Shown here piece after piece: positions 1 to 64,000 of a stretch of 64,000 nucleotides of DNA. The translations under genes were made by a program, and so were the position numbers. The DNA is from Scyliorhinus canicula. Lineage: Eukaryota. Location of the stretch: the NCBI RefSeq assembly GCF_902713615.1, contig NC_052158.1:20518546-20582545 (forward strand), written 5' to 3'. The notes under the pieces were generated by a model, which was given only the letters and a program-made list of their open reading frames with translations, was not told the DNA's origin and ran no database searches. Every line of letters starts with the position of its first letter. The first letter of the stretch is position 1.

Positions 1-89
1 CCAGTACTTCCCTGTATATAACACACATGGGTTTTGTATCCTAATTTGCATGGGCAAAATTAACAATGCTATACCTCAAGAAATCATCT

Positions 90-205
90 GGGCAGCACGG
101 TAGCACAGTGCTAGGGTTCCACGTTCGATTGCTGGCTTGGGTCACTATCTGTGTGGAGTCTACACGTTCTCCCTGTGTCTGCGTTGGTTTCCTCCCACTG
201 CTTTG
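90..205 (+). mobile_element. HE1-type V-SINE, degenerate 5' part
   Basis: GGGCAGCACGGTAGCACAGTG head and GGGTCACT.TCTGTGTGGAGTCT core, shared with many copies in the window. Confidence 0.8.
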
Positions 206-482
206 CCCTGCTGTGGACTCTCCTGGGCACTCTCCACAACAGATCCAGTTGGAGATCCTGGCCTATTTCTGTCTCTGGCCCTCTCTTCCATAATACAAAA
301 TGATCCATCTTCAGTTCTTCCTCCTCCATGATTTCACGCTCGAAACACGATGGGCATGTCACGTCTGTGCCTGTGCCATGCACGTGACCTGTTCTCTGCT
401 GCCGCCGGGAAGACTCCAGCTTTTGCATTTATGGGTCGGTCATGGCTGGCATTAAAAGCCAGTCTCAGCCGTCGGACACCTC

Positions 483-829
483 ACACAATAGCACAGTGGT
501 TAGCAATGCAGCCTCGTAGCACCAGGGACCCAGGTTCAATCCCAGCCTTGGGTAACTGTCTGTGTGGAGTTTTCACATTATCCCCGTGTCTGTGTGCGTT
601 TTCTCCGGGTGCTCCGGTTTCCTCCTGCAGTCCAAAGATGTGCAGCATAGATGGATTAGTCATGCTAAATTGACCATAGTGTCCAAAAAGGTAGGTGGGG
701 TTATGGGGTTGCAGAAATAGGGGAGGGGGGGGAAGTGCTCCTTGGTAGGGTCCTCGTTCAGTGCTTCGGTGTAGACTCCAAGGGCCGAATGGCCTCCTTC
801 TGCACTGTAGAGATTCTATGATTCTATTA
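483..829 (+). mobile_element. HE1-type V-SINE
   Basis: tRNA-like head, V-domain core, GGGCCGAATGGCCTCCTTCTGCACTGT tail, (GATTCTAT)n end. Confidence 0.9.
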
Positions 830-1037
830 CCCTCCTGACCTCTGCCCATGACCCACCATGGGTCGCAACCCTGAAGTTGAAAAACCCTGCTGAGAGCTTC
901 AATTCATCTGCATTGTCCCATATTTAGCTTAGGTGTTTTGGGCTTGCCGAGGAATACATTTCTCTCAAACCATATTGATTATCTCACTATTTTATGCCTC
1001 TTTTCAAGATTTTCTGGCAGTATGTCTCCAACCTCCG

Positions 1038-1921
1038 GGGCGGCACAGTAGCACAGTGGTTAGCACTATTGCTTGACAGCGCCAGGGTCCCAGGTTCAAT
1101 TCCCGGCTTGGATCACTGTCTGTGCAGAGTCTGCACGTTCTCCCCGTGTCTGCGTGGGCTTCCTCCGGGTGTTCCGGTTTCCTCCCTCTAATCCCGAAAG
1201 ACGTGCTGCTGGGTAATTTGGACATTCTGAATTCTCTCTGTGTCCCTGAACAGGCGCCGGACTGTGGCAACTCGGGGCTTTTCACAGTGGCGTCATTGCA
1301 CTGTTAATGAAAGCTGTCATGTGAGAGTACCTTTAAGAAATGGATGTTTAAGCAATGCACCTTTAAGAAATGGAGCAGCACATATTACTGAAGTGATGTC
1401 AGAGGGTTGGGTGAGCTGAGCTGAGCTCACTTCTGTTTTTGGTTTCAGTTTTGAGGAAAAGAGCTTGGGTGTGTCTGTGTTTGCAGTGAGCTGGATCTGC
1501 TGTGATCTCTGCCATGAAAGACTATCTCTGAATCATTTGGGTGATTTAAACTCGTAATAGTAATGTCTTTAACCTGATGTGTTTCTGTTTAAAGGTGTTA
1601 AGTCTCTTGGATGTTTAAAGGAAAAACGGAAGGATTATTTAGTGTTGTATTATTTTCGGGCTTATCTTTGAAGTAAGGGGTGTTAAGTGATCCAATGTTT
1701 ATTGAAAAGGTTAAGTTGAGTTAATGGAATAAACATTGCTTTGTGTTTAAAAACCCACGTGTCCATAATTATAATACCACACCTGGAGAACAAGCCGTGT
1801 GCTTCAAAAAAAACCCAATACATTAAAGGGGGAGGTTGGTTGAACTCCATGATACATTTTGGCGTTCTGAAAACGCCTCTCCCATAACAAAGCCTATTTG
1901 TGACAATAAAGATTATTATTA
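1038..1921 (+). mobile_element. HE1-head SINE with alternative tail, interrupted by a solo LTR
   Basis: Head at 1038; tail ...GTTAATGAAAGC resumes as AAGCCTATTTGTGACAATAAAGATTATTATT after the LTR. Confidence 0.85.
1315..1889. mobile_element. Solo LTR with 4-bp TSD AAGC
   Basis: TGTCATG...CATAACA imperfect inverted termini; AAGC at 1311-1314 and 1890-1893; splits a SINE tail. Confidence 0.85.
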
Positions 1922-2264
1922 AAAACCACATTTCCTTATCACTTCTCTTTTCCCATTTATTATTTTCACCATTTCCTAAAGTCACTATTGATCCTGATGT
2001 TGGACTTTTAAAGGGTTGTGATCACTATCACTGAGAAGTTCTTCCATTCCCTATCTGTTTGGCATCATTGTTCATGCCAAGACCAAGAACACAGCTTTTC
2101 CTCAGAATGGCAGCGATGAGGAAAGGTCTTTGAGTTGAAACATGTTTCTCCCTCCACAGATGCTGCCTGACCCACTGAGTGTTCCCAGCACTTCTTGTTT
2201 TAATTCTGCAGCATTTTGCTTTTGTTTTAGTGATTCTTTCCTTGAATTTCAGATGTACTGAGTT

Positions 2265-2610
2265 AGAATTCATAGAATTTACAGTGCAGAAGGAGGCCAT
2301 TCGGCCCATCGAGTCTGCACCGGCTCTTGGAATGAGCTCCCTACCCAAGCCCATACCTCCACCCTATCGCCATAACCCAGTAACCCCACCTAACACTAAG
2401 GGCAATTTGGACCCTGAGGGCAATTTAGCCTGGCCAATTCACCTAACCTGCACATCTTTGGACTGTGGGAGGAAACCGGAGCACCCGGAGGAAACCCACG
2501 CAGACATGGGGAGAACGTGCAGACTCCACACAGACCCAAGCCGGGATTCGAACCTGAGACTCTGGAGCTGTGAAGCATTTTGTGCTAACCACTATGCTAC
2601 CGTGCTGCCC
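2265..2610 (-). mobile_element. HE1-type V-SINE
   Basis: Reverse complement of head (GCTACCGTGCTGCCC) and tail (ATAGAATTTACAGTGCAGAAGG). Confidence 0.9.
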
Positions 2611-2733
2611 TAGAAAGGAGTCTTGTCTATGGTGTTATTACAGAACCAGACCAGACCCCAACTTGTATTGCAAACCAGACGTGGAACCCCAACAATTTTT
2701 CAATTTGTCAACGGTGCGGAAAGGATACTTGTA

Positions 2734-2835
2734 AATGAAATGAAATGAAAATCGCTTATTGTCATGAGTAGGCTTCAATGAAGATACTGTGAAAAGCCCC
2801 TAGTCGCCACATTCCGGCGCCTGTCCGGGGAGGCT
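2734..2835 (-). mobile_element. Short tRNA-head SINE family 2, 5'-truncated
   Basis: (AAATG)n tail plus AAAATCGCTTATTGTCA...CCACATTCCGGCGCCTG, shared with 7 other copies. Confidence 0.8.
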
Positions 2836-3140
2836 TTGCTCCAGAATGATTCCAGTGACAAATAGGGATCTTTTATGTTTAAAACAAATTTATTATCAAC
2901 ACAGGAGTAACCACATTAACATCAGAGAGAAATAGTTCTCCAATTAAAGTTAAGTTAACATTAAGTTCTTAAAAAAAAAACAGGGAAACACTTTAACTAC
3001 TACCGTTTTCCTCTGTTTCCAACTGAGCAATGTTTTAGCAAAGTAGCAGATCAAAAGCCACCGATAAATCAAGTGAGAAAACTAACAAGTTTTTTATTTT
3101 TATTTTTCAGTAGTTGGGAAGTTAGTTCAGTGGGAATGGA

Positions 3141-3460
3141 GGGGGCCTCACGGTAGCATGGTGGTTAGCATCAATGCTTCACAGCTCCAGGGTCCCAGGT
3201 TTGATTCCCGGCTGGGTCACTGTCTGTGTGGAGTCTGCACGTCCTCCCCGTGTGTGCGTGGGTTTCCTCCGGGTGCTCCGGTTTCCTCCCACAGTCCTAA
3301 GATGTGCGGGTTAGGTGGATTGGCCATGCTAAATTGCCCGTAGTGTAAGGTTAATGGGGGGATTGTTGGGTTACGGGTTACGTGGGTTTAAGTAGGGTGA
3401 TCATTGCTCGGCACAACATCGAGGGCCGAAGGGCCTGTTCTGTACTGTTCTATTCTTCTA
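3141..3460 (+). mobile_element. HE1-type V-SINE
   Basis: Full head and core; GGGCCGAAGGGCCTGTTCTGTACTG tail. Confidence 0.9.
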
Positions 3461-3654
3461 TAAAAAATCACAGGAACCTTGCTGTATTATTTTGTAGAGA
3501 TTTATTTTTAGAAATGGAGAGAGAAACCCTTTCGGGTACAGCCTGCAAATCCTTCTGTCTCTGTTCGGCTAAAAACATGAAAACTGCTTGCTACACACAT
3601 GGCCCCTCCCGTTAATTACATCATCTCTACCACACTAATTGTCTCATGACCACC

Positions 3655-3886
3655 TTTAAAAAAAAATAAAAATTTAGAGTACCCAATATATTTTTTCCCA
3701 ATGAAGGGACAATTTAGCGTGGCCAATCCAACTAGCCTGCGCATCTTTGGGTTGTGGAGGTCAAACCCACGCAAACACGGGGAGAATGTGCAAACTCCAC
3801 ACGGGCAGTGACCCAGAGCTGGGATCAAATCTGGGATTTCAGTGCCTGAAGGCAGCAGTGCTAACCACTGTGCCACCTTTCTGCCC
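3655..3886 (-). mobile_element. HE1-type SINE, short A-tail subfamily
   Basis: Reverse-complement head and core; AATTTAGAGTACCCAAT tail. Confidence 0.85.
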
Positions 3887-3931
3887 TTCTCATGACCATT
3901 TTAACAAAGGCTAAATACAATGTAGAATTAA

Positions 3932-4275
3932 AGAATCATAGAATTTACAGTGCAGAAGGAGGCTATTCGGCCCATCGAGTCTGCACCAGCCCTTACAAAG
4001 AGCACCCGACTCAAGCCCACATATCTACCCGATCCCCATAACCCAGTAACCCCCACCTAACCTTTTTCCGGACACTAAGGGCAATTTAGCATAGCCAATC
4101 CACCTAACCTGCAAATCTTTGGACTGTGGGAGGAAACCGGAGCACCCAAAGGAAACCCACGCAGACATGGGGAGAACATGCAGACTCCGCACAAACTGTA
4201 ACCCAGCCGGGAATCGAACCTGGGATTCCGGACCTGTGAAACAACTGTGCTAACCACTATGCTACCGTGCTGCCC
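3932..4275 (-). mobile_element. HE1-type V-SINE
   Basis: Reverse-complement head, core and tail. Confidence 0.9.
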
Positions 4276-4289
4276 TGTCAACACAATCC

Positions 4290-4640
4290 TTGAATCTCTC
4301 ATGCAGGGCACGGGCAGGGTGGATCGGGAACAGCTGTTCCCCTTAGTTAAAGGGTCAGTCACCAAGTTCAAGGTGAGGGACAGGGCGTTTGGTGGGGTGT
4401 GAGGAAATATATTTTTACCCAGAAGGTGGTGATAGCCTGAAATGCACTGCTTGGGAGGATCGTAGATGCAGATGGCCTCACATCCTTTAAAAAATACTCT
4501 GATGAGCACTTGTTATGTCACAACATTCAAGGCTGTGTGCCAAGTGCTGGCAAATAGGATTAGGTAGGTGTGTCAGGTGTTTTTCATTTGTCGGTACAGA
4601 CTCAATCAGCTAAAGGGCCTCTTCTGCGCTGCAGTATCTG
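4290..4640 (+). mobile_element. Degenerate CR1 LINE 3' end
   Basis: Resembles the 3' ends of other CR1 copies here (CCCAGAAGGTGGTG...GCCTGAAATGCACTG; AAGGGCCTCTTCTG). Confidence 0.55.
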
Positions 4641-5193
4641 TAATCCTTTAATTCTCCACACCCCAGGTAAACTTATTTCTATAAACAAAATTCTATTAAC
4701 CCCATATAGCTAAACAAGTACATGATTGGAATTAATTAGTTTCTCAGTTTTATGACATCTTAATTGCATCTTTTGCAGACACACCACCTGCCTGTATGTT
4801 AAACCAGGATTTTAATAACATTCCTGCCATAGATGTATATAATACAAACTATATTAAAAATTTCTACATTCATAACAATGCAAAACGCAATTCCCTTTTC
4901 TCCTTCCTTCTAGTTGATGGAACTTTTTCTTAATTATTTTCTCAATCTGTGTACATTTTGTAACACTTGCTGTTAGTTCCCCTCTTCCTTTCTATGAGTT
5001 ATGTACCGTTAACTCGTGCAACTTCTCTGTTACCATACCTTCTTTTTCTTCCTAAATATGTTATATCTGGTAATATTTAGCTGTCAATGAATTCGCTATG
5101 TAACCATGTTGCAGTCATCCCTTCTATGTGAAAAATCTCTCCATTAATTAGTGCCTCCCGTTCATTCATGTCATTTTGAATTTCAAGTACCTT

Positions 5194-5593
5194 GGGGGCG
5201 ATGCCCCGAGCCGGGACAGAGAATTGCTGTAACCGTGCCACGACGCCCCGATGCCGGCGCGCGATTCTCCGAGGTGCGGAGAATTGGCGCCATTTGCGCC
5301 GGCGCGTTTGGCGCGGCGCCGGCAGCGGGCCGCTGAAATTGGCTGGGCCGCCGATTCTCCGGCCTAGATGGGCCGAGCGGCCGCCAGGATCCGACACAGA
5401 GTCCCGCCGGTGCCGTTCATCCCTGGTCGCTGCCAGCGGGAACTCTGCTCGAACGGTCGGGGGGGGCGGCCTGTTGGGGGTGGGGAGGGGGCTCCTTCAC
5501 CGGGGGGGGGGGGGGGGGGCCTCCGATGGGGTTTGGCCCGCGATTGGGGCCCACCGATCAGCAGGCCGGCCTCCATATTGGAGAATCGCCCCC
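5194..5593. mobile_element. GC-rich MITE, PIF/Harbinger-like termini
   Basis: TIR GGGGGCGAT.C.CC ... GGAGAATCGCCCCC; internal repeats of GATTCTCC/GGAGAAT. Confidence 0.75.
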
Positions 5594-6442
5594 ATTGTTT
5601 CACCAACGTTTTAAATTGCTTTCACTTTTTATTCTTTTTGTTTTGAGAGTTAGTTCAGCTTTTTGTTGCTCGCCAAGGGAAGTGCAAAGATGCGAAAATA
5701 ACAACATCGCCATCCTGTCAAACTGTTGATCAACTTGTGATTTTTTACACTCTGTGCCGTGCTGTGACAGTATAAAGCTATGAAAGTATATCTCTGGTGC
5801 TGCATCATTCTCCAGAAAACCTTCATTATCCTTTCATAAATGCACAATTTTGGTGTTTCTGTTTCCTCATTAACTGTACATGCTGAACTTGTTCATGCAC
5901 AAGATTACAAATAAATCCTGAAGCTGCTTTTGTTCAGCTGTCTTGCTGAGCTGCTCCAGCATTGTTTTACGTTTGACACTTCTGTTGGTGTCAAAATAAA
6001 CATCTCACATTTCAACACTGCAGAGTTCCGCCGATCTCAACGTAAAGTTGTCATTTTGAAGTAAAGCATCTTAATAATCATCACCTTAAAATGACCTCTT
6101 CTGCACCAACATGTACTTGAAAAGAGGGGATGAGAGTTTCAATCAACAAACTTAGTTAAAATAAAGGACACATGAGATATGAAAAGGTAAATGATGCCTT
6201 ATTAGTTCGGGGCGATGACAGGCAGGGGAAGAGTTTTGTATTGATTAGGGGAAATTCTAGGTATGTGTAAAGGAACGATCTGATACTGAATGAGAGAAAT
6301 TACAGATGTGTGAACAGGAAGTATCTCTTACTGGTTATAATACAGATGCTGCACGGAATTTTTGATTTGAAACATGCAAACATATAAGCAGGAGGAGGCC
6401 ATTTGGCCCTTTGAGCCTCTCTAGTCCTGTTAGAATTTTATA

Positions 6443-6775
6443 GGGCGGCACTGTGGCACAGTAGTTAGCACTGCTGCTTCGCAGCTTAAGGGACCCGGGT
6501 TCAATTTCGGCCTTGGGACACTGTGTGGAGTTTGCACTTTCTCCCCATGTCTGCGTGGGTTTCCCCCAGGTGCTCTGCTTTCCTCGCACAGTTCAAAGAT
6601 GTGCAGGTTAGGTGAATTGGCCCTGCTAAATTGCCCTTTAGTGTTCAAAAGATTAGGCAGTGTTACCGGAGATAGGTGGAGGTACAGGCTTAAGTAAGGT
6701 GCTCTTTCCAAGGGCCGATGCGGATTCGATGGGCCGAATGGCCTCCTTCTGCACTGTCGGGATTCTAAGATTAAA
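6443..6775 (+). mobile_element. HE1-type V-SINE
   Basis: Head, core and tail present. Confidence 0.9.
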
Positions 6776-6802
6776 GAAGGATTAAAGAGTCCCAGCCCTG
6801 CT

Positions 6803-6967
6803 GCGGGAATTCTCCATCGGCAGGATCCTCCGCAGCGCACCCATGCCCACACGTCGGGGGGGGGCACAATGGCAAACCCCATTGGCCGGCGGCGGGAACA
6901 GAGAATCCTGCTGCCGGCGAGGGCGCGGCCCGTCCGAAAACGGGGCTGGCGGGACGGAGAATCCCGC
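6803..6967. mobile_element. Short GC-rich MITE
   Basis: GCGGGAATTCTCC ... GGAGAATCCCGC inverted termini. Confidence 0.7.
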
Positions 6968-7222
6968 ACCTGCTGTTTCAATGAGATCTTCCCTCATTCT
7001 TCCAAGCTCCAGTGAATGTATTCCTAACCGATTCAATCTATCCTCATACATCAGTCCCGCCATCCCAGGAATCAGTGTGGTAAACCTTGACTGCACTCCC
7101 TCTACAGCAGGGGTGGACAAACTTTTCCGTGCAAGGGCCACATTCAGAAATTCACAATTTTAAAGGGCCGCATAGTATATTAAGTAAAATAATTAATATT
7201 TAAAATAGCCAAAATAAAAGGT

Positions 7223-7600
7223 TTTTAAAGAAAAACAATTAATTTTTATTAATTAATATTTTAAAGTAGAAACTTCACATGAAACACATTTATTTGAAAA
7301 ACAAAGTAACTCAGTTTAAAGAAAAAAAAGCAATTAATTTTTATTAATTAATATTTTAAAGTAGAAACTTTACATGCAACACATTTATTTGAAAAACAAA
7401 GTAACTCAGTTTAAAGAAAAAAAAGCAATTAATTTTTATTAATTAATATTTTAAAGTAGAAACTTTACATGCAACACATTTATTTGAAAAACAAAGTAAC
7501 TCAGTTTAAAGAAAAAAAAGCAATTAATTTTTATTAATTAATATTTTAAAGTAGAAACTTCACATGAAACACATTTATTTGAAAAACAAAGTAACTCAGT
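7223..7600 (+). repeat. AT-rich tandem repeat, 95-bp unit, about 4 copies, inside the hAT element
   Basis: AATTAATTTTTATT recurs at 7237, 7332, 7427 and 7522. Confidence 0.95.
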
Positions 7601-7616
7601 AAGTAACAGAACAATG

Positions 7617-7928
7617 TCAATGAGAATGATGCATCTGACTGCAGTCATTTACCAGTCTGTTAAAATCAGGTGTCAAGTTGCTTGTGCTGGTCCTTAACAC
7701 TGACTGAAGATTTGAGTCTGTGAGAAGTGATCTGTTCTTTGACTTGTTAACTTTCATTCTAGAGAAAGTCTGCTCACAAATGTAAGTTGATGCAAACAAC
7801 ACAAACATCTTTCTTGCAAATTTTTTAAGATTTTGAAACTTTTCTGAATGCAGAGATGCATAAAACTCGACCAGTGGTTTACTTTCAAACATCCTCTTTA
7901 AAGAAATATACGAGTCTAACAGATTCAA
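7617..7928 (-). pseudogene. hAT transposase C-terminal dimerisation-domain remnant
   Basis: FASTYICEQTFSRMKVNKSKNRSLLTDSNLQSVLR matches the hAT C-terminal motif (S/T-Y-x-C-E-x-x-F-S ... R-S-x-L-T-D). Confidence 0.85.
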
Positions 7929-9008
7929 ACATGAAATTGCCAGTATTTTCAGTGCAAATAGGGTTGAAAGTCCTTACAAAAAAAACTTTTTTTTCAAGCT
8001 CTACGGACTGAGCCAGAGTGTGGTCGTGCGGGAAGCCAACAGAAGCACATCCGAGTCATGAGCCTAGCAGAGTCAACGATGCGGGCGAGCGTAGTGGGGT
8101 AGATGAGCGGGGCTGTCTTATTGGTGGGTATAGTTGGGTGCGTCCAATAGCACGGTCGTAGTAGTCCCAGTTGTAACCAATTAGCGTGCGGCATATACCT
8201 CAGCGCTTCCCCCGGCGGCATCCTGCCTTTAGCCCTCTTTTTCTCTACTTTTCAAAAATGGCGCTTCACCCGGTTATGATTCTGGGCGCCTCATATGACT
8301 TGATCTTGGTGGGCTGCATAAAGACCTTTGGCGGGCTGCATGTGGCCCGCGGGCCGTAGTTTGCGCACCCCTGCTCTACAGCAAGAACATCCTTCCTTGC
8401 ATAAGAACCGGGAGTACACACAATATTCCATATATATAGTCTCACCAAGGCCCTATAGAATTGCAGCAAGACATCCCTGCTCCTGTACCGAACCCTCTCA
8501 AACCATTTACCTTCTTTACCACCTGCTGCACCTGCATGCTTACTTTCAGCAAGAACTCCCAAGTTTCATTTCACATTCCTCTCTCTCAATCTATAGTCAT
8601 TCAGCTAATAGTCTTCTGCCTTCCTATTTTTGTTGCCAAAGTGGATAACCTCCCATTTATCCACATTTTACTACATCTGCCATGCACGTGCCCACTCTCT
8701 CAGCCTGTCCAAATCCCACTGAAGCATCTCTGCATCCTCCTCACAGCTCACCCTCCCCCACCCGACTTTGTGTCGTCTGTAAATTTCAGATATTATGTTT
8801 AGCTCCCTCCCTCTAAATAATTAATATATATTGTGAATAGCTGGGGCTCCAGCACTGATCCCTACGGTATCCCGCTAGTCACTGCCTGCCATATGGAAAA
8901 GGATCAGTTCTTTCCGACTCTTTATTTCCTGTCTGCCAACCAGTTTTCTATCCATCTCAAGTCACTACCCCCAATCCCATGTGCTTTAATTTTATACAGT
9001 CATGCCTT

Positions 9009-9201
9009 GGCCGGAATTCTCTGGCCGTTTGCTGGTGGGGCATTCTCCTGTCCTGCTGGCAGGGCATCCCCTCCTGTTGGGGTGGGGTGGCTTCAATGAG
9101 AATTCCTATTGACCAGCGGCGGGAGCAGAGAATCCCGCCGCCAGTGAATGGCGCGCTGTCTCCCGCCACCGAGAAACACACGGCTGGGCGCCCAGAGAAT
9201 C
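9009..9201. mobile_element. Short GC-rich MITE inserted in CR1
   Basis: GGCCGGAATTCTCTGG ... CCAGAGAATC termini. Confidence 0.65.
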
Positions 9202-9775
9202 TTACCCCTTATGTGGGACTTTGTCAAACGCCTTCTGGAAGTCCAGATAAACCACATCCACTGGCTCCCCCTCGTCATCTCTGCTTTTTATGCCCTCAAA
9301 GAATTCCAGAACCAGGGGGAGTGAGAGACATGCCTTTTGGCGTAGTCCCTTATCTGATGGAAAATAATACGAATCTATACAACACATTTGACCAACACTC
9401 CCTCTGTGAGTGTTACATGAGGTTAAGCACTTTGCAGTTCTGCAACACATTCACAGTTCATGGCTTCACACTATAGCCTATAGATTATGTGATAAACTGT
9501 CTGCCTTTTCATCCTTTCCTATTTGACACATCAAGACTTATATTACGTCTGACCATCAAAGAGTCACATGCCTGATTGACTGCTCTGTTATTTGCATCTG
9601 TGCTGAAGTGAGAATGGTTGGTTTTGCTTTGGGTGAACACTTGTTGAGTTTGAGTTTTTTTTTTAGTTGCGGAGCTCAGCAGTATTTACATTCAACCAAA
9701 AGAAACGACCGTGTGTAAGACTTCCTTCAGCATCAGCAGACAGAACAACAGGAGCAATAAGAAAAGACATAGGGC

Positions 9776-10000
9776 AGGGTTGCACGATGGCGCAGTTGGA
9801 TAGCACCACTGCCCCATGGTACTGAGGTCCCAGGTTCGATCCCGGCTCTGGGTCACTGTCCGTGTGGTGTTTGCACATTCTCCCCGTGTTTGTGTGGGTT
9901 TGGTCCCCACAACCCAAAGATGTGCAGGGTAGGTGGATTGACCACGCTAAATTGCTCCTTAGTTGTAAAAAATTAATTGGTACTCTAAATTTATTTTAAA
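9776..10000 (+). mobile_element. HE1-type SINE, short A-tail subfamily
   Basis: Head and core; TTGGTACTCTAAATTTA tail. Confidence 0.85.
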
Positions 10001-10499
10001 AGAGGCTTTTCCAGCTGTTCCCCTCAGTGGGACCTTCTAGCCCTGCTGAAGGCGACTCCTCCCCTCCCTCACCCACGGTGGGTTCCCGGCAGCGGGGTGG
10101 GCAAGACATTCAAAACATCAGAGACTTCGGTGGTACCAGACGATCAAGTTGGCGGCGAAAGGCGACTCCCTTCTACGGAAAACATGCCACGGGAAGGAGC
10201 CTGGAAGTTTCCGGCCACAAAGGGAGGAGCTGTAATGTTGGAACGTGAGATGCTTGCGAGTTCAGCATTGAAAAGTGCCGTCTGGGAGTTAATTTGTTTC
10301 AGTGCAAAAATAAACTTTATTTGTAAAATATCTGAAAGAACACCACAAAACATTTCAAAATGGCCGTGACGGAAAGTGCAATAATAGTTATGTTTTCTAC
10401 ACAGATCAAGTTGCACTCTGAGGTTCTTCCATACAATTGTGATGTATGTAATATTCACTGAACACATTCAATGTAAGTCATATAGCCTGAGGGGATTCT

Positions 10500-11244
10500 A
10501 TACAATTTCACTACCCCGGTTCACTGTGGAAGGTCTTAGACAGTGACCTACCCCCCATTGGGGTAGCCCTGGGCTTCCATAGTCCTGGGCTTTGGAATGT
10601 GCCAGTCTGCAACACTCAGATGGGTACAACGCTTTGCATTGGAAGACTAACAAGTTTCGAGCAGACCAAAGAATATTTTTCACCGAGTTGACTATCGTCC
10701 AGCAGAAGCTGATGTTTGTCTTGGTGTGTGTCTCTGGCAACAACCCGTAGATCACAGTATTCTCCGTCAGGGAGCTGCTCAGCATGAACCTCGACAAAAA
10801 ACACCACCTCACTAGTCCTTCTTTGCAAAGGAACATTCCCCAGGGAGTTGTACAATGGTGTCTCCCCACCCCAGTCACCTCGAGGGCAATGTGCGGTGGC
10901 ACAGAGACTGAGGGGTGTGTCGGAAGGATCTGATGGGGACCATTCTCACCACCAGCCAAGCCAGGGCCTGCTGCTTGTTTTAAAGTTCTGGTGATGAGAC
11001 ATTCTGCCAAATAACCTTAACAGTCTGGTCATGGAACCATCCGACAGGATCCACCATCTCCTTTTCCCAAATGTCATCTTGGACATTACAGCCTGATAGA
11101 CTTGTGGTCAAAGGTGTTTCTCTGCACAAATGTTTGTATGAGGGACAGGTTGTTTGGCACAGCCCAACTACTTGGAACCTTTGCGGCAGTGTGCCCAGAC
11201 ACACCCTTTGCAACACTGGGGACAGGTAGAACCTCAGCACATAC
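10500..11244 (-). mobile_element. Tx1/L1-clade LINE ORF2 3' fragment
   Basis: YGLLPETHTKTNISFCWTIVNSVKNILWSARNLLVFQCK...CCRLAHSK resembles the Tx1-type ORF2 C-terminus as I recall it; degenerate zinc-knuckle region upstream. Confidence 0.65.
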
Positions 11245-11699
11245 GGCGCGATTCTCGGATCGCAGGATAGAGTGCCGCGCCGTCGTGAACGCCATCGTGA
11301 AACGGGCACGGGCAGTAGCGATTCTGGTCCCCACAGGGGTCCAGCATGGCGCTGGAGCGGTTCATGCCACTCCAGCCTCACTCCCTGGCGCTCACTGGTG
11401 GCCGCGCCAACCTGCGCATGCACGGTGGCTTTATGGAACGCGTCAGCCCCGACGCAACTTGGCGCTGGAGTTCTGGGGCCGGACGCGCAACAAAGTAGGC
11501 CTGGGGGGGGGGGGAGGGGGGAGAGGCCGGCGTGAACACTTCACGCTGAGTTCCCGCCGGCAGCGACCAGGTGTGGACAGCACCGGCGGGACTCTGCTTT
11601 ATCCGCGCGGCCGCTCGACCCATCCGGAGAATCGACGGCCCGGCCTCGTACAGCGGCGTGGCTTCTCCGGCCCGGCGCATGGCTGGGAGAATCGCGCCC
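11245..11699. mobile_element. GC-rich MITE
   Basis: GGCGCGATTCTC ... GGAGAATCGCGCCC TIRs. Confidence 0.8.
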
Positions 11700-11711
11700 T
11701 TAGTAACACTT

Positions 11712-12599
11712 GGGGGCGATTTTCAGCTTGCACCGTCCAGCTGTGGGAAACTTTGCCTTGGTCCAAAATCAGAGAGAATTGAAAAACACAATTCTCCCAG
11801 CAGTGATTGGGTTTTGGAATTTTCACACTCCGCCAACCTTTGGAATTTTCAACCTCAGCCCCCTCCAGTGAAAAAGTGCGAATTGTGCCATGGGAGCCTG
11901 GGAACCTCATTTTAAAACATTAGAATGTCATTAGTGAACTCTCTCTCCAGACGTTTCCCCCTCATGGAATATTCACTGGGCATCGGCATGATGTCACGCC
12001 AGAATCATTCACAACAGTTTTGCCCAAGCATGAGGTAGTCACACCTCTGGGGGCATAGAGGTAAGTATGTTGTATAGTCCCAGGGCTGGGGGGGGGATGT
12101 GGGTAGAGGGATACACCTGGCACATGTTAGCACTGCCAGGATAGCACTGCCAGGTTGGTACTTTCCCTGGCACAGGTTGGCACTGCCAGCTTGGCACTTC
12201 CCACCTGACAGTGCCAACTTGACAATCTTGTCGGGGGAAGTGCTGGGGGGAGGGAAGGAGAACAGAAATTGAGATGGTCTGCCAGCGATAAATGACGGGC
12301 GGGGAGGGCAGAGGGGATGTTTACCAGTGAAAATGTTGGGGATCGGGGTGGAGCCCCTGAGACCTCTGTGAGGTGGTCAGACTGCAGCGCTGCCTAGGGC
12401 GCCCCATTCTGTTTGGAGCTGGTTTCTGGCTCGAAGATGCTCCACCCCCCCCCCCCAAATGTCAGCATAAACCGTGTCCACTCATTTTTGGCAAAGTGGC
12501 TTAAATCTCTGTGAGAAATCCCATCCACCATCAGCGGGATTTGCACCATTTTTCCCATCGGAACTGACACTTGGCCATTTTTTGGGAAGGTTCTGCCTT
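11712..12599. mobile_element. Non-autonomous DNA element with Harbinger-like termini
   Basis: Starts GGGGGCGATTTTC, ends GGGAAGGTTCTGCC; internal GGCACTGCCAGG repeats. Confidence 0.5.
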
Positions 12600-13309
12600 T
12601 GGTGTTTGGGTACCGCGAATCCATGCACAGTGTGATGTACCTACGCACAGAGGTAAATATCAGGATTGGGGCGATGTTGGGCACTTTTTTCCTTCGTTAT
12701 CCAGAAGGCCAATCATTGTGTCCCTTTGAATGTGGTCCATTTTTGACCCCCTGATGAAGGGAAAAATAGCTCGGGTGATAGCCACCATGCAGGAGAGTGA
12801 GGAATGGATCAGACCTCGCACCCGATGAGCAAGTTCTGAGCCGCAATGGAGAGAGAGCATCGCTCTCACGTGCCCAGTTCTTTACCCATGGCTTCTTAAT
12901 CTCTCCAGTTTCTAATACACAAGCTGGTTCCTCTGAACCATACCCCCAGAACCTTCAGGAGTCTGACCTGACGGTAAGGGGACAAGCTATCGGGTTCTTG
13001 GAGTTAATAGATCCTTCACTTTATGAAAGCCAGAGTGATAGAGATGTGGTTAAGTGTAAAGGATTATGTATCTCAACCAACATTCCATTTCTATTCATTG
13101 GATCTTGCTCTGCACAAGTTAGCTGCTGCCACATTTTAAAAATGGATTCCATTTGTTGTAAAAATGCTTTGGGATGATGAGGTACAGAATGTGTTCTATA
13201 CGTTCAGGTTTTGCTTTGTCAGGTGCAAATGGCGAGATTGACAGTTTTTCCAGTTCAATGATTATATTCACTCGGATATTATATTCCACAGATGCTGTCA
13301 GGCCTGCTG

Positions 13310-14982
13310 AGATTGCCCATTCGCTGGAGGAGGTGGCCCAGTTTCAGGTGGGGCATTTTATGAAGCGCTGTGGAGCATGCCCCAGTCTCAGGTGGGCATT
13401 GCGGGTGGTATGCTCCACAGCATGCCCATTCGCTGGAGGTGGCGTCCAAGTCTCAGGTGGGCATTGCGGGGGGCACGCCACAGCATGTGGTATTCACTGA
13501 GGGGCATCGCCAGGGCATTGACACTGTGCTGCAGACATTGGGGCAGACACTGAGACTCGATCCAGCTGCCCCTCCGGCCCGAGGTGAACCCGAGGGACCT
13601 ATGGGCACCGACTTGGAGGAGGGGGTCAATCCAGAGCCATCCTATGGAGTGGCGACTGCAGCCACCAACTCCCCCAGGTTTCACCCGCCCTGTCAATGGC
13701 GCATCTCGCAGTCAGTACCCGGTACAGTGTGGCATGGTGGGGCATGTGCTACTGGTAAGTGCGCCAGGGCCCTCCGGCCTCAGAGCCCCCAGAGGACGTT
13801 CATCAGGGGCATCGAAGGCCCTAAGATATGGTAAGTAGCAGGCTGCTTCCACCTCTAATGAGTATCCTGGAGGCACACCTAGATGCAGCGGTAGAGCAAG
13901 GCAGGCTAAGCACGTTGAGGATCACAGAGAGAGCGCTGAGTGGGAGGAGGAGGAGGGGGTATGGGTGTAGGGCATGAGAGGTGTGCAGGGGAAAGGGTGC
14001 TGGCTGGGTCTAGGAGGGGTGGGGAGAGTGGGACAGCACCATTGGGAGAGTGGAGCAATTGGGGACACTTACGTACATCATTAAAACCTGTTGACCTTGA
14101 CCAATATGACGCCTCTGACACTTTGTTCCACAATGCCAGCCGAGCACCAATCCCATGCCCCATTTCCCCAGTCATGAAGTCCTGGGCTCTTCTTCCTCCT
14201 GTGGCGTCTAGCCACCAGCTGTGCCCAGGCACAGTGTCCAGGCATCACGGTCTGATTGGGATGCTGGCCAATAGGAACCACATGCTACAGGGACGCCTAA
14301 CCAAGGGGATCCCCTTGGAAGGTGCGGACTTAACTTTGATTGCTAATTCCCAATTAGTTATAGCCTTCATGCAGAAAGAGGCCTATGGGAGTTATGGGTG
14401 GTTGGTGGGGCAGGCGGGCAGGGGTTGCCCCTGGTCCACGGTCCAGTGGTTGGCATGGTGGACCCACGGGCGCTGAGACACCCATCATTACCCCCCCACC
14501 CCCCACCCCCTCTCCAAGCCTAGCCCAGGCCATGGGCGGCTCCCCTGCCCCCCACAACGTCCCTCCCCCAACACCAATAGCTACCCACCCCGACTGAGGC
14601 TGTCACCCCAGTGGCTCCCCCACCCCACCTCCGAGCATCGGGGCAGCAGCCGCCAAGCCCCCGGACTCTTTGCCTGTGAGCGAAGATGGCCACTCACCTC
14701 CACAGGTCCCCGCAGCAGCCCTTCTGCCACATTCACGTTTTTAAAAAGAATCACTAATCAGCGCCCACGTGACCACTTGCTGGGGAGGCCGTTAGATAGG
14801 GGGTCGCTCCAGTTAATTGTATGGAGATGGGGCTTAAGTGGTGATTATTGCTTTCTCACCACGCCATGCCATGATCCAGAGGACCGGTTAGATCACAAAC
14901 AGATTGGCGCCCAACGCAGTTCTCGATTTTGGCCTCTCACGTGATTTACCAACCACGCCACGCTCTCACATAAATCGCGCCC
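13310..14982. mobile_element. 5'-truncated PIF/Harbinger-like element
   Basis: Right TIR TAAATCGCGCCC (14971-14982) matches the MITE TIRs; + strand remnants with repeated amphipathic motifs and a basic PGPS..RAPRGR..QQAASTS..PR.SGRAR C-terminus resemble Harbinger Myb-like accessory proteins. Confidence 0.55.
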
Positions 14983-15254
14983 TGCTTTTGTTTCTCATTC
15001 CAGCATCTGCAGTAATTTGCTTTTATTATCGTTATATTCAGTCTTGCTGGTTATACATTCTCCGAGTCAATGTATATGCGTGGTACAAAAGGAGGCCTCT
15101 GTCTGTGGAAACAGGAAACAAGATGCGCCATGATTTATTTAAACATGGTTCTTTCAAACGAAAGCAAGTCTGAAATTCAAACAACAATGGAAATTCTGAG
15201 CAGGTCTGACAGCAATACTGAAGAGAGAAAGGGAGTTAATACTTCAGGCTGCAG

Positions 15255-15491
15255 GGGCAGCACGGTGGCACAGTGGTTAGCATTGTTGCCTATGGCGCTG
15301 AGGACCTGGGTTCGAATCCCGGCCCTGGGTCACTGTCCGTGTGGAGTTTGCTCATTCTCCCCGTGTCTGCGTGGGTTTCACCCCCACAACCCAAAAGATG
15401 TGCATGCTAGGTAGATTGGCCAAACTAAATTGCCCCTTAACTGGAAAAAAAAATTGGGTACTCTAAATTTATTAAAAAAAAATAAAAAAAT
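15255..15491 (+). mobile_element. HE1-type SINE with TSD TTCAGGCTGC
   Basis: TSD at 15243-15252 and 15492-15501; A-rich tail. Confidence 0.9.
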
Positions 15492-16380
15492 TTCAGGCTG
15501 CTGACCTTGATCAGTACCGGAGAAATTAGAATCGCAGAATTATTGCAACGCAAAAGGCCATTCGGTCCATCGGTCTGCACCTGCTCTCTGAGCGGGCAAA
15601 TTATTTAGTGCCATTGCCCTGCCTTCTCCACCTAACCCTGCACGTTCCTCCTCTTCAGTTAACAGTCTAATTCCATTTTGAATATCTTCAATTTGTAAGC
15701 CAATATAATATTTGCTTGCTTTTTAATGTATTAATCGTGTAACAGCTGTTTCTTTTATGTTAATTAATGCAGACCAGTTGCGTGGTGATGCTATGTGGAG
15801 AGTGTGTCTCGTGGTGGTAACCAGGAACATCGAAGCGAAGCAGTCCCCTGACTGAAGCACATGAAGAATTGCATTGTGGGTGCAAGGCAGCATGGGTAAT
15901 TTAGTCAAGACACAGCCTTGCCGGAGGTAACGGGTCTTGCAAAGCGTATTTAAAACTACAAAATTGTTTGCCTCAGACTGTGAGAAAGATATGACCATTT
16001 TGTGTGAAGGTACTACAGGTGTCTGCGTAACAGCCTGGAGATTGATAACAGTTTAAAAAAGTAACAAAACTAGTTAGGTCTATGTGGCCTTGTGAGAGGG
16101 CCCTGGGCATCAAACATCCGAAAAATGCATTGGTGTGTTTGCAAACGAAAATGGGCTAAAAACAAATATTACTGTATGTCAGTGGCCGGAGTCAAAAACA
16201 ACATAAAGAAAGTGCACACAATTGCTGCAGTGGGTCAGAGTAGTTTGGTTAGCCTTGGCAGAGTCATCATTGGCAGATTGACCACTGAGATTAATTCTGG
16301 CTCACAGGGCTACGAAGTACCCAAGCTGTGGGTGTGTGCTATTACCTTGCGGCATTAATAAAGATATACCACATTCAGTA

Positions 16381-16530
16381 AAAATGAAAATCGCTTATTA
16401 TCACGAGTAGGCTTCAATGAAGTGACTGTGAAACGCCCCTAGTCGCCACATTCCGGCGCCTGTTCGGGGAGGCTGGCCTACCTTGGTCTGCTTTCAAAGC
16501 CAGCGATTTAGCCCAGTGTGCTAAACAGCC
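16381..16530 (-). mobile_element. Short SINE family 2
   Basis: Reverse complement of GGCTGTTTAGCACACTGGGCTAAATCGCTGG... Confidence 0.85.
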
Positions 16531-16766
16531 GTGAAGTGGTATCCAAGTTATCGTGTGCCACTAATACCGAGTAGAGGCAAGAAACTTTAGAACTGTGGAC
16601 AGTAGTGGATGGCAAAGGCACATGGGAAAAAAAACAGAGAATCTGGGTCCAGAGGAGGAACATTGCGAACACTTTTAGCCACGTGTTTCCTGGTGCTCTC
16701 AGCACCAAGAAAAGGCAATGCTATATAACGCAACTCTGTTTTGATATAGAGTGCTGAATTCACTAC

Positions 16767-16920
16767 CGGCGTGATTCTCCATTTTGCCGGCGCCCGGGGT
16801 CTTCCCGACGGCGTGGGGCTGCTGCATAATGGCAAACCCCATTGACCAGCTGGCGTAACGGAGAATCCCGTCGGCGGATTGGGCAAAAATGTGGCGCAGC
16901 GGGGCGGAGAAAATCCTCCC
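16767..16920. mobile_element. Short GC-rich MITE
   Basis: GGCGTGATTCTCC ... GGAGAAAATCCTCCC. Confidence 0.65.
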
Positions 16921-17099
16921 ATGGCCTCAGCGGGAAACGAGCAGCGGAGGCCGCACTTAATCCTGTTTCCAACACAGAGGAGCCCCGCTCACTGGAACTC
17001 CTCAGTGCACGGAGAGTTCAGGACGGCATTTTAAAATGGCAGTCCAAATCTACTGAGCCTCCGACGTGACCCCTGAAGCCCCGGCTTCCTCTCTGTCTT

Positions 17100-17390
17100 C
17101 CAACTTCTTCCACTGGGCAGAAGATACAAAAGACTGAGAATACGCACTGGCAGATTCAAAAACAGCTTCTTCCCCACTGTTACCAGATTCTTATAGACTG
17201 AACTGGTCTCTTCACACATCTTCCCTACTTAATAGTACTGCACTCCTGTATGCTTAACCAGGTGCCTGTGTCTATGTACTTACATTGTGTTTTTATGCCC
17301 TATGTTTTTTTCATGTATGGAATAATCTGTCTCAACTGTACGTGGAACAATACTTTTCACTATACCTCTGTACAGGTGATAATAAACAGA
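17100..17390 (+). mobile_element. LINE 3' end, Rex/Babar-like
   Basis: GATTCAAAAACAGCTTCTTCCCC...CAATACTTTTCACT.TACCTC..TACA.GTGA.AATAAAC; family assignment from memory. Confidence 0.5.
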
Positions 17391-18129
17391 TCCAATCCCA
17401 AAGCCCCAGGAGTGCCATTCTACCTGATTGTGTGGACCAGGACTGACCGGCACTCACTCGAGGTCTCTGAAGTGAAGGGATAGATACCTCAGTTACATCA
17501 GTGAACTGCAAATTAGAGTGAGGCTAACTGTCTTACTGTCATATGCATATTTGGCAAGAAGTGATTCCGTGCACAATGGGCGGGATTCTCATCGCAATGT
17601 CTCACGAGATCGCATTCAATCTCGCGAGGTATAGTGAGCTGGTTAGATCCCAGTGGCGGATCTTCTGCCATCTACCAGCCACATTGAGCCAGTGCACTGA
17701 TGTTCAGGTGCAAAGAGGCCGGCAGATCACGCCCCTTAGAACCTTCCAAGAGCCAGCTGAAGAGCTATCTTGTCAGACACTTCTGTTCAACTTAAAATTC
17801 TACGGCAAACTGCAAAACTACAGACAGACCAGGCTCCACCCATTAATCGGTCTCCTCCCATAAGATATCCCAAGACCTGTTTATCCAGGACTAAGCACCG
17901 TCCTTCATAAATTATCTAAACCCCAGGGCTCCTCCAGAATCAAAGCAATGTTTTATTAGCCATCTGTCTGAAAACACGTCAATGGTTCAAATTAATGTTT
18001 TATCACCTTTACCATCCCTTAATCGCAGCTCTAACAGACATACTGCCTGTATGTATCTTCAACCGGGTTTTTGTAAAATAACATTACTGCCACAAATATA
18101 AAATATAATAAATAACAATTTCCAACATT

Positions 18130-18410
18130 CATCACACCCTCTAATTGCTCTAGAGAAGATGGCGGTGAGCTCACCAACCATTGCAGTGCAGTATGTTTAG
18201 CAGTATGGGAGCTTTGCTAGGTTATTTCAGAGGCTAGTTAAGATTGTGGGTCTGGAGTCATGTGTAGACCAGACCAGATAAGGATGACAGTTTTCCTTCC
18301 CTGAAGAACATTGGTGAAGCAGATGGTTTTTACAACAATCGAGGATAGTTTCTTGGTCACCATTGCTGAGACGAGCTTACCGTTCCAGATTTATTACTTC
18401 GCTGTTTACT
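18130..18410 (-). mobile_element. DeuSINE (SacSINE1/AmnSINE1-like) copy
   Basis: Reverse complement of the Deu-domain-like GGGAAGGAAA..TG.C.TCCTTA.CTGGTCTGG. Confidence 0.6.
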
Positions 18411-18724
18411 GAACCTTCCCCCAGTAGAGAAACAGTGATTGGCCCTGAGTTACACAACCCTTAATTGGCTTGGGGTCTGGTTTGGCAGTCAGTTCACGGT
18501 CACGTATCTAGGAATGGAGGTTAGATCACTCGGGCGCAGACCTAATTTCGACTGACTACAGCTTGGAGGCCTGGAACCAAGGGGGCAAAGGATGATTCTC
18601 TTCTGGAGGGTTGGCAGGAGGAGGACATGCAACCAGACTGAGCAGGCCTGGATGAAAATAGCCTGCCACAGTAAGCGGAAATGTATGGCATGAAGACATT
18701 GGATTCAATGCTGGAAGGGGTCGC

Positions 18725-19035
18725 AATGGTTGCATCTAGTAATCCAGAGGCCCAGACTCATGCTCTGGGAACTTGCATTCAAATCTCACCATGCCAGCTT
18801 GTGCAATTCAAATTCAAATAATTCAATCAAAATGGGGATTTGAAAGCTACAGTCTCAGTAATAGTGACCATCAACTATCACTGACACATCAACAGGCCAA
18901 TCACTGATTGTCACAATAACACAACTGGGTCACAGATGACCTTTAGGGAAGGTAATCTGTAATCTTTACCTGGTCTGGCCAACCTGTGACTCCAGACCCA
19001 TACCAGTGCAATTGACTCTTAACTGCTCTTGAGGC
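18725..19035 (+). mobile_element. DeuSINE (SacSINE1/AmnSINE1-like) copy
   Basis: AGTAATCCAGAGGCCCAG...CCTTTAGGGAAGG.AATCTG...CTGGTCTGGCC...GTGACTCCAGACCCA. Confidence 0.65.
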
Positions 19036-19182
19036 CTCCAACTGCAGGCCTTGTCCGTGACATCCCCATCCCCAGTGAACATAATGATCTGATTTGCTCT
19101 GGCAAGCCCAACCCTCAGGTCAGGCCACTGTGCATTAACGCTGCAGCACAACTACCAGCTGAGGTGCCTTCAGACACAGGTT

Positions 19183-19453
19183 TGAAGTGTCGGCTAGAGT
19201 AGACTTGAGAGATGAACAGACACTTCCAACACTGATGAAGGTTCAACTCAATTTTATTAACTAACTTCTAACTAACTAACACACGATGACTGTGGGTCTA
19301 AATGATGCTAACTTAAACTAGAGACCTCAGCCTTGTCCGAACCAGTTGATTCTCTCAGCACGTGGTGTGAGTCTGTGCTGGGATGGATGAGTTCTTGTGA
19401 CACTCAGAGGCAGCACCCAGAATGCCCTCTGCCTTTATAGTGTGTGTATTCTA
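19183..19453 (-). mobile_element. Inverted partial Gypsy LTR (LTR nt ~99-359)
   Basis: Reverse complement of 20130-20390 with 2 larger indels and about 6 small differences; starts exactly at the LTR 3' terminus. Confidence 0.95.
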
Positions 19454-19763
19454 CCCGATTCCGAAACGTGAGGAGCTCACGACCGAGATGGCCCACGCCA
19501 AACTCCTCTCAAAGTTGGATGCCTCGAAGGGTTTCTGGCAGATCCAATTAGATGAGTCAAGCAGGAAGCTGTGTACATTCAACACACCCTTTGGCAGGTT
19601 CTGCTACAACTGGATGCCATTCGGCATCATTTCTGCATCCGAAGATTTACATCGGATCATGGAGCAGATGATGGAGGGGATCGATGGCGTCCGGGTATAT
19701 GTCGACGGCATTATTATCTGGTCAACCAGGGTTCGTCGCCCACCTCAGAGACTGGATTTATGA
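19454..19763 (+). pseudogene. Gypsy RT segment fused to the integrase C-terminus
   Basis: YPIPKREE...KLDASKGFWQIQLDE...TFNTPFGRF...MPFG...VYVDGIIIWST followed directly by RVRRPPQRLDL*. Confidence 0.9.
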
Positions 19764-20031
19764 ACTCTGTACACATGTGGACTTTCTGAAATTTTTTTTA
19801 ATATATCCTTCAGTGTTGCATTCGTTCTCCAGTGATTTGTAAATAGTTTAGTTGGTTGTTCCAGTTCATGGTAGTCATCTGCACCAGGCACCTTCCTCTG
19901 TAAATAGTCTTGTTCCCTGTATTTTGCTTTGTACATATGTCTTCGCACCTCGTAGCTAGGTACATTCTCCACACATCCATTCTGTTTATTATCACATGCC
20001 TATATCAAATTTTTTTTAATAAAAGCGAGGA

Positions 20032-20390
20032 TGTCATAATATACACCAATATATCATGGTGCAGACACACACTGATGGACACACACAGGGACCAATCAAC
20101 ATGTACAAACACCGCAGCCAATCACCAGTTAGAATACACACACTATAAAGGCAGAGGGCACCACGGTTCCCGCTCATTCTGGGTGCTGCCTCTGAGTGTA
20201 ACAAGAACTCATCCAGCCCAGCACAGACTCGGTTCGGACAAGGCTGAGGTCTCTAGTTTAAATTAGCATCATTTAGACCCACAGTCATCGTGTGTTAGTT
20301 AGTTAGAAGTAGTTAATAAAATTGAGTTGAACCTTCATCAGTGTTGGAAGTGTCTGTTCATCTCTCAAGTCTACACTAGCCAACACTTCA
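20032..20390 (+). mobile_element. Gypsy LTR (359 bp, TG...CA)
   Basis: TGTCATAAT...ACACTTCA; TATAAA at ~20144; AATAAA; preceded by purine tract AAAAGCGAGGA and followed by a PBS. Confidence 0.9.
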
Positions 20391-20403
20391 TGGTACCAGG
20401 AGT
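20391..20403 (+). promoter_or_regulatory. Primer-binding site, tRNA-Leu(UAA)-like
   Basis: TGGTACCAGGAGT is complementary to the ...ACUCCUGGUACCA 3' end of vertebrate tRNA-Leu(UAA). Confidence 0.75.
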
Positions 20404-20475
20404 TGAGGGATGTCGCACTTCTGACACCTACCTTTCAGCGATCTGCCTTCCACCAGTCTCGCGCCATCCTACAGA

Positions 20476-22223
20476 ATGGACTCTGTTCGCCCGCCGCCGC
20501 CTCTCTGCATTGCCGGGAATCTAGGCTCGAACTGGAAACTTTTCAAACAGCGCTTCCAGCTGTACCTCGAGGCCAGGGACCTGGAAGCAGCCTCGGACGC
20601 ACGGAAGATTGCTCTCTTCCTCTTCACATCTGGGGACCACACTCTGCACATTTTCAACTCGCTCACCTTCGATGAGGGGGAGGGCAAATCAAAGTTCAAG
20701 ACCGTAATTCTAAAGTTCAACAGCCATTGCGCGGTCGAGGTCAATGAGAGCGTCGAGAGATACATGTTTCAGCAGCGAATTCAGGGTAAGGATGAGCCTT
20801 TCCAGTCCTTTATCATCCATCTCCGCATCCTTGCGCAGTCCTGCAACTACGGGTCCACCTCTGACTCCATGCTCCGTGACCAGATTGTTTTTGGTGTTCA
20901 ATCTGAGCCCCTGCGCCAGCAGCTACTAAAAGTAAAGCAGCTCACTCTCTCTACGGCCAATGGGACCTGTGCACTTCATGAACATGCCTCTACGCGCTAC
21001 TCCTGCATCCAGGCTGCTGAAACGGTACGGCAAGCCCCTTACGAGGCAGAACAGGCTAAAATGATTAAATCTTTTCAGGCTCTGGATCTGAACGATGGCG
21101 GCCATTTCACGCGCTTTTCGCGGAGTCCCGCGCTTACACGCAGCGAGCGTGCTGACGTCACAGACCGCTTCGCGCAGGTGTGCGCCTCGCTGGATCGCCC
21201 CGCGCATGCGCGGTGGCGCGATGAACGTCCCGACGCTCCGGCGTGCGGCAGCTGCAGCTCCGCCCACTTAAACGGCGATGTCCCGCGAAGTCCCGACACT
21301 GCCTGCAGTGTGGCAAACGAGGCCACTACGCTGCAATGTGCAGGTCTTCCATGCCTGCTGTTTTTAGGAGGTCCACCCAGCCCCACAAAGACGTCAGGGC
21401 TATCCAGCCTGCCATCAATGAACCTACTCCAGACCTTGCTTCCGACTGTGCCTGCGATGACCCACAGGTCCCGCTCCAAATTGGCTTAGTTACCATGAAC
21501 AGGATGTCCCCCAAGCGTGGCACCAAACCCGTCCACGTCCACAGTGTCGACCAGAATGATGAGTGGTGTGCCACCCTTAAGGTCAACCGGTCCCCTGCCA
21601 GGTTCCGCCTGGACACTGGCACTTCTGCCAATCTCATCGCGTTGTCTGATTTCCGCAAGCTCTGCGTACAGCCTGCTGTCCTGCCATCTGCGTGTAAATT
21701 GCTGGACTACAATGGCAATGCCATCACTGCCAGCGGCTCCTTCCGCCTTGAGGTGACACATCGTGCTCACACAGTCATTCTCCCGTTCGAGATTGTTGCT
21801 GCCTCAAAAGCCTCCTTGCTTGGTGCGCAGGCACGCCAGCTGCTCCACTTAGTGCAGAGAGTACACTCTCTCTCTTCAAGCGATGTGTCTGCATCCCCTG
21901 ACACAGACCTCAGAGCGCAACTCGACTCCATCATCCAGCAATACCATGATGTTTTCAAAGGCATGGGCACGCTCCCGTACACGTACAAAATCTTACTCAA
22001 GCCCAACGCCACGCCTGTCGTTCACGCACCTCACAGAGTCCCTGTGCCCCTTAAGGACCGCCTCCAGCAACAGCTCCAGGACCTCCAGGACCAAGGAGTC
22101 ATCTCTAGGGTCACGGAACCCACAGACTGGGTAAGCTCCATGGTCTGCGTCAAGAAACCGTCCGGCGAGTTCCATATCTGTATTGATCCGAAAGATCTGA
22201 ATCAGAATATCATGCGAATATGA
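20476..22223 (+). pseudogene. Gypsy gag-protease-RT N-terminus, one frameshift at ~21270, truncated
   Basis: Gag (NWKLFKQRFQLYL...LRDQIVFG), CCHC knuckle CLQCGKRGHYAAMC, protease LDTGTSANLI, RT start WVSSMVCVKKPSG...CIDPKDLN. Confidence 0.92.
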
Positions 22224-22727
22224 TAAGGTTGCTCTTCAACATTGCAATGGTGTGTGCTCAGGTTACTGAATAACCCCTCAGCAAGGCTGAGGATTACAGT
22301 GGTGCTAAGGCCCAGCCAGTACTGAGGCATGCAACTTTGAACAAATAGCAGCCGCTGACATTGGTCAGCACTGCCTTATCTCTCTGTCTTTTATCCTGGC
22401 AAGATGACCAATCCTTTTTTGTCCAACTAAGGGGTCCAGGTGCATAATTTGCCCTGTGCAAACAGTGAATCCCATGCACAAGCTGTGCTACACTTTACTG
22501 ACCCCAGTTTACATTGCACCCTTCAGGTTTATCACCCTGAACATGTTACGAATGCGACATTTGACACGAACCAAAGCAAAATACTGTGGCTGCTGTAGCA
22601 GAAATAAAGAGGTCAGGCAACATCTATAGAGAGAGAAAAACGAAGCGAATGTTTCAGGTTGATGATCTTTTATCAGAACTGGGACAAATAAATTACATTG
22701 CAGTTAATTAGGCTGGGACAGAGAATC

Positions 22728-23082
22728 ATAGAATCATCATAGAATCATCGAATTTACAGTGCAGAAGGAGACCATTCAGCCCATCGACTCTGCACCGGCC
22801 CTTGGAAAGAGCATCCGACCCAAGCCAACACCTCCACCGCATCCCCGCGACCCAGCAGCCCCACCCAACCTTTTTGGACAGTAAGGGCACTTTAGGATGG
22901 CCAATCCACCTAACCTGCACACCTTTGGACTGTGGGAGGGAACCGGAGCACCCGGAGGAAACTCACGCACATGCGGGGAGAATGTGCAGACTCCGCACAG
23001 ACAGTGACCCAAGCCGGAAATTGAACCGGGGCCCTGGAGCTGTGAAGCCACAGTGCTAACCACTATGCTACTGTGCCACCCG
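22728..23082 (-). mobile_element. HE1-type V-SINE
   Basis: Reverse-complement head, core and tail. Confidence 0.9.
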
Positions 23083-23153
23083 GGAAAGGAGATAACAGAG
23101 GAAAGGGAACAAAACAGAAAGCCTGTGTTAGGGTAGGAGGGAGGAGAGATTGT

Positions 23154-23852
23154 GGGCGGGATTCTGCCGTAATCGGCGGGGCGGGTAACTCCAGCGCGAC
23201 GGAGTAGCGTGAACCACTCCGGCGTCGGGCCGCCCCAAACGTGCGGAATCCTCCGCACCTTCAGGGGCTAGGCCTACCCCGGAGTGGTTAGCGCCGGCCA
23301 GTGGGAAAGGGGCTTAGCACCATGCCAACCGGTGCCGAAGGGCCTCCGCCGGCTGGCGCGAGTTGCCGCATGCACGGGAGCGCCAGCGTGTGTTGGCGTC
23401 ATCCACGCGCATGCACAGAGGGCTTTGTTTCCGCACCGGCAATGGTGGACTGCTGCAGCCGCCGGTGCGGAACAATAGAGTGCCCCCACGGCACAGGCCC
23501 GCCGGCGGATCAGTGGGCCCTGATCGCGGGCCAAGCCACGGTGGGGGCACCTCCCATGGCCAGATCCCCCTGCGCCCCCTTCCGAGAACCCCGGAGGCCG
23601 CCCGCGCCGCCAGGTCTTGCCGGTAAGGGACCTACTCCAATTTACACTGGCGGGCCTGGCAAAAAACGGGCGGGACTTCGACCCATCGCGGGCCGCAGAA
23701 TTCGGGCAGCCCCGGGGCCCTTTGAGTCGCGCCGGTCCCCGCCATTCTCCGAGGCGGGCGGCGTGATTCATGCCAGGCCGATTTTTGAGGGGCCGGAGAA
23801 TTTGGGGGTCGGCGGGGGCGGGATTCACGCCGACCCCTGGCGATTCCCGCCC
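23154..23852. mobile_element. GC-rich MITE (~700 bp)
   Basis: GGGCGGGATT ... ATTCCCGCCC termini; CpG-rich interior. Confidence 0.75.
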
Positions 23853-24170
23853 AGGGTGAGCAAAGTGCCATTGACACCAGGCAAAAGGGAATGGTTATGG
23901 TAATGGGAGAAGTAAAGAAACAAAACATAAGAACATAAGAACTAGGAGCAGGAGTAGGCCATCTGGCCCCTCGAGCCTGCTCCGCCATTTAATGAGTTCA
24001 CGGCTGACCTTTTGTGGACTCAGCTCTACTTTCCGGCCCGAACACCATAACCCCTAATCCCTTTATTCTTCAAAAAAACTATCCATCTTTATCTTAAAAA
24101 CATTTAATGAAGGAGCCTCTACTGCTTCACTGGGCAAGAAATTTGATAGATTCACAACCCTTTGGGTGAA

Positions 24171-24760
24171 GAACAGTACAGGCCCTTCGGCCCTCGATGT
24201 TGCGCCAACCTGTGAAACCACTCTAAAGCCCATCTACACTATTCCCTTATCATCCATATGTTTATCCAATGACCATTTGAATGCCCTTAGTGTTGGCGAG
24301 TCCACTACTGTTGCAGGCAGGGCATTCCACGCCCTTACTACTCTCTGAGTAAAGAACCTACCTCTGACATCTGTCCTATATCTATCTCCCCTCAATTTAA
24401 AGCTATATCCCCTCGTGCTATACATCACCATCCGAGGAAAAGGGCTCTCACTGTCCACCCTATCTAATCTCTGATCATCTTGTATGCCTCAATTAAGACA
24501 CCTCTTAACCTTCTTTCTAACAAAAACAGCCTCAAGTCCCTCAGCCTTCCCTCATAAGATCTTCCCTCCATACCAGGGAACATCCTGGTAAATCTCCTCT
24601 GCACCCTTTCCAATGCTTCCACATCCTTCCTGTAATGCGGCGACCAGAATTGCACGCAATACTCCATATGCGGCCGCACCAGAGTTTTGTACAGCTGCAA
24701 CATGACCTCATGGCTCCGAAACTCAATCCCTCTACCAATAAAAGCTAACACACCGTACGA
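24171..24760 (-). mobile_element. Second CR1 subfamily 3' end nested in CR1
   Basis: LYKTLVRPHMEYCVQFWSPHYRKDVEALERVQRRFTRM; splits GGGTGAAGAA|GTTCCTCC of the host CR1. Confidence 0.88.
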
Positions 24761-24897
24761 CTTCTTAAGTTCCTCCTAAACTCAGTCCTAAATCTACTTC
24801 CCCTTATTTTGAGGCTGTGTCCCCTAGTTCTGCTTTCACCCGCAAGTGGAAACAACCTGTCCACATCTATCCTATCTACTCCCTTCATACTCCCTTT

Positions 24898-25240
24898 ATA
24901 GAACATAGAACAGTACAGCACAGAACAGGCCCTTCGGCCCTTGATGTTGTGCCGAGCAATGATCACCCTACTCAAACCCATGTATCCACCCTATACCCGT
25001 AACCCAACAACTCCCCCCCTTAACCTTACTATTAGGACACTACGGGCAATTTATCATGGCCAATCCACCTAACCCGCACATCTTTGGACTGTGGGAGGAA
25101 ACCTGAGCACCCGGAGGAAACCCACGCACACACGGGGAGGACGTGCAGACTCCACACAGACAGTGACCCAGCCAGGAATCGAACCTGCGACCCTGGAGCT
25201 GTGAAGCATTTATGCTAACCACCATGCTACCGTGCTGCCC
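24898..25240 (-). mobile_element. HE1-type V-SINE nested in CR1
   Basis: Reverse-complement head, core and tail. Confidence 0.9.
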
Positions 25241-25247
25241 CACGTTT

Positions 25248-26735
25248 CTATAAGATCCCCCCCATCCTTCTCAATTCCAATGAGTACAGTCCCAGTCTAC
25301 TCAACCTCTCCTCGTAATCCAACCCCTTCAGCTCTGGGATTAACCTAGTGAATCTCCTCTGCACACCCTCCAGCGCCAGTACGTCCTTTCTCAAGTAAGG
25401 AGACCAAAACTGAACACAATACTCCAGGTGTGGCCTCACTAACACCTTATACAATTGCAGCATAACCTCCCTAGTCTTAAACTCCATCCCTCTAGCAATG
25501 AAGGACAAAATTCCATTTGCCTTCTTAATCACCTGTTGCACCTGTAAACCAACTTTCTGCGACTCATGCACTAGCACACCCAGGTCTCTCTGCGCAGTGG
25601 CATGCTTTAATATTTTATCATTTAAATAATAATCCATTTTGCTGTTATTCCTACCAAAATGGATAACCTCACATTTGTCAACATTGTATTCCATCTGCCA
25701 GACCCTAGCCCATTCACTTAAACTGTCCAAATCCCTCTGCAGTCTTCCAGTATCTTCTGCACTTTTCGCTTTACCAATCATCTTAGTGTCATCTGCAAAC
25801 TTGGACACATTGCTCTTGGTCCCCAACTCCAAATCATCTATGTAAATTGTGAACAATTGTGGGCCCAACACTGATCCCTGAGGGACATCATGAGCTACTG
25901 ATTGCCAACCAGAGAAACACCCATTAATCCCCACTCTTTGCTTTCTATTAATTAACCAATCCTCTATCCATGCTACTACTTTACCCTTAATGCCATGCTT
26001 CTTTATCTTATGCAGCAACCTTTTGTGTGGCACCTTGTCAAAGGCTTTCTGGAAATCCTGATATACCACATCCATTGGTTCCCCGTTATCTACCGCACTG
26101 GTAATGTCCTCAAAAAATTCCACTCAATTAGTTAGGCACGACCTTCCCTTTATGAACCCATGCTGCGTCTGCCCAATGGGACAATTTCTATCCAGATGCC
26201 TCGCTATTTCTTCCTTGATGATAGATTCCAGCATCTTCCCTACTACTGAAGTTACGCTCACTGGCCTATAATTACCCGCTCTCTGCCTACCTCCTTTTTT
26301 AAACAGCGGTGTCACGTTTGCTAATTTCCAATCCGCCGGGACCACCCCAGAGTCTTGTGAATTTTGGTAAATTATAACTCGTGCATTTGAAATTTCCCTA
26401 GCCATCTCCTTTAGCACTCTGGGATGCATTCCATCAGGGCCAGGAGACTTGTCTACATTTAGCCCCGTTAGCTTGCCCATCACTACCTCCTTAGTGATAA
26501 CAATCCTCTCAAGGTCCTCACCTGTCATAGCCTCATTTCTATCAGTCGCTGGCATGTTATTTGTGTCTTCCACTGTGAAGACCGACCCAAAAAACCTGTT
26601 CAGTTCCTCAGCCATTTCCTCATCTCCCATTATTAAAACTCCCTTCACATCCTGACCAATATTTACCTTAGCCACTCTTTTTTGTTTTATATATTTGTAG
26701 AAACTTTTACTGTCTGTTTTTATATTCTGAGCAAG
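25248..26735 (-). pseudogene. CR1 ORF2 reverse transcriptase, one premature stop
   Basis: [40 protein letters not shown] motifs. Confidence 0.93.
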
Positions 26736-27377
26736 GACGTGTGACTGGAAGCAACAGGCCAAGTGACACCCAGCACCTGCTGACTGATTTTAAAAAAGGA
26801 AGCAGTGAATCTGATCTGAAATCGTTGAGCTCAACGTGGAGCTTTGAAAGGTTGTGAAGTGTTGAAATGAAAATGAGATGTTGATCTCTGAGCAAGTGTC
26901 AAAGCTGTTCTACAGTGCTATGCAAGTGCTAAATGGTATTGATGCCAGCTTATATTGCTCGTATTAGGTTTCTCACCCCAAACATGTTATGAATGTGACA
27001 TTTAACTTGAAGTAAATGAAACTACTGTGGCTGCTGTAGCAGAAATAAAGGGGTCAGGCAAGATCTATACAGAGAGAGAAAAATTGAGTTAATGGTTCAC
27101 GCTTGTTCTTTTCTGTTGCGCTTCATCGGAGCAGTGTAGAAAGACGAGGACAGAGAGGTCAGAGTGGGAGTGGGACAGAAACTTTTAGAGACAATAATCC
27201 AGAACAAAATTCATTATCACTTGGGGGGAAAGTATTTTAATAAATAGTAACCAACATGGATTTGTGAAATACACATTGTGTTTGGCGAACCTGATTGGGT
27301 TATCGATGAAATAGCACAGGTGACTGATGTGTTTGCTGTTGTATATACGAATTTACAATGTACACAGCGTGGAAATA

Positions 27378-27955
27378 CAAAAGAACAAAGAACAAAGAAA
27401 AGTACAGCACTGGAACAGGCCCTTCGGCCCTCCAAGCCCGTGCCAACCATGCTGCCCGTCTAAACTAAAATCTTCTACACTTCCTGGGACCGTATCTCTC
27501 TATTCCCATCCTATTCATGTATTTGGCAAGATGCCCCTTAAATGTCACTATAGTCCCTGCTTCCACCACCTCATCCAGCAGCGAGTTTCAGGCACCCACT
27601 CCCCTCAGTGTAAAAAACTTGCCTCGTACATCTACTCTAAACCATGCCCCTCGCACCTTAAACCTATGCCCCCTTGTAATTGACCCCTCTACCCTGGGGA
27701 AAAGCCTCTGACTATCCACTCTGTCTATGCCCCTCATAATTTTGTAGACCTCTAGGTCGCCCCTCAACCTCCGTCGTTCCAGTGAGAACAAACCAAGTTT
27801 ATTCAAACGCTCCTCATAGCTAATGCCCTCCATACCAGGTAACTTCCTGTTAAATCTCTTCTTCCCCCTCTCTAAAGCCTCCACATCCTTCTGGTAGTGT
27901 GGCGACCAGAATTGAACACTATACTCCAAGTGTGGCCTCACTAAGGTTCTACAAT
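27378..27955 (-). mobile_element. CR1 LINE 3' end
   Basis: LVRPHLEYSVQFWSPHYQKDVEAL; (TTCTTTG)n tail. Confidence 0.88.
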
Positions 27956-28012
27956 TGACCAGAGGACAGAAAGCAGAGAATAGTGCCAAACAGTTGTTGT
28001 TCAGACTGAATT

Positions 28013-28172
28013 AGTACTGATTTAGCTCAGGGGGCTAGACAGCTGGTTTGTGATGCAGAATAAGGCCAGCAGCGCGGGTTCAATTCCCGTACCAGCTTAC
28101 CCGAACAGGCAGCCGAATGTGGCGACCAGGGGCATTTCACAGTAACGTCATACTTGCGACAATGAAAGGTTA
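28013..28172 (+). mobile_element. Short SINE family 2
   Basis: TTTAGCTCAGGGGGCTAGACAGCTGG...GGTTCAATTCCCGTACCAGC. Confidence 0.75.
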
Positions 28173-28517
28173 AGGGCAGCAGGGTAGCATGGTGGTTAGC
28201 ATAAATGCTTCACAGCTCCAGGGTCCCAGGTTCGATTCCCGGCTGGGTCACTGTCTGTGTGGAGTCTGCACGTCCTCCCCCTGTGTGCGTGGGTTTCCTC
28301 CGGGTGCTCCGGTTTCCTCCCACAGTCCAAAGATGTGCGGGTTAGGTGGATTGGCCATGCTAAATTGCCCGTAGTGTCCTAATAAAAGTAAGGTTAAGGG
28401 GGGGCTTGTTGTGTTACGGGTATAGGGTGGATATGTGGGTTTGAGTAGGGTGATCATGGCTCGGCACAACATTGAGGGCCGAAGGGCCTGTTTTGTGCTG
28501 TACTGTTCTATGTTCTA
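28173..28517 (+). mobile_element. HE1-type V-SINE
   Basis: Full head, core and tail. Confidence 0.9.
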
Positions 28518-28519
28518 CG

Positions 28520-29130
28520 AAGGGATGATCTCCCAGGGCTCAATAATAGGACCGCTGCTCTTTTTGATATATATCAATGTCCTGGACTTGGGTGTTGAGG
28601 AGATATTTCAAAATTTGCATATTGTACGAATCTCAAGACTGTGAGGAGAGTAACAGACTTCAGGAGGACACAGAATGGTGAAATGGGCAGGTACATGACA
28701 GATTAAATTTAATACACAGAAGTGTGAGGTGATATATCTTGACAGCAAGAAAGAGAGGAGGCAAATGTTACTATTACAAAGGGGTGCAGGAACAGAGCCC
28801 ACCGGTTGAAAATACACATGTCTTTGAAGGTGGCAGAATAAGTTTAAAATCAGCTAAAAATCAGATCTGGTTTTTGACTTTATAAAGGAAGTTCAGCAAA
28901 ACCTTTTCCAAACACAGGTTCAGCCCCAGCAGGATTATTTTGCTTGATTCTGGCCACAGAGCTTTAGGGTGGATGCCACAGAGAGGGTGGAGCAGACATT
29001 TACCAGATATGTGGGACTTCAGTTAGGTGAAGAGAAAGGTCACAGGAGATCTAACAGTGGTGTTTGAAACTATGAAGGGTTTTGATTCGGGAAATAAGGA
29101 GAAACTGTTTCCAGTGACAGAAGGGCCAAT
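28520..29130 (+). mobile_element. Old degenerate CR1 RT fragment
   Basis: SQGSIIGPLLFLIYINVLD, a degenerate PQGSVLGP region. Confidence 0.65.
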
Positions 29131-29142
29131 AACAGAAGGTTA

Positions 29143-29400
29143 TGATAATAATCTTTATTTGTGTCACAAGTATGCTTACAATAACACTGCAACAAAGTTA
29201 CTGTGAAAATTCCCCAGTTGCGACACATCGGCACCAGTTCGTGTACACAGAGGGAGAATTCAGAATGCGCAATTCACCTAACAGCACATCTTTCAGGACT
29301 GTGGGAGGAAACCGGAGCACCCGGAGGAAACTCACACAGCCATGAGAAGAACGTGCAGACTCTGCAAAGACAGTGACCCAAGCCGGGAATCGAACCTTGA
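29143..29400 (-). mobile_element. HE1-head SINE with alternative tail
   Basis: ATAATAATCTTTATT.GTGTCACAAGTA.GCTTACA tail plus reverse-complement core. Confidence 0.85.
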
Positions 29401-29733
29401 GGCATTAGCTTGTGGTGTGATCTGAAATGCGTTGCCTGAAAGTGTGGTGGAAACAGATTCTAGAATTGGATAAATGTTTGAATCGGAAAGATTTACACAG
29501 CTATGATGACAGAGGAGGGGCAATGAGATCAATTGGACAATATTTTCAAAGAGCTGACATGAGCTGTATGGCCTCTTCCTGTGCTGAATCACTCTATGAT
29601 TTTTTGATTGTTGTAAGTGGGAGCTTACTGTGCTCAAATCACCCTACATTACAAAATTGACCACTAGTCAGGTGTACTCGATGATTGGGACAGCTTGAGG
29701 TTTTGGACTATGCTATATATATACTGTATATCA

Positions 29734-30056
29734 TAGAACATAGAACATACAGTACAGAAGGAGGCCATTCGGCCCATTGAGTCTGCACTGACCCACTTGA
29801 GCCCTCACTTCCACCCTATCCCCGTCACCCAATAACCCCTCCTAACCTTTTTGGACACTAAGGGCAATTTAGCATGGCCAATCCACCTAACCTGCACGTC
29901 TTTGGACTGTGGGAGGAAACCGGAGCACCCGGAGGAAACCCACGCAGACAGGGGGAGAACGTGCAGACTCCACACAGACAGTGATCCAGCGGGGAATCAA
30001 ACCTGGGACCCTGGCGCTGTGAAGCCACAGTGCGATCCACTTGTGCTACTGTGCTG
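29734..30056 (-). mobile_element. HE1-type V-SINE
   Basis: Reverse-complement head, core and tail. Confidence 0.9.
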
Positions 30057-30499
30057 CGTGATCACAGAATCACAGCATATTGCTTTGCAAATGGAGATAA
30101 TTCAACTCAGTGAACAGTGGAGTTAAGCCAATACCCCATTCTTTCACCAGTGCCTGAAACTATTTTTCTCCTTTAATTATTTATCTAGTTCTACTTTGAA
30201 TGCATTTCCACTGCTTTTTCGGTCAAAACATTCCAAATTTTAATGATAACCACTTCCAAATATTGTTCCCTCTGTTGCTGTTGATCCCACGTGCCAATCA
30301 CCTTAAATCTGTGACCTCTGCTCAGCAACCCTTCCTCAGTGAATATAGTTTCTCTTTGTTAACTCTGCCCAAACCCTGAATGATTTTGAAAATGTCCCTC
30401 GGCTCTCCTGGTCTCTGCTACTCCAAGCAGAACAAGAAGGTTTTAAAGTGACTAGCAAATGCAATTCTGCGTTTGGTGTCCCCGATCCAGATCAGAAGC

Positions 30500-30890
30500 C
30501 AGCGCCCACTCGCTTGTACATGACTATCTGCTCAGTTGCAGCAGCACACGTTTACATGTGGTTTCGGTGAGCTGAATAGCGAAGCATTGGGTACGACAGG
30601 AAGCTCAAACGTCACTGAGTTGCTGATGCATGTCCACGGGAGGTTCACAGAGCCTCCGAGTACTGAGAACCCGAACGGAGGAACCTCGGCAGCTGGGGTG
30701 GGCGACTGAGCAGTCTACACGTGAAACCTCTCGCTGCGCCCTTGTATCAGCAGACGCTGCAGTCTCCGAGCGGTTGGGGTCGATGGCCTGTCTCAAAAGG
30801 TCATGTGCAGAATGTTCCACTGCACCGACTGCTGAAGCCAAAATCGTCGTCACTTTCAATAAGCGAAGGCAAATGTGAATTGAGAAGAGG
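30500..30890 (-). pseudogene. Degenerate Gypsy gag N-terminal remnant
   Basis: ILASAVGAVEHSAHDLLRQAIDPNRSET resembles gag 'ILL..VG...Y.LLR.L..P..P.T'. Confidence 0.4.
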
Positions 30891-31229
30891 CCATTTGCTC
30901 CTTAGAACAAATATGACTTGCCCCATTCCAAGCTGTGGCTACACTACACTCTTACACTGACACCGAGCAGACATTAACCTGGCAAACTCACCTACTGTCT
31001 GATCGAAGTGAAGCCGAGTGGCAGGAGCTTCCGTCTGAGAAGGTAGTAGTGTATGAAACTGGTGAAGGCCATTCAGCCTCTTGTGCTGGTTCCATGTTTT
31101 CCCCATTTTACTTCCTATTCTTGTCTGTCGGAACTCTATCCCAGTTAATGAAGAAAGCTATAATTGTCTCCAGTATCCACAAGCTTTTGGGAGAGGCTGT
31201 ATCAGATTCCCACTGCCATTTTGTGTGAA

Positions 31230-31372
31230 AGAGCGCAATGCAGGTAACGTGGGGTTATGGAGTATCAGAAATAGGCTGGGGAGTGGGCCGAGGTAGGGTG
31301 CTCGTTTGGAGGGTCTGTACAGATTTGATGGGCCAAATGGCCTCCTTCTGCAGGGTAGGGATTCTATAGATT
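31230..31372 (+). mobile_element. 5'-truncated HE1-type SINE tail
   Basis: GGGCCAAATGGCCTCCTTCTGCA...GATTCTATAGATTC. Confidence 0.75.
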
Positions 31373-31704
31373 CAAACACCTGACAGCCTCCAGGCACAGT
31401 CCCCTCCCTCCAAACATAGCTCTTGCCATCAAAAACAGCCCACTGCCCTTAAACACAGCCCACTGCACTCCAAACCTTTACTCTCCAAGCACAGTCCCTA
31501 CTCTTTAGACACAGTCCCGTGCACTCAAAACACAGCCCTTGACGCTAAACACAGTACCTATTCTTCCCTGAGCTCAAAACACAGACCCTGCCCTGGAAAC
31601 ACAGTACCTATTCTTCCCTGCGAATTCTGCCCTCAAAACCTTTACTCTCTAAACACAGTCCCATGCACTCAAAACACAGCCCTTGATGCTAAACACAGTA
31701 CCTA

Positions 31705-31890
31705 GTGGCTGGTTTAGCTCACTCAGCTAAATTGCTGGCTTTTAAAGCAGACCAAGCAGGCCAGCAGTACGGTTCGATTCCCGTACCAGCCTCCCGGACA
31801 GGCGCCGGAATGTGGCGACTAGGGGCTTTTCACAGTAACTTCATTGAAGCCTACTCGTGACAATAAGCGATTTTCATATTTTTTTTCATA
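31705..31890 (+). mobile_element. Short SINE family 2 inserted in the minisatellite
   Basis: GGCTGGTTTAGCTCACTCAGCTAAATTGCTGG head; (TTTCA)-type tail. Confidence 0.9.
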
Positions 31891-33484
31891 TTCTTCCCTG
31901 AGCTCAAAACACAGACCCTGCCCTGGAAACACAGTCCTCTACTCTTCAATCACAAACCCTGTCCTCCAAACACAGCCTCCTGCCCTCCAAACACAGCTGC
32001 CACCCACCAAACACAGCCCTTTGCCCTTGATACACAGCCCCTTGAGCTTCAAACACAGCCCTTCCCTCCAAAAGAGCCTCCACTGTACAAACAGCCCCGT
32101 GCCCTCCAAACATAGCCGCTACTCTTCAACCAACCACAGTTCTCTGCCCTCCAAACATAATCCCCTGCCCTCCAAACACAGTCCCCTGTCCTCTAAACAC
32201 AGCCCACTGCCCTCCAAACATGGTCCCATTCCCTCTAAACACAGTCCCATGCTCTCCAAACACAGTCCCTTGCCCTCCAAACACGGGCCTCACTTTTCAA
32301 GCACTGTCTCTGCCCTACAAACAATTCCCTGTCCTCCACAAACTGCCCTTACCCACTGTACACAGACCTCTGCCCTCAAATCACTGTCTCCTACCCTCCA
32401 AACTCTTCCCCTACTCTCCAAACACAATCCATATCCTCCAAACAGAGACGCCTGCCCTCCAAGAAAATGTCCCTACTCTAGAAAGTTCCTGACCTCCAAA
32501 CACAGCCTCCAACTGTTTGAACACAGTCCCTATCCTCCAAAGATATTCCCTGCCTCTAAACACATTCCACTGCCCTGCAAACGAAGCCCAAATCTTGAAA
32601 CACAGCCCCTACCCTCAAAACATAGTCCCTACTCCACACATTCCCCTGCCCTCCAAGCACAGGCCCTAATCATCGAACATAGCCCCTACCCTCCAAGCGC
32701 AGTCCACAGTCTTGAAACACAGACCTCTGTACTCCAGTACAACCTAGATACACAGTTCTGTGCCCACCAAACATAATCCTATGTCCATCAACCACAGTCC
32801 CCTTCCCTCCAAACACAGTCCCTTACCCTCCAAGCACAGCACCATACTGTACAAACAGCACTATGCACTCGAAACACAGCCCATGCTGTTCAAATCAAAC
32901 ACTGTCCCTGACCTCCACACATAATCCCATGCTCTCTAAACACAGTCCTCTGCCCTGCAAACACAGCCCTGCCCTCCAAGCACAGCCGTTTCTCTCTAAA
33001 CACAGTCCCTTGCCTTCCAAACACAGCTCCTACCCGCTGTACACAGTCCCATTTCTTCAAATAGAGTCCTGGGCATCCAAATGCAGACTCTACCCTTGAA
33101 ACACAGACTCCTATTCTTCAAACAGTCTCTGCCCTCGAAACACAGTCCCCTGATCTCCAAATACAGTATATTGCCCTCCAGGAAAAGGACCTTACTCTAC
33201 AAACAGTCCCTGACCTCCAAACCCAGCCCCCAATGCTTCAAACACTGTCCATGCCCTACAAAGATAGCCCCTCCCCATAGAACATAGCCCATGCCTTCCA
33301 AAGATATCCTCCACCCTCACACACAGCCCACTGCCCTCAGACATAGCACACTGCCTGCCAAGCACAGCCCCTGTCCTCCAAATGCAGCCCCTTGCTAACC
33401 AAACACAATCACTGCTCTCCAAACACAGCCCCTACTCTTCAAACATAGTCTCTGCCCTCCAAATATCGTCCCTTGCCTGCCAGC

Positions 33485-33830
33485 AGGCAGCACGGTAGCA
33501 TAGTTGTTATCACTATGGTTTCACAGCGCCAGGGTCCCAGGTTCGATTCCCGGCTTGGGTCACTCTGTGTGGAGTCTGCACGGTCTTCCCGTGTCTGCGT
33601 GTGTTGCCTCCGGGTGCTCCGGTTTCCTCCCACAGTCCAAGGATGTGCAGGTTAGGTGGATTGGCCATGCTAAACTGTCCCTTAGGTTTGATGGGGTTGC
33701 TGGCATACAGGGATAGGGTGGAGGAGATGTGGGCTTACGTAGGGTGCTCTTTCCAAGAGCCGGTGCAGACTCAATGGGCCAAATAGCCTCCTTCTGCACT
33801 GTAAATTCTATGATTCGACGATTCTATAAC
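33485..33830 (+). mobile_element. HE1-type V-SINE inserted in the minisatellite
   Basis: Full head, core and tail. Confidence 0.9.
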
Positions 33831-36662
33831 ATAGCTCCTTCTCTCCAAGCAGATCCCATTGCTCTCAAACAGAGCCCATCATACCCAAACACAGCCTGCT
33901 GCCCTTCAACACAGCCCACTGCCCTCAAAACACAGCCCACTGCCCTCAAAACACAGCCCACTGCCCTCAAATCACAGCCCACTGCCCTCAAAACACAGCC
34001 CACTGCCCCTAAAGCACAGTCCACTGCCCTCAAAACACAGCCCACTGCCCTCAAAACACAGCCCATTGCCCTCAAAACACAGCCCATTGCCCTCAAAACA
34101 CAGCCCACTGCCCTCCAACACAGCCCACTGCCCTCAAAACACAGCCCACTGCCCTCAAAACACAGCCCACTGCCCTCACAACACAGCCCACTGCCCCTAA
34201 AACACAGCCCACTGCCCTCAAAACACAGCCCACTGCCCCTAAAACACAGCCCACTGCGCTCAAAACACAGTCCACTGCCCTCCAACACAGCCCACTGCCC
34301 TCAAAACACAGCCCACTGCCCTCAGAACACAGCCCACTGCCTTCAAAACACAGCCCACTGCCCTCAAAAGACAGCCAGTGTCACCCAAACAGAGCTCTTG
34401 CCTGAAAAACGCAGTCCCTGCGCTCCAAACACAGTCCCTGTCCTTTAAATAGCCCTCTGCCCACCACACATAGTAGGGCACAGTAGGGTGCCCAACCCAA
34501 ACAGAGCTCCTGTCTGGCAAACACAGACTCCTTCCCTCCAAACAGAGCCCATGCCCACAAAACACAGCCCCTGCAGTCCAAACAGTATCTGCCCTCCAAA
34601 CACAGTCCCATGCCCTCCAAACTCACCCCTGCCCACTAAACACAGCCCCTGCAGTCCAAACACAGTCCCATGCCCTTTAAACTCACCCCTGCCCTCCAAA
34701 CATAGTTCCTGCCCTCCACACATATTGCTCCTTCCCTTAAACAGCTCACTGTCCTCAAAGACAGCCCATTGCCCTCCAAACACAGCTCCTACTCTCAAAG
34801 CACAGCCTGTGCCCCCACCCCAAACAGCCCCTGCCTGCCAAACACGGCCTCTGCCCACCAAAACCACCCCTTCCCTCTAAACTGCCCTCTGCTCTACAAA
34901 CATCGTCCCTTGCCCTCCAAGCAGTCCTTGCCTTTCCAAATACATCCCCCAGCCTCCAAACACAGCCCCTTCCCTCAAACGCAGTCCACTACCCTCAAAC
35001 ACAGCCCACTACCCTCAAATACAGCCCACTGTACTCCAAACACAGCCGCTACTCTCCAAACGCCGTACGTGCCTTCCAAGCAGTGTCTGCTTACCAAACA
35101 GTCCCTTGGTCTCCAAACAGAGCCCCTGCCCTCCAACCACAGCCCCATGCTGTTCAAACACTTCTTCCTGGTCCTGCTCCCTGCCCTCCAGACATAGTCC
35201 CTGCCCTCCAAACACAATCCCTGCCATTTAAAGTTAGCCCCTGCCCTCAAACACAGTCCACTGCCCTCAAACACAGCCCACTGCCCTCAAACACAGCCCA
35301 CTGCCCTCAAACACAGCCCACTGCTCTCAAACACTGCCCACTGCCCTCAAACACAGCCCATTTCCCTCCAAACACAATTCCTACGCTCCAAACACATTTC
35401 TGCCCTCCAACAGTGTCTGCCTGCCAAACAATCCCTTGGTCTCCAAACAGAGTCCAGTGCCCTCCAAACACAATCCATGCCCTTAAAACACATCCCTCTG
35501 CCCTTCAAACACTTCCCCCTCCTTCCCAAACAAAATCCCTGTTCTCCAAACACAGCCATACTCTTCAATATAGACCCTGCCCCTCCAAACAGTGCCCACT
35601 GCACAGTCAGACCCAGCCCACTGCCCACTAAACACAGCCCCTGCTCCCAAAACGCAGTCCATACACCCCCAGACAGAACCCCTTCCTGCCAAATACAGCC
35701 CCCATCCTCCAAACACAATCCCTGCCCTCCAAAAACAGTCCCCTGCTCTCCAAATGGAGTCCCTGCTCACCAAACAGGATCCCGGCACTCCAAACACAAT
35801 CCTACTCTTCAAACATAGTCCCTTCCTTCCAAATATAGCCCCTGCACTTCCAACACAGCCCCTTGCCTTCAAACACAGCCAACTGCCCTCCAAACACTTC
35901 TCCTGCCCACTAAACACTTCTCCTGCCCTCCAAACACAATCCCAGCCCTGAAATCAGAGCCCCCACCCTCCAAACACAGTCCCCTACATTCCAAACACTT
36001 CCCCTGCCCTCCAAACACAATCCCTGCCCTCCAAACACAATCCCTGCCCTCCAAACACAATTGCTGCCCTCCAAACACAATCCCTGCCCTCCAAACACAA
36101 TCCCTGCCCTCCAAACACAATTGCTGCCCTCCAAACACAATCCCTGCCCTCCAAACACAATTGCTGCCCTCCAAACACAATCCCTGCCCTCCAAACACAA
36201 TTGCTGCCCTCCAATCTGAGCTCCCTTTCTCCAAACACATCTCCTGCCCTCTAAATACAGTACTCTGCTGTTCAAACACAGTTCCCTTTTCTTCAAACAA
36301 AGCCCCCTGCTCTCTAAATACAGCTCTCTCACTCACCAGACACCCCCAACCCTCTAAACACACTCCCACATTCTGCACTTAATTTACCATGCACATAATC
36401 CTCTCCCTTCCACATCCCTCTCTCCCTTCTACATCCCCAGCCTTACCCCATGTCCAGCCCTTCGCCACTTCCCAGTCTCTTTACCTCCCCCACAGTGTCA
36501 GTCTCTATTCTGAACCCCTTGACGTCAGCAGCCAATGAACATTCTAATTGAGGGACGTGCTTCAATGCTGGTTTCGTCATCAAGCTCACTTCCTGGAAAC
36601 AAGCTCCTCCACAGACCACCACCATGGTAACATTGGATTCCCAGACACCAGGGCAAACGCCG

Positions 36663-36906
36663 TGTAGCGCTAACAATTATACTCAAAGACGAGAGACTAG
36701 TACAATCGAGGCTTTATTGCTGTGCGATGCTATTCCTCCAGCTGCAACTGTAGACTAGGGTCTGAGTGACTCACACGCATATTTATACACCAGCTCCCTG
36801 TGGGCGGAGCTAGCCGGCAGGGGCTTACCGGAGGAACCTGTATTACAGGTACAGGCATACATCCCCCTACTGCAGTACACATAACTACAGTGGTTATCTC
36901 ACCACA
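36663..36906 (-). mobile_element. Solo LTR, 244 bp, 5-bp TSD CGCCG
   Basis: TG...CA termini; CGCCG at 36658-36662 and 36907-36911; AATAAA and TATA on the minus strand. Confidence 0.9.
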
Positions 36907-37299
36907 CGCCGTACAACATGATCCTTGTGTTGCTAAATTAGCATCACAGTGCAGATCTGTACACAGTAGCTTTTTGTTGCTTGGAATCCTCTTTCCTCTC
37001 TGTGACTTATTTACTCGATTTACACTTGTGGAGAAACAGAGGGAATAGAAATTTGGTTGCATGCCGCATTATCGATTAACCACCCAATGATGGTTCCAAT
37101 GGGAGGGGAAAGGGACAATGCTGGAAAATCTCAGCAAGTCTAGCAGCATCTGTAGGGAGAGAAAAGAGCTAACGTTTCGAGCTAACGTCCCTCTCGTTTC
37201 AGATTCCAGCACCCGCAGTAATTTGCTTTTATCCATGGTTCCAATGGGATTGTAGATTCTCTCATAAAGTAAAAGAGGTGGTCAATGAGGAAAGGGTTT

Positions 37300-38110
37300 G
37301 GGTACAAGGAAAAATACAGCCCAGGAACAGGCCCTTCGGCCCTTCAAGCCTGTACCGGTCATGATACCAACCTTGGCCAAAACCCTCAGCACTTCCTTGT
37401 GCCGTAACCCTCTATTCCCATCCTATCCATGTATTTGTCGAGATGCCTTAATATATCTGCTTCCACAACATACCCTGGCAGCGCGTTCCAGGCACTCACC
37501 ACCCTCTGTGTTAAAAAACCTTCCTCGCACATCTCTTGGCAGCACAGTAGCACAGTGGTTAGCACTGTTGCTCCACAGCACCAGGGTCACAAGTTCGAAT
37601 CCTGGCTTGGGTCATTGTCTGCGCGGAGTCTGCACGTTCTCCCCGTGTCTGTGTGGGTTTCCTCCGGGTGCTCCAGTTTCCTCCCACATGTCCCAATAGA
37701 TGTGCTATTAGGTAATTTAGACATTCTGAATTCTCCCTCAGCATACCCAAACAGGCACCGGAATGTGGTGACGAGGGGATTTTCAGAGTAACTTCATTGC
37801 AGTGTAAATGTAAGCCTACTTGTGACAATAAATATTATTATTAATACCCCCTAAACGTTTCCCCATGGACCTTAAACCTATGCCCCTGTTGACTGACCTC
37901 TTCCACCCTGGGAAAGAGTGCCTGTCCATCCACTCTATCCATGCCCATCATAATCTTGGAGACCTCTATCAGGTCGCCCTCAACCTCCGTCTTTCTAATG
38001 AAAACAGACCGTCTATTCAGCCTCTCTGCATAGCTAACACCCTCCAGACCAGCCAACATCCTGGTAACCTCCTCTGCATCTTCTCCAAAGCGTCCACATC
38101 CTTCTGGAAG
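37300..38110 (-). mobile_element. CR1 3' end with nested HE1-head SINE (+, ~37538-37842)
   Basis: CR1 tail GGAACAGGCCCTTCGGCCC; resumes after the SINE. Confidence 0.85.
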
Positions 38111-39239
38111 TGTGGGTGTATGAATTTACAAAACTATTTGATGAAGCATCACAGACTAGACCTGTCAGCAGTATTAAAGCCCATTGGGGTTAAAGGAGCA
38201 GTGGAAGTGTGGATATGGAATTGGCGAAGGGGTGGGGAAGTAAAGAGGCGTGATGACTGATTGCTTTTCAGACTGGAAGACAGAGGTGGTCTCCAGGAGC
38301 CGATAGTTGACTACAGCTCGGTATTAATGAACAGACCCTGGGTGTCCAGGACCGATTTTCAAAGTTTGCAGATGGTAGAAAACTCAGAAATGTAGCAAAC
38401 AGTGAGGGAGACAGTGAAAGTTTTCGATGAGAAAAAATTTGTTGAAATGCAGACACATGGCAGATGAAACCTAACTCGGAGAATTGTCATGTGATTCATT
38501 TTGCCAGGAAGCAATGGAACAATTAGTACAGGAACAGGTCTGAGGGGTGTGCCCACATGAATCTTGGAAGGTGGCATGTGAATTTGATGCAGTCATTAAA
38601 ATAATTTAAGCGATCCTTGGCTTTATGAATAGAGGTACAGAATATAAAAGCAAAGAAATTACACTAAAACATGATAAACCCGGCCAAGGCCACAGATGGA
38701 ATACTGCCGTCAATTCTGGGAATCACACATTCGGGCTGCAGTGACCTGAGGGAAAGTGTGGACAAGTTGAGGAAGAGAATCAAGGCAGATAGGAAAGACT
38801 TCAGGAATGTGCCGAGGCTGAAGAAACTGGGGCGTTGCCTTGGAGAACCGCATGGGCACAGTTGATAAGAGACTGATCTGAGTGTCAAAATGACCAGTAA
38901 CCACAGGTTTCAGATTGAAGTTGGTTGGGAAACTGGCTGGAAGCAGGTTCAATGGTAACTTTCAAAGTATATTAGATAAATACTTGAAGGCTATGGGAAA
39001 ATAGCAATGTTTCTGGACCAAATTGGGTCACTTTGTCAAAGAGCATAATATGTCAAACGGCATGTGTCTGTGCTGTACGTGATTAATGGTTCTGGTATAT
39101 ATTGTCGCCCCAAATAAAGATGTCCTCCTTTGGCTTTGGAACTGTGAGGGGAAGTAAGATATGTTAAGCCATTATGCATAGTCAACAACCCTGGGATTTT
39201 ACTGAACTGTCAGAATTATATTTTACAGAGAGAGTGCAA

Positions 39240-39520
39240 ACTCACGACAACTACCATCTCGAAGGACAAGGGCAGCAGATACGTGTGAACACCGCTACTT
39301 GGAAGTGCCCCTCCAAGTCATTCACCATCCTGACTTGGAAATACATTATCATTCCTTCGCTGTCGCTGGGTCAAAATCCAGGAACTCCCTCCCTGACAGC
39401 ACAGTGGGTTTACCGGCACCATATGGACTGCAGCGGTTCTAGAAGGCAGATTACCACCACCTCCTCAAGAGCAATTAGGAATGGGGAACCTATGCTGCCT
39501 AGCCAGCAACGCACACATCC
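39240..39520 (+). mobile_element. LINE/DeuSINE-type 3' tail
   Basis: AAGGACAAGGGCAGCAGATAC...CCTGACTTGGAAATA...GGACTGCAGCGGTTC.AGAAGGCAG; family not securely assigned. Confidence 0.5.
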
Positions 39521-39934
39521 CCCAAAAAAAAAATTAAAACAAGTTAATAAATCATTGGTGGACTAGATGCAAGAAGTGCAATTGCTGAAAGACTGCACCG
39601 ATCGGAAAATGGGTAACTTGAACTTCATTGTTGGTCTGAGTCAAGCCAAATGGTTCATTTTAATACAACAAGCAAAAAAAGTGCCCCCTCCCTCAACACA
39701 ATTAGCAACACAAATAAACACAGCTACATAGACAGAAAACAGTGTAACATTGTAGGTATCAGGCATGATTCATTAACAGCTATCTTGCATCGGAATCAGA
39801 GGCTTGTGTGATCATATCCAACTGCAGAGCACAAAGTCATAATTCCAGTGAAGAACTGAGGGAGTGTTGCAGCATTGATTATCCAATGAGATTTCAATGC
39901 AAGGCACCGTTTGACCTCTCAGATGAACATAAGA

Positions 39935-40116
39935 ATCTCCGGTTCTCCAGCCGCGCGTTTTTCGGCGGCACGCTGTTCACTAGCAACGGGATTCTCTATT
40001 CCCGTCACTTGTCAATGGGATTTCCCATTGGAGCCATCCCATGTAGTCGGGAAACCCGTGAACAGGAGTGCGTCGCTGGCAGGAATAAAGAATCACAACG
40101 GCCAGAGAATTCCAGC
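39935..40116. mobile_element. Short GC-rich MITE fragment
   Basis: GTTCTCCAGCC ... CCAGAGAATTCCAGCC; same internal motif as the 6803 and 9009 copies. Confidence 0.55.
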
Positions 40117-40259
40117 CAAGACACACTACCACACTTTTCTGAAGAAGAGTAGGGACGTTATCTCAGATGTCCCTCACCAATATTGATCCAGCAACCAATA
40201 ACGCTCAAAACAGATGGTCTAATTCAGCGGTGCACAAAATGTCGATCGTGGTCGACCTG

Positions 40260-42000
40260 GAACGACGCATGGGACGGTGGCACAAATGGCGTAGCGCATT
40301 TGAGTTTAGGACCCTGGCGGACGCAGAGCGTTGTTAAGCTCAGATAGAGAAAGAGGACTTGGCAGTGATTTTTGGTACAAAGAAGTTCCATCAGTACGTT
40401 TACGGGTGACATTTTCTTATTGACACGGACCACAAGCCGCTGCTCACCTTCATCTGGGTGGACAGGGGAATCCCACCAGTTACATCAGCCATGATCCGGC
40501 ATTGGACACTCCTGCTCACTGCTTATGAATACTCATTCGGGCACTGATTGGGTCCCAAATTGCCTATGACTCGCCAATGATGGATGAGGCAATTGCAACT
40601 CTAAAATTTCATGGACACCTTACCGGTGTCAGCTGCTCAGGGGTGCACATGGATGCAGCACGACCTGGAATTGGCAGTGTTCCACCACATGCTAGTAATT
40701 GGGGGGAAACGGACAGCCTTCCGGTATCCCTCCAGTTTTTCACCCAGAAGTTCTCCGAACATAGTCCAGAAGACGGGATCATATTGTGGGATGCTCGTGT
40801 GGTCACCCCTCCACAGGGTCAGGATGCCCTGCTATAGGATCTGCACAGTAGCCATCTGAGACGAGAATGTTGGCCCGCAGTTATGTCTGGTGCTCCGGCA
40901 TCAATGCAGACATTGAGAGGGTCATGCGCAGCTCTCCGGCGTGCCAGGAGCATCAGAAACTCCCACTGACAGCCTCCCTCCCTCCATCCTCGGCAATGGC
41001 CAGGACACCCAGGGATTCGCCTACATGTAGATTTTGAAGGACCCTTCATGGGGTCCATGCTCCTTGCGATCATGACTAGAGGTGACCTCCACAACATGCA
41101 TAGCCATGATAGAGAAACTCCGGACCTGTTTTAGCACCGATGGGAACCCTGAGGTCCTGGTGAGAGATAATGGGACATCATTCACTCGCAAGGAATTTGC
41201 CGTGTTTATAAAGAGGAACAACATTCAACATATTCGCACCTTCCCGTATCATCCCTCCTCCAATGGCTTAGCGGAAAGAGTGGTCCAGAGCTTCAAAAAA
41301 GGTTTGAATAAGCAATCCACTGGGTCCTTGGATATGCGACTGGTATATTTTAGTTATTGCACGACGCCACGTGTGACGATGGGAATCGCCCCCATGGCGC
41401 TGTTGATGGACCGAAGGCTCAGGACCTGGTTGAGTCTGACATTCCCAAGTCTCGGCAGGAAATTAGCCGTCAGCAGGAGACGCAGCAGAGGCACCACGAT
41501 TTGAGGTCACCACCACGGCGGACGTTTCACACAGGGGATGCCGTCTATGTCATTTTGGAGATGAAGCACTGTGGCTCCCAGGAGTACAGCTGGAACAAAC
41601 TGATCCGGTTTTATATAAAGTACAGGAGCAGGAGAAGGTCCACAGAAGCACTTGGACCACCTGCGGAATGGAGGACCCGTATTTCAGGACACTCGATGGG
41701 CAGCCTCTGTCGCACTTGGCACTACCACACAACCTGGGGCCCCAGCCATCCGGGTCATAGCGCCCGATCCAACAAGAGGAGGATGACTCTGGATTAGAGC
41801 TGGACACAGAATAATGTTTACCGGCGAGCGAAGGCATGTCCGGAACCGAGGTCCCGGTAGTGACTTTTCACTGTTGGCCAGGAAACGGCGGATGGCAAAC
41901 CGATACACTCTGTCCGACCCAGAGCCACCGTGTATGGAAACGCAGCCACACGCAAAACAGTGCAGAAAATCCCCATCATTGGCTGAAGGGGGATGTTTGG
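40260..42000 (+). pseudogene. Degenerate Gypsy pol (RNase H - integrase)
   Basis: LAVIFGTKKFHQYVYG..TDHKPL; HVDFEGPF; RDNGTSFT; PYHPSSNGLAERVVQSFK; purine tracts near 41985-42017 suggest a following LTR. Confidence 0.85.
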
Positions 42001-42028
42001 ACTTTGTGGGGAGGGGTGTCACAGAACA

Positions 42029-42356
42029 CACAGAACATAGAACATACAGTGCAGAAGGAGGCCATTCAGCCCATCGAGACTGCACCAATTCACTTAAGCT
42101 CTCACTTCTACCCTATCCACGTAACCCAAAAACCCGTCCAAACCTTTTTGGTCACTAAGGGCAATTTATCATGGCCAATCTACCTAACCTGCACGTCTTT
42201 GGACTGTGGGAGGAAAGTGGAGCACCCGGGGGAAACCCACGCAGACACGGGGAGAACGTGCAGACTCTGCACAGACAGTGACTCAGCGGGGAATCGAACC
42301 TGCGACCCTGGCGCTGTGAAGCCACAGTGCTATCCACTTGTGCTACTGTGCTGCCC
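42029..42356 (-). mobile_element. HE1-type V-SINE
   Basis: Reverse-complement head, core and tail. Confidence 0.9.
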
Positions 42357-42761
42357 AAACCCTCACGAGGACCAAGGGGAAACCATCATTGATCTCCCTG
42401 TGGGAGTGTGGAGTACGAGCTTCCCAGGCCAGGAGCGGAGGTCACCTGGGACTCATTATGAACTCAGAAAAGCAGGCCTAAAACAGGGCCTGGAGGTGGT
42501 TAGTTCTCCCAGCAAGCACTATACTGGGAGTGATATGCTGCCTTGAACAGAACTTCATAAATAGTCAAATAAATCGATGTTCATTTATCGCCAGCCTCCT
42601 CTGAGCTTCAAATAATTAAACTAGGTTAAAATTCTGGAACCTTTGACCACAAAAGTACCAGATTGTTGTAAAAACCCGACCTGCTTTATCAGTGCCCTTT
42701 CAGGGAGGAAATCTTTGCATAATAATGTGCAAGAGTGCTCTTGGTGCATATTTCTTCTGTT

Positions 42762-42922
42762 TGAAAATCGCTTATTGTCACAAGTAGGCTTCAAATAAAG
42801 TTACTGTGAAAAGCCCCGAGTCGCCACATTCCGGCGCCTGTTCAGGGAGGCTGGTACGGGACCGTGCTGCTGGCCTGCCTCGGTCTGCTTTCAAAGCCAG
42901 CGATTTAGCCCTGTGCTAAACC
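42762..42922 (-). mobile_element. Short SINE family 2
   Basis: Reverse complement of the family consensus. Confidence 0.85.
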
Positions 42923-43644
42923 ATCTACAGGCGGGCAGTATCAGGCCGAAATTGTGCAACTTGTTTGAATGTCCCTGTGAGGGAGGGTGGGAATATCCCA
43001 CTGGTGGTTTATGCCAGGATGACTGTCGAATAAAATCAGATCATTAAATCTGATTGCTGTCCATGACAGCTTGCTGTAAATTGACTGCTGTGTTTCTCAC
43101 ATGACAAAAGTGATTTCACTTGAAAAGTGCTTTGAAGCACTTTGGGAGGTAATGAAATGCGGATCGTTCTTTGTTGTATGATTCATGTCAGCAATAGGCC
43201 AAAAATGACTGACCACCAAGGCTAGGAAAAGCTATTGGTGAGGGAGCAAGAGCAGCAGCACCACATTTACAAGAGTTGTTGGGAGGAAGTGGCATTGTCT
43301 GTGTTTGAAATGTTGCTAACCGGCACGGTGGCTCCACAATAAGCCGATGGGGACAGGCTATGTGACAGCGATGCATCATCACTGACTATTACCATAGAAA
43401 AACCACACATAAGTACTCCTGCAGGTCTCAAATGCTGAGGTGTCTTCGTGGCAGCTACTGCCACTCTCGTGTCTGGATCAAGAAATAAATACATTTTCTA
43501 CCAATCTTGATTATTAACAGCAACTGCTAATGCCAGTATCCTTTGCTGCATTAGATTTATTAAGACAGTTATTCTCAGAGTTTGGAGAATAGTGACCTTA
43601 ATTCACTATTTTGAAAAATATTTTTACTGGTGTTTTGAGTTATA

Positions 43645-46255
43645 GAAAGAAAACATAGACCATAGAGCATAGAACTGTGCAGCACTGTACAGGCCCTTCG
43701 GCCCACGATGTTGTGCCGAACTAGTCTGAAACTAAGATCAAATCAACCTACTCCCAATCATTCTCGTGCACTCCATATGCCTATCCAATTGAAAGTTCCT
43801 AAAGTGTCCATTTCCACTACCATAGCTGGGAGTGTGTTCCATGCCCCAACCACTCTCTGAGTAAAGAACCTACCTCTGACATCCCTCCTGTATCTACCAT
43901 GAACCTTATAGTTATGCCCCCTTCTAACAGCTACATCCACCCGAGGAATAAGTCGCTGAACGTCGACTCTATCTATCTCTCTCATTATCTGATACACCTC
44001 AATTAAGTCACCTCTCATCCTCCTTTGCTCCAATGAGATAGCCCTAGCTCCCTCAACCTTTCCTCATAAGACCTACCCTCCAATCCAGGCAGCATCTTGG
44101 TAAATCTCCTTTGCATCCTTTCCAATGCTTCCACATCCTTCCTATAATGAGGTGACCAGAACTGCACACAATACTCCAAACATGGTCCAACCAAACTCTT
44201 GTACAGTTGCAGCACAACCTCACTGCTCTTAAACTCAATCCCCCTGTTAATAAATGCTAACACACTATAGGCTTTCTTCACGGCTCGATCCACTTGGGTG
44301 GCAACTTTCAGAGATCTATGGACATGAACTCTGAAATCTCTTTGCTCCTCCACATTCTTCAGAACCCTGCCGTTACCCCTGTAATCCGCTTTCAAATTTG
44401 TCCTACCAAAATGAATCACCTCACACTTACCAGGGTTAAACTCCATCTGCCACTTTTCAGTCCAGCTCTGCATCCCATCAATGTCTCTTTGCAGCCTAGA
44501 ACAGCCCTCACATTATCCACTACTCCACCAATCTTGGTGTCATCAGCAAATTTACTAACCCAACCTTCAACTCCATCATCCAAGTCATTGATAAAAATCA
44601 CAAATAGCAGAGGACCCAGCACTGATCCCTGTGGTACACCGCTGGTGACTGGGCTCCAGGATGAAAATTTACCATCTACCACCATCCTCTGTCCTCTATG
44701 TGATAGCCAGTTACTGATCCAATCAGCCAAATTTCTCACTATGCCATGCCTCCTTACTTTCTGCATGAGCCGACCATGGGGCACCTTATCAAACGCCTCA
44801 CTAAAATCTATGTATACAACATCAACTGCTCTACCTTCATCTATGTACTTAGTTACCTCCTCAAAGAATACAATCAAACTTGTGAGGCAAGTCTTACCCC
44901 TCACAAATCCGTGCTGACTATCCTGGATTAAGCTGTATCTTTCCAAATGATCATAAATCCTATCCCTCAGGACCCTTTCCAATAATTTACCTACGACCGA
45001 AGTGAGACTAACTGGCCTATAATTCCCAGGGTTATACCTATTTCCTTTCTTGAACAAGGGGACAACATTCACCTCTCCAGTCTTCTGGCACTATTCCAGT
45101 AGATGTGAGGACATAAAGATCAAAGCCAAAGGCTCTGCAATCTCATCCCTCGCCTCCCAAGGAATCCTCGGATATATCCCATCAGGCCCAGGGGACTTAT
45201 CTATCCTCAGGCTTCTCAAAATTTCTAACATATCTTCCTTCCGAATATCTACCTCCTCCATCCTACGAGCCTGTATCGCACTATCCTCCTCAACAACATG
45301 GCCCCTCTCCTTTGTGAACACTGAAGAAAAGTATTCATTTAGGGCCTCTCCTATATCTTCAGACTCCATGCAGACGTTCCCACTATTGTCCTTGACCGGC
45401 CCTAACTTCACCTTGGTCATTTTTTTATTCCTCACAGAAATGTAAAAAGCCTTGGGGTTTTCCTTGATCCTACTGTCAAGGACTTCTCATGCCCCTCCGG
45501 AGCTCTCCGAAGCCCTTTCCTGAGCTCCTTCCTAGCTATCTTGTATCCCTCAAGTGCCCTAACTGAGCCTTGTTTTCTCATCCTTACATAAGCCCCCTTC
45601 TTCCTCTTGAAAAGACATTCAACCTCTTTTGTAAACATGGTTCCCTCAGTCGATCATTTCCTCCCTGCCTGACAGGGACATACATTTCAAGGACATGCAG
45701 TATTTGCTCCTTGAACAAGCTCCACATCTCAATTGTGCCTATCCCTGACAGTTCCTGTTTCCATCTTATGCTCTTGAATTCTTGCCTAATCGCAATGTAA
45801 TTACCCTTCCCCCAGTTATAAACCTTGCCCTGCCATATGTGCCTATCCCTCTTCATTGCTATTGTGAAAGTCACTGAATTGTGGGCACTATCTCCAAAGT
45901 GTTCTCTCACAACCAAATCTAACACTTGGCCTGGTTCATTACCCAGTACCAAATCCAATGTGGCCCCCCTCTTGTCGGTCTATCCACATATGGTGTGAGG
46001 AAACCTTCCTGCACACACTTGATAAAAACAGCCCCATCCAAACTATTCGAATTATAGTGGTTCCAATCAATATTTGGAAAGTTAAAGTCACCCATGACAA
46101 CTGCCCTGTGACGACCTCACCTATCCAAAATCTGTTTGCAATCTTTTCCTCCACATCTCTGTTACTGTTTGGGGGCCTATAGAAAACTCCTAACAAAGTG
46201 ACCGCTCCTTTCCTATTTCTAACTTCAGCCCACACTACCTCGTAGACAGATCTTC
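43645..46255 (-). mobile_element. CR1 LINE ORF2 (endonuclease C-part plus RT), frameshifted
   Basis: [54 protein letters not shown]. Confidence 0.93.
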
Positions 46256-46289
46256 CTCTTCCTCTCCACAGAGCCCCAGGAGTGTCTCA

Positions 46290-46760
46290 ACTCTCTGGCG
46301 TATGACTGCAAGCCCCAGACTAAGGACTTTGTCTACCTTGCTCCCACTCTGACCTTTCTGTTCTTGGCACAATGGAGCTCGATGCAAGCTCGAGGAACAG
46401 AACTTCACCTTTCAGCGCAGCACTCTCCAGCCACCTGGGTATAATATTGAATTCAACAATTGTAGAACAGAACCACAGCCTCATCCTGTTTTTTTTTTTG
46501 CTGTATTGTTTTTTTCTTTATCCCATTTAATTGCATTCATATAGCTGCTATTTAGCTGTTCACATCTCAACTGCAGCCACCCTTTATCCTTTCAGCACTG
46601 TCTTTGGCTTCTGAAATCTTCTTGCTAGTTAATCTCGCCTGTCCTCCATACTATCACAGACCTTCCCTTCTGTTTGTCCTGCCCTCGTGCCTTCTACTGC
46701 ATAAAGAACTCTTATGTTTCTATCTGTTGCTAGTACTGATCTTGACTACCGCTGAAAATA
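46290..46760 (+). mobile_element. Penelope-like element 3' fragment
   Basis: GCAAGCTCGAGGAACAG.AC.TCA.CTTTC...AATATTGAATTCAACAATT resembles the GIY-YIG C-terminal coding end; assignment from memory. Confidence 0.55.
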
Positions 46761-46869
46761 AAAAGGGACAAGCTGGACTGGATTTTCCAGTCCCCCGGCT
46801 ATGTCTTTCTTGGTGGTTGTTTGCAAGTGCCAAGATTCTCTCTTCCTGCCACTTGGCAATGGAATCTCC

Positions 46870-47829
46870 CATGAATGGGATATTCCATCTGAAAAGAGGA
46901 ACTGATGGCATTGTTGCCAAGTTTGCAGATGATGCAAAGATATGCAGAGTGACAGTTAGTGTTGAGGAAGTGGGTAGGCTGTAGAAGGGCCTGGACAGGC
47001 TAGGGGAATGGGCAAATAAGTGGCAGATGGAATACAACGTGGAGAAGTGTGTGATTATGCATTTTGGTGGGAAAAGAGAGGCATAGACTATTTTCTAAAT
47101 GGGAAAAGGCTTCATAAATCAGAAGCACAAATTGACTTAGAAGTCCTAATTCAATATTCTCTTAAGGTTAACATGCATGTTCAGTTGGCAGTTAGGAAGG
47201 CAATTGCAATGTTAGCATTCATGTTGAGATGGCTAGAATACAAGAGCAGGATGTACTGCTGAGGTTGTATAAGGCTCTGGTCAGACGCCATTTTTGAGCA
47301 GTTTGGGGCCCTATATCTAAGGAAGGATGTGCTGGACTTGGAGAGTGTCCAGAGGAGGTTCACAAGAATGATCCCTGGAATGAAGAACTTGTCGTATGAA
47401 CAGAGGTTGAGGACTCTGGGTCTGGACACAATGGAGTTTAGAAGGATGAGGGGGGATCTCATTAAAATTTACAGAATACTGAGAGGCCGAGATAGAGTGG
47501 ATGTGGAGAGGATCTTTCCACTAGTGGGAGAACCTGAGGCCACAGCATCAGACTGAAGGGACGATCCATTAAAGCAGAGATGAGGAGGAATTTCTTCAGC
47601 CAGAGGGTGGTGAATCTGTGGAACACTTTGCCGCAGAAGGCTGTGGAGGCCAATTCACTGAGTGTCTTTAAGACAGAGATAGATAGGTTCTTGATTACTA
47701 AGGGGATCAGGGGTTATGGGGAGAAGGCAGGAGAATGGCAATGAGAAACATATCAGCCATGATTGAATGGTGGAGCAGACTCGATGGGCTGAGTGGCCTA
47801 ATTCTGCTCCTATGCCTTATGGTCTTATG
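46870..47829 (+). mobile_element. CR1 LINE 3' end
   Basis: IVAKFADDAKIC; (CTTATG) tail. Confidence 0.9.
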
Positions 47830-49227
47830 AAACCACCCCACACCTCCGAGAAACCCACACATGGGGGCAGAAAAAAAGAGAAACCCAACGGCCGCTGTTG
47901 AAGCTTTTGGTCTTGCACTCATCGAGGGATTTTCAAACACCCATTGTAAAGAGAACAACAATTTATACTGCATGAGAAGAAAGTGCTGATTGAGTGCCAA
48001 CTGGACTCTGATTGGCAGAGGTATTGTACCAGGGGACAATACACTTTGTGATGTTGTGCGGAAGGCCAACATGGGATCTCAGACCTTGCAATCAAACCTT
48101 GAGTCAATCATGAGGGCAGGCGCGGGGGTTCTGTGAAGTGGGGCAACATTGGAAGAGGGATCTAAGAGAGGACAGAGTGTGGCTTCAGGGTTATGGAGGA
48201 GTAAAGTGGGAAGGGCCTGGTGTTCATGCTGCGGTTGGGCTGGTATGAAGATCAGGCAGCATCTGAACTGTCCAAATCTATGTCCATCCCATTTTATTGG
48301 TTGGCAGAGTCCTTACAGAGCACGGTGTTCACCAACAAATCTTCAATTACCTTCACTGAGATTGCTGTTGGACAATGTTCTCTACAATACATAGAAGGGA
48401 TGGTCAGCTAAGCCTGCAAGCTCAGCTATGTCCCACAGTGATGAGTACAACACTGGACACTGATATTAACATCTAATAAAGAATGAATGCAAAAACACAA
48501 CATTGTTTCTACCACAATGAAGGAATTCCCCTGTAACAATCCATGGGTACCAACGATGAAGCGTACCAGTATATTTTACTATGTGACTGAGCTGATCCCA
48601 GCCAATATCACACAGGAATAAAGTCATATCAATGGAATGTGAAATATTTGCAAGTGAAATTAAATTTCCAAAGCTTTGCCTTCTTGGGTCTTATGTAATT
48701 GCAATGGAGTGGGGCTGGAAAGTTGGGGCCCTGATGCAGAGCCTCCCTGTTTCACCAGGAGGCTCTTGAATAGGCCGCGTGTGGAAAAGCTACCCCAAGT
48801 GCTAAATCGAATCAGTTCAGTCTGTACATGGTCCATTACCCCCAGGAGTGTCTCTACTCTTATGGCGTACTCATAGTCTTATGGCGTTTGGGAATTTAAT
48901 TGTAACCGCGAGGGAAAGGACAAGAGAGAGATTGGAGGTGGTGCATGGCACTGTTTACTACACACATTATTGATAAAACCCAGCAGGCAGATTTCAGTCC
49001 ATGCTCGCTGTTGTTGGCATCGCAACTGCAGATTCTAACTCACCGTTAACACAGTGCCAGAGTCTGCGAAGTCAATTGGAAATTATTGCAGTTGTTGTTC
49101 ATACTTCCCCCAGTGGTGACACTGGGAAATACTAATTAGCGCTGAAAGAGCTGGTCATGCGATTCTTAAAAATCAACCTGTGCTTTTAATGTGTTTCTAC
49201 TGAAATGTTAATAATGCAAAGGAGTTG

Positions 49228-49455
49228 GGGCGGCACGGTGGCGCAGTGGGTTAGCCCTGCTGCCTCACGGCGCCGAGGTCCCAGGTTCAATCCTGGCACT
49301 GGGTCACTGTCCATGTGGAGTTTGCACATTCTCCCCGTGTCTGCGTAGGTTTCGCCCCCACAACCCAAAAATGTGCAGGCTTGGTGGATTGACCACGCTG
49401 AATTGCCACTTAATTGGAAAAAAAAATGAATTACTCTAAATTGATTTATTGTTTA
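49228..49455 (+). mobile_element. HE1-type SINE with ~18-bp TSD
   Basis: AATAATGC(A/G)AAGGAGTTG at 49210-49227 and 49456-49473. Confidence 0.92.
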
Positions 49456-49622
49456 AATAATGCGAAGGAGTTGAACGCTTTAAGACATGCATGGTCTGGA
49501 AATTCCTTGAGGCAAATTAAGAATAAACAAAGTCATGTTTGCATGGGGACGAAAACAGGTTTCGTATCGTCGCTCTTTGTAATAGTTTTGGAGTCAGCGC
49601 TGCTGATAAAATATAATCTAAC

Positions 49623-49979
49623 GGGGCTGGTTTAGCACAGTGGGCTTAACAGCTGGCTTGTAAGACAGAACAAGGCCAGCAGCGTGGGTTCAATTCCTGT
49701 ACCGACCTCCCCGAACAGGCGCTGGAATGTGGCGACTAGGGGCTTTTCACAGTAACTTCATTGAAGCCTACTTGTGACAATAAGTGATTATTATAAGGGG
49801 CTGGTTTAGCTCACTGGGCTAAATCGCTGCCTTTTAAAGCAGACGAAGCAGGCCAGCAGCACGGTTTGATTCCGTACCAGCCTCCCCGGACAGGGGCCGG
49901 AATGTGGCGACTAGGGGCTTTTCACAGTAACTTCATTGAAGCCTACTTGTGACAATAAGCGATTTTCATTTCATTTCAT
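49623..49979 (+). mobile_element. Two tandem short SINE family 2 copies
   Basis: GGGGCTGGTTTAGC heads at 49623 and 49797. Confidence 0.9.
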
Positions 49980-50232
49980 CTATATGTTCACATATTTCAG
50001 TTTATTCAGCCAGCTGGACCCTGTGGTTTGTGTTTTTTGCGAGCTGGGGTGGTAAAGATGATGTTAGATTAATCTGTGCATAACTGCAATTGTAGCACAT
50101 TTAACATAGTATTTTTCTTAATAAAACTATTCTAATCTGTCTGCTCACAACCACAGGCTGCGCTGTATCACGTATGATAAATAGGCCTCCATCTCATTCA
50201 GCTCCTTGTCCAGTTACTGTGATGTCAGAGAT

Positions 50233-50295
50233 ATGGGCAGAGAAATAAATCGCCTCTTCAAATCATCACCTTTTAACCTTTTGTTGATTACTTGA
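50233..50295 (+). pseudogene. Degenerate third leader exon of the Ig-receptor array
   Basis: MGREINRLFK vs MDRQTSRIFN / MDRETNGFVN; upstream CCACAGGCTGC and CCATCTCATT shared; early stop, no GTAAG donor. Confidence 0.55.
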
Positions 50296-50479
50296 TGTTC
50301 ATCTGAACAGAGTGGTTCTGAAACAGAGTAGCATCTGATCAGAGAGCTTAATTGGCAATTTGGAGATGGGGGAATTTGGAGACTCGGAATTTGTGGACAG
50401 TGGGAATTCAGAGAAAAGGGGGAAGGACATAATATATAAAATCAAAGATATCTAAGGCCGAGGAATATAGATAATAAGA

Positions 50480-50860
50480 GTTACGTTTGAGCTACTGGAG
50501 CTGATCTGCAAGGGATCAGCGGTGCGGAGCACTCCTGACACACAAGTGTGTCGTGGGTAAGTTGTTTACTTCATTTTAAAGCTACATTAAGATTTTGTTT
50601 AAAACTTTGATACATTTCTGCTGATCATAAATTGAACTGAAGTTATGGAAGATGAGCACATTCTTGTGTTGCGCCTCCTGTAGCATGTGGGAAATCGGAG
50701 ATGCTCCTTGCAATCTGGATGACCACGTGTGCGGGAAGTGCCACCGGTTTGACCAACATGAGCTCCGGGTTTCGGAGCTTGAGCATAGGCTGGAAGCACA
50801 GAGTGCATCCTGCGAGGCTGAGGTGAAACGTGGATAGCACATTTCTGGACGTTATCACCC
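50480..50860 (+). mobile_element. CR1 5' end with ORF1 zinc-finger/leucine-zipper fragment
   Basis: CASCSMWE...DDHVCGKC...ELRVSELEHRL. Confidence 0.75.
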
Positions 50861-52061
50861 CCCTAGCTCAAGGAAGTGCAGTCATGTATGTATATTAAAG
50901 CAGTCATGAAGACAGGGCTGGAGTAGGAAATACTGAATGACTGTGAGAAAGCAGGATTACTGTCTGTCTGTGAATGTTTTCACATTCTTGCCAACGCATT
51001 CCGAGACGGTTTTGATTTAAGTCCATGAATTCACCCCACGGACCGAAACCCTGCTGAGCTTTGGACATATTTCAGTTTAGGAGACAGGCGCTTTCCCTCC
51101 ACATTCTGCAGAAAGTCCATCAATTATTCTTCACTGCCACCCAGTGGTGTCACGGGGAAATACAGCGTTGCTCATGCGGCTGTTAGAATGACAAACACTC
51201 AATTAGTCCATGCTGATTCTACTGAAACATTACTAATGAGAAGGAGGTGATATAGATAAGACAGGGAGACTGGATAATCCATGAAACAGGCCAGTAATCA
51301 AAATGTCAAATGTGTAGAAGGGAAAAAGACACATTTCAAATCATCACTGTTATTTGTAATGGTTATTTCATTCAACACTGATGATTAAAAATGATAATAT
51401 CCAGACCTACAAAATCTAATTGTTACTGAAAAAATTAGAAAGTTTCAGCAGCGAAACTTTGTCAAAGGGAGGTTGTGTCTAACAAATCTGTTAGTGTTCT
51501 TTGAGGAGGTAACAGACAAGTTAGACAAAGGAGAATCAGATGTGATTTATTTAGATTTCCAGAAGGCCTTTGACAAGGTGCAGCATAGGAGACTGTTAAA
51601 TAAGGTAAAAAAGCCCATGGTGTTAAGGGTAAGATCCTGGCATGGATAGAGGATTAGCTGACTGGCAGAAGGCAGAGAGTTGGGATAAAGGGGTCTTTTT
51701 CAGGATGGCAGCCGGTGACTAGTGGTGTGCCTCAGGGGTCTGTGCTGGGACCACAACCTTTTACAATATACATTAATGATCTGGAAGAAGGAACTGAAGG
51801 CACTGTTGCTAAGTTTGCAGATGATACAAAGGTCTGTAGAGGGACAGGTAATATTGAGGAAGCAAGGGGGCTGCAGAAGGACTGGACAAGCTAGGAGAGT
51901 GGGCAATGAAGTGGCAAATTAAATACAATGTGGAAAAATGTGAGGTGATGCACTTTGGAAGGAGGAAACTAGGCACAGACTATTTACTAAATGGGGAAAT
52001 GCTTCAGAAAGCAGAAGCACAAAGGGACTTGGGGGTCCTTGTTCACGATTCTCTTAAGGTT

Positions 52062-52756
52062 TTTTTTTATAAATTTAGATTACCCAATTATCTTTTCCAA
52101 TTAAGGGGCAATTTAGCGTGGCCAATCCACCTACTCTGCACATTTTTGGGCTGTGGGGGCGAAACCCACGCAAACATGGGAGAATGTGCAAACTCCACAC
52201 GGANNNNNNNNNNNNNNNNNNNNNNNNNNNNNNNNNNNNNNNNNNNNNNNNNNNNNNNNNNNNNNNNNNNNNNNNNNNNNNNNNNNNNNNNNNNNNNNNN
52301 NNNNNNNNNNNNNNNNNNNNNNNNNNNNNNNNNNNNNNNNNNNNNNNNNNNNNNNNNNNNNNNNNNNNNNNNNNNNNNNNNNNNNNNNNNNNNNNNNNNN
52401 NNNNNNNNNNNNNNNNNNNNNNNNNNNNNNNNNNNNNNNNNNNNNNNNNNNNNNNNNNNNNNNNNNNNNNNNNNNNNNNNNNNNNNNNNNNNNNNNNNNN
52501 NNNNNNNNNNNNNNNNNNNNNNNNNNNNNNNNNNNNNNNNNNNNNNNNNNNNNNNNNNNNNNNNNNNNNNNNNNNNNNNNNNNNNNNNNNNNNNNNNNNN
52601 NNNNNNNNNNNNNNNNNNNNNNNNNNNNNNNNNNNNNNNNNNNNNNNNNNNNNNNNNNNNNNNNNNNNNNNNNNCAGTGACCCAGAGCCAGGATCGAACC
52701 TAGGACCTCAGTGCCGTGAGGCAGCTGTGCTAACCACTAGGCCACCATGCTGCCCT
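52062..52756 (-). mobile_element. HE1-type SINE with 15-bp TSD, containing an assembly gap
   Basis: GATTCTCTTAAGGTT at 52047-52061 and 52757-52771. Confidence 0.92.
52204..52674. other. Assembly gap (471 N)
   Basis: Run of N. Confidence 1.
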
Positions 52757-53783
52757 GATTCTCTTAAGGTTAATGTGCAGCTTCAGTCAGCAGTTAAGAA
52801 GGCAAATGCAATGTTAGCATTCATGTCAAGAGGGTGAGAATACAAGACCAGGGATGTACTTCTGAGGCTGTATAAGGCTCTGGTCAGACCCAATTTGGAG
52901 TATTATGAGCAGTTTTGGGCCCCATATCTAAGGAAGGATGTGCTGGCCTTGGAAAGGGTCCAGAGGAGGTTCACAAGAATGATCGCTGGAAAAAGAACTT
53001 GTTGTATGAGGAACGTTTGAGGACTCTGTGTCTGTACTCGTTGGAGTTTAGAAGGATGAGAGGGGATCTTATTGAAACTTACAGGATACTGTGAGGCCTG
53101 GCTGGAGTGGACATGGAGTGGATGTTTCCACTTGTCGGAAAAACCAGAACCAGAGGACACCATCTCAGACTAAAGGGACGATCCTTTAAAACTGAGATGT
53201 GGAACTCTGCCGCAGAAAGCTGTGGTGGTCAATTCACTGGGTGTCTTTAAGACAGAGATAGATAGGTTCTTGATTAATAAGGGAATCAGGAGTTATGGGG
53301 AGAAGGCAGGAGAATGGGGATGAGAAAATATCAGCCATGATTGAATGGCGGAGCAGATTCAATGGCCAAGTGGCCTGATTCTACTCCTATATCTTATGGT
53401 AAATGGTAAAATCGAATCGTTCAGCCTGTGGTTTGATATTTCTTTCTGAAGGGGGGCGGGAGTGATCCACAGTGAGCAATGAGGAAGTGGGGAGTGTGTT
53501 ATATTAATCTGCACATCTCGAACAAGATTGTATCAATTAAAGTTGATTTTTCTGTGATCTATAGGTTTTAAACATGTTGAATAGCCTGCACATAAATCAC
53601 ACAGTTAATCTGTCAAAGCTTGTTCCCTGGGTGAATTGCTGACAATCTCAGAGACACTTCTTGTCATTGGTCACTTCAGCTGCTGCCAGATCCCAGCCAC
53701 AGGCTGCTGCACTCAGTCACCTGGACACAGTGGCCCCATCTCATTGGCATCTTCTCGCTGTCTCCTTACTTTAATGTGGGGAG

Positions 53784-53859
53784 ATGGACAGACAAACCAG
53801 TCGCATATTTAACTTCACCAGCGGTTGCCTTTTCATCGGTTATTTTATTTCCATTTTCG
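53784..53859 (+). CDS. Ig-receptor copy 1 exon 1 (signal peptide, MDRQTSRIFNFTSGCLFIGYFISIF)
   Basis: ATG, hydrophobic core, phase-1 donor G|GTAAG; paralogue at 61091. Confidence 0.8.
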
Positions 53860-54853
53860 GTAAGTTCTTTGATTTTTGACAATGAAAGTAATTCTACGGT
53901 TAATCCCGCTTGATTCCTTGTCTATTTGCTGATAGTTTGCTCAGGGCGAGGGATCATTCACTCACTCAATCCAATGAGGGAAGTTAAACACCATAAAATC
54001 TGTGGTTGAATTCAGTGGGGCTCCTGTGAACAGGTAGAGCCCTTCAGTTAGTGTTCGGGAAAGACTTAACCCATCCTTAAACTGTCGCTGGGAGTTATTA
54101 ATAAATAAGCTCATCTACAAGAAACTTTAATGTATTAATTATTCATTATTAATTTTTATGTTCCAATTGTTATAACATGTATGGCAGTGTCAAATTGGAT
54201 GAATTGAACCTGTATCAAGTCTTTACTTAGTAATCACAACCATAAATTATAGCACATTAATAGAGCAGGGATAGAACACTGGGCTCAACTCCCTGCACAG
54301 AACTCTCAAGATTTAGCAAACCTCTATCATTAATCTTTCCTCAAATTCTTTTTCTCCAGGGAGAACGTTGCCACTTCTCCAATCAATCCCCTTAACTGAA
54401 GTTCCTCATCACTGAAAACAATCTCTCACAAATACTTCCACCCCTTTCCTAAAACGTACCGTCCAGAAAAGGACATAATTCTCGGTTAGCAGTATTTAAA
54501 ATAAGGTCCATCGGAACTTATTTGTTCTTGTGTTCAATTTATAGCTCCCGTATGATTTAACCGCTTTAGGCACGTCTAGATGGGGAGATGGGGAGACTCT
54601 GGTGCAGCACCTATCTAGAATTGTACCATTTTATTTCAAGCTGCCTCTTAGTCTTTCTGGCGGGCAGAATCATTTCACACTTTCCTGTGTTAGATTTCCC
54701 CGGGCTCAGCTCTGCCTATTTAACCATCCTGTCTATGTCGTCTTGATGATTCTCTCTGTGTTTCTCATAGTTCACCATCGTTTTCCATCTCATCTGCTAA
54801 TATTGAAATTATGTCCTGTACACCCAAGTCTTCATCATTAATATATTAATGAT

Positions 54854-55044
54854 GGGGCTGGTTTAGCTCACTCGGCTTAATCGCTGGCTTTTAAAGCAGA
54901 CCAAGCAGGCCAGCAGCACGGTTCGATTCCCGTACTCTCCCCGGACAGGCGCCGGAATGTGGCGACTAGGGGCTTTTCACAGTAACTTCATTGAAGCCTA
55001 CTCGTGACAATAAGTGATTTGCATTTTTTCATTTTTCACTTCAT
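54854..55044 (+). mobile_element. Short SINE family 2 (intronic)
   Basis: Family head and tail. Confidence 0.88.
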
Positions 55045-55396
55045 ATAACTGGAAAAAACAGTTGAAGATCAATGCTGAGGATCCCATGATATGATCTTCC
55101 TTCAGTCCAAAATACACCATCCACAATCCATCTCTCCTTCCTCACCCGGCCAATCTCTTTGCTGCTCCTGTCCCATTTATTCTGCAGGCTGGGATTTTAC
55201 TGACGAGTCTGAACTTTGTCAAAAGATTTGTTCAAATTGACGTAGAAGAAATCAATTATCAATTCTCTTTGTTACCTCCTCAAAAAATCCAAACCAGTTA
55301 GTCAGACGTGACCCTCCCTTCACAAAGAAAAGCAAAATACTGCAGATGGTAGAATTCGGAAATAAAACAGAAAGTACTGGAAATAAGAATGATCTT

Positions 55397-55680
55397 CAAT
55401 GTCACAAGTAGGCTTACATTAACACTGCAATGAAGTTACTAATAAAAGCCCCTCGTCGCCACATTCCGGCTCCTGTTCGGGTACACGGAGGGAGAATTCA
55501 GAGTGTCCAAATTACATAACAACACGTCTTTCAGGACTTGTGGGAGGAAACCGGAGCACCCGGAGGAAACCCACGCAGACACAGGGAGAACGTGCAGACT
55601 CCGCACAGACAGTGACGCAAGCCGGGAATCGAACCTGGAACCCTGGCACTGTGAAGCAACATTACTAACCACTGTGCAGT
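55397..55680 (-). mobile_element. HE1-head SINE with alternative tail (intronic)
   Basis: Reverse-complement core; TCACAAGTAGGCTTACATT tail. Confidence 0.88.
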
Positions 55681-55810
55681 CCTGACATTCACACTGTCCA
55701 GCAGATGTTTCTTTCCCAGTAAAATGTCTTCAGATGTTTTGTAATTTCAAAATTTGTAACTTTAAACTGTTCCTTTCCGAAGCTAATTCCTTTGTTCTGT
55801 GTTGTTGCAG

Positions 55811-56203
55811 CCTCGGGAATCGGGGTTACTGTGAGGGTCCATCAGAGAGAAGTGATGGGGACAGTGGACCAGTCTGTCCTTCTCCCTGTCTCCTATTCCA
55901 CACTCACACCCGGCTCCAATTTACAGATACAGTGGGGTTTATTCCCCGGAGACACTCCATTTGTGAGACTGGCCCGATCAAACTGCTCTCCAGACCCTGA
56001 CAGATCCGGTTATAACTGTTCAGATCACCGGGTGGCAGCTCCTTCCTACCGGGACCGAGTTCACCTCTACCCAGAGAATGGATCCTTGTTACTGTGGGAT
56101 TTACAGCCCAGTGACAGCGGGGTCTATGGGATATATGTTTATAGTGATGGTGGCAGCACAGGCTGGACAGGCAATGTGACTTTAACCGTCTATAACAAGA
56201 CAG
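55811..56203 (+). CDS. Ig-receptor copy 1 exon 2: V-type Ig domain, CD2/SLAM/CEACAM/HEPACAM/VSTM5-like
   Basis: TGCAG| acceptor and |GTAAG donor, 393 nt, phase 1-1; SVLLPVSY, IQW, RDRVHLYPENGSLLLWDLQPSDSGVY, VTLTV. Confidence 0.9.
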
Positions 56204-56363
56204 GTAAGAATTCACAATCTCTTTATCCAATTATTCCTCGGTGCGTTTTGCTAACATCGTAAGTTCTCACTGCAAACTGAATCAAACAATGATGATAAAG
56301 AATGATTGAGGTTATCCTTTCTATCCAATGGGCTTGTTGTAAGTGTCTGAATTCTTCTTCCAG

Positions 56364-56590
56364 ACACGGAGTCTCCCGCCCCGAGCAGCACCGAGCGAGC
56401 GGAGACCAGCAGAGAATTCCCAGCCCACCTAGCTCTCCTGCTCCGGGGGAGCATCTTTGGCGGAGTCACTGTGCTGGGGGCCTGTCTGTACTTGTGTGTG
56501 AGCCGGAGACACAGAGAGAGAACCGAGAGCGGGAGGACAGGACATAGACCCGCAGATGGAGATGTGCTGGGCAGGAACATGTTTGGATAA
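56364..56590 (+). CDS. Ig-receptor copy 1 exon 3: stalk, transmembrane segment, short tail (3' end assumes read-through to TAA)
   Basis: TTCTTCCAG| acceptor in frame; DTESPAPSST stalk; LALLLRGSIFGGVTVLGACLYLCV followed by SRRHRER stop-transfer. Confidence 0.8.
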
Positions 56591-58644
56591 TTTAATCCCA
56601 TACAAAATGGGATGTGCCCCGAATAACTTCCTTATAATGTTCAAATCAAATCCAAACAGTGCTGGGTCTGTTGTTCGCGATAATTTATACAGATAAACAG
56701 ACCAAGGTATAGGTTATGTTGTCTCTGCATTTTGCAACAACTATTTCCCCTCAATGTTTCAGATTCTGGAATATTTGGGAATAAACAGATCGGTCCGGAT
56801 TTGAAAAAGGAAATGAAGGGGATTAGGATTGACATCCTTATATTTCCAAATAAACTCCCTTAACTTCGACACAATCCCAAAGACATGGCTAAAACAATGA
56901 TCTTTGCTCTTCCTCCCGCGTTTCTGTCCGCCCAGCATTGGGGCAGAATGGGAGAACAACGGCCCCACCTCGCCCCAGGACATTATTCCCCGGCATACAC
57001 TCAGTGAAATCCCTCTGCAGAATTCCAGACTACTCTTCCAGCAGGCCTCAGCTCAGTGTCAACATTATTTACCACAAAATACGCTGCATTCGTAAAATAT
57101 CTGAAAGAACATTGTAGACATTTCAAAATGGCCATCAAGCAAAGTGCAATAATATTCAGGTTCTCTACATACATCATGCTGCACACTGAGGAGCCTCAAT
57201 ACATTCAAAGAAACATAACAGACATTTCAAAACACTCATTACAAACGGTGCAGAAGTATTTCGGTTTTCTGCGTAGATCAAGTTCCACCCTGAGATGCTT
57301 CAATATTACTGTGATACATGGAGTATTCGCTGTGTGCATTCAATGTGATTCGTACAACGTGAGGGGATTCTCTATAATTTCACTCCCTCCAGTTCACTGT
57401 GGCTGAAATGTATTTGACATCACAGATAGACATCTTGTCCTGTCTCTGCATACTACAGCTGGCATTTGCCTTTCGTTCAGTCACCTCTCACTGTGATTTT
57501 CCCGCCTGTGCGGAATCCAAAGAATTCCAAAGAAGGGTCCTTCTCCCGACCGCCAGTTACTGCAGCATAAACCATTCACAGTTCATTTACCACAGCGAGT
57601 GTTAGTTGATGCACTGACCTGCCGATTGTGGTGGTTACTTGTACCTTCTGCAAGGGAACTTCAAACCAAGGAAGAACATTTTATTATCTGACGGGAAATG
57701 TGCTGAGCAAAATTATCCCAAGGTTGATATAAATCCAAGATTTCGGATTTAAATCCGGCACAGTTGGAGGACAGGGAGACACGGAAATAATACTTTAATG
57801 TGTGTGAACGGGAAGGATTGGGATTTATACCGTTAACAGTCGCAGAATGTTCAAAGTCTCTCACAGGCAATAAGGAACATTTAAAATGCAGTCATCATTG
57901 TAATGTCCGGAAATGCAGCACCCAGCAAGATTCCAGATCCAAGTATCAGATAAATGGTCAAACTGTTCATGGCGATGCAAGTTGAGGAATAAATGTAGAT
58001 CTAATGCACAGAAATATACCCGGAGATCTTGCTATTAGGGTGGGGTGGGGGGTAAGTGTACAATTCAAACAACTCGAAATCCTGTAATCACTTCCTTACA
58101 ATGTGTAAATCAAACTCGCAAAATATTGGACCTGTTATTGGGGAGAATTTCTACAGGTACCAACCCGAACATTTAGTCCGCGCTAGCAACAGGGAAAGAC
58201 AAATAGCTTGAATTCCCATGGGATTCCCTCCAAACCACTTCCTGATTCCAGCATAATATCCGCAGAGCTCCATGGTTTACAGCAATGATTTGTGATGATT
58301 CTCCAGGGAAACCTCTGATCTTGCCTCGACGTTGGTTCGTGATAATCCCCAGGCCCCCACTCCCAAAGGGAATCTCCCTTCCAGGAAACTCCTCTTCCAG
58401 GTGAACCTTTTGCGTAAAATTAATGATCTAAAATGAAAACTCGAATTCATGATCCAATCTTAGTGTAGCCACGGCGATAGCTCCTCTGGGGACAGCTGGG
58501 ATTTGAATCCATATCTTCAGCACAGTCCAGTTGGGATTGAAGTGGAAACTGGGGTTAGAATGTAAACCAGTAAGATTCAATGTTCAGAGGTCACAGATCA
58601 GTCCTGAGCTGGCGGACTGCAGCCAGGTTTGATCACAAGGACAT

Positions 58645-58830
58645 GGACAGTCAAATGATGTGCGGGTTAGGTGGATTGGCCATGCTAAATTGTCCCTTAG
58701 TGTCCAGGGATGTGCAGGTACTCTTACGGGGATAGGGTGGGGAGTGGACCAGAGTGGGATGCTCTTTCGGAGGGTCTGTGCAGACTCGATGGGCCGAATG
58801 GCCTCCTTGTGCACAGTAGATTCTATGACA
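58645..58830 (+). mobile_element. 5'-truncated HE1-type SINE
   Basis: GATGTGCGGGTTAGGTGGATTGGCC core and tail. Confidence 0.85.
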
Positions 58831-60292
58831 TAAAGAGTATTCCAGGTTGGTGCTGGGCCTTGGGTTTATAGACAATGGCTAATGGAGCACCTATCAAAAG
58901 GTCAGATTTGACTGTACTTCTGTCATATTAAATGGTCACTGTTTTGGAATGTAATTTATATACTTCATGCTCAAACTATATTTTGGGGAAAGTGGCGGTG
59001 TTCCCAGGAGCACGTGTTTGGAGCAGCTGCTGGAGATGCAATCGGCAAAATCATCCAGCTATAAAACACCGAGGGGCTGGGAAAGTGTGGCCACCCTCTA
59101 TCACCCCCCCCCCCCCCCCCCCCCCCGCCCCACCACCCCCATCCCCGTGTATGTGCCGGATATGGAATTGACATTGTGAACAGCACCATTTGTGAAACTG
59201 TGTTGAGACGTCCCGGGCAGGAAAATGCTTCACGGAGAGAGGGTGAATCCTATCGCACTTCCTGTAATTCTCAATTTGAAATGTTTTCTCCTCGGGCTGT
59301 TTATTTGACAGGGAATGTCCATTGTCCAAAATCTCAGGATTACTGAAATTGTATTGAGGCCCCTCCCAGCGGATGTGCTGGATGGAGAAAAGTTACATTT
59401 CATTGCACATTCTGTAATGTTCAATTTTAAAAATGTTTTTCAATGTACTTATACAAATATTACGAATAAAGTATATTTTTTGGCGGGAAAGACGTCCAAG
59501 TCAGGATTTTATTTATTCAGGGACTTTTTTAATTCATTTTTTCCATGGCGGTGGGTTTCGCTGGCTATTCCCAGGTATCTGCTGCTTTTGTCCTCACCCA
59601 AGCAGTGTGGGGAAAGCAGGATTAACGTCAGTGCAATGGGGGTGGGTGGATGCAGACTGAGTTACAGTGTGTTAGAGCAGCGGTTATGTTATTACAGGAC
59701 AGTAAGAAAGGGGCTGGGGTAGGAGTTACTGCGTTACAATGTGAGAGAGCAGGATTCATGTCGGTCCACACACGGTTTTCACTCCAATCGCTTCAGAAAT
59801 ATACAATCTGTCCCTCACTCTGCCACCTAGTGGTGTCACTCAGAAATGCTGCACAACAATTTGTTACAATTACAAACATTAATTGAAATTGGGTGCACTG
59901 AAATGTACTTCGAGTTTCTTTCCAACGGAATATTCACAATGAGGTTAAAAACTTGACGATGTGGATCACCCAGGGCGCCGGGAATTTCCAAGGAGCAGGG
60001 CAGGAATACAATTGTCGAGTTTGTAATCTGGATGGAAACATTTTGCCCTCAGCATTGTTCTTGGTTTAGTTTGGGAGTCGCTGCTGCTGATAAAATATAC
60101 ACCTGAGATCTGCAGTAAAACCTATAGTTACTGATAAAATGAGATGGTGTCAGCAGCGAATCGAATGGTGCAGCTGGAGCAGCGGTTCAGCCTGTGGTCT
60201 GATGTTTTTTTTTGAGGGGGGGGGGGTGTGAGCCACAGTGGGGGAGGGGCGGTATTGAATTGATCTGTGCACCCAGCACATCCTCAAAAGTA

Positions 60293-60658
60293 GAACATAG
60301 ATTTACATAGAATTTACAGTGCAGAAGGAGGCCATTCGGCCCATCGAATCTGCACCGTCTCTTGGAAAGAGCACCCTACCCCCTACCCAAGGTCAACACC
60401 TCCACCCTATCCCCATAACCCAGTAACCCCACCCAACACTAAGGGCAATTTTGGACACTGAGGGCAATTTATCATGGCCAATCCACCTAGCCCGCACATC
60501 TTTGGACTGTGGGAGGAAACCGGAGCACCCGGAGGAAACCCACGCACACACGGGGAGGATGTGCAGACTCCGCACAGACAGTGACCCAAGCCGGAATCGA
60601 ACCTGGGACCCTGGAGCTGTGAAGCGATTGTGCTATCCACAATGCTACCGTGCTGCCC
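60293..60658 (-). mobile_element. HE1-type V-SINE, followed by a CR1 3' end to ~60840
   Basis: Reverse-complement head, core and tail. Confidence 0.9.
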
Positions 60659-61090
60659 AGTACAGTACAGCACAGAGCAGGCCCTTCAGCCCTCCATGTT
60701 GTGCCGAGAATTGTCGGAAACCAAGATCAAGCTATCCCACTCCCTGTCATTCTGGTGTGCTCCATGTGCCTATCCAATAACCGCTTGAAAGTTCCTAAAG
60801 TGTCCGACTCCACTATCACAGCAGGCAGTTCATTCCACACTCAAAGTTACTTTCATTCTGAGCAATTTAGTTTAAACCGGTTTTTTTAACGTGTGCCTTC
60901 AAATTGTGGAGTTAATCTGTCAAAACTTGTTCCCTGGGTGAATTGCTGACAATCTCAGAGACAGTTGTTGGCGTTGGTCACTTCCACTGCTGCCAGCTCC
61001 CAGCCACAGGCTGCTGCACCCAGTCACCTGGACACAGTGGCCCCATCTCATTGGCATCTTCTCGCTGTCTCCTTACTTTGATGTGGGGAG

Positions 61091-61166
61091 ATGGACAGAG
61101 AAACCAATGGCTTCGTCAACTTCACCAGCGGGTGCCTTTTGATCTGCTACTTTATTTCCATTTTCG
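61091..61166 (+). pseudogene. Ig-receptor copy 2 exon 1 (signal peptide, MDRETNGFVNFTSGCLLICYFISIF)
   Basis: 76 nt, phase-1 GTAAG donor, same as copy 1. Confidence 0.8.
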
Positions 61167-61690
61167 GTAAGTTCTTACATTTGTTTCACTGTGAAGGTAT
61201 TTCTGCAGCTAGTTTCAGTTAACTCTGTGTGGCTGACGGTGTTTACTGGAGCTGGGGTTAATCACCCTCCCGGGCCAGTGAGTGAAGCTAATCACAGTTC
61301 ATTAGATCTTCAATTTCATTCAGTGTGAGTCCTGGGAACAGATACAGTCTCCCGTCACACCCTGTGCTCCAGTTAATGTTCCGCAAAGAGCTAAAGGATC
61401 TTTTAGCGGTAGATGGTAAATAGGGTTTTCTTCCAGAGATTTTAATTTGATTTTAATTCGACAATTACTAATTATTAAAACCCTCAATTGTCGCATTTTC
61501 TGTTTTTGTTTCAGATTCCAGTATCCACAGTAATTTGCCTTTTTTTTAAATTTTGGGATGAATTCGATTTTTAAAAACTAAATGATTACAATTCAGAGAT
61601 AGGCCGCTTGGGTCAACCAGTCTAAACATTTCGCTCGTCACAAACCTCTCCCCCAGTCTTTTCAATCCAGCTCTCCATCACCATACCCAT

Positions 61691-61908
61691 TGATGTACTG
61701 TCAATTACCGCGAGACGACAATGGTGACACAATGGAGGCTTTATTGCACAAGATATTGTGCCTCCTGCAGCTGGAACAGCACAGGAGAACATACACCTTT
61801 ATACGCCGCCTGCTGGGAGGAGCCAGCAGACTGGGATTTACTGTGGTACCTGTAATACAGTAGCAGGACCGTAATACATGCAATGTGTTACTAGTGGTGT
61901 TTACCACA
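61691..61908 (-). mobile_element. Solo LTR, 218 bp, 5-bp TSD CCCAT
   Basis: TG...CA termini; CCCAT at 61686-61690 and 61909-61913; related to the 36663 LTR. Confidence 0.88.
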
Positions 61909-62747
61909 CCCATTTGTTCCTTTCTGCTCGTACTGCGGGTTCCATTAATTGGCAGCTCACGTCCCAACTGCCCCAAGTCACAGTCCCACCACTCTCTGCA
62001 TAAACACCGAGTTTTCCTGGGAATTTCTCAGAGACCATTGATTGGTAATGAGTTAAATACACTTCTAAAGATCTGAAATGCACAGCCTGAAAAGAAGATG
62101 GCAGATATGACAGTAACTCCCCGAAGAAGAATTGGATATAAAATTGATCTAGAAACAGAACTATAGGATAGTGAGGGAGAGAGAGACAGAGAGAATGAGA
62201 GAGCAGAATAAAACATCAGCAGACAAAGCAGATAAAGAGAACAAGTTAAGGCACGATGCACAAAATGGCGCCATTCTCTTCTATATGAATCTGTTATTCG
62301 ACAACTATATCTTGTTGTATTTGACTGTTGTGTCGCTTCTTTCCAATGTACAAGTTAGTTATAGTCTAACTATAGACCTTCTCTTAACAATCCCCTGCTG
62401 ACTGCTCCGGATCAACCCTTCTCTTTCTAAATAACCACTCGTTCTGCCCCCAGATTTTATTTTTCGTTACATTAATTCCCTAAGGAAGTCATTCCAAACA
62501 TTAACTCTGTTTTTCTCTCCACAGACGTTGCCAGATGCTGAGCTTTTCCAGCATTTTCTCTTTTCATTTCAGAATTCCGGCATCCGCTGTATTTAACTTC
62601 GGAATTTTTGTTCACGCTCTTGGTGTTTTGGGATTTCTAACCAATGGGATGTCTTGTGGCGGCCTCTCTGTGTGAAAGCATTGATCGGAATTTGGAGCTG
62701 GTTTTATCCTTCCCAGAGCGATTTTGTGCATTGTTTCTGTGTTGCAG

Positions 62748-63305
62748 CCTCGGGAATCGGTGTTACTGTGAGGGTCCATCAGAGAGAAGTGATGGGGACA
62801 GTGGACCAGTCCGTCCTTCTCCCTGTCTCCTATTCCACACTCACACCCGGCTCCACTTTACGGATACAGTGGGGTTTATTCCCCGGAGACTCTCCATTTG
62901 TGAGACTGACCCGATCAAACTGCTCCCCAGACCCTGACAGATCCGGTTATAACTGTTCAGATCATAAGACCATAAGACCATAAGACATAGGAGTGGAAGT
63001 AAGGCCATTCGGCCCATCGAGTCCACTCCACCATTCAATCATGGTTGATTTCAACTCCATTTACCCGCTCTCTCCCCATAGCCCTTAATTCCTCGAGAAA
63101 TCAAGAATTTTCGAGAAATCAAGAAATCACCGACAGACAGCTCCTTCCTACCGGGACCGAGTTCACCTCTACCCAGAGAATGGATCCTTGTTACTGTGGG
63201 ATTTACAGCCCAGTGACAGCGGGGTCTATGCGATATCTGTTTATAGTGATGGTGGGAACACAGCCTGGAGAGGCAATGTGACTTTAACCGTGTATAACAA
63301 GACAG
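62748..63305 (+). pseudogene. Ig-receptor copy 2 V exon disrupted by a CR1 insertion
   Basis: Near-identical to copy 1 exon plus 165 nt; stop at 62981-62983. Confidence 0.9.
62965..63125 (-). mobile_element. Short CR1 3'-end insertion, TSD ATCA
   Basis: (CATAAGAC)n tail, GGCCATTCGGCCCATCGAG; ATCA at 62961-62964 and 63126-63129. Confidence 0.88.
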
Positions 63306-63456
63306 GTAAGAATTCACAATCTCTTTATCCAATTATTCCTCGGTGCGTTTTGCTAATAGCGGTTTTTTTTAACTGCGGTGGCCTTGTCGTTTGGAAACAA
63401 ACTGAGTAATTAGTTATTGTTTTCCGAAGTTGTTGCAATTATCATTCTTCTTCCAG

Positions 63457-63635
63457 ACACGGAGTCTCCCGCCCCGAGCAGCACCGAGCGAGCGGAGACC
63501 AGCAGAGAATTCCCAGCCCACCGAGCCGCTCTCCTGCTCCGGGGGAGCATCTTTGGCGGAGTGACTGTGCTGGGGGCCTGTCTGTACTTGTGTGTGAGCC
63601 GGAGATACAGAGAGAGAACCGAGGACAGGACATAG
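63457..63635 (+). pseudogene. Ig-receptor copy 2 stalk/TM exon with 8-nt deletion and early stop
   Basis: AALLLRGSIFGGVTVLGACLYLCVSRRYRERTEDRT*; lacks AGCGGGAG relative to copy 1. Confidence 0.85.
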
Positions 63636-64000
63636 ACCCGCAGGTGGAGATGTGCAGGGCAGGAACATGTTGCACAATTCAAACGATTGGCAATCCCACT
63701 GGAACCGTAATAACTTCCTTCCAATATTCAGATCAACTCAACATCACAGGACATGGAATCTGGCATTTCTCCAGATATCTAACCTCTTGAATCGAGTATA
63801 ATTTGTCTCCATTTTACATTATTTATTCGCATTTGTTATTTCAAGGTGACTCGTGTAGATCTGGGGAACCTCCGCGCCCCTCCCCCAACAAAATTCACCC
63901 TCAGTAATATCCTCCCTCTGAGTGCTACCATTTACTAAGGTGCAACCTGACATCCATACAGCCTGATCTCAGACAGCAATAGCCCCTCTTGGCCCAGTCC

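Follow-up and report, generated by a model that had tools for sequence, protein, structure and literature searches.

The window, a 64,000-nt stretch of Scyliorhinus canicula DNA, carries at 19178..22230 a rearranged Gypsy retrotransposon copy between two copies of the pentanucleotide AGGTT. As read from the sequence, a repeat scan and the reading frames, the order of parts between these repeats is a reversed 3' part of the long terminal repeat (LTR), the second half of the element, a whole LTR, the first half of the element, and a reversed LTR start of 7 nt. The left AGGTT (19178..19182), recognized from the sequence and from a one-copy empty site in a related species (organism C), is followed on the minus strand by the LTR 3' part (19183..19453; ruler positions 99-384), delimited by repeat scan, LTR alignment and mapping of siblings. 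This piece comprises the end of U3 with its TATA, R, and U5 down to the terminal CA, is oriented toward the host flank, and contains a 16-nt deletion. At new junction 1 (19451..19453), defined by sibling comparison, the reversed LTR shares a 3-nt microhomology with the second reverse transcriptase (RT) piece, which extends on the plus strand from YPIP through the catalytic motif region (19451..19728; Pfam RVT_1, E 1.1e-11; ruler 2218-2494). The last 9 nt of this piece (19720..19728, plus strand) are the microhomology at the junction of a 2.1-kb RT-RNase H-integrase deletion common to siblings (38 loci), and from there reading frames and sibling comparison place the C-terminal tip of integrase, its stop codon (19761-63), the 3' UTR and the polypurine tract (PPT; 19720..20031, plus strand). 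The sole complete LTR, also delimited by sibling comparison (20032..20390, plus strand), runs from TG to CA between the PPT and the primer binding site (PBS), and its 359 nt reflect a 25-nt deletion relative to the ~384 nt found in siblings. The PBS (20391..20403, plus strand) is the complement of the 3' end of tRNA-Leu(TAA), matched by a tRNA-Leu(TAA) gene in the same genome. Next on the plus strand come gag, protease and the first RT piece, ending in NIMR (20477..22216; reading frames and sibling comparison); gag is frameshifted near 21270-21290, and the zf-CCHC and protease Pfam matches within this region are both under the curated cut-off. New junction 2 (22217..22225, minus strand), bridged by run X1, consists of 2 inserted nt and a 7-nt remnant of the LTR start (6/7 match), and the right AGGTT (22226..22230), read from the sequence, has C as its first base in run X1.

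Read on the minus strand, the copy is LTR(1-7), reversed first half, reversed LTR, reversed second half and LTR(99-end). Its LTR content equals two LTRs less 91 nt, with LTR positions 8-98 present once. An earlier note on this DNA had described a permuted one-LTR body within oppositely oriented LTR ends, holding about two LTRs in total; every part that it named was found where it had been placed, and the LTR total agrees. The note had also claimed that the two RT pieces are adjacent in pol. They are consecutive, 6 nt apart, in 20/20 siblings, and the non-adjacency that would have spoken against the claim was not seen in them; the end of the first piece must be moved from 22217 to 22216, and the loss is 6 nt (6-9 given the 3-nt microhomology) rather than about 5. 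The resemblance to an LTR start that the note saw at the right end is likewise present, but is best read as 7 nt plus the 2 inserted. None of the three outcomes that the note had set out as refuting its reading was found, and the rearranged copy is confirmed as a real structure.

The 5-bp AGGTT repeat is a true target-site duplication (TSD). In organism C, letters 24-246 of a 451-nt contig (depth 9.42, minus strand) align to 22226-22448 with 15 differences, and letters 242-451 of a contig of equal length, depth and strand align to 18973-19182 with 14 differences; judging from this equality, both rows probably represent one record. Since the two flank alignments share exactly 5 letters, organism C has the empty site with one AGGTT copy, which bears out the 5-bp TSD proposed earlier. 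A paralogous empty site was unusable as a control because both flanks of the copy are single-copy in the genome, and the organism C orthologue was used in its place. Among siblings, the 5-bp TSDs were exact in 27/41, had one mismatch in 11/41, and had at least 3 mismatches, i.e., were unrelated, in 3/41. In run X10, which concerns organism C, no contig was found over most LTR bins of window positions 19186-19295 at 88% likeness, which would fit, as weak evidence, a burst of the family after the species split.

The right junction is bridged by run X1 (22161-22670), with 11 differences in 510 letters and 56 letters on the RT side; considering these differing letters, X1 represents another haplotype or individual. 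Run X8 (22194-22330, 0 differing letters) bridges only the boundary between element and flank under the 31-letter rule, and run X3 (293/293 match) was left out of the count as it may be the source of the assembly. The left junctions (19183 and 19451) rest on the assembly: no bridging contig was present among the matches listed from four runs, which leave out 6639 pieces, and X1, X3, and X8 were without cover at 19032-19163.

The copy is a derivative of a Ty3/Gypsy (Metaviridae) LTR retrotransposon, rearranged and not a canonical provirus. Like a canonical Ty3/Gypsy element, it has TG...CA LTRs, a tRNA-Leu PBS, a PPT, and a 5-bp TSD; its gag-pol is ~91-93% like that of siblings, and the pol order protease-RT-RNase H-integrase was met in sibling L014 by Pfam. 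It departs from the canonical form in having a body permuted at RT and outer LTR ends that point the opposite way to that body; a single LTR is complete, and no direct LTR pair encloses a colinear body. The RT piece matches 2968 candidate places across the 4.2-Gb genome. The 2.1-kb deletion (junction 19720-19728), which the earlier note had not mentioned, took RNase H from the body, together with the end of RT and almost all of integrase. Its junction is spanned by all 39 non-self places that were scored out of 1854 candidates, and 38/38 sibling loci with the deletion map identically. Since the deletion is common to these 38 loci, the parent was already non-autonomous, an ordinary form of this kind before rearrangement. 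No alleles were found that separate the deletion class from full-length copies or mark the closest sibling. Two siblings, L086 and L089, show another class of deletion (ruler 1585 to 4571), which stops at almost the same integrase-end microhomology as the 2.1-kb class, and L086 has PBS-like letters after its 3' LTR. Two separate copies contain a 28-bp minisatellite grown out of the integrase region (ruler 4082-4135): L103:4953-8000, where it exceeds 100 units, and L108:3451-4515. Elsewhere, a 126-nt RT piece is templated into gag-pro (L017:2298-2431), and an inverted 100-nt gag piece lies at a 5'-truncated end (L053:3496-3595).

The two LTR arms (19183-19453 and 20130-20390) have 5 differences in 245 shared columns, plus indels of 16, 25, and 1 nt. 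Both carry a base that is absent from 28 other aligned LTRs at that column. In its exact context this allele occurs at 15 places genome-wide, two of which are in this copy, versus 1468 places with another base, i.e., a frequency of 0.9% among other LTR places. In ordinary sibling pairs a rare allele is common to both LTRs in 21 of 37, and by this measure the pair behaves like two LTRs of one insertion. These comparisons point to descent of both LTR pieces from one parent provirus. The pair has diverged by 2.0%, a value as low as which was found in 1/37 sibling pairs (mean 4.8%, sd 1.6%). Late homogenization of the pair was considered and rejected: the two LTRs have just one rare allele in common, and rare alleles in the internal sequence occur at an average rate (3.1% vs 2.9%). 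For the same two reasons, we draw no timing of the rearrangement.

Both new junctions are non-homologous: one has a 3-nt microhomology, and at the other 2 nt are inserted within a local repeat of 6 nt. At junction 1 the microhomology connects LTR position 99 to RT, with a probability by chance that we estimate at ~5%. At junction 2 nine letters match the reversed LTR start at 7/9. No LTR start with two differences was found among 103 (106 matched, of which 3 misregistered rows were dropped), and so 7 nt plus 2 inserted is preferred to a nine-nt remnant with two substitutions. The change at position 2 is present in 4/106 LTR starts, and the background of 6/7 matches to the LTR start is 143 in 121,880. 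Alternatively, the nine letters may be purely local templated filler. A 6-nt direct repeat (22204-09 and 22216-21) spans junction 2. Direct repeats across a join are the pattern of templated end joining, and this one may be a trace of it, as a modest signal.

As to the origin of the copy, we give about even credence to repair by host end joining of a double-strand break in RT, with each half flipped in place within its own LTR ends; the double inversion of one provirus, one branch of the earlier note's inference, is the best explanation here. A single, already internally deleted provirus would be cut once in RT, with 6 nt lost. The 5' half would then rejoin reversed at LTR position 7 and the 3' half, also reversed, at position 99; clustered breaks might have brought this about, or resection followed by fold-back priming. 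Annealing of the freed ends over the 91 nt of LTR carried by both could then yield the whole central LTR. The setting might be the chromosome, or fresh cDNA with integrase holding the ends. In favor of this repair are the integrase-type ends, the 5-bp TSD, the empty site, and the rare allele common to both LTR pieces. Also in its favor, the two RT ends lie so close together that, by our arithmetic, independent breakpoints would do so with a ~0.8% chance in ~2.4 kb of internal sequence. The model requires inverted orientation, an LTR that is not duplicated, and each half on its own LTR, and all three are seen. Siblings, moreover, frequently bear scars of post-insertion repair (deletions, templated pieces, tandem units, and solo LTRs).

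Fold-back inversions formed at breaks are documented in yeast, where homology, with single-strand annealing as one route, resolves them (PMC7467729). In that study the loops measure tens of nt, with a median of 35.5 nt when MRE11 and SAE2 are intact, and short stems work close to the break. The loops needed here would be ~0.7 and 2.2 kb on 3-nt homologies, and a literal one-break fold-back is therefore a stretch. The version with three breaks, in turn, requires clustered damage. A 7-nt LTR start beside an intact TSD would be a ~2% event under uniform breaks along the LTR, and so short a remnant hints that integrase protected the end and that the copy arose before integration. An unrearranged provirus at the site was not seen in any individual, and X1 and X8 both have the rearranged right end.

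Appreciably less probable than break repair, yet ahead of the other alternatives, is that a one-LTR circle of the same element, made by LTR-LTR recombination or by incomplete cDNA synthesis, was cut in RT and end-joined in reverse into a broken solo LTR or sister cDNA that kept its TSD. This route yields exactly the observed product and LTR count; the products of break repair and of circle recapture are identical and not separable by sequence alone. An active LTR element of Drosophila yields mainly one-LTR circles (bioRxiv 10.1101/2022.09.25.509424), and in the present family solo LTRs, three-LTR tandems (L038 and L089), and a permuted B-LTR-A fragment (L087) all occur. Against recapture, recombination and two more breaks would be needed, and the circle would have to meet an LTR of its own parent, considering the shared 0.9% allele. 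Direct-orientation twins, which recapture predicts, were found at 0/6 of the other exact PPT-LTR-PBS loci, a small and incomplete sample. The earlier note had offered a circle recombined into a sister LTR. The homologous version of that branch is dropped because both new junctions are of the end-joining type rather than LTR-to-LTR homology, and what remains of the branch is non-homologous capture. A one-LTR circle integrated by homology would leave a direct tandem with its crossover in the LTR, a product that L038 and L089 resemble; the present copy is inverted instead and has its junctions in RT.

Unlikely, and more so than recapture, is aberrant reverse transcription followed by normal integration. 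The plus-strand start (U3 1-7) would jump onto an RNA broken in RT, and copying would proceed via R-to-R transfer back to the break, closing on the minus strand at LTR position 99 and ending in a duplex with two integrase ends. Such a course needs no chromosomal breaks to account for the perfect TSD, the adjacency of the RT ends and a U3 remnant this short, and proviruses with inversions make up ~2% in HIV-1 (2.4% by one pipeline; PMC8264403) and 1.9% in HTLV-1c (PMC13427564). It would require two illegitimate jumps, two templates, and flap trimming, however, and host end joining explains the junction signatures no less well. For such defects the HTLV-1c study leans toward post-integration repair (PMC13427564). 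More doubtful again is a salvage route, in which a one-LTR circle or broken cDNA would be spliced before integration between LTR ends held by integrase, giving a normal TSD, a recurring class with very short U3 remnants, and in each such copy an LTR inverted repeat that could seed hairpin RNA directed at the element's own family.

An assembly error at the left or inner junctions, which the unbridged 19183 and 19451 among contigs listed from four runs would favor, is very improbable: on the left the LTR stops at its exact terminus, next to a TSD that agrees with the other species' empty site, the LTR pieces share a rare allele despite 5 substitutions and 3 indels, and the anomalous right end is bridged in the other haplotype. 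We give equally little credence to integrase autointegration, which yields deletion and inversion circles seen as permuted reads (PMC7197481), or to nested insertion of a sibling with recombination between inverted LTRs. Autointegration joins LTR termini to an internal site, whereas here the termini face the host TSD and the RT ends join LTR-internal positions 7 and 99 with 6 nt lost; recombination between inverted LTRs could not cut RT. Autointegration usually leaves a short duplication. A likely V-set exon lies 33 kb away in the window; RAG-type cutting was rejected, as no signal-like motif was visible by eye at the RT break.

The left junction is present at 1 place in the genome at up to 3 mismatches. 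The exact PPT-LTR-PBS pattern has 7 places, and the 6 others are direct tandems or fragments; this pattern is incomplete and missed at least L038 and L097. Exact patterns replaced similarity searches as the test of uniqueness, since the latter scored 40/763 and 40/3618 candidates and one missed the tandem in L038. The same architecture within a TSD was found in 0/114 mapped sibling loci (68 + 6 + 40), which were picked by likeness to this copy and on which the base rate rests. Mixed orientation was seen in 3/114 (L053, L097, and L105). No dispersed copies with the same junctions, as a new mobile element would have, were found. The copy is a one-off, dead and not amplified. In the literature within the scope of our search, which excluded most subscription journals, no description of this architecture was found.

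L105 (378-3952, reverse complement; G000:C1:79381925-79389924) holds a second, different inversion in the family, in which a reversed 3' LTR with PPT adjoins forward PBS-gag-pol, with 389 nt of other DNA between them; it was rejected as a second case because it has no matching TSD or outer LTR start. L088:2877-5717, with TSD GACTA, is an all-direct complex of LTR, part of gag, a deletion, 3' end, LTR, part of gag, and partial LTR. L087:3098-5491 is a permuted fragment of 3' half, LTR and gag start; it lacks outer LTR ends, as would a remnant of a tandem or one-LTR circle. L038 and L089 consist of tandem LTR-body-LTR-body-LTR units; in L038 one and the same later insertion is present in each unit, so that the duplication postdates insertion.

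Defective HIV-1 and HTLV-1c proviruses (PMC8264403, PMC13427564) are likewise integrated LTR elements with inverted internal parts, and short breakpoint microhomologies are reported for their deletions; no provirus with its two halves both inverted and joined through one central LTR appears in the passages covered, and their inversions were read from amplicons obtained by PCR with LTR primers, where no empty site served as control. One-LTR and autointegration circles (PMC7197481; bioRxiv 10.1101/2022.09.25.509424) share the PPT-LTR-PBS junction and circular permutation with the copy. They are extrachromosomal, however, and autointegrant termini face inward, whereas the copy sits in a chromosome, bounded by a TSD, and its termini face outward. 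Yeast foldback inversions (PMC7467729) resemble our proposal in being initiated by a break, using short homology and being stabilized by annealing, but have loops of tens of nt and duplicated flanks, while the copy would have loops of 0.7-2.2 kb, on both sides and with no duplication. Mu killer of maize is also a transposon derivative with an inverted repeat, and the ~250-bp stem of the copy could give hairpin RNA; Mu killer is transcribed into a perfect 2.4-kb hairpin that silences its family (PMC2563033), whereas the copy is known from DNA alone. The predicted fold of a 19183-20390 transcript has this stem and -625 kcal/mol, a value that carries no shuffle control.

Judging from its anatomy, the copy would be unable to transpose as a unit, since it lacks RNase H and integrase as well as the downstream R needed for strand transfer. 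It provides a clean, empty-site-controlled record of an LTR element rebuilt inside its own TSD, one that annotation tools expecting direct LTRs would likely split or miss. If copies with integrase-length U3 remnants proved to be a recurring class, one-LTR circles or broken cDNAs would re-enter the genome via integrase, and the class would be a built-in source of family-silencing hairpins. Elsewhere in the window, a plus-strand frame at 55723-56262 contains an immunoglobulin V-set domain (Pfam E 2.7e-8) and is likely an exon belonging to an Ig-superfamily gene, and minus-strand sequences at 25248-26789 and 44416-45090 are other reverse-transcriptase remnants, likely from LINEs.

What the first reader, a model, noticed from the sequence alone, without database searches (positions are those of the whole stretch)
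49020..63720. Tandem array of uncharacterised single-V-domain Ig receptors in birth-and-death evolution
Seen: three homologous units - ~49.0-50.3 kb (upstream block plus leader relic), ~50.9-56.6 kb (apparently intact leader-V-TM gene) and ~59.7-63.7 kb (disrupted gene). Homology includes non-coding upstream blocks. The V domain has CD2/SLAM/CEACAM/HEPACAM/VSTM5-type hallmarks, but I cannot assign an orthologue. Inference: a lineage-expanded cartilaginous-fish receptor family, possibly immune.
Basis: partly seen in the sequence, partly recalled or inferred. Interest (0 to 1): 0.7.

Follow-up and report, generated by a model that had tools for sequence, protein, structure and literature searches.

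The report
Shark activating-type V-set receptor gene array
This stretch of a catshark chromosome holds one intact gene, one broken copy and one small remnant of an unnamed cell-surface receptor family. The copies here look like the "activating" twins of an inhibitory receptor gene annotated elsewhere on the same chromosome, which is a familiar design in immune receptors but undescribed for this family.

Summary
Unit B (50.9-56.8 kb) holds an intact three-exon gene of 231 aa: leader 53784-53859, V-set exon 55811-56203, and stalk/TM/short-tail exon 56364-56590. Unit C (59.7-63.7 kb) is the same gene, killed by a 161-bp LINE-tail insertion in its V exon. Unit A is only two short colinear remnants (49583-49615 and 50137-50261).

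The N gap (52204-52674) lies inside a SINE nested in a LINE, 1.1 kb upstream of the leader exon. It touches no exon or reading frame.

The family is not shark-only and not unannotated. Relatives occur in sharks, rays, birds and turtles, mostly as "uncharacterized LOC" proteins. The nearest named folds are HEPACAM and VSTM5, at 25-31% identity.

My reading is that B and C are the activating arm of a paired receptor family:
- They carry an Arg in the TM and a short tail without tyrosine. This exon type is shared with bamboo and epaulette sharks (43% identity, E 4e-9).
- Same-species inhibitory paralogues (LOC119975690, ITIM plus ITSM-like tail) have 90-95% identical V domains.
- Exons are about 95% identical between B and C while their introns cannot be aligned, which points to gene conversion on top of birth-and-death.

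RNA reads show the V-to-TM splice. They carry paralogue letters, so B's own expression is unproven. This is a new member of a known kind, of moderate interest. An earlier scan note reports another Arg-TM unit 6.4 kb beyond the window.

The parts
49583..49615 (+). Unit A: small remnant of the upstream block
   Evidence: 88% over 33 nt to 60067-60099, E 4e-6
50137..50261 (+). Unit A: promoter/leader-exon relic. The ATG is kept, but there is a stop after 20 codons and the donor is lost.
   Evidence: 69.6% to 60990-61119, E 1e-5; three-way alignment
50887..51455 (+). Unit B: distal upstream homology blocks (50887-50968, 51134-51161, 51411-51455)
   Evidence: 75-86% to 59685-60160 of unit C
51464..53400 (+). 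LINE (reverse-transcriptase) fragment private to unit B. It splits the upstream block and holds a nested antisense SINE (52062-52757) with the N gap 52204-52674.
   Evidence: Homology to the RVT_1-bearing copy 25248-26151 and to 47000-47829; 14-bp TSD; gap flanks abut in other SINE copies
53603..53783 (+). Gene B: conserved promoter/5'UTR block
   Evidence: 94.5% to 60910-61090
53784..53859 (+). Gene B exon 1: signal-peptide leader, 25 codons plus 1 nt, donor GT at 53860
   Evidence: Sequence; spliced translation. Same length and junction as the leader of P0026, with 11 of 25 residues identical by eye.
55811..56203 (+). Gene B exon 2: V-set domain (phase 1/1), with no canonical B/F cysteines and an extra C58-C69 pair
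   Evidence: Pfam V-set 1.5e-8; AF2 pLDDT 89; AG/GT borders
56364..56590 (+). Gene B exon 3: stalk, TM helix with Arg (LALLLRGSIFGGVTVLGACLYLCV), 25-aa tail without Tyr, TAA stop
   Evidence: The 56203>56364 GT..AG joint is seen in 7 RNA reads and 1 contig. 43% identity, E 4e-9, to the C. punctatum Arg-TM form.
56591..56800 (+). Gene B probable 3'UTR, with AATAAA at 56780
   Evidence: Read depth continues to about 56.8 kb; poly(A) signals
59685..60240 (+). Unit C: upstream homology blocks
60290..60680 (+). SINE-type repeat private to unit C, between the upstream block and the promoter
   Evidence: Many dispersed copies in the window
60910..61166 (+). Gene C promoter block and intact leader exon (61091-61166, donor GT at 61167)
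62748..63305 (+). Gene C V exon, split by an insertion
   Evidence: 96.7% and 93.9% to the V exon of B
62965..63125 (-). 161-bp 5'-truncated LINE 3' tail inserted antisense in the V exon of C. It brings in-frame stops and has a short ATCA duplication at its borders.
   Evidence: 74-77% to the LINE ends 47688-47829 and 53267-53400; alignment; tblastn stops
63457..63635 (+). Gene C exon 3: stalk/TM with Arg and a 13-aa tail (VSRRYRERTEDRT, stop TAG). It has 8 nt fewer than B in the tail.

Best explanation
The region is part of a tandem cluster of an unnamed vertebrate Ig-superfamily receptor family. Its members have one HEPACAM/VSTM5-like V domain, a stalk and a TM.

The three units here are of the activating type:
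- Gene B is intact in the assembly.
- Gene C is a pseudogene.
- Unit A is a leader relic.

Proposed mechanism (inferred):
1. The V domain binds the same, still unknown, ligand as the inhibitory paralogue LOC119975690.
2. That paralogue's tail carries an ITIM (LTYSML) and an ITSM-like motif (TIYAFA), which would recruit SH2 phosphatases.
3. B lacks any tyrosine motif. It carries an arginine in the outer third of its TM helix, which would pair with the aspartate of an ITAM adaptor (FcR-gamma or DAP12 type) and so signal activation.
4. Copies are gained and lost by tandem duplication and TE hits (birth-and-death). Gene conversion keeps the V, TM and promoter tracts of activating and inhibitory copies nearly identical within a species.

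Shown: gene structure, lesions, homologies, the V-to-TM splice in family transcripts, and the conservation of the Arg-TM exon across two shark orders.

Inferred: adaptor pairing, ligand sharing, immune-cell expression, and the function of B itself.
For: Gene model with consensus splice sites and a 231-aa ORF. Pfam V-set 1.5e-8. Confident V-fold model, pLDDT 89.

Inhibitory partner: same-chromosome paralogues P0001/P0002 (LOC119975690) carry ITIM and ITSM-like tails. Their V domains are 90-91% identical to B's and 93-95% to C's.

Conserved activating exon:
- B's exon 3 is 85% identical to the stalk/TM of S. canicula LOC119976513.
- It is 43% identical (E 4e-9) to the Arg-TM, 12-13-aa-tail forms of Chiloscyllium punctatum and Hemiscyllium ocellatum, including LL(L/V)R and VSRR-x-RE.
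- It is unrelated to the same-species inhibitory TM exon (E 0.15).

V domains cluster by species, not by type. C. punctatum A vs I is 98%, Hemiscyllium 92%.

B vs C identity: promoter 94.5%, V exon 94-97%, TM exon 96%, dS 0.065. Intron 1, mid-intron 2 and the 3' flank cannot be aligned, and the distal upstream blocks are only 75-86%.

Stranded oligo-dT RNA reads cover only the V and TM exons and the 3'UTR, all in one orientation. Seven reads from seven starts span the predicted 56203>56364 intron.

Sequence differences among the catshark paralogues concentrate in the C/C' strands, the F strand and the FG loop.
Against: - B's own expression is not shown. At the B-private letters 55919, 55972, 55989, 56035 and 56168, every read of the raw-read run X22 carries the paralogue letter. 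No read lies on B's leader exon.
- The only hint for B itself is one run of unknown kind that holds 43% of the exact words of its tail/3'UTR.
- No protein identical to B was returned by the database searches, so it may be unannotated or regarded as non-coding.
- dN/dS between B and C is 0.65 from only 18 differences, which is uninformative.
- The Arg could sit at the membrane edge instead of in the helix.
- No adaptor, ligand or tissue data were obtained.
- The exhaustive profile search found the Arg-TM exon only in two cluster representatives, catshark and epaulette shark. Its conservation therefore rests on two shark orders.
Confidence: 0.68

Rival explanations
1. All three units are dead or dying by-products of cluster turnover. 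B is intact only because it is a young or recently converted copy, and it is not expressed. The working family members lie elsewhere (LOC119975690, LOC119976513).
For: No read carries B-private letters and none lies on B's leader exon. No identical annotated protein was returned. The neighbours are a pseudogene and a relic. B has an 8-nt insertion that lengthens its tail compared with C and with the bamboo/epaulette-shark forms.
Against: B has a complete ORF, consensus splice sites, a conserved promoter block (94.5%) and a poly(A) signal. One run holds 43% of B's exact 3' words. Only about a third of one raw-read RNA run, of unknown tissue, was examined.
Confidence: 0.22
2. The V exons are alternative 5' cassettes, in the manner of clustered protocadherins or UGT1A. 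Each has its own promoter and leader, and each is spliced over long distances onto one shared downstream TM/ITIM constant region.
For: The RefSeq gene LOC119975690 spans about 131 kb. Its isoforms X2 and X3 carry different V exons joined to the same tail.
Against: B and C each have their own TM exon and stop directly after the V exon. Reads join V to that TM exon. No ITIM-tail exon lies in the window. LOC119976513 is a separate 13.5-kb gene. The 131-kb model may be a merger of neighbouring genes.
Confidence: 0.06
3. It is a non-immune adhesion or accessory molecule like HEPACAM or VSTM5. The TM Arg and the paralogues' tyrosine motifs would then have no immunoreceptor meaning.
For: The nearest named folds are HEPACAM (31% identity) and VSTM5 (25%), both chiefly neural or epithelial adhesion-type proteins. 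No tissue data were obtained.
Against: The family shows an ITIM plus ITSM-like pair in the tails of sharks, rays, birds and turtles. It also shows an activating/inhibitory dichotomy with homogenised ectodomains, copy-number turnover and pseudogenes. These are typical of leukocyte receptor clusters and not of conserved single-copy adhesion genes.
Confidence: 0.08

Closest known systems
Paired activating/inhibitory Ig receptors (SIRP alpha/beta, KIR2DL/2DS, PILR, Siglec-11/16, LILRB/LILRA)
   Same: The ectodomains of the ITIM-tailed and short-tailed forms are nearly identical. The short-tailed form has a basic residue in its TM. Ectodomain exons are homogenised by gene conversion. The genes sit in tandem clusters with pseudogenes.
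   Different: The domain type is different: a single HEPACAM/VSTM5-like V domain without the canonical disulfide. There is no sequence relationship to those families beyond the Ig fold. The adaptor and the ligand are unknown.
HEPACAM / HEPACAM2
   Same: Best structural and sequence match of the V domain (E 3e-9, 27-31% identity). Some homologues are auto-named HEPACAM-like.
   Different: HEPACAM proteins have a V plus a C2 domain and a long cytoplasmic tail. Here there is one V domain only, a short tail, and an extra C58-C69 pair that is invariant in this family.
VSTM5
   Same: Same architecture of leader, one V domain, TM and a short tail. TM-score 0.71-0.75.
   Different: Only 24-25% identity. 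The Atlas VSTM5 clusters carry a VSTM5_C family. Pfam found nothing in B's exon 3, though I could not confirm that this model is in the library copy used. VSTM5 is not known to me as a multi-copy paired family; this is from my own knowledge and was not tested.
CEACAM / SLAM-CD2 N-domains
   Same: V domain without the B/F disulfide, an NGSLL...D-x-G-x-Y motif, and ITIM/ITSM-type tails in the paralogues. There are marginal phmmer hits to CEACAM N-domains (E 0.02-0.5). The Atlas neighbours include clusters with 2B4-type V domains.
   Different: No membrane-proximal C2 domain. These families are not among the top 30 structural matches. The similarity is below significance.
S. canicula LOC119976513 and LOC119975690; Hemiscyllium LOC132832679; Chiloscyllium punctatum homologue
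   Same: True family members. LOC119976513 shares the Arg-TM exon with B at 85%. LOC119975690 is the ITIM-tailed partner. The bamboo and epaulette shark proteins are the orthologous activating type.
   Different: B differs from each by about 10% in the V domain and has a private 8-nt insertion that lengthens its tail. The RefSeq model of LOC119976513 leaves the TM exon at an internal donor (TGT|GTGAGC) and runs into an odd 80-aa end.

Membership tests
Immunoglobulin V-set domain (Pfam PF07686) | Profile match above the gathering score, and a V-type beta-sandwich fold | tested here: met
   35.2 bits against a cut-off of 26, E 1.5e-8. The AF2 model has pLDDT 89 and a V-type strand pattern. More than 500 V-domain structures match.
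Immunoglobulin V-set domain (Pfam PF07686) | Canonical B-strand and F-strand cysteine pair | tested here: not met
   B has Val at the B-strand site (LLPVSY) and Ile/Tyr at the F-strand site (GVYGIYV). W41 and R82...D101 are kept, and C58 and C69 are invariant. This is the same condition as in CD2/SLAM/CEACAM-type V domains.
Paired activating/inhibitory immunoreceptors | Two forms with near-identical ectodomains within one species | tested here: met
   V-domain identity is 90-95% in Scyliorhinus, 98% in C. punctatum and 92% in Hemiscyllium. The forms cluster by species in the tree.
Paired activating/inhibitory immunoreceptors | Inhibitory form with ITIM/ITSM in its tail | tested here: met
   LTYS(M/L)L plus TIYAFA in sharks; TIYARI plus VVYTSI or TEYASI in birds and turtles. 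These are sequence motifs only.
Paired activating/inhibitory immunoreceptors | Activating form with a charged TM residue and a short tail without motifs | tested here: met
   Arg lies in LALLLRGSIF... followed by 18 hydrophobic residues. The tail is 25 aa in B and 13 aa in C, without Tyr. The feature is conserved in P0078 and P0082.
Paired activating/inhibitory immunoreceptors | Association of the activating form with an ITAM adaptor, and opposite signalling of the two forms | not testable with these tools
This needs co-expression and mutagenesis.
Paired activating/inhibitory immunoreceptors | Expression on leukocytes | not tested
   The RNA runs are coded and their tissue is unknown. Only expression of the family as such is shown.
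HEPACAM family | V domain followed by a C2 domain, and a long cytoplasmic tail | tested here: not met
   The V exon is spliced directly to the stalk/TM exon. tblastn and Pfam find no second Ig exon in units B or C.
HEPACAM family | V-domain sequence and structure similarity | tested here: inconclusive
   HEPACAM is the best named match, but at only 27-31% identity.
VSTM5 | Single V domain plus TM plus the VSTM5-specific C-terminal region | tested here: inconclusive
   The architecture matches and the TM-score is 0.71-0.75 at 24-25% identity. Exon 3 matches no Pfam family, but I could not confirm that the VSTM5_C model is in the library copy used.
CEACAM / SLAM-CD2 | N-terminal disulfide-less V domain followed by C2 domain(s) | tested here: not met
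   There is no C2 exon. Only marginal sequence hits to CEACAM N-domains were found (E 0.02 or weaker).

The most novel reading that the evidence does not exclude
An ancient single-V paired receptor system, HEPACAM/VSTM5-like, with an ITIM/ITSM arm and an Arg-TM arm. It would be retained in elasmobranchs and, with a different short-tail form, in birds and turtles. Its V exons would be continually homogenised between the activating and inhibitory genes. In the catshark it may be organised partly as a 131-kb multi-V-cassette locus that feeds one inhibitory tail. If true, it would be an undescribed leukocyte-receptor-type cluster, predating the shark/bony-vertebrate split, that was not seen in mammals or teleosts among the top hits.
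Probability: 0.25. Interest if true: 0.65.

Novelty: new member of a known kind. Interest (0 to 1): 0.45.

Why it matters
Paired activating/inhibitory receptors are central to innate immune recognition in mammals, but they are poorly charted in cartilaginous fish. This locus gives a compact, testable example:
- The Arg-TM exon is older than the split between catsharks and bamboo sharks.
- The V exons are kept alike by conversion.
- Visible gene turnover is present.
- Relatives exist in birds and turtles that nobody has named.

The locus could help date the origin of adaptor-coupled receptor pairs. It also points to an unknown ligand system. Against that, the family is already present in public annotation as uncharacterised genes, and the design principle is well known.

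Tried and rejected
- tblastn of the ITIM-tailed paralogues against the window found no tail exons anywhere in the 64 kb. B and C are therefore not truncated views of inhibitory genes.
- tblastn for further V exons in 1-47 kb found none. That part of the window is TE-rich, with RVT_1 ORFs.
- BLASTP of the 25-aa leader against P0026 gave no alignment because the query is too short. The comparison was made by eye.
- The look-up of encoding contigs returned no DNA for LOC119975690 or LOC119976513. The position of the window relative to those genes is therefore unknown.
- The exhaustive profile search with the Arg-TM exon found only the two known clusters plus low-complexity noise such as P0122.
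- Three literature searches found no paper on this family.
- Reads: the single read-laying run covered B only (53400-59399). C and the B leader splice could not be tested further.
- The second run search gave only shares of words.
- A haplotype or assembly duplicate was rejected. B and C sit 7.1 kb apart on one contig and have unalignable introns and private TEs.
- The N gap was not filled or looked up.

Full report
**Observation**

Self-comparison of the window confirms two colinear homologous units. Unit B runs from 50887 to about 56650. Unit C runs from 59685 to about 63740. Their shared pieces are:
- three short distal upstream blocks (75-86% identity);
- a promoter-plus-leader block, 53603-53895 against 60910-61204 (89.5%);
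- the V exon (55803-56027 against 62740-62964 at 96.9%, then 56024 onwards against 63126 onwards);
- the stalk/TM exon.

Two colinear pieces match unit C: 49583-49615 (88%, E 4e-6) and 50137-50261 (69.6%, E 1e-5). The second piece aligns with the promoter and leader. It keeps an ATG but runs into a stop after 20 codons and has lost the donor. The rest of 49.0-50.0 kb is SINE copies. No V or TM relic follows.

**The gap**

The N run 52204-52674 lies in an antisense SINE (52062-52757). That SINE is bounded by a 14-bp target duplication (ATTCTCTTAAGGTT, families D9 and D12). It sits inside a LINE reverse-transcriptase fragment (51464-53400), which in turn splits B's upstream block.

The two gap flanks align to directly adjacent positions of three other SINE copies (49309|49310, 15335|15336, 9858|9859). 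No SINE sequence is therefore missing, and the true gap is probably very short. The gap is 1.1 kb upstream of the start codon and outside every exon, so continuity of a reading frame is not an issue. The long ORFs listed across it are artefacts.

**Gene models**

Gene B has three coding exons, and all its borders are AG/GT:
- Leader exon 53784-53859: 25 codons plus one base, donor GT at 53860.
- V exon 55811-56203, phase 1 at both ends.
- Exon 3, 56364-56590.

Exon 3 encodes a Ser/Thr/Pro-rich stalk and a hydrophobic segment, LALLLRGSIFGGVTVLGACLYLCV, which contains an arginine. It then encodes a 25-residue basic tail without tyrosine and a TAA stop. AATAAA signals lie at 56780 and 56849. The product is 231 aa.

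Gene C has an intact leader (61091-61166) and an exon 3 that ends in a 13-residue tail (63457-63635). Its V exon is interrupted after 62964 by 161 bp. The insert is the 5'-truncated 3' tail of the same LINE family seen at 47.0-47.8 and 51.5-53.4 kb, lying antisense and bringing in-frame stops. This is the only clearly disabling lesion. The 8-nt difference in the tail makes C, not B, resemble the 12-13-residue tails of other sharks.

**Family**

The V exon matches Pfam V-set (E 1.5e-8). With a 40-sequence alignment it folds confidently (pLDDT 89). It lacks the canonical B/F cysteines and keeps W41 and the R82/D101 pair. It also has an invariant extra pair, C58/C69, which face each other across the 49-60/67-75 hairpin of the model.

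Database searches returned 178 relatives. The best 120 come from sharks, rays, birds and turtles. Almost all are "uncharacterized protein LOC...". A few are automatically named HEPACAM-like, HEPACAM2-like or CEACAM3-like.

The closest hits are Scyliorhinus canicula proteins, all on one 163-Mb chromosome:
- LOC119975690 isoforms X3 and X2, 87% and 84% identical to the read-through V-exon ORF used as the query.
- LOC119976513.

Earlier scan notes name this genome as the small-spotted catshark. The near-identity to these proteins fits that, but I did not verify it independently.

Structure searches put HEPACAM (30-31% identity, E 3e-9), VSTM5 (24-25%) and HEPACAM2 (27-28%) first. Solved structures give generic V domains such as TIGIT, PD-L1, Nav beta-4 and VCBP3. 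CEACAM N-domains appear only as marginal sequence hits. No orthologue with a curated name emerged, and three literature searches found nothing on the family.

**Activating and inhibitory forms**

The inhibitory forms are the annotated shark and ray proteins with a long tail. They carry an ITIM (LTYS-x-L) and an ITSM-like TIYAFA. The bird and turtle proteins carry TIYARI plus VVYTSI or TEYASI.

The window holds no such tail exon. Instead:
- B's exon 3 is 85% identical to the stalk/TM of LOC119976513.
- It is 43% identical (E 4e-9) to the C-terminal part of two short proteins, from Chiloscyllium punctatum and Hemiscyllium ocellatum. These share the LL(L/V)R arginine, the ...LGA-x-LY... core and a VSRR-x-RE tail that stops after 12-13 residues.
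- It shows no meaningful similarity to the TM exon of the same-species inhibitory gene (E 0.15).

An exhaustive profile search found this exon type only in those two lineages' clusters.

The V domains behave in the opposite way. In a maximum-likelihood tree they cluster by species, not by type. Activating-type and inhibitory V domains are 98% identical in C. punctatum, 92% in Hemiscyllium and 90-95% in Scyliorhinus. Between the two shark orders they are only 62-71% identical.

This is the classical signature of paired receptors. The membrane and tail exons form two old lineages, and the ligand-binding exon is homogenised between them.

**Conversion on top of birth-and-death**

Identity between B and C:

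| Segment | Identity |
|---|---|
| Promoter/5'UTR | 94.5% |
| V exon | 96.7% and 93.9% |
| TM exon | 96% |
| Distal upstream blocks | 75-86% |
| Intron 1, middle of intron 2, 3' flank | no detectable homology (58-67% in forced alignments) |

Synonymous divergence in the V exon is only 0.065 (6 synonymous and 12 non-synonymous differences, ratio 0.65). Protein-level selection cannot hold synonymous sites so far below intron divergence. Exon-centred gene conversion on an older duplication is the simplest account.

Private TE insertions, a pseudogene and a relic show turnover as well.

Differences among the six Scyliorhinus V domains cluster in the C/C' strands, the F strand and the FG loop. This sheet is the usual binding face of CD2/CEACAM-type domains; that last point rests on my own knowledge.

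**Expression**

One call of read laying was available (53400-59399).
- In a stranded oligo-dT RNA run, reads outside repeats lie only on the V exon (depth 7-9), on exon 3 (about 6) and on the sequence up to about 56.8 kb.
- All of these reads have one orientation, as expected for transcription of the + strand with an antisense-reading library.
- Seven reads with seven different starts, plus one contig from another run, skip exactly 56204-56363 (GT..AG). The predicted V-to-TM splice is therefore real in transcripts of this subfamily.
- However, at the positions where B differs from its paralogues (55919, 55972, 55989, 56035, 56168), every read of that raw-read run carries the other letter. Reads over 56430 carry the 3-nt insertion seen in C and LOC119976513. 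No read lies on B's leader exon.

The reads therefore come from close paralogues that lack C's insertion. B's own transcription is not shown. The only hint is a run of unknown kind that holds 43% of the exact 31-letter words of B's tail and 3'UTR.

**Mechanism**

The proposed mechanism is inferred. The arginine is followed by 18 hydrophobic residues and a basic stop-transfer stretch. From my own knowledge, untested here, this geometry is like that of the receptors that pair with FcR-gamma, such as GPVI, OSCAR, Fc-alpha-RI and LILRA.

I propose that B-type proteins recruit an ITAM adaptor and activate the cell. LOC119975690-type proteins would recruit SH2 phosphatases through their ITIM and ITSM-like motifs. 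Both would see the same ligand through near-identical V domains. The adaptor, the ligand and the cell type are all untested.

**Rivals**
- The units here may all be non-functional by-products of cluster turnover (about 0.2). This fits the lack of B-specific reads. It does not fit B's intact ORF, splice sites, conserved promoter and poly(A) signal.
- A protocadherin-like cassette arrangement is suggested by the 131-kb RefSeq model, whose isoforms use different V exons with one tail. For B and C it is contradicted by their own TM exon and stop, and by the observed V-to-TM joint.
- A non-immune adhesion role like that of HEPACAM or VSTM5 cannot be excluded without tissue data. It fits poorly with the tyrosine motifs, the two-form design and the copy turnover.

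**Verdict**

This is a real and correctly located finding, with an over-stated third unit. It is an unnamed but already annotated vertebrate receptor family. The copies here are best read as the activating arm of a paired system. That makes it a new member of a known kind, of moderate interest.

An earlier scan note (s1-270801) reports a further Arg-TM single-V unit 6.4 kb beyond the window's end. I did not test it, but it fits an array that continues downstream.

Noticed in passing
outside the window (S. canicula LOC119975690): The RefSeq gene model spans about 131 kb. Its isoforms X2 and X3 carry different V exons joined to the same ITIM/ITSM tail, and X3 skips the TM exon. It is either a multi-V-cassette gene or a merger of neighbouring genes.
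   Followed up: partly
P0026 (S. canicula LOC119976513), compared with window 56495-56510: The RefSeq model leaves the TM exon at an internal TGT|GTGAGC donor, which is also present in B and C. It continues into an odd 80-aa C-terminus. In the bamboo and epaulette sharks the exon reads through to a stop after VSRR-x-RE.... This is a possible mis-model or a real alternative splice.
   Followed up: partly
Bird homologues P0015, P0016, P0074, P0076, P0089, P0091, P0099 and others: Birds have ITSM/ITIM-tailed forms and also short-tailed forms. The short-tailed forms have a distinctive polar TM (...CYCFILLLLQLLFHL..., sometimes with Arg), which may be an independent activating-type arm.
   Followed up: no
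window 54854-55032, 55384-55677, 58647-58828: SINE-type repeats with extremely high depth in every RNA run laid (summed contig depth of 1e5 or more). They produce many chimeric or opposite-strand joints such as 55539-58650, so joints at these places are repeat artefacts.
   Followed up: partly
window 59092-59148: A G/C-rich homopolymer-like tract, read as poly-Pro or poly-Gly in ORFs. The reads tool skipped it as a repeat.
   Followed up: no
window 47000-47829 and 51891-53400: Two copies of one LINE 3' region, about 80% identical. A 5'-truncated tail of the same family is the insertion that killed gene C, so the family was active after the B/C duplication.
   Followed up: partly
Atlas neighbours of the V domain: The top language-model neighbour cluster carries the Pfam family Ig_VSIG10L2_N. 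VSIG10L2 was not examined as a possible relative.
   Followed up: no
Ray homologues P0020 and P0085: Rays have family members with two or three tandem V domains of this type. The single-V architecture is therefore not universal in the family.
   Followed up: no
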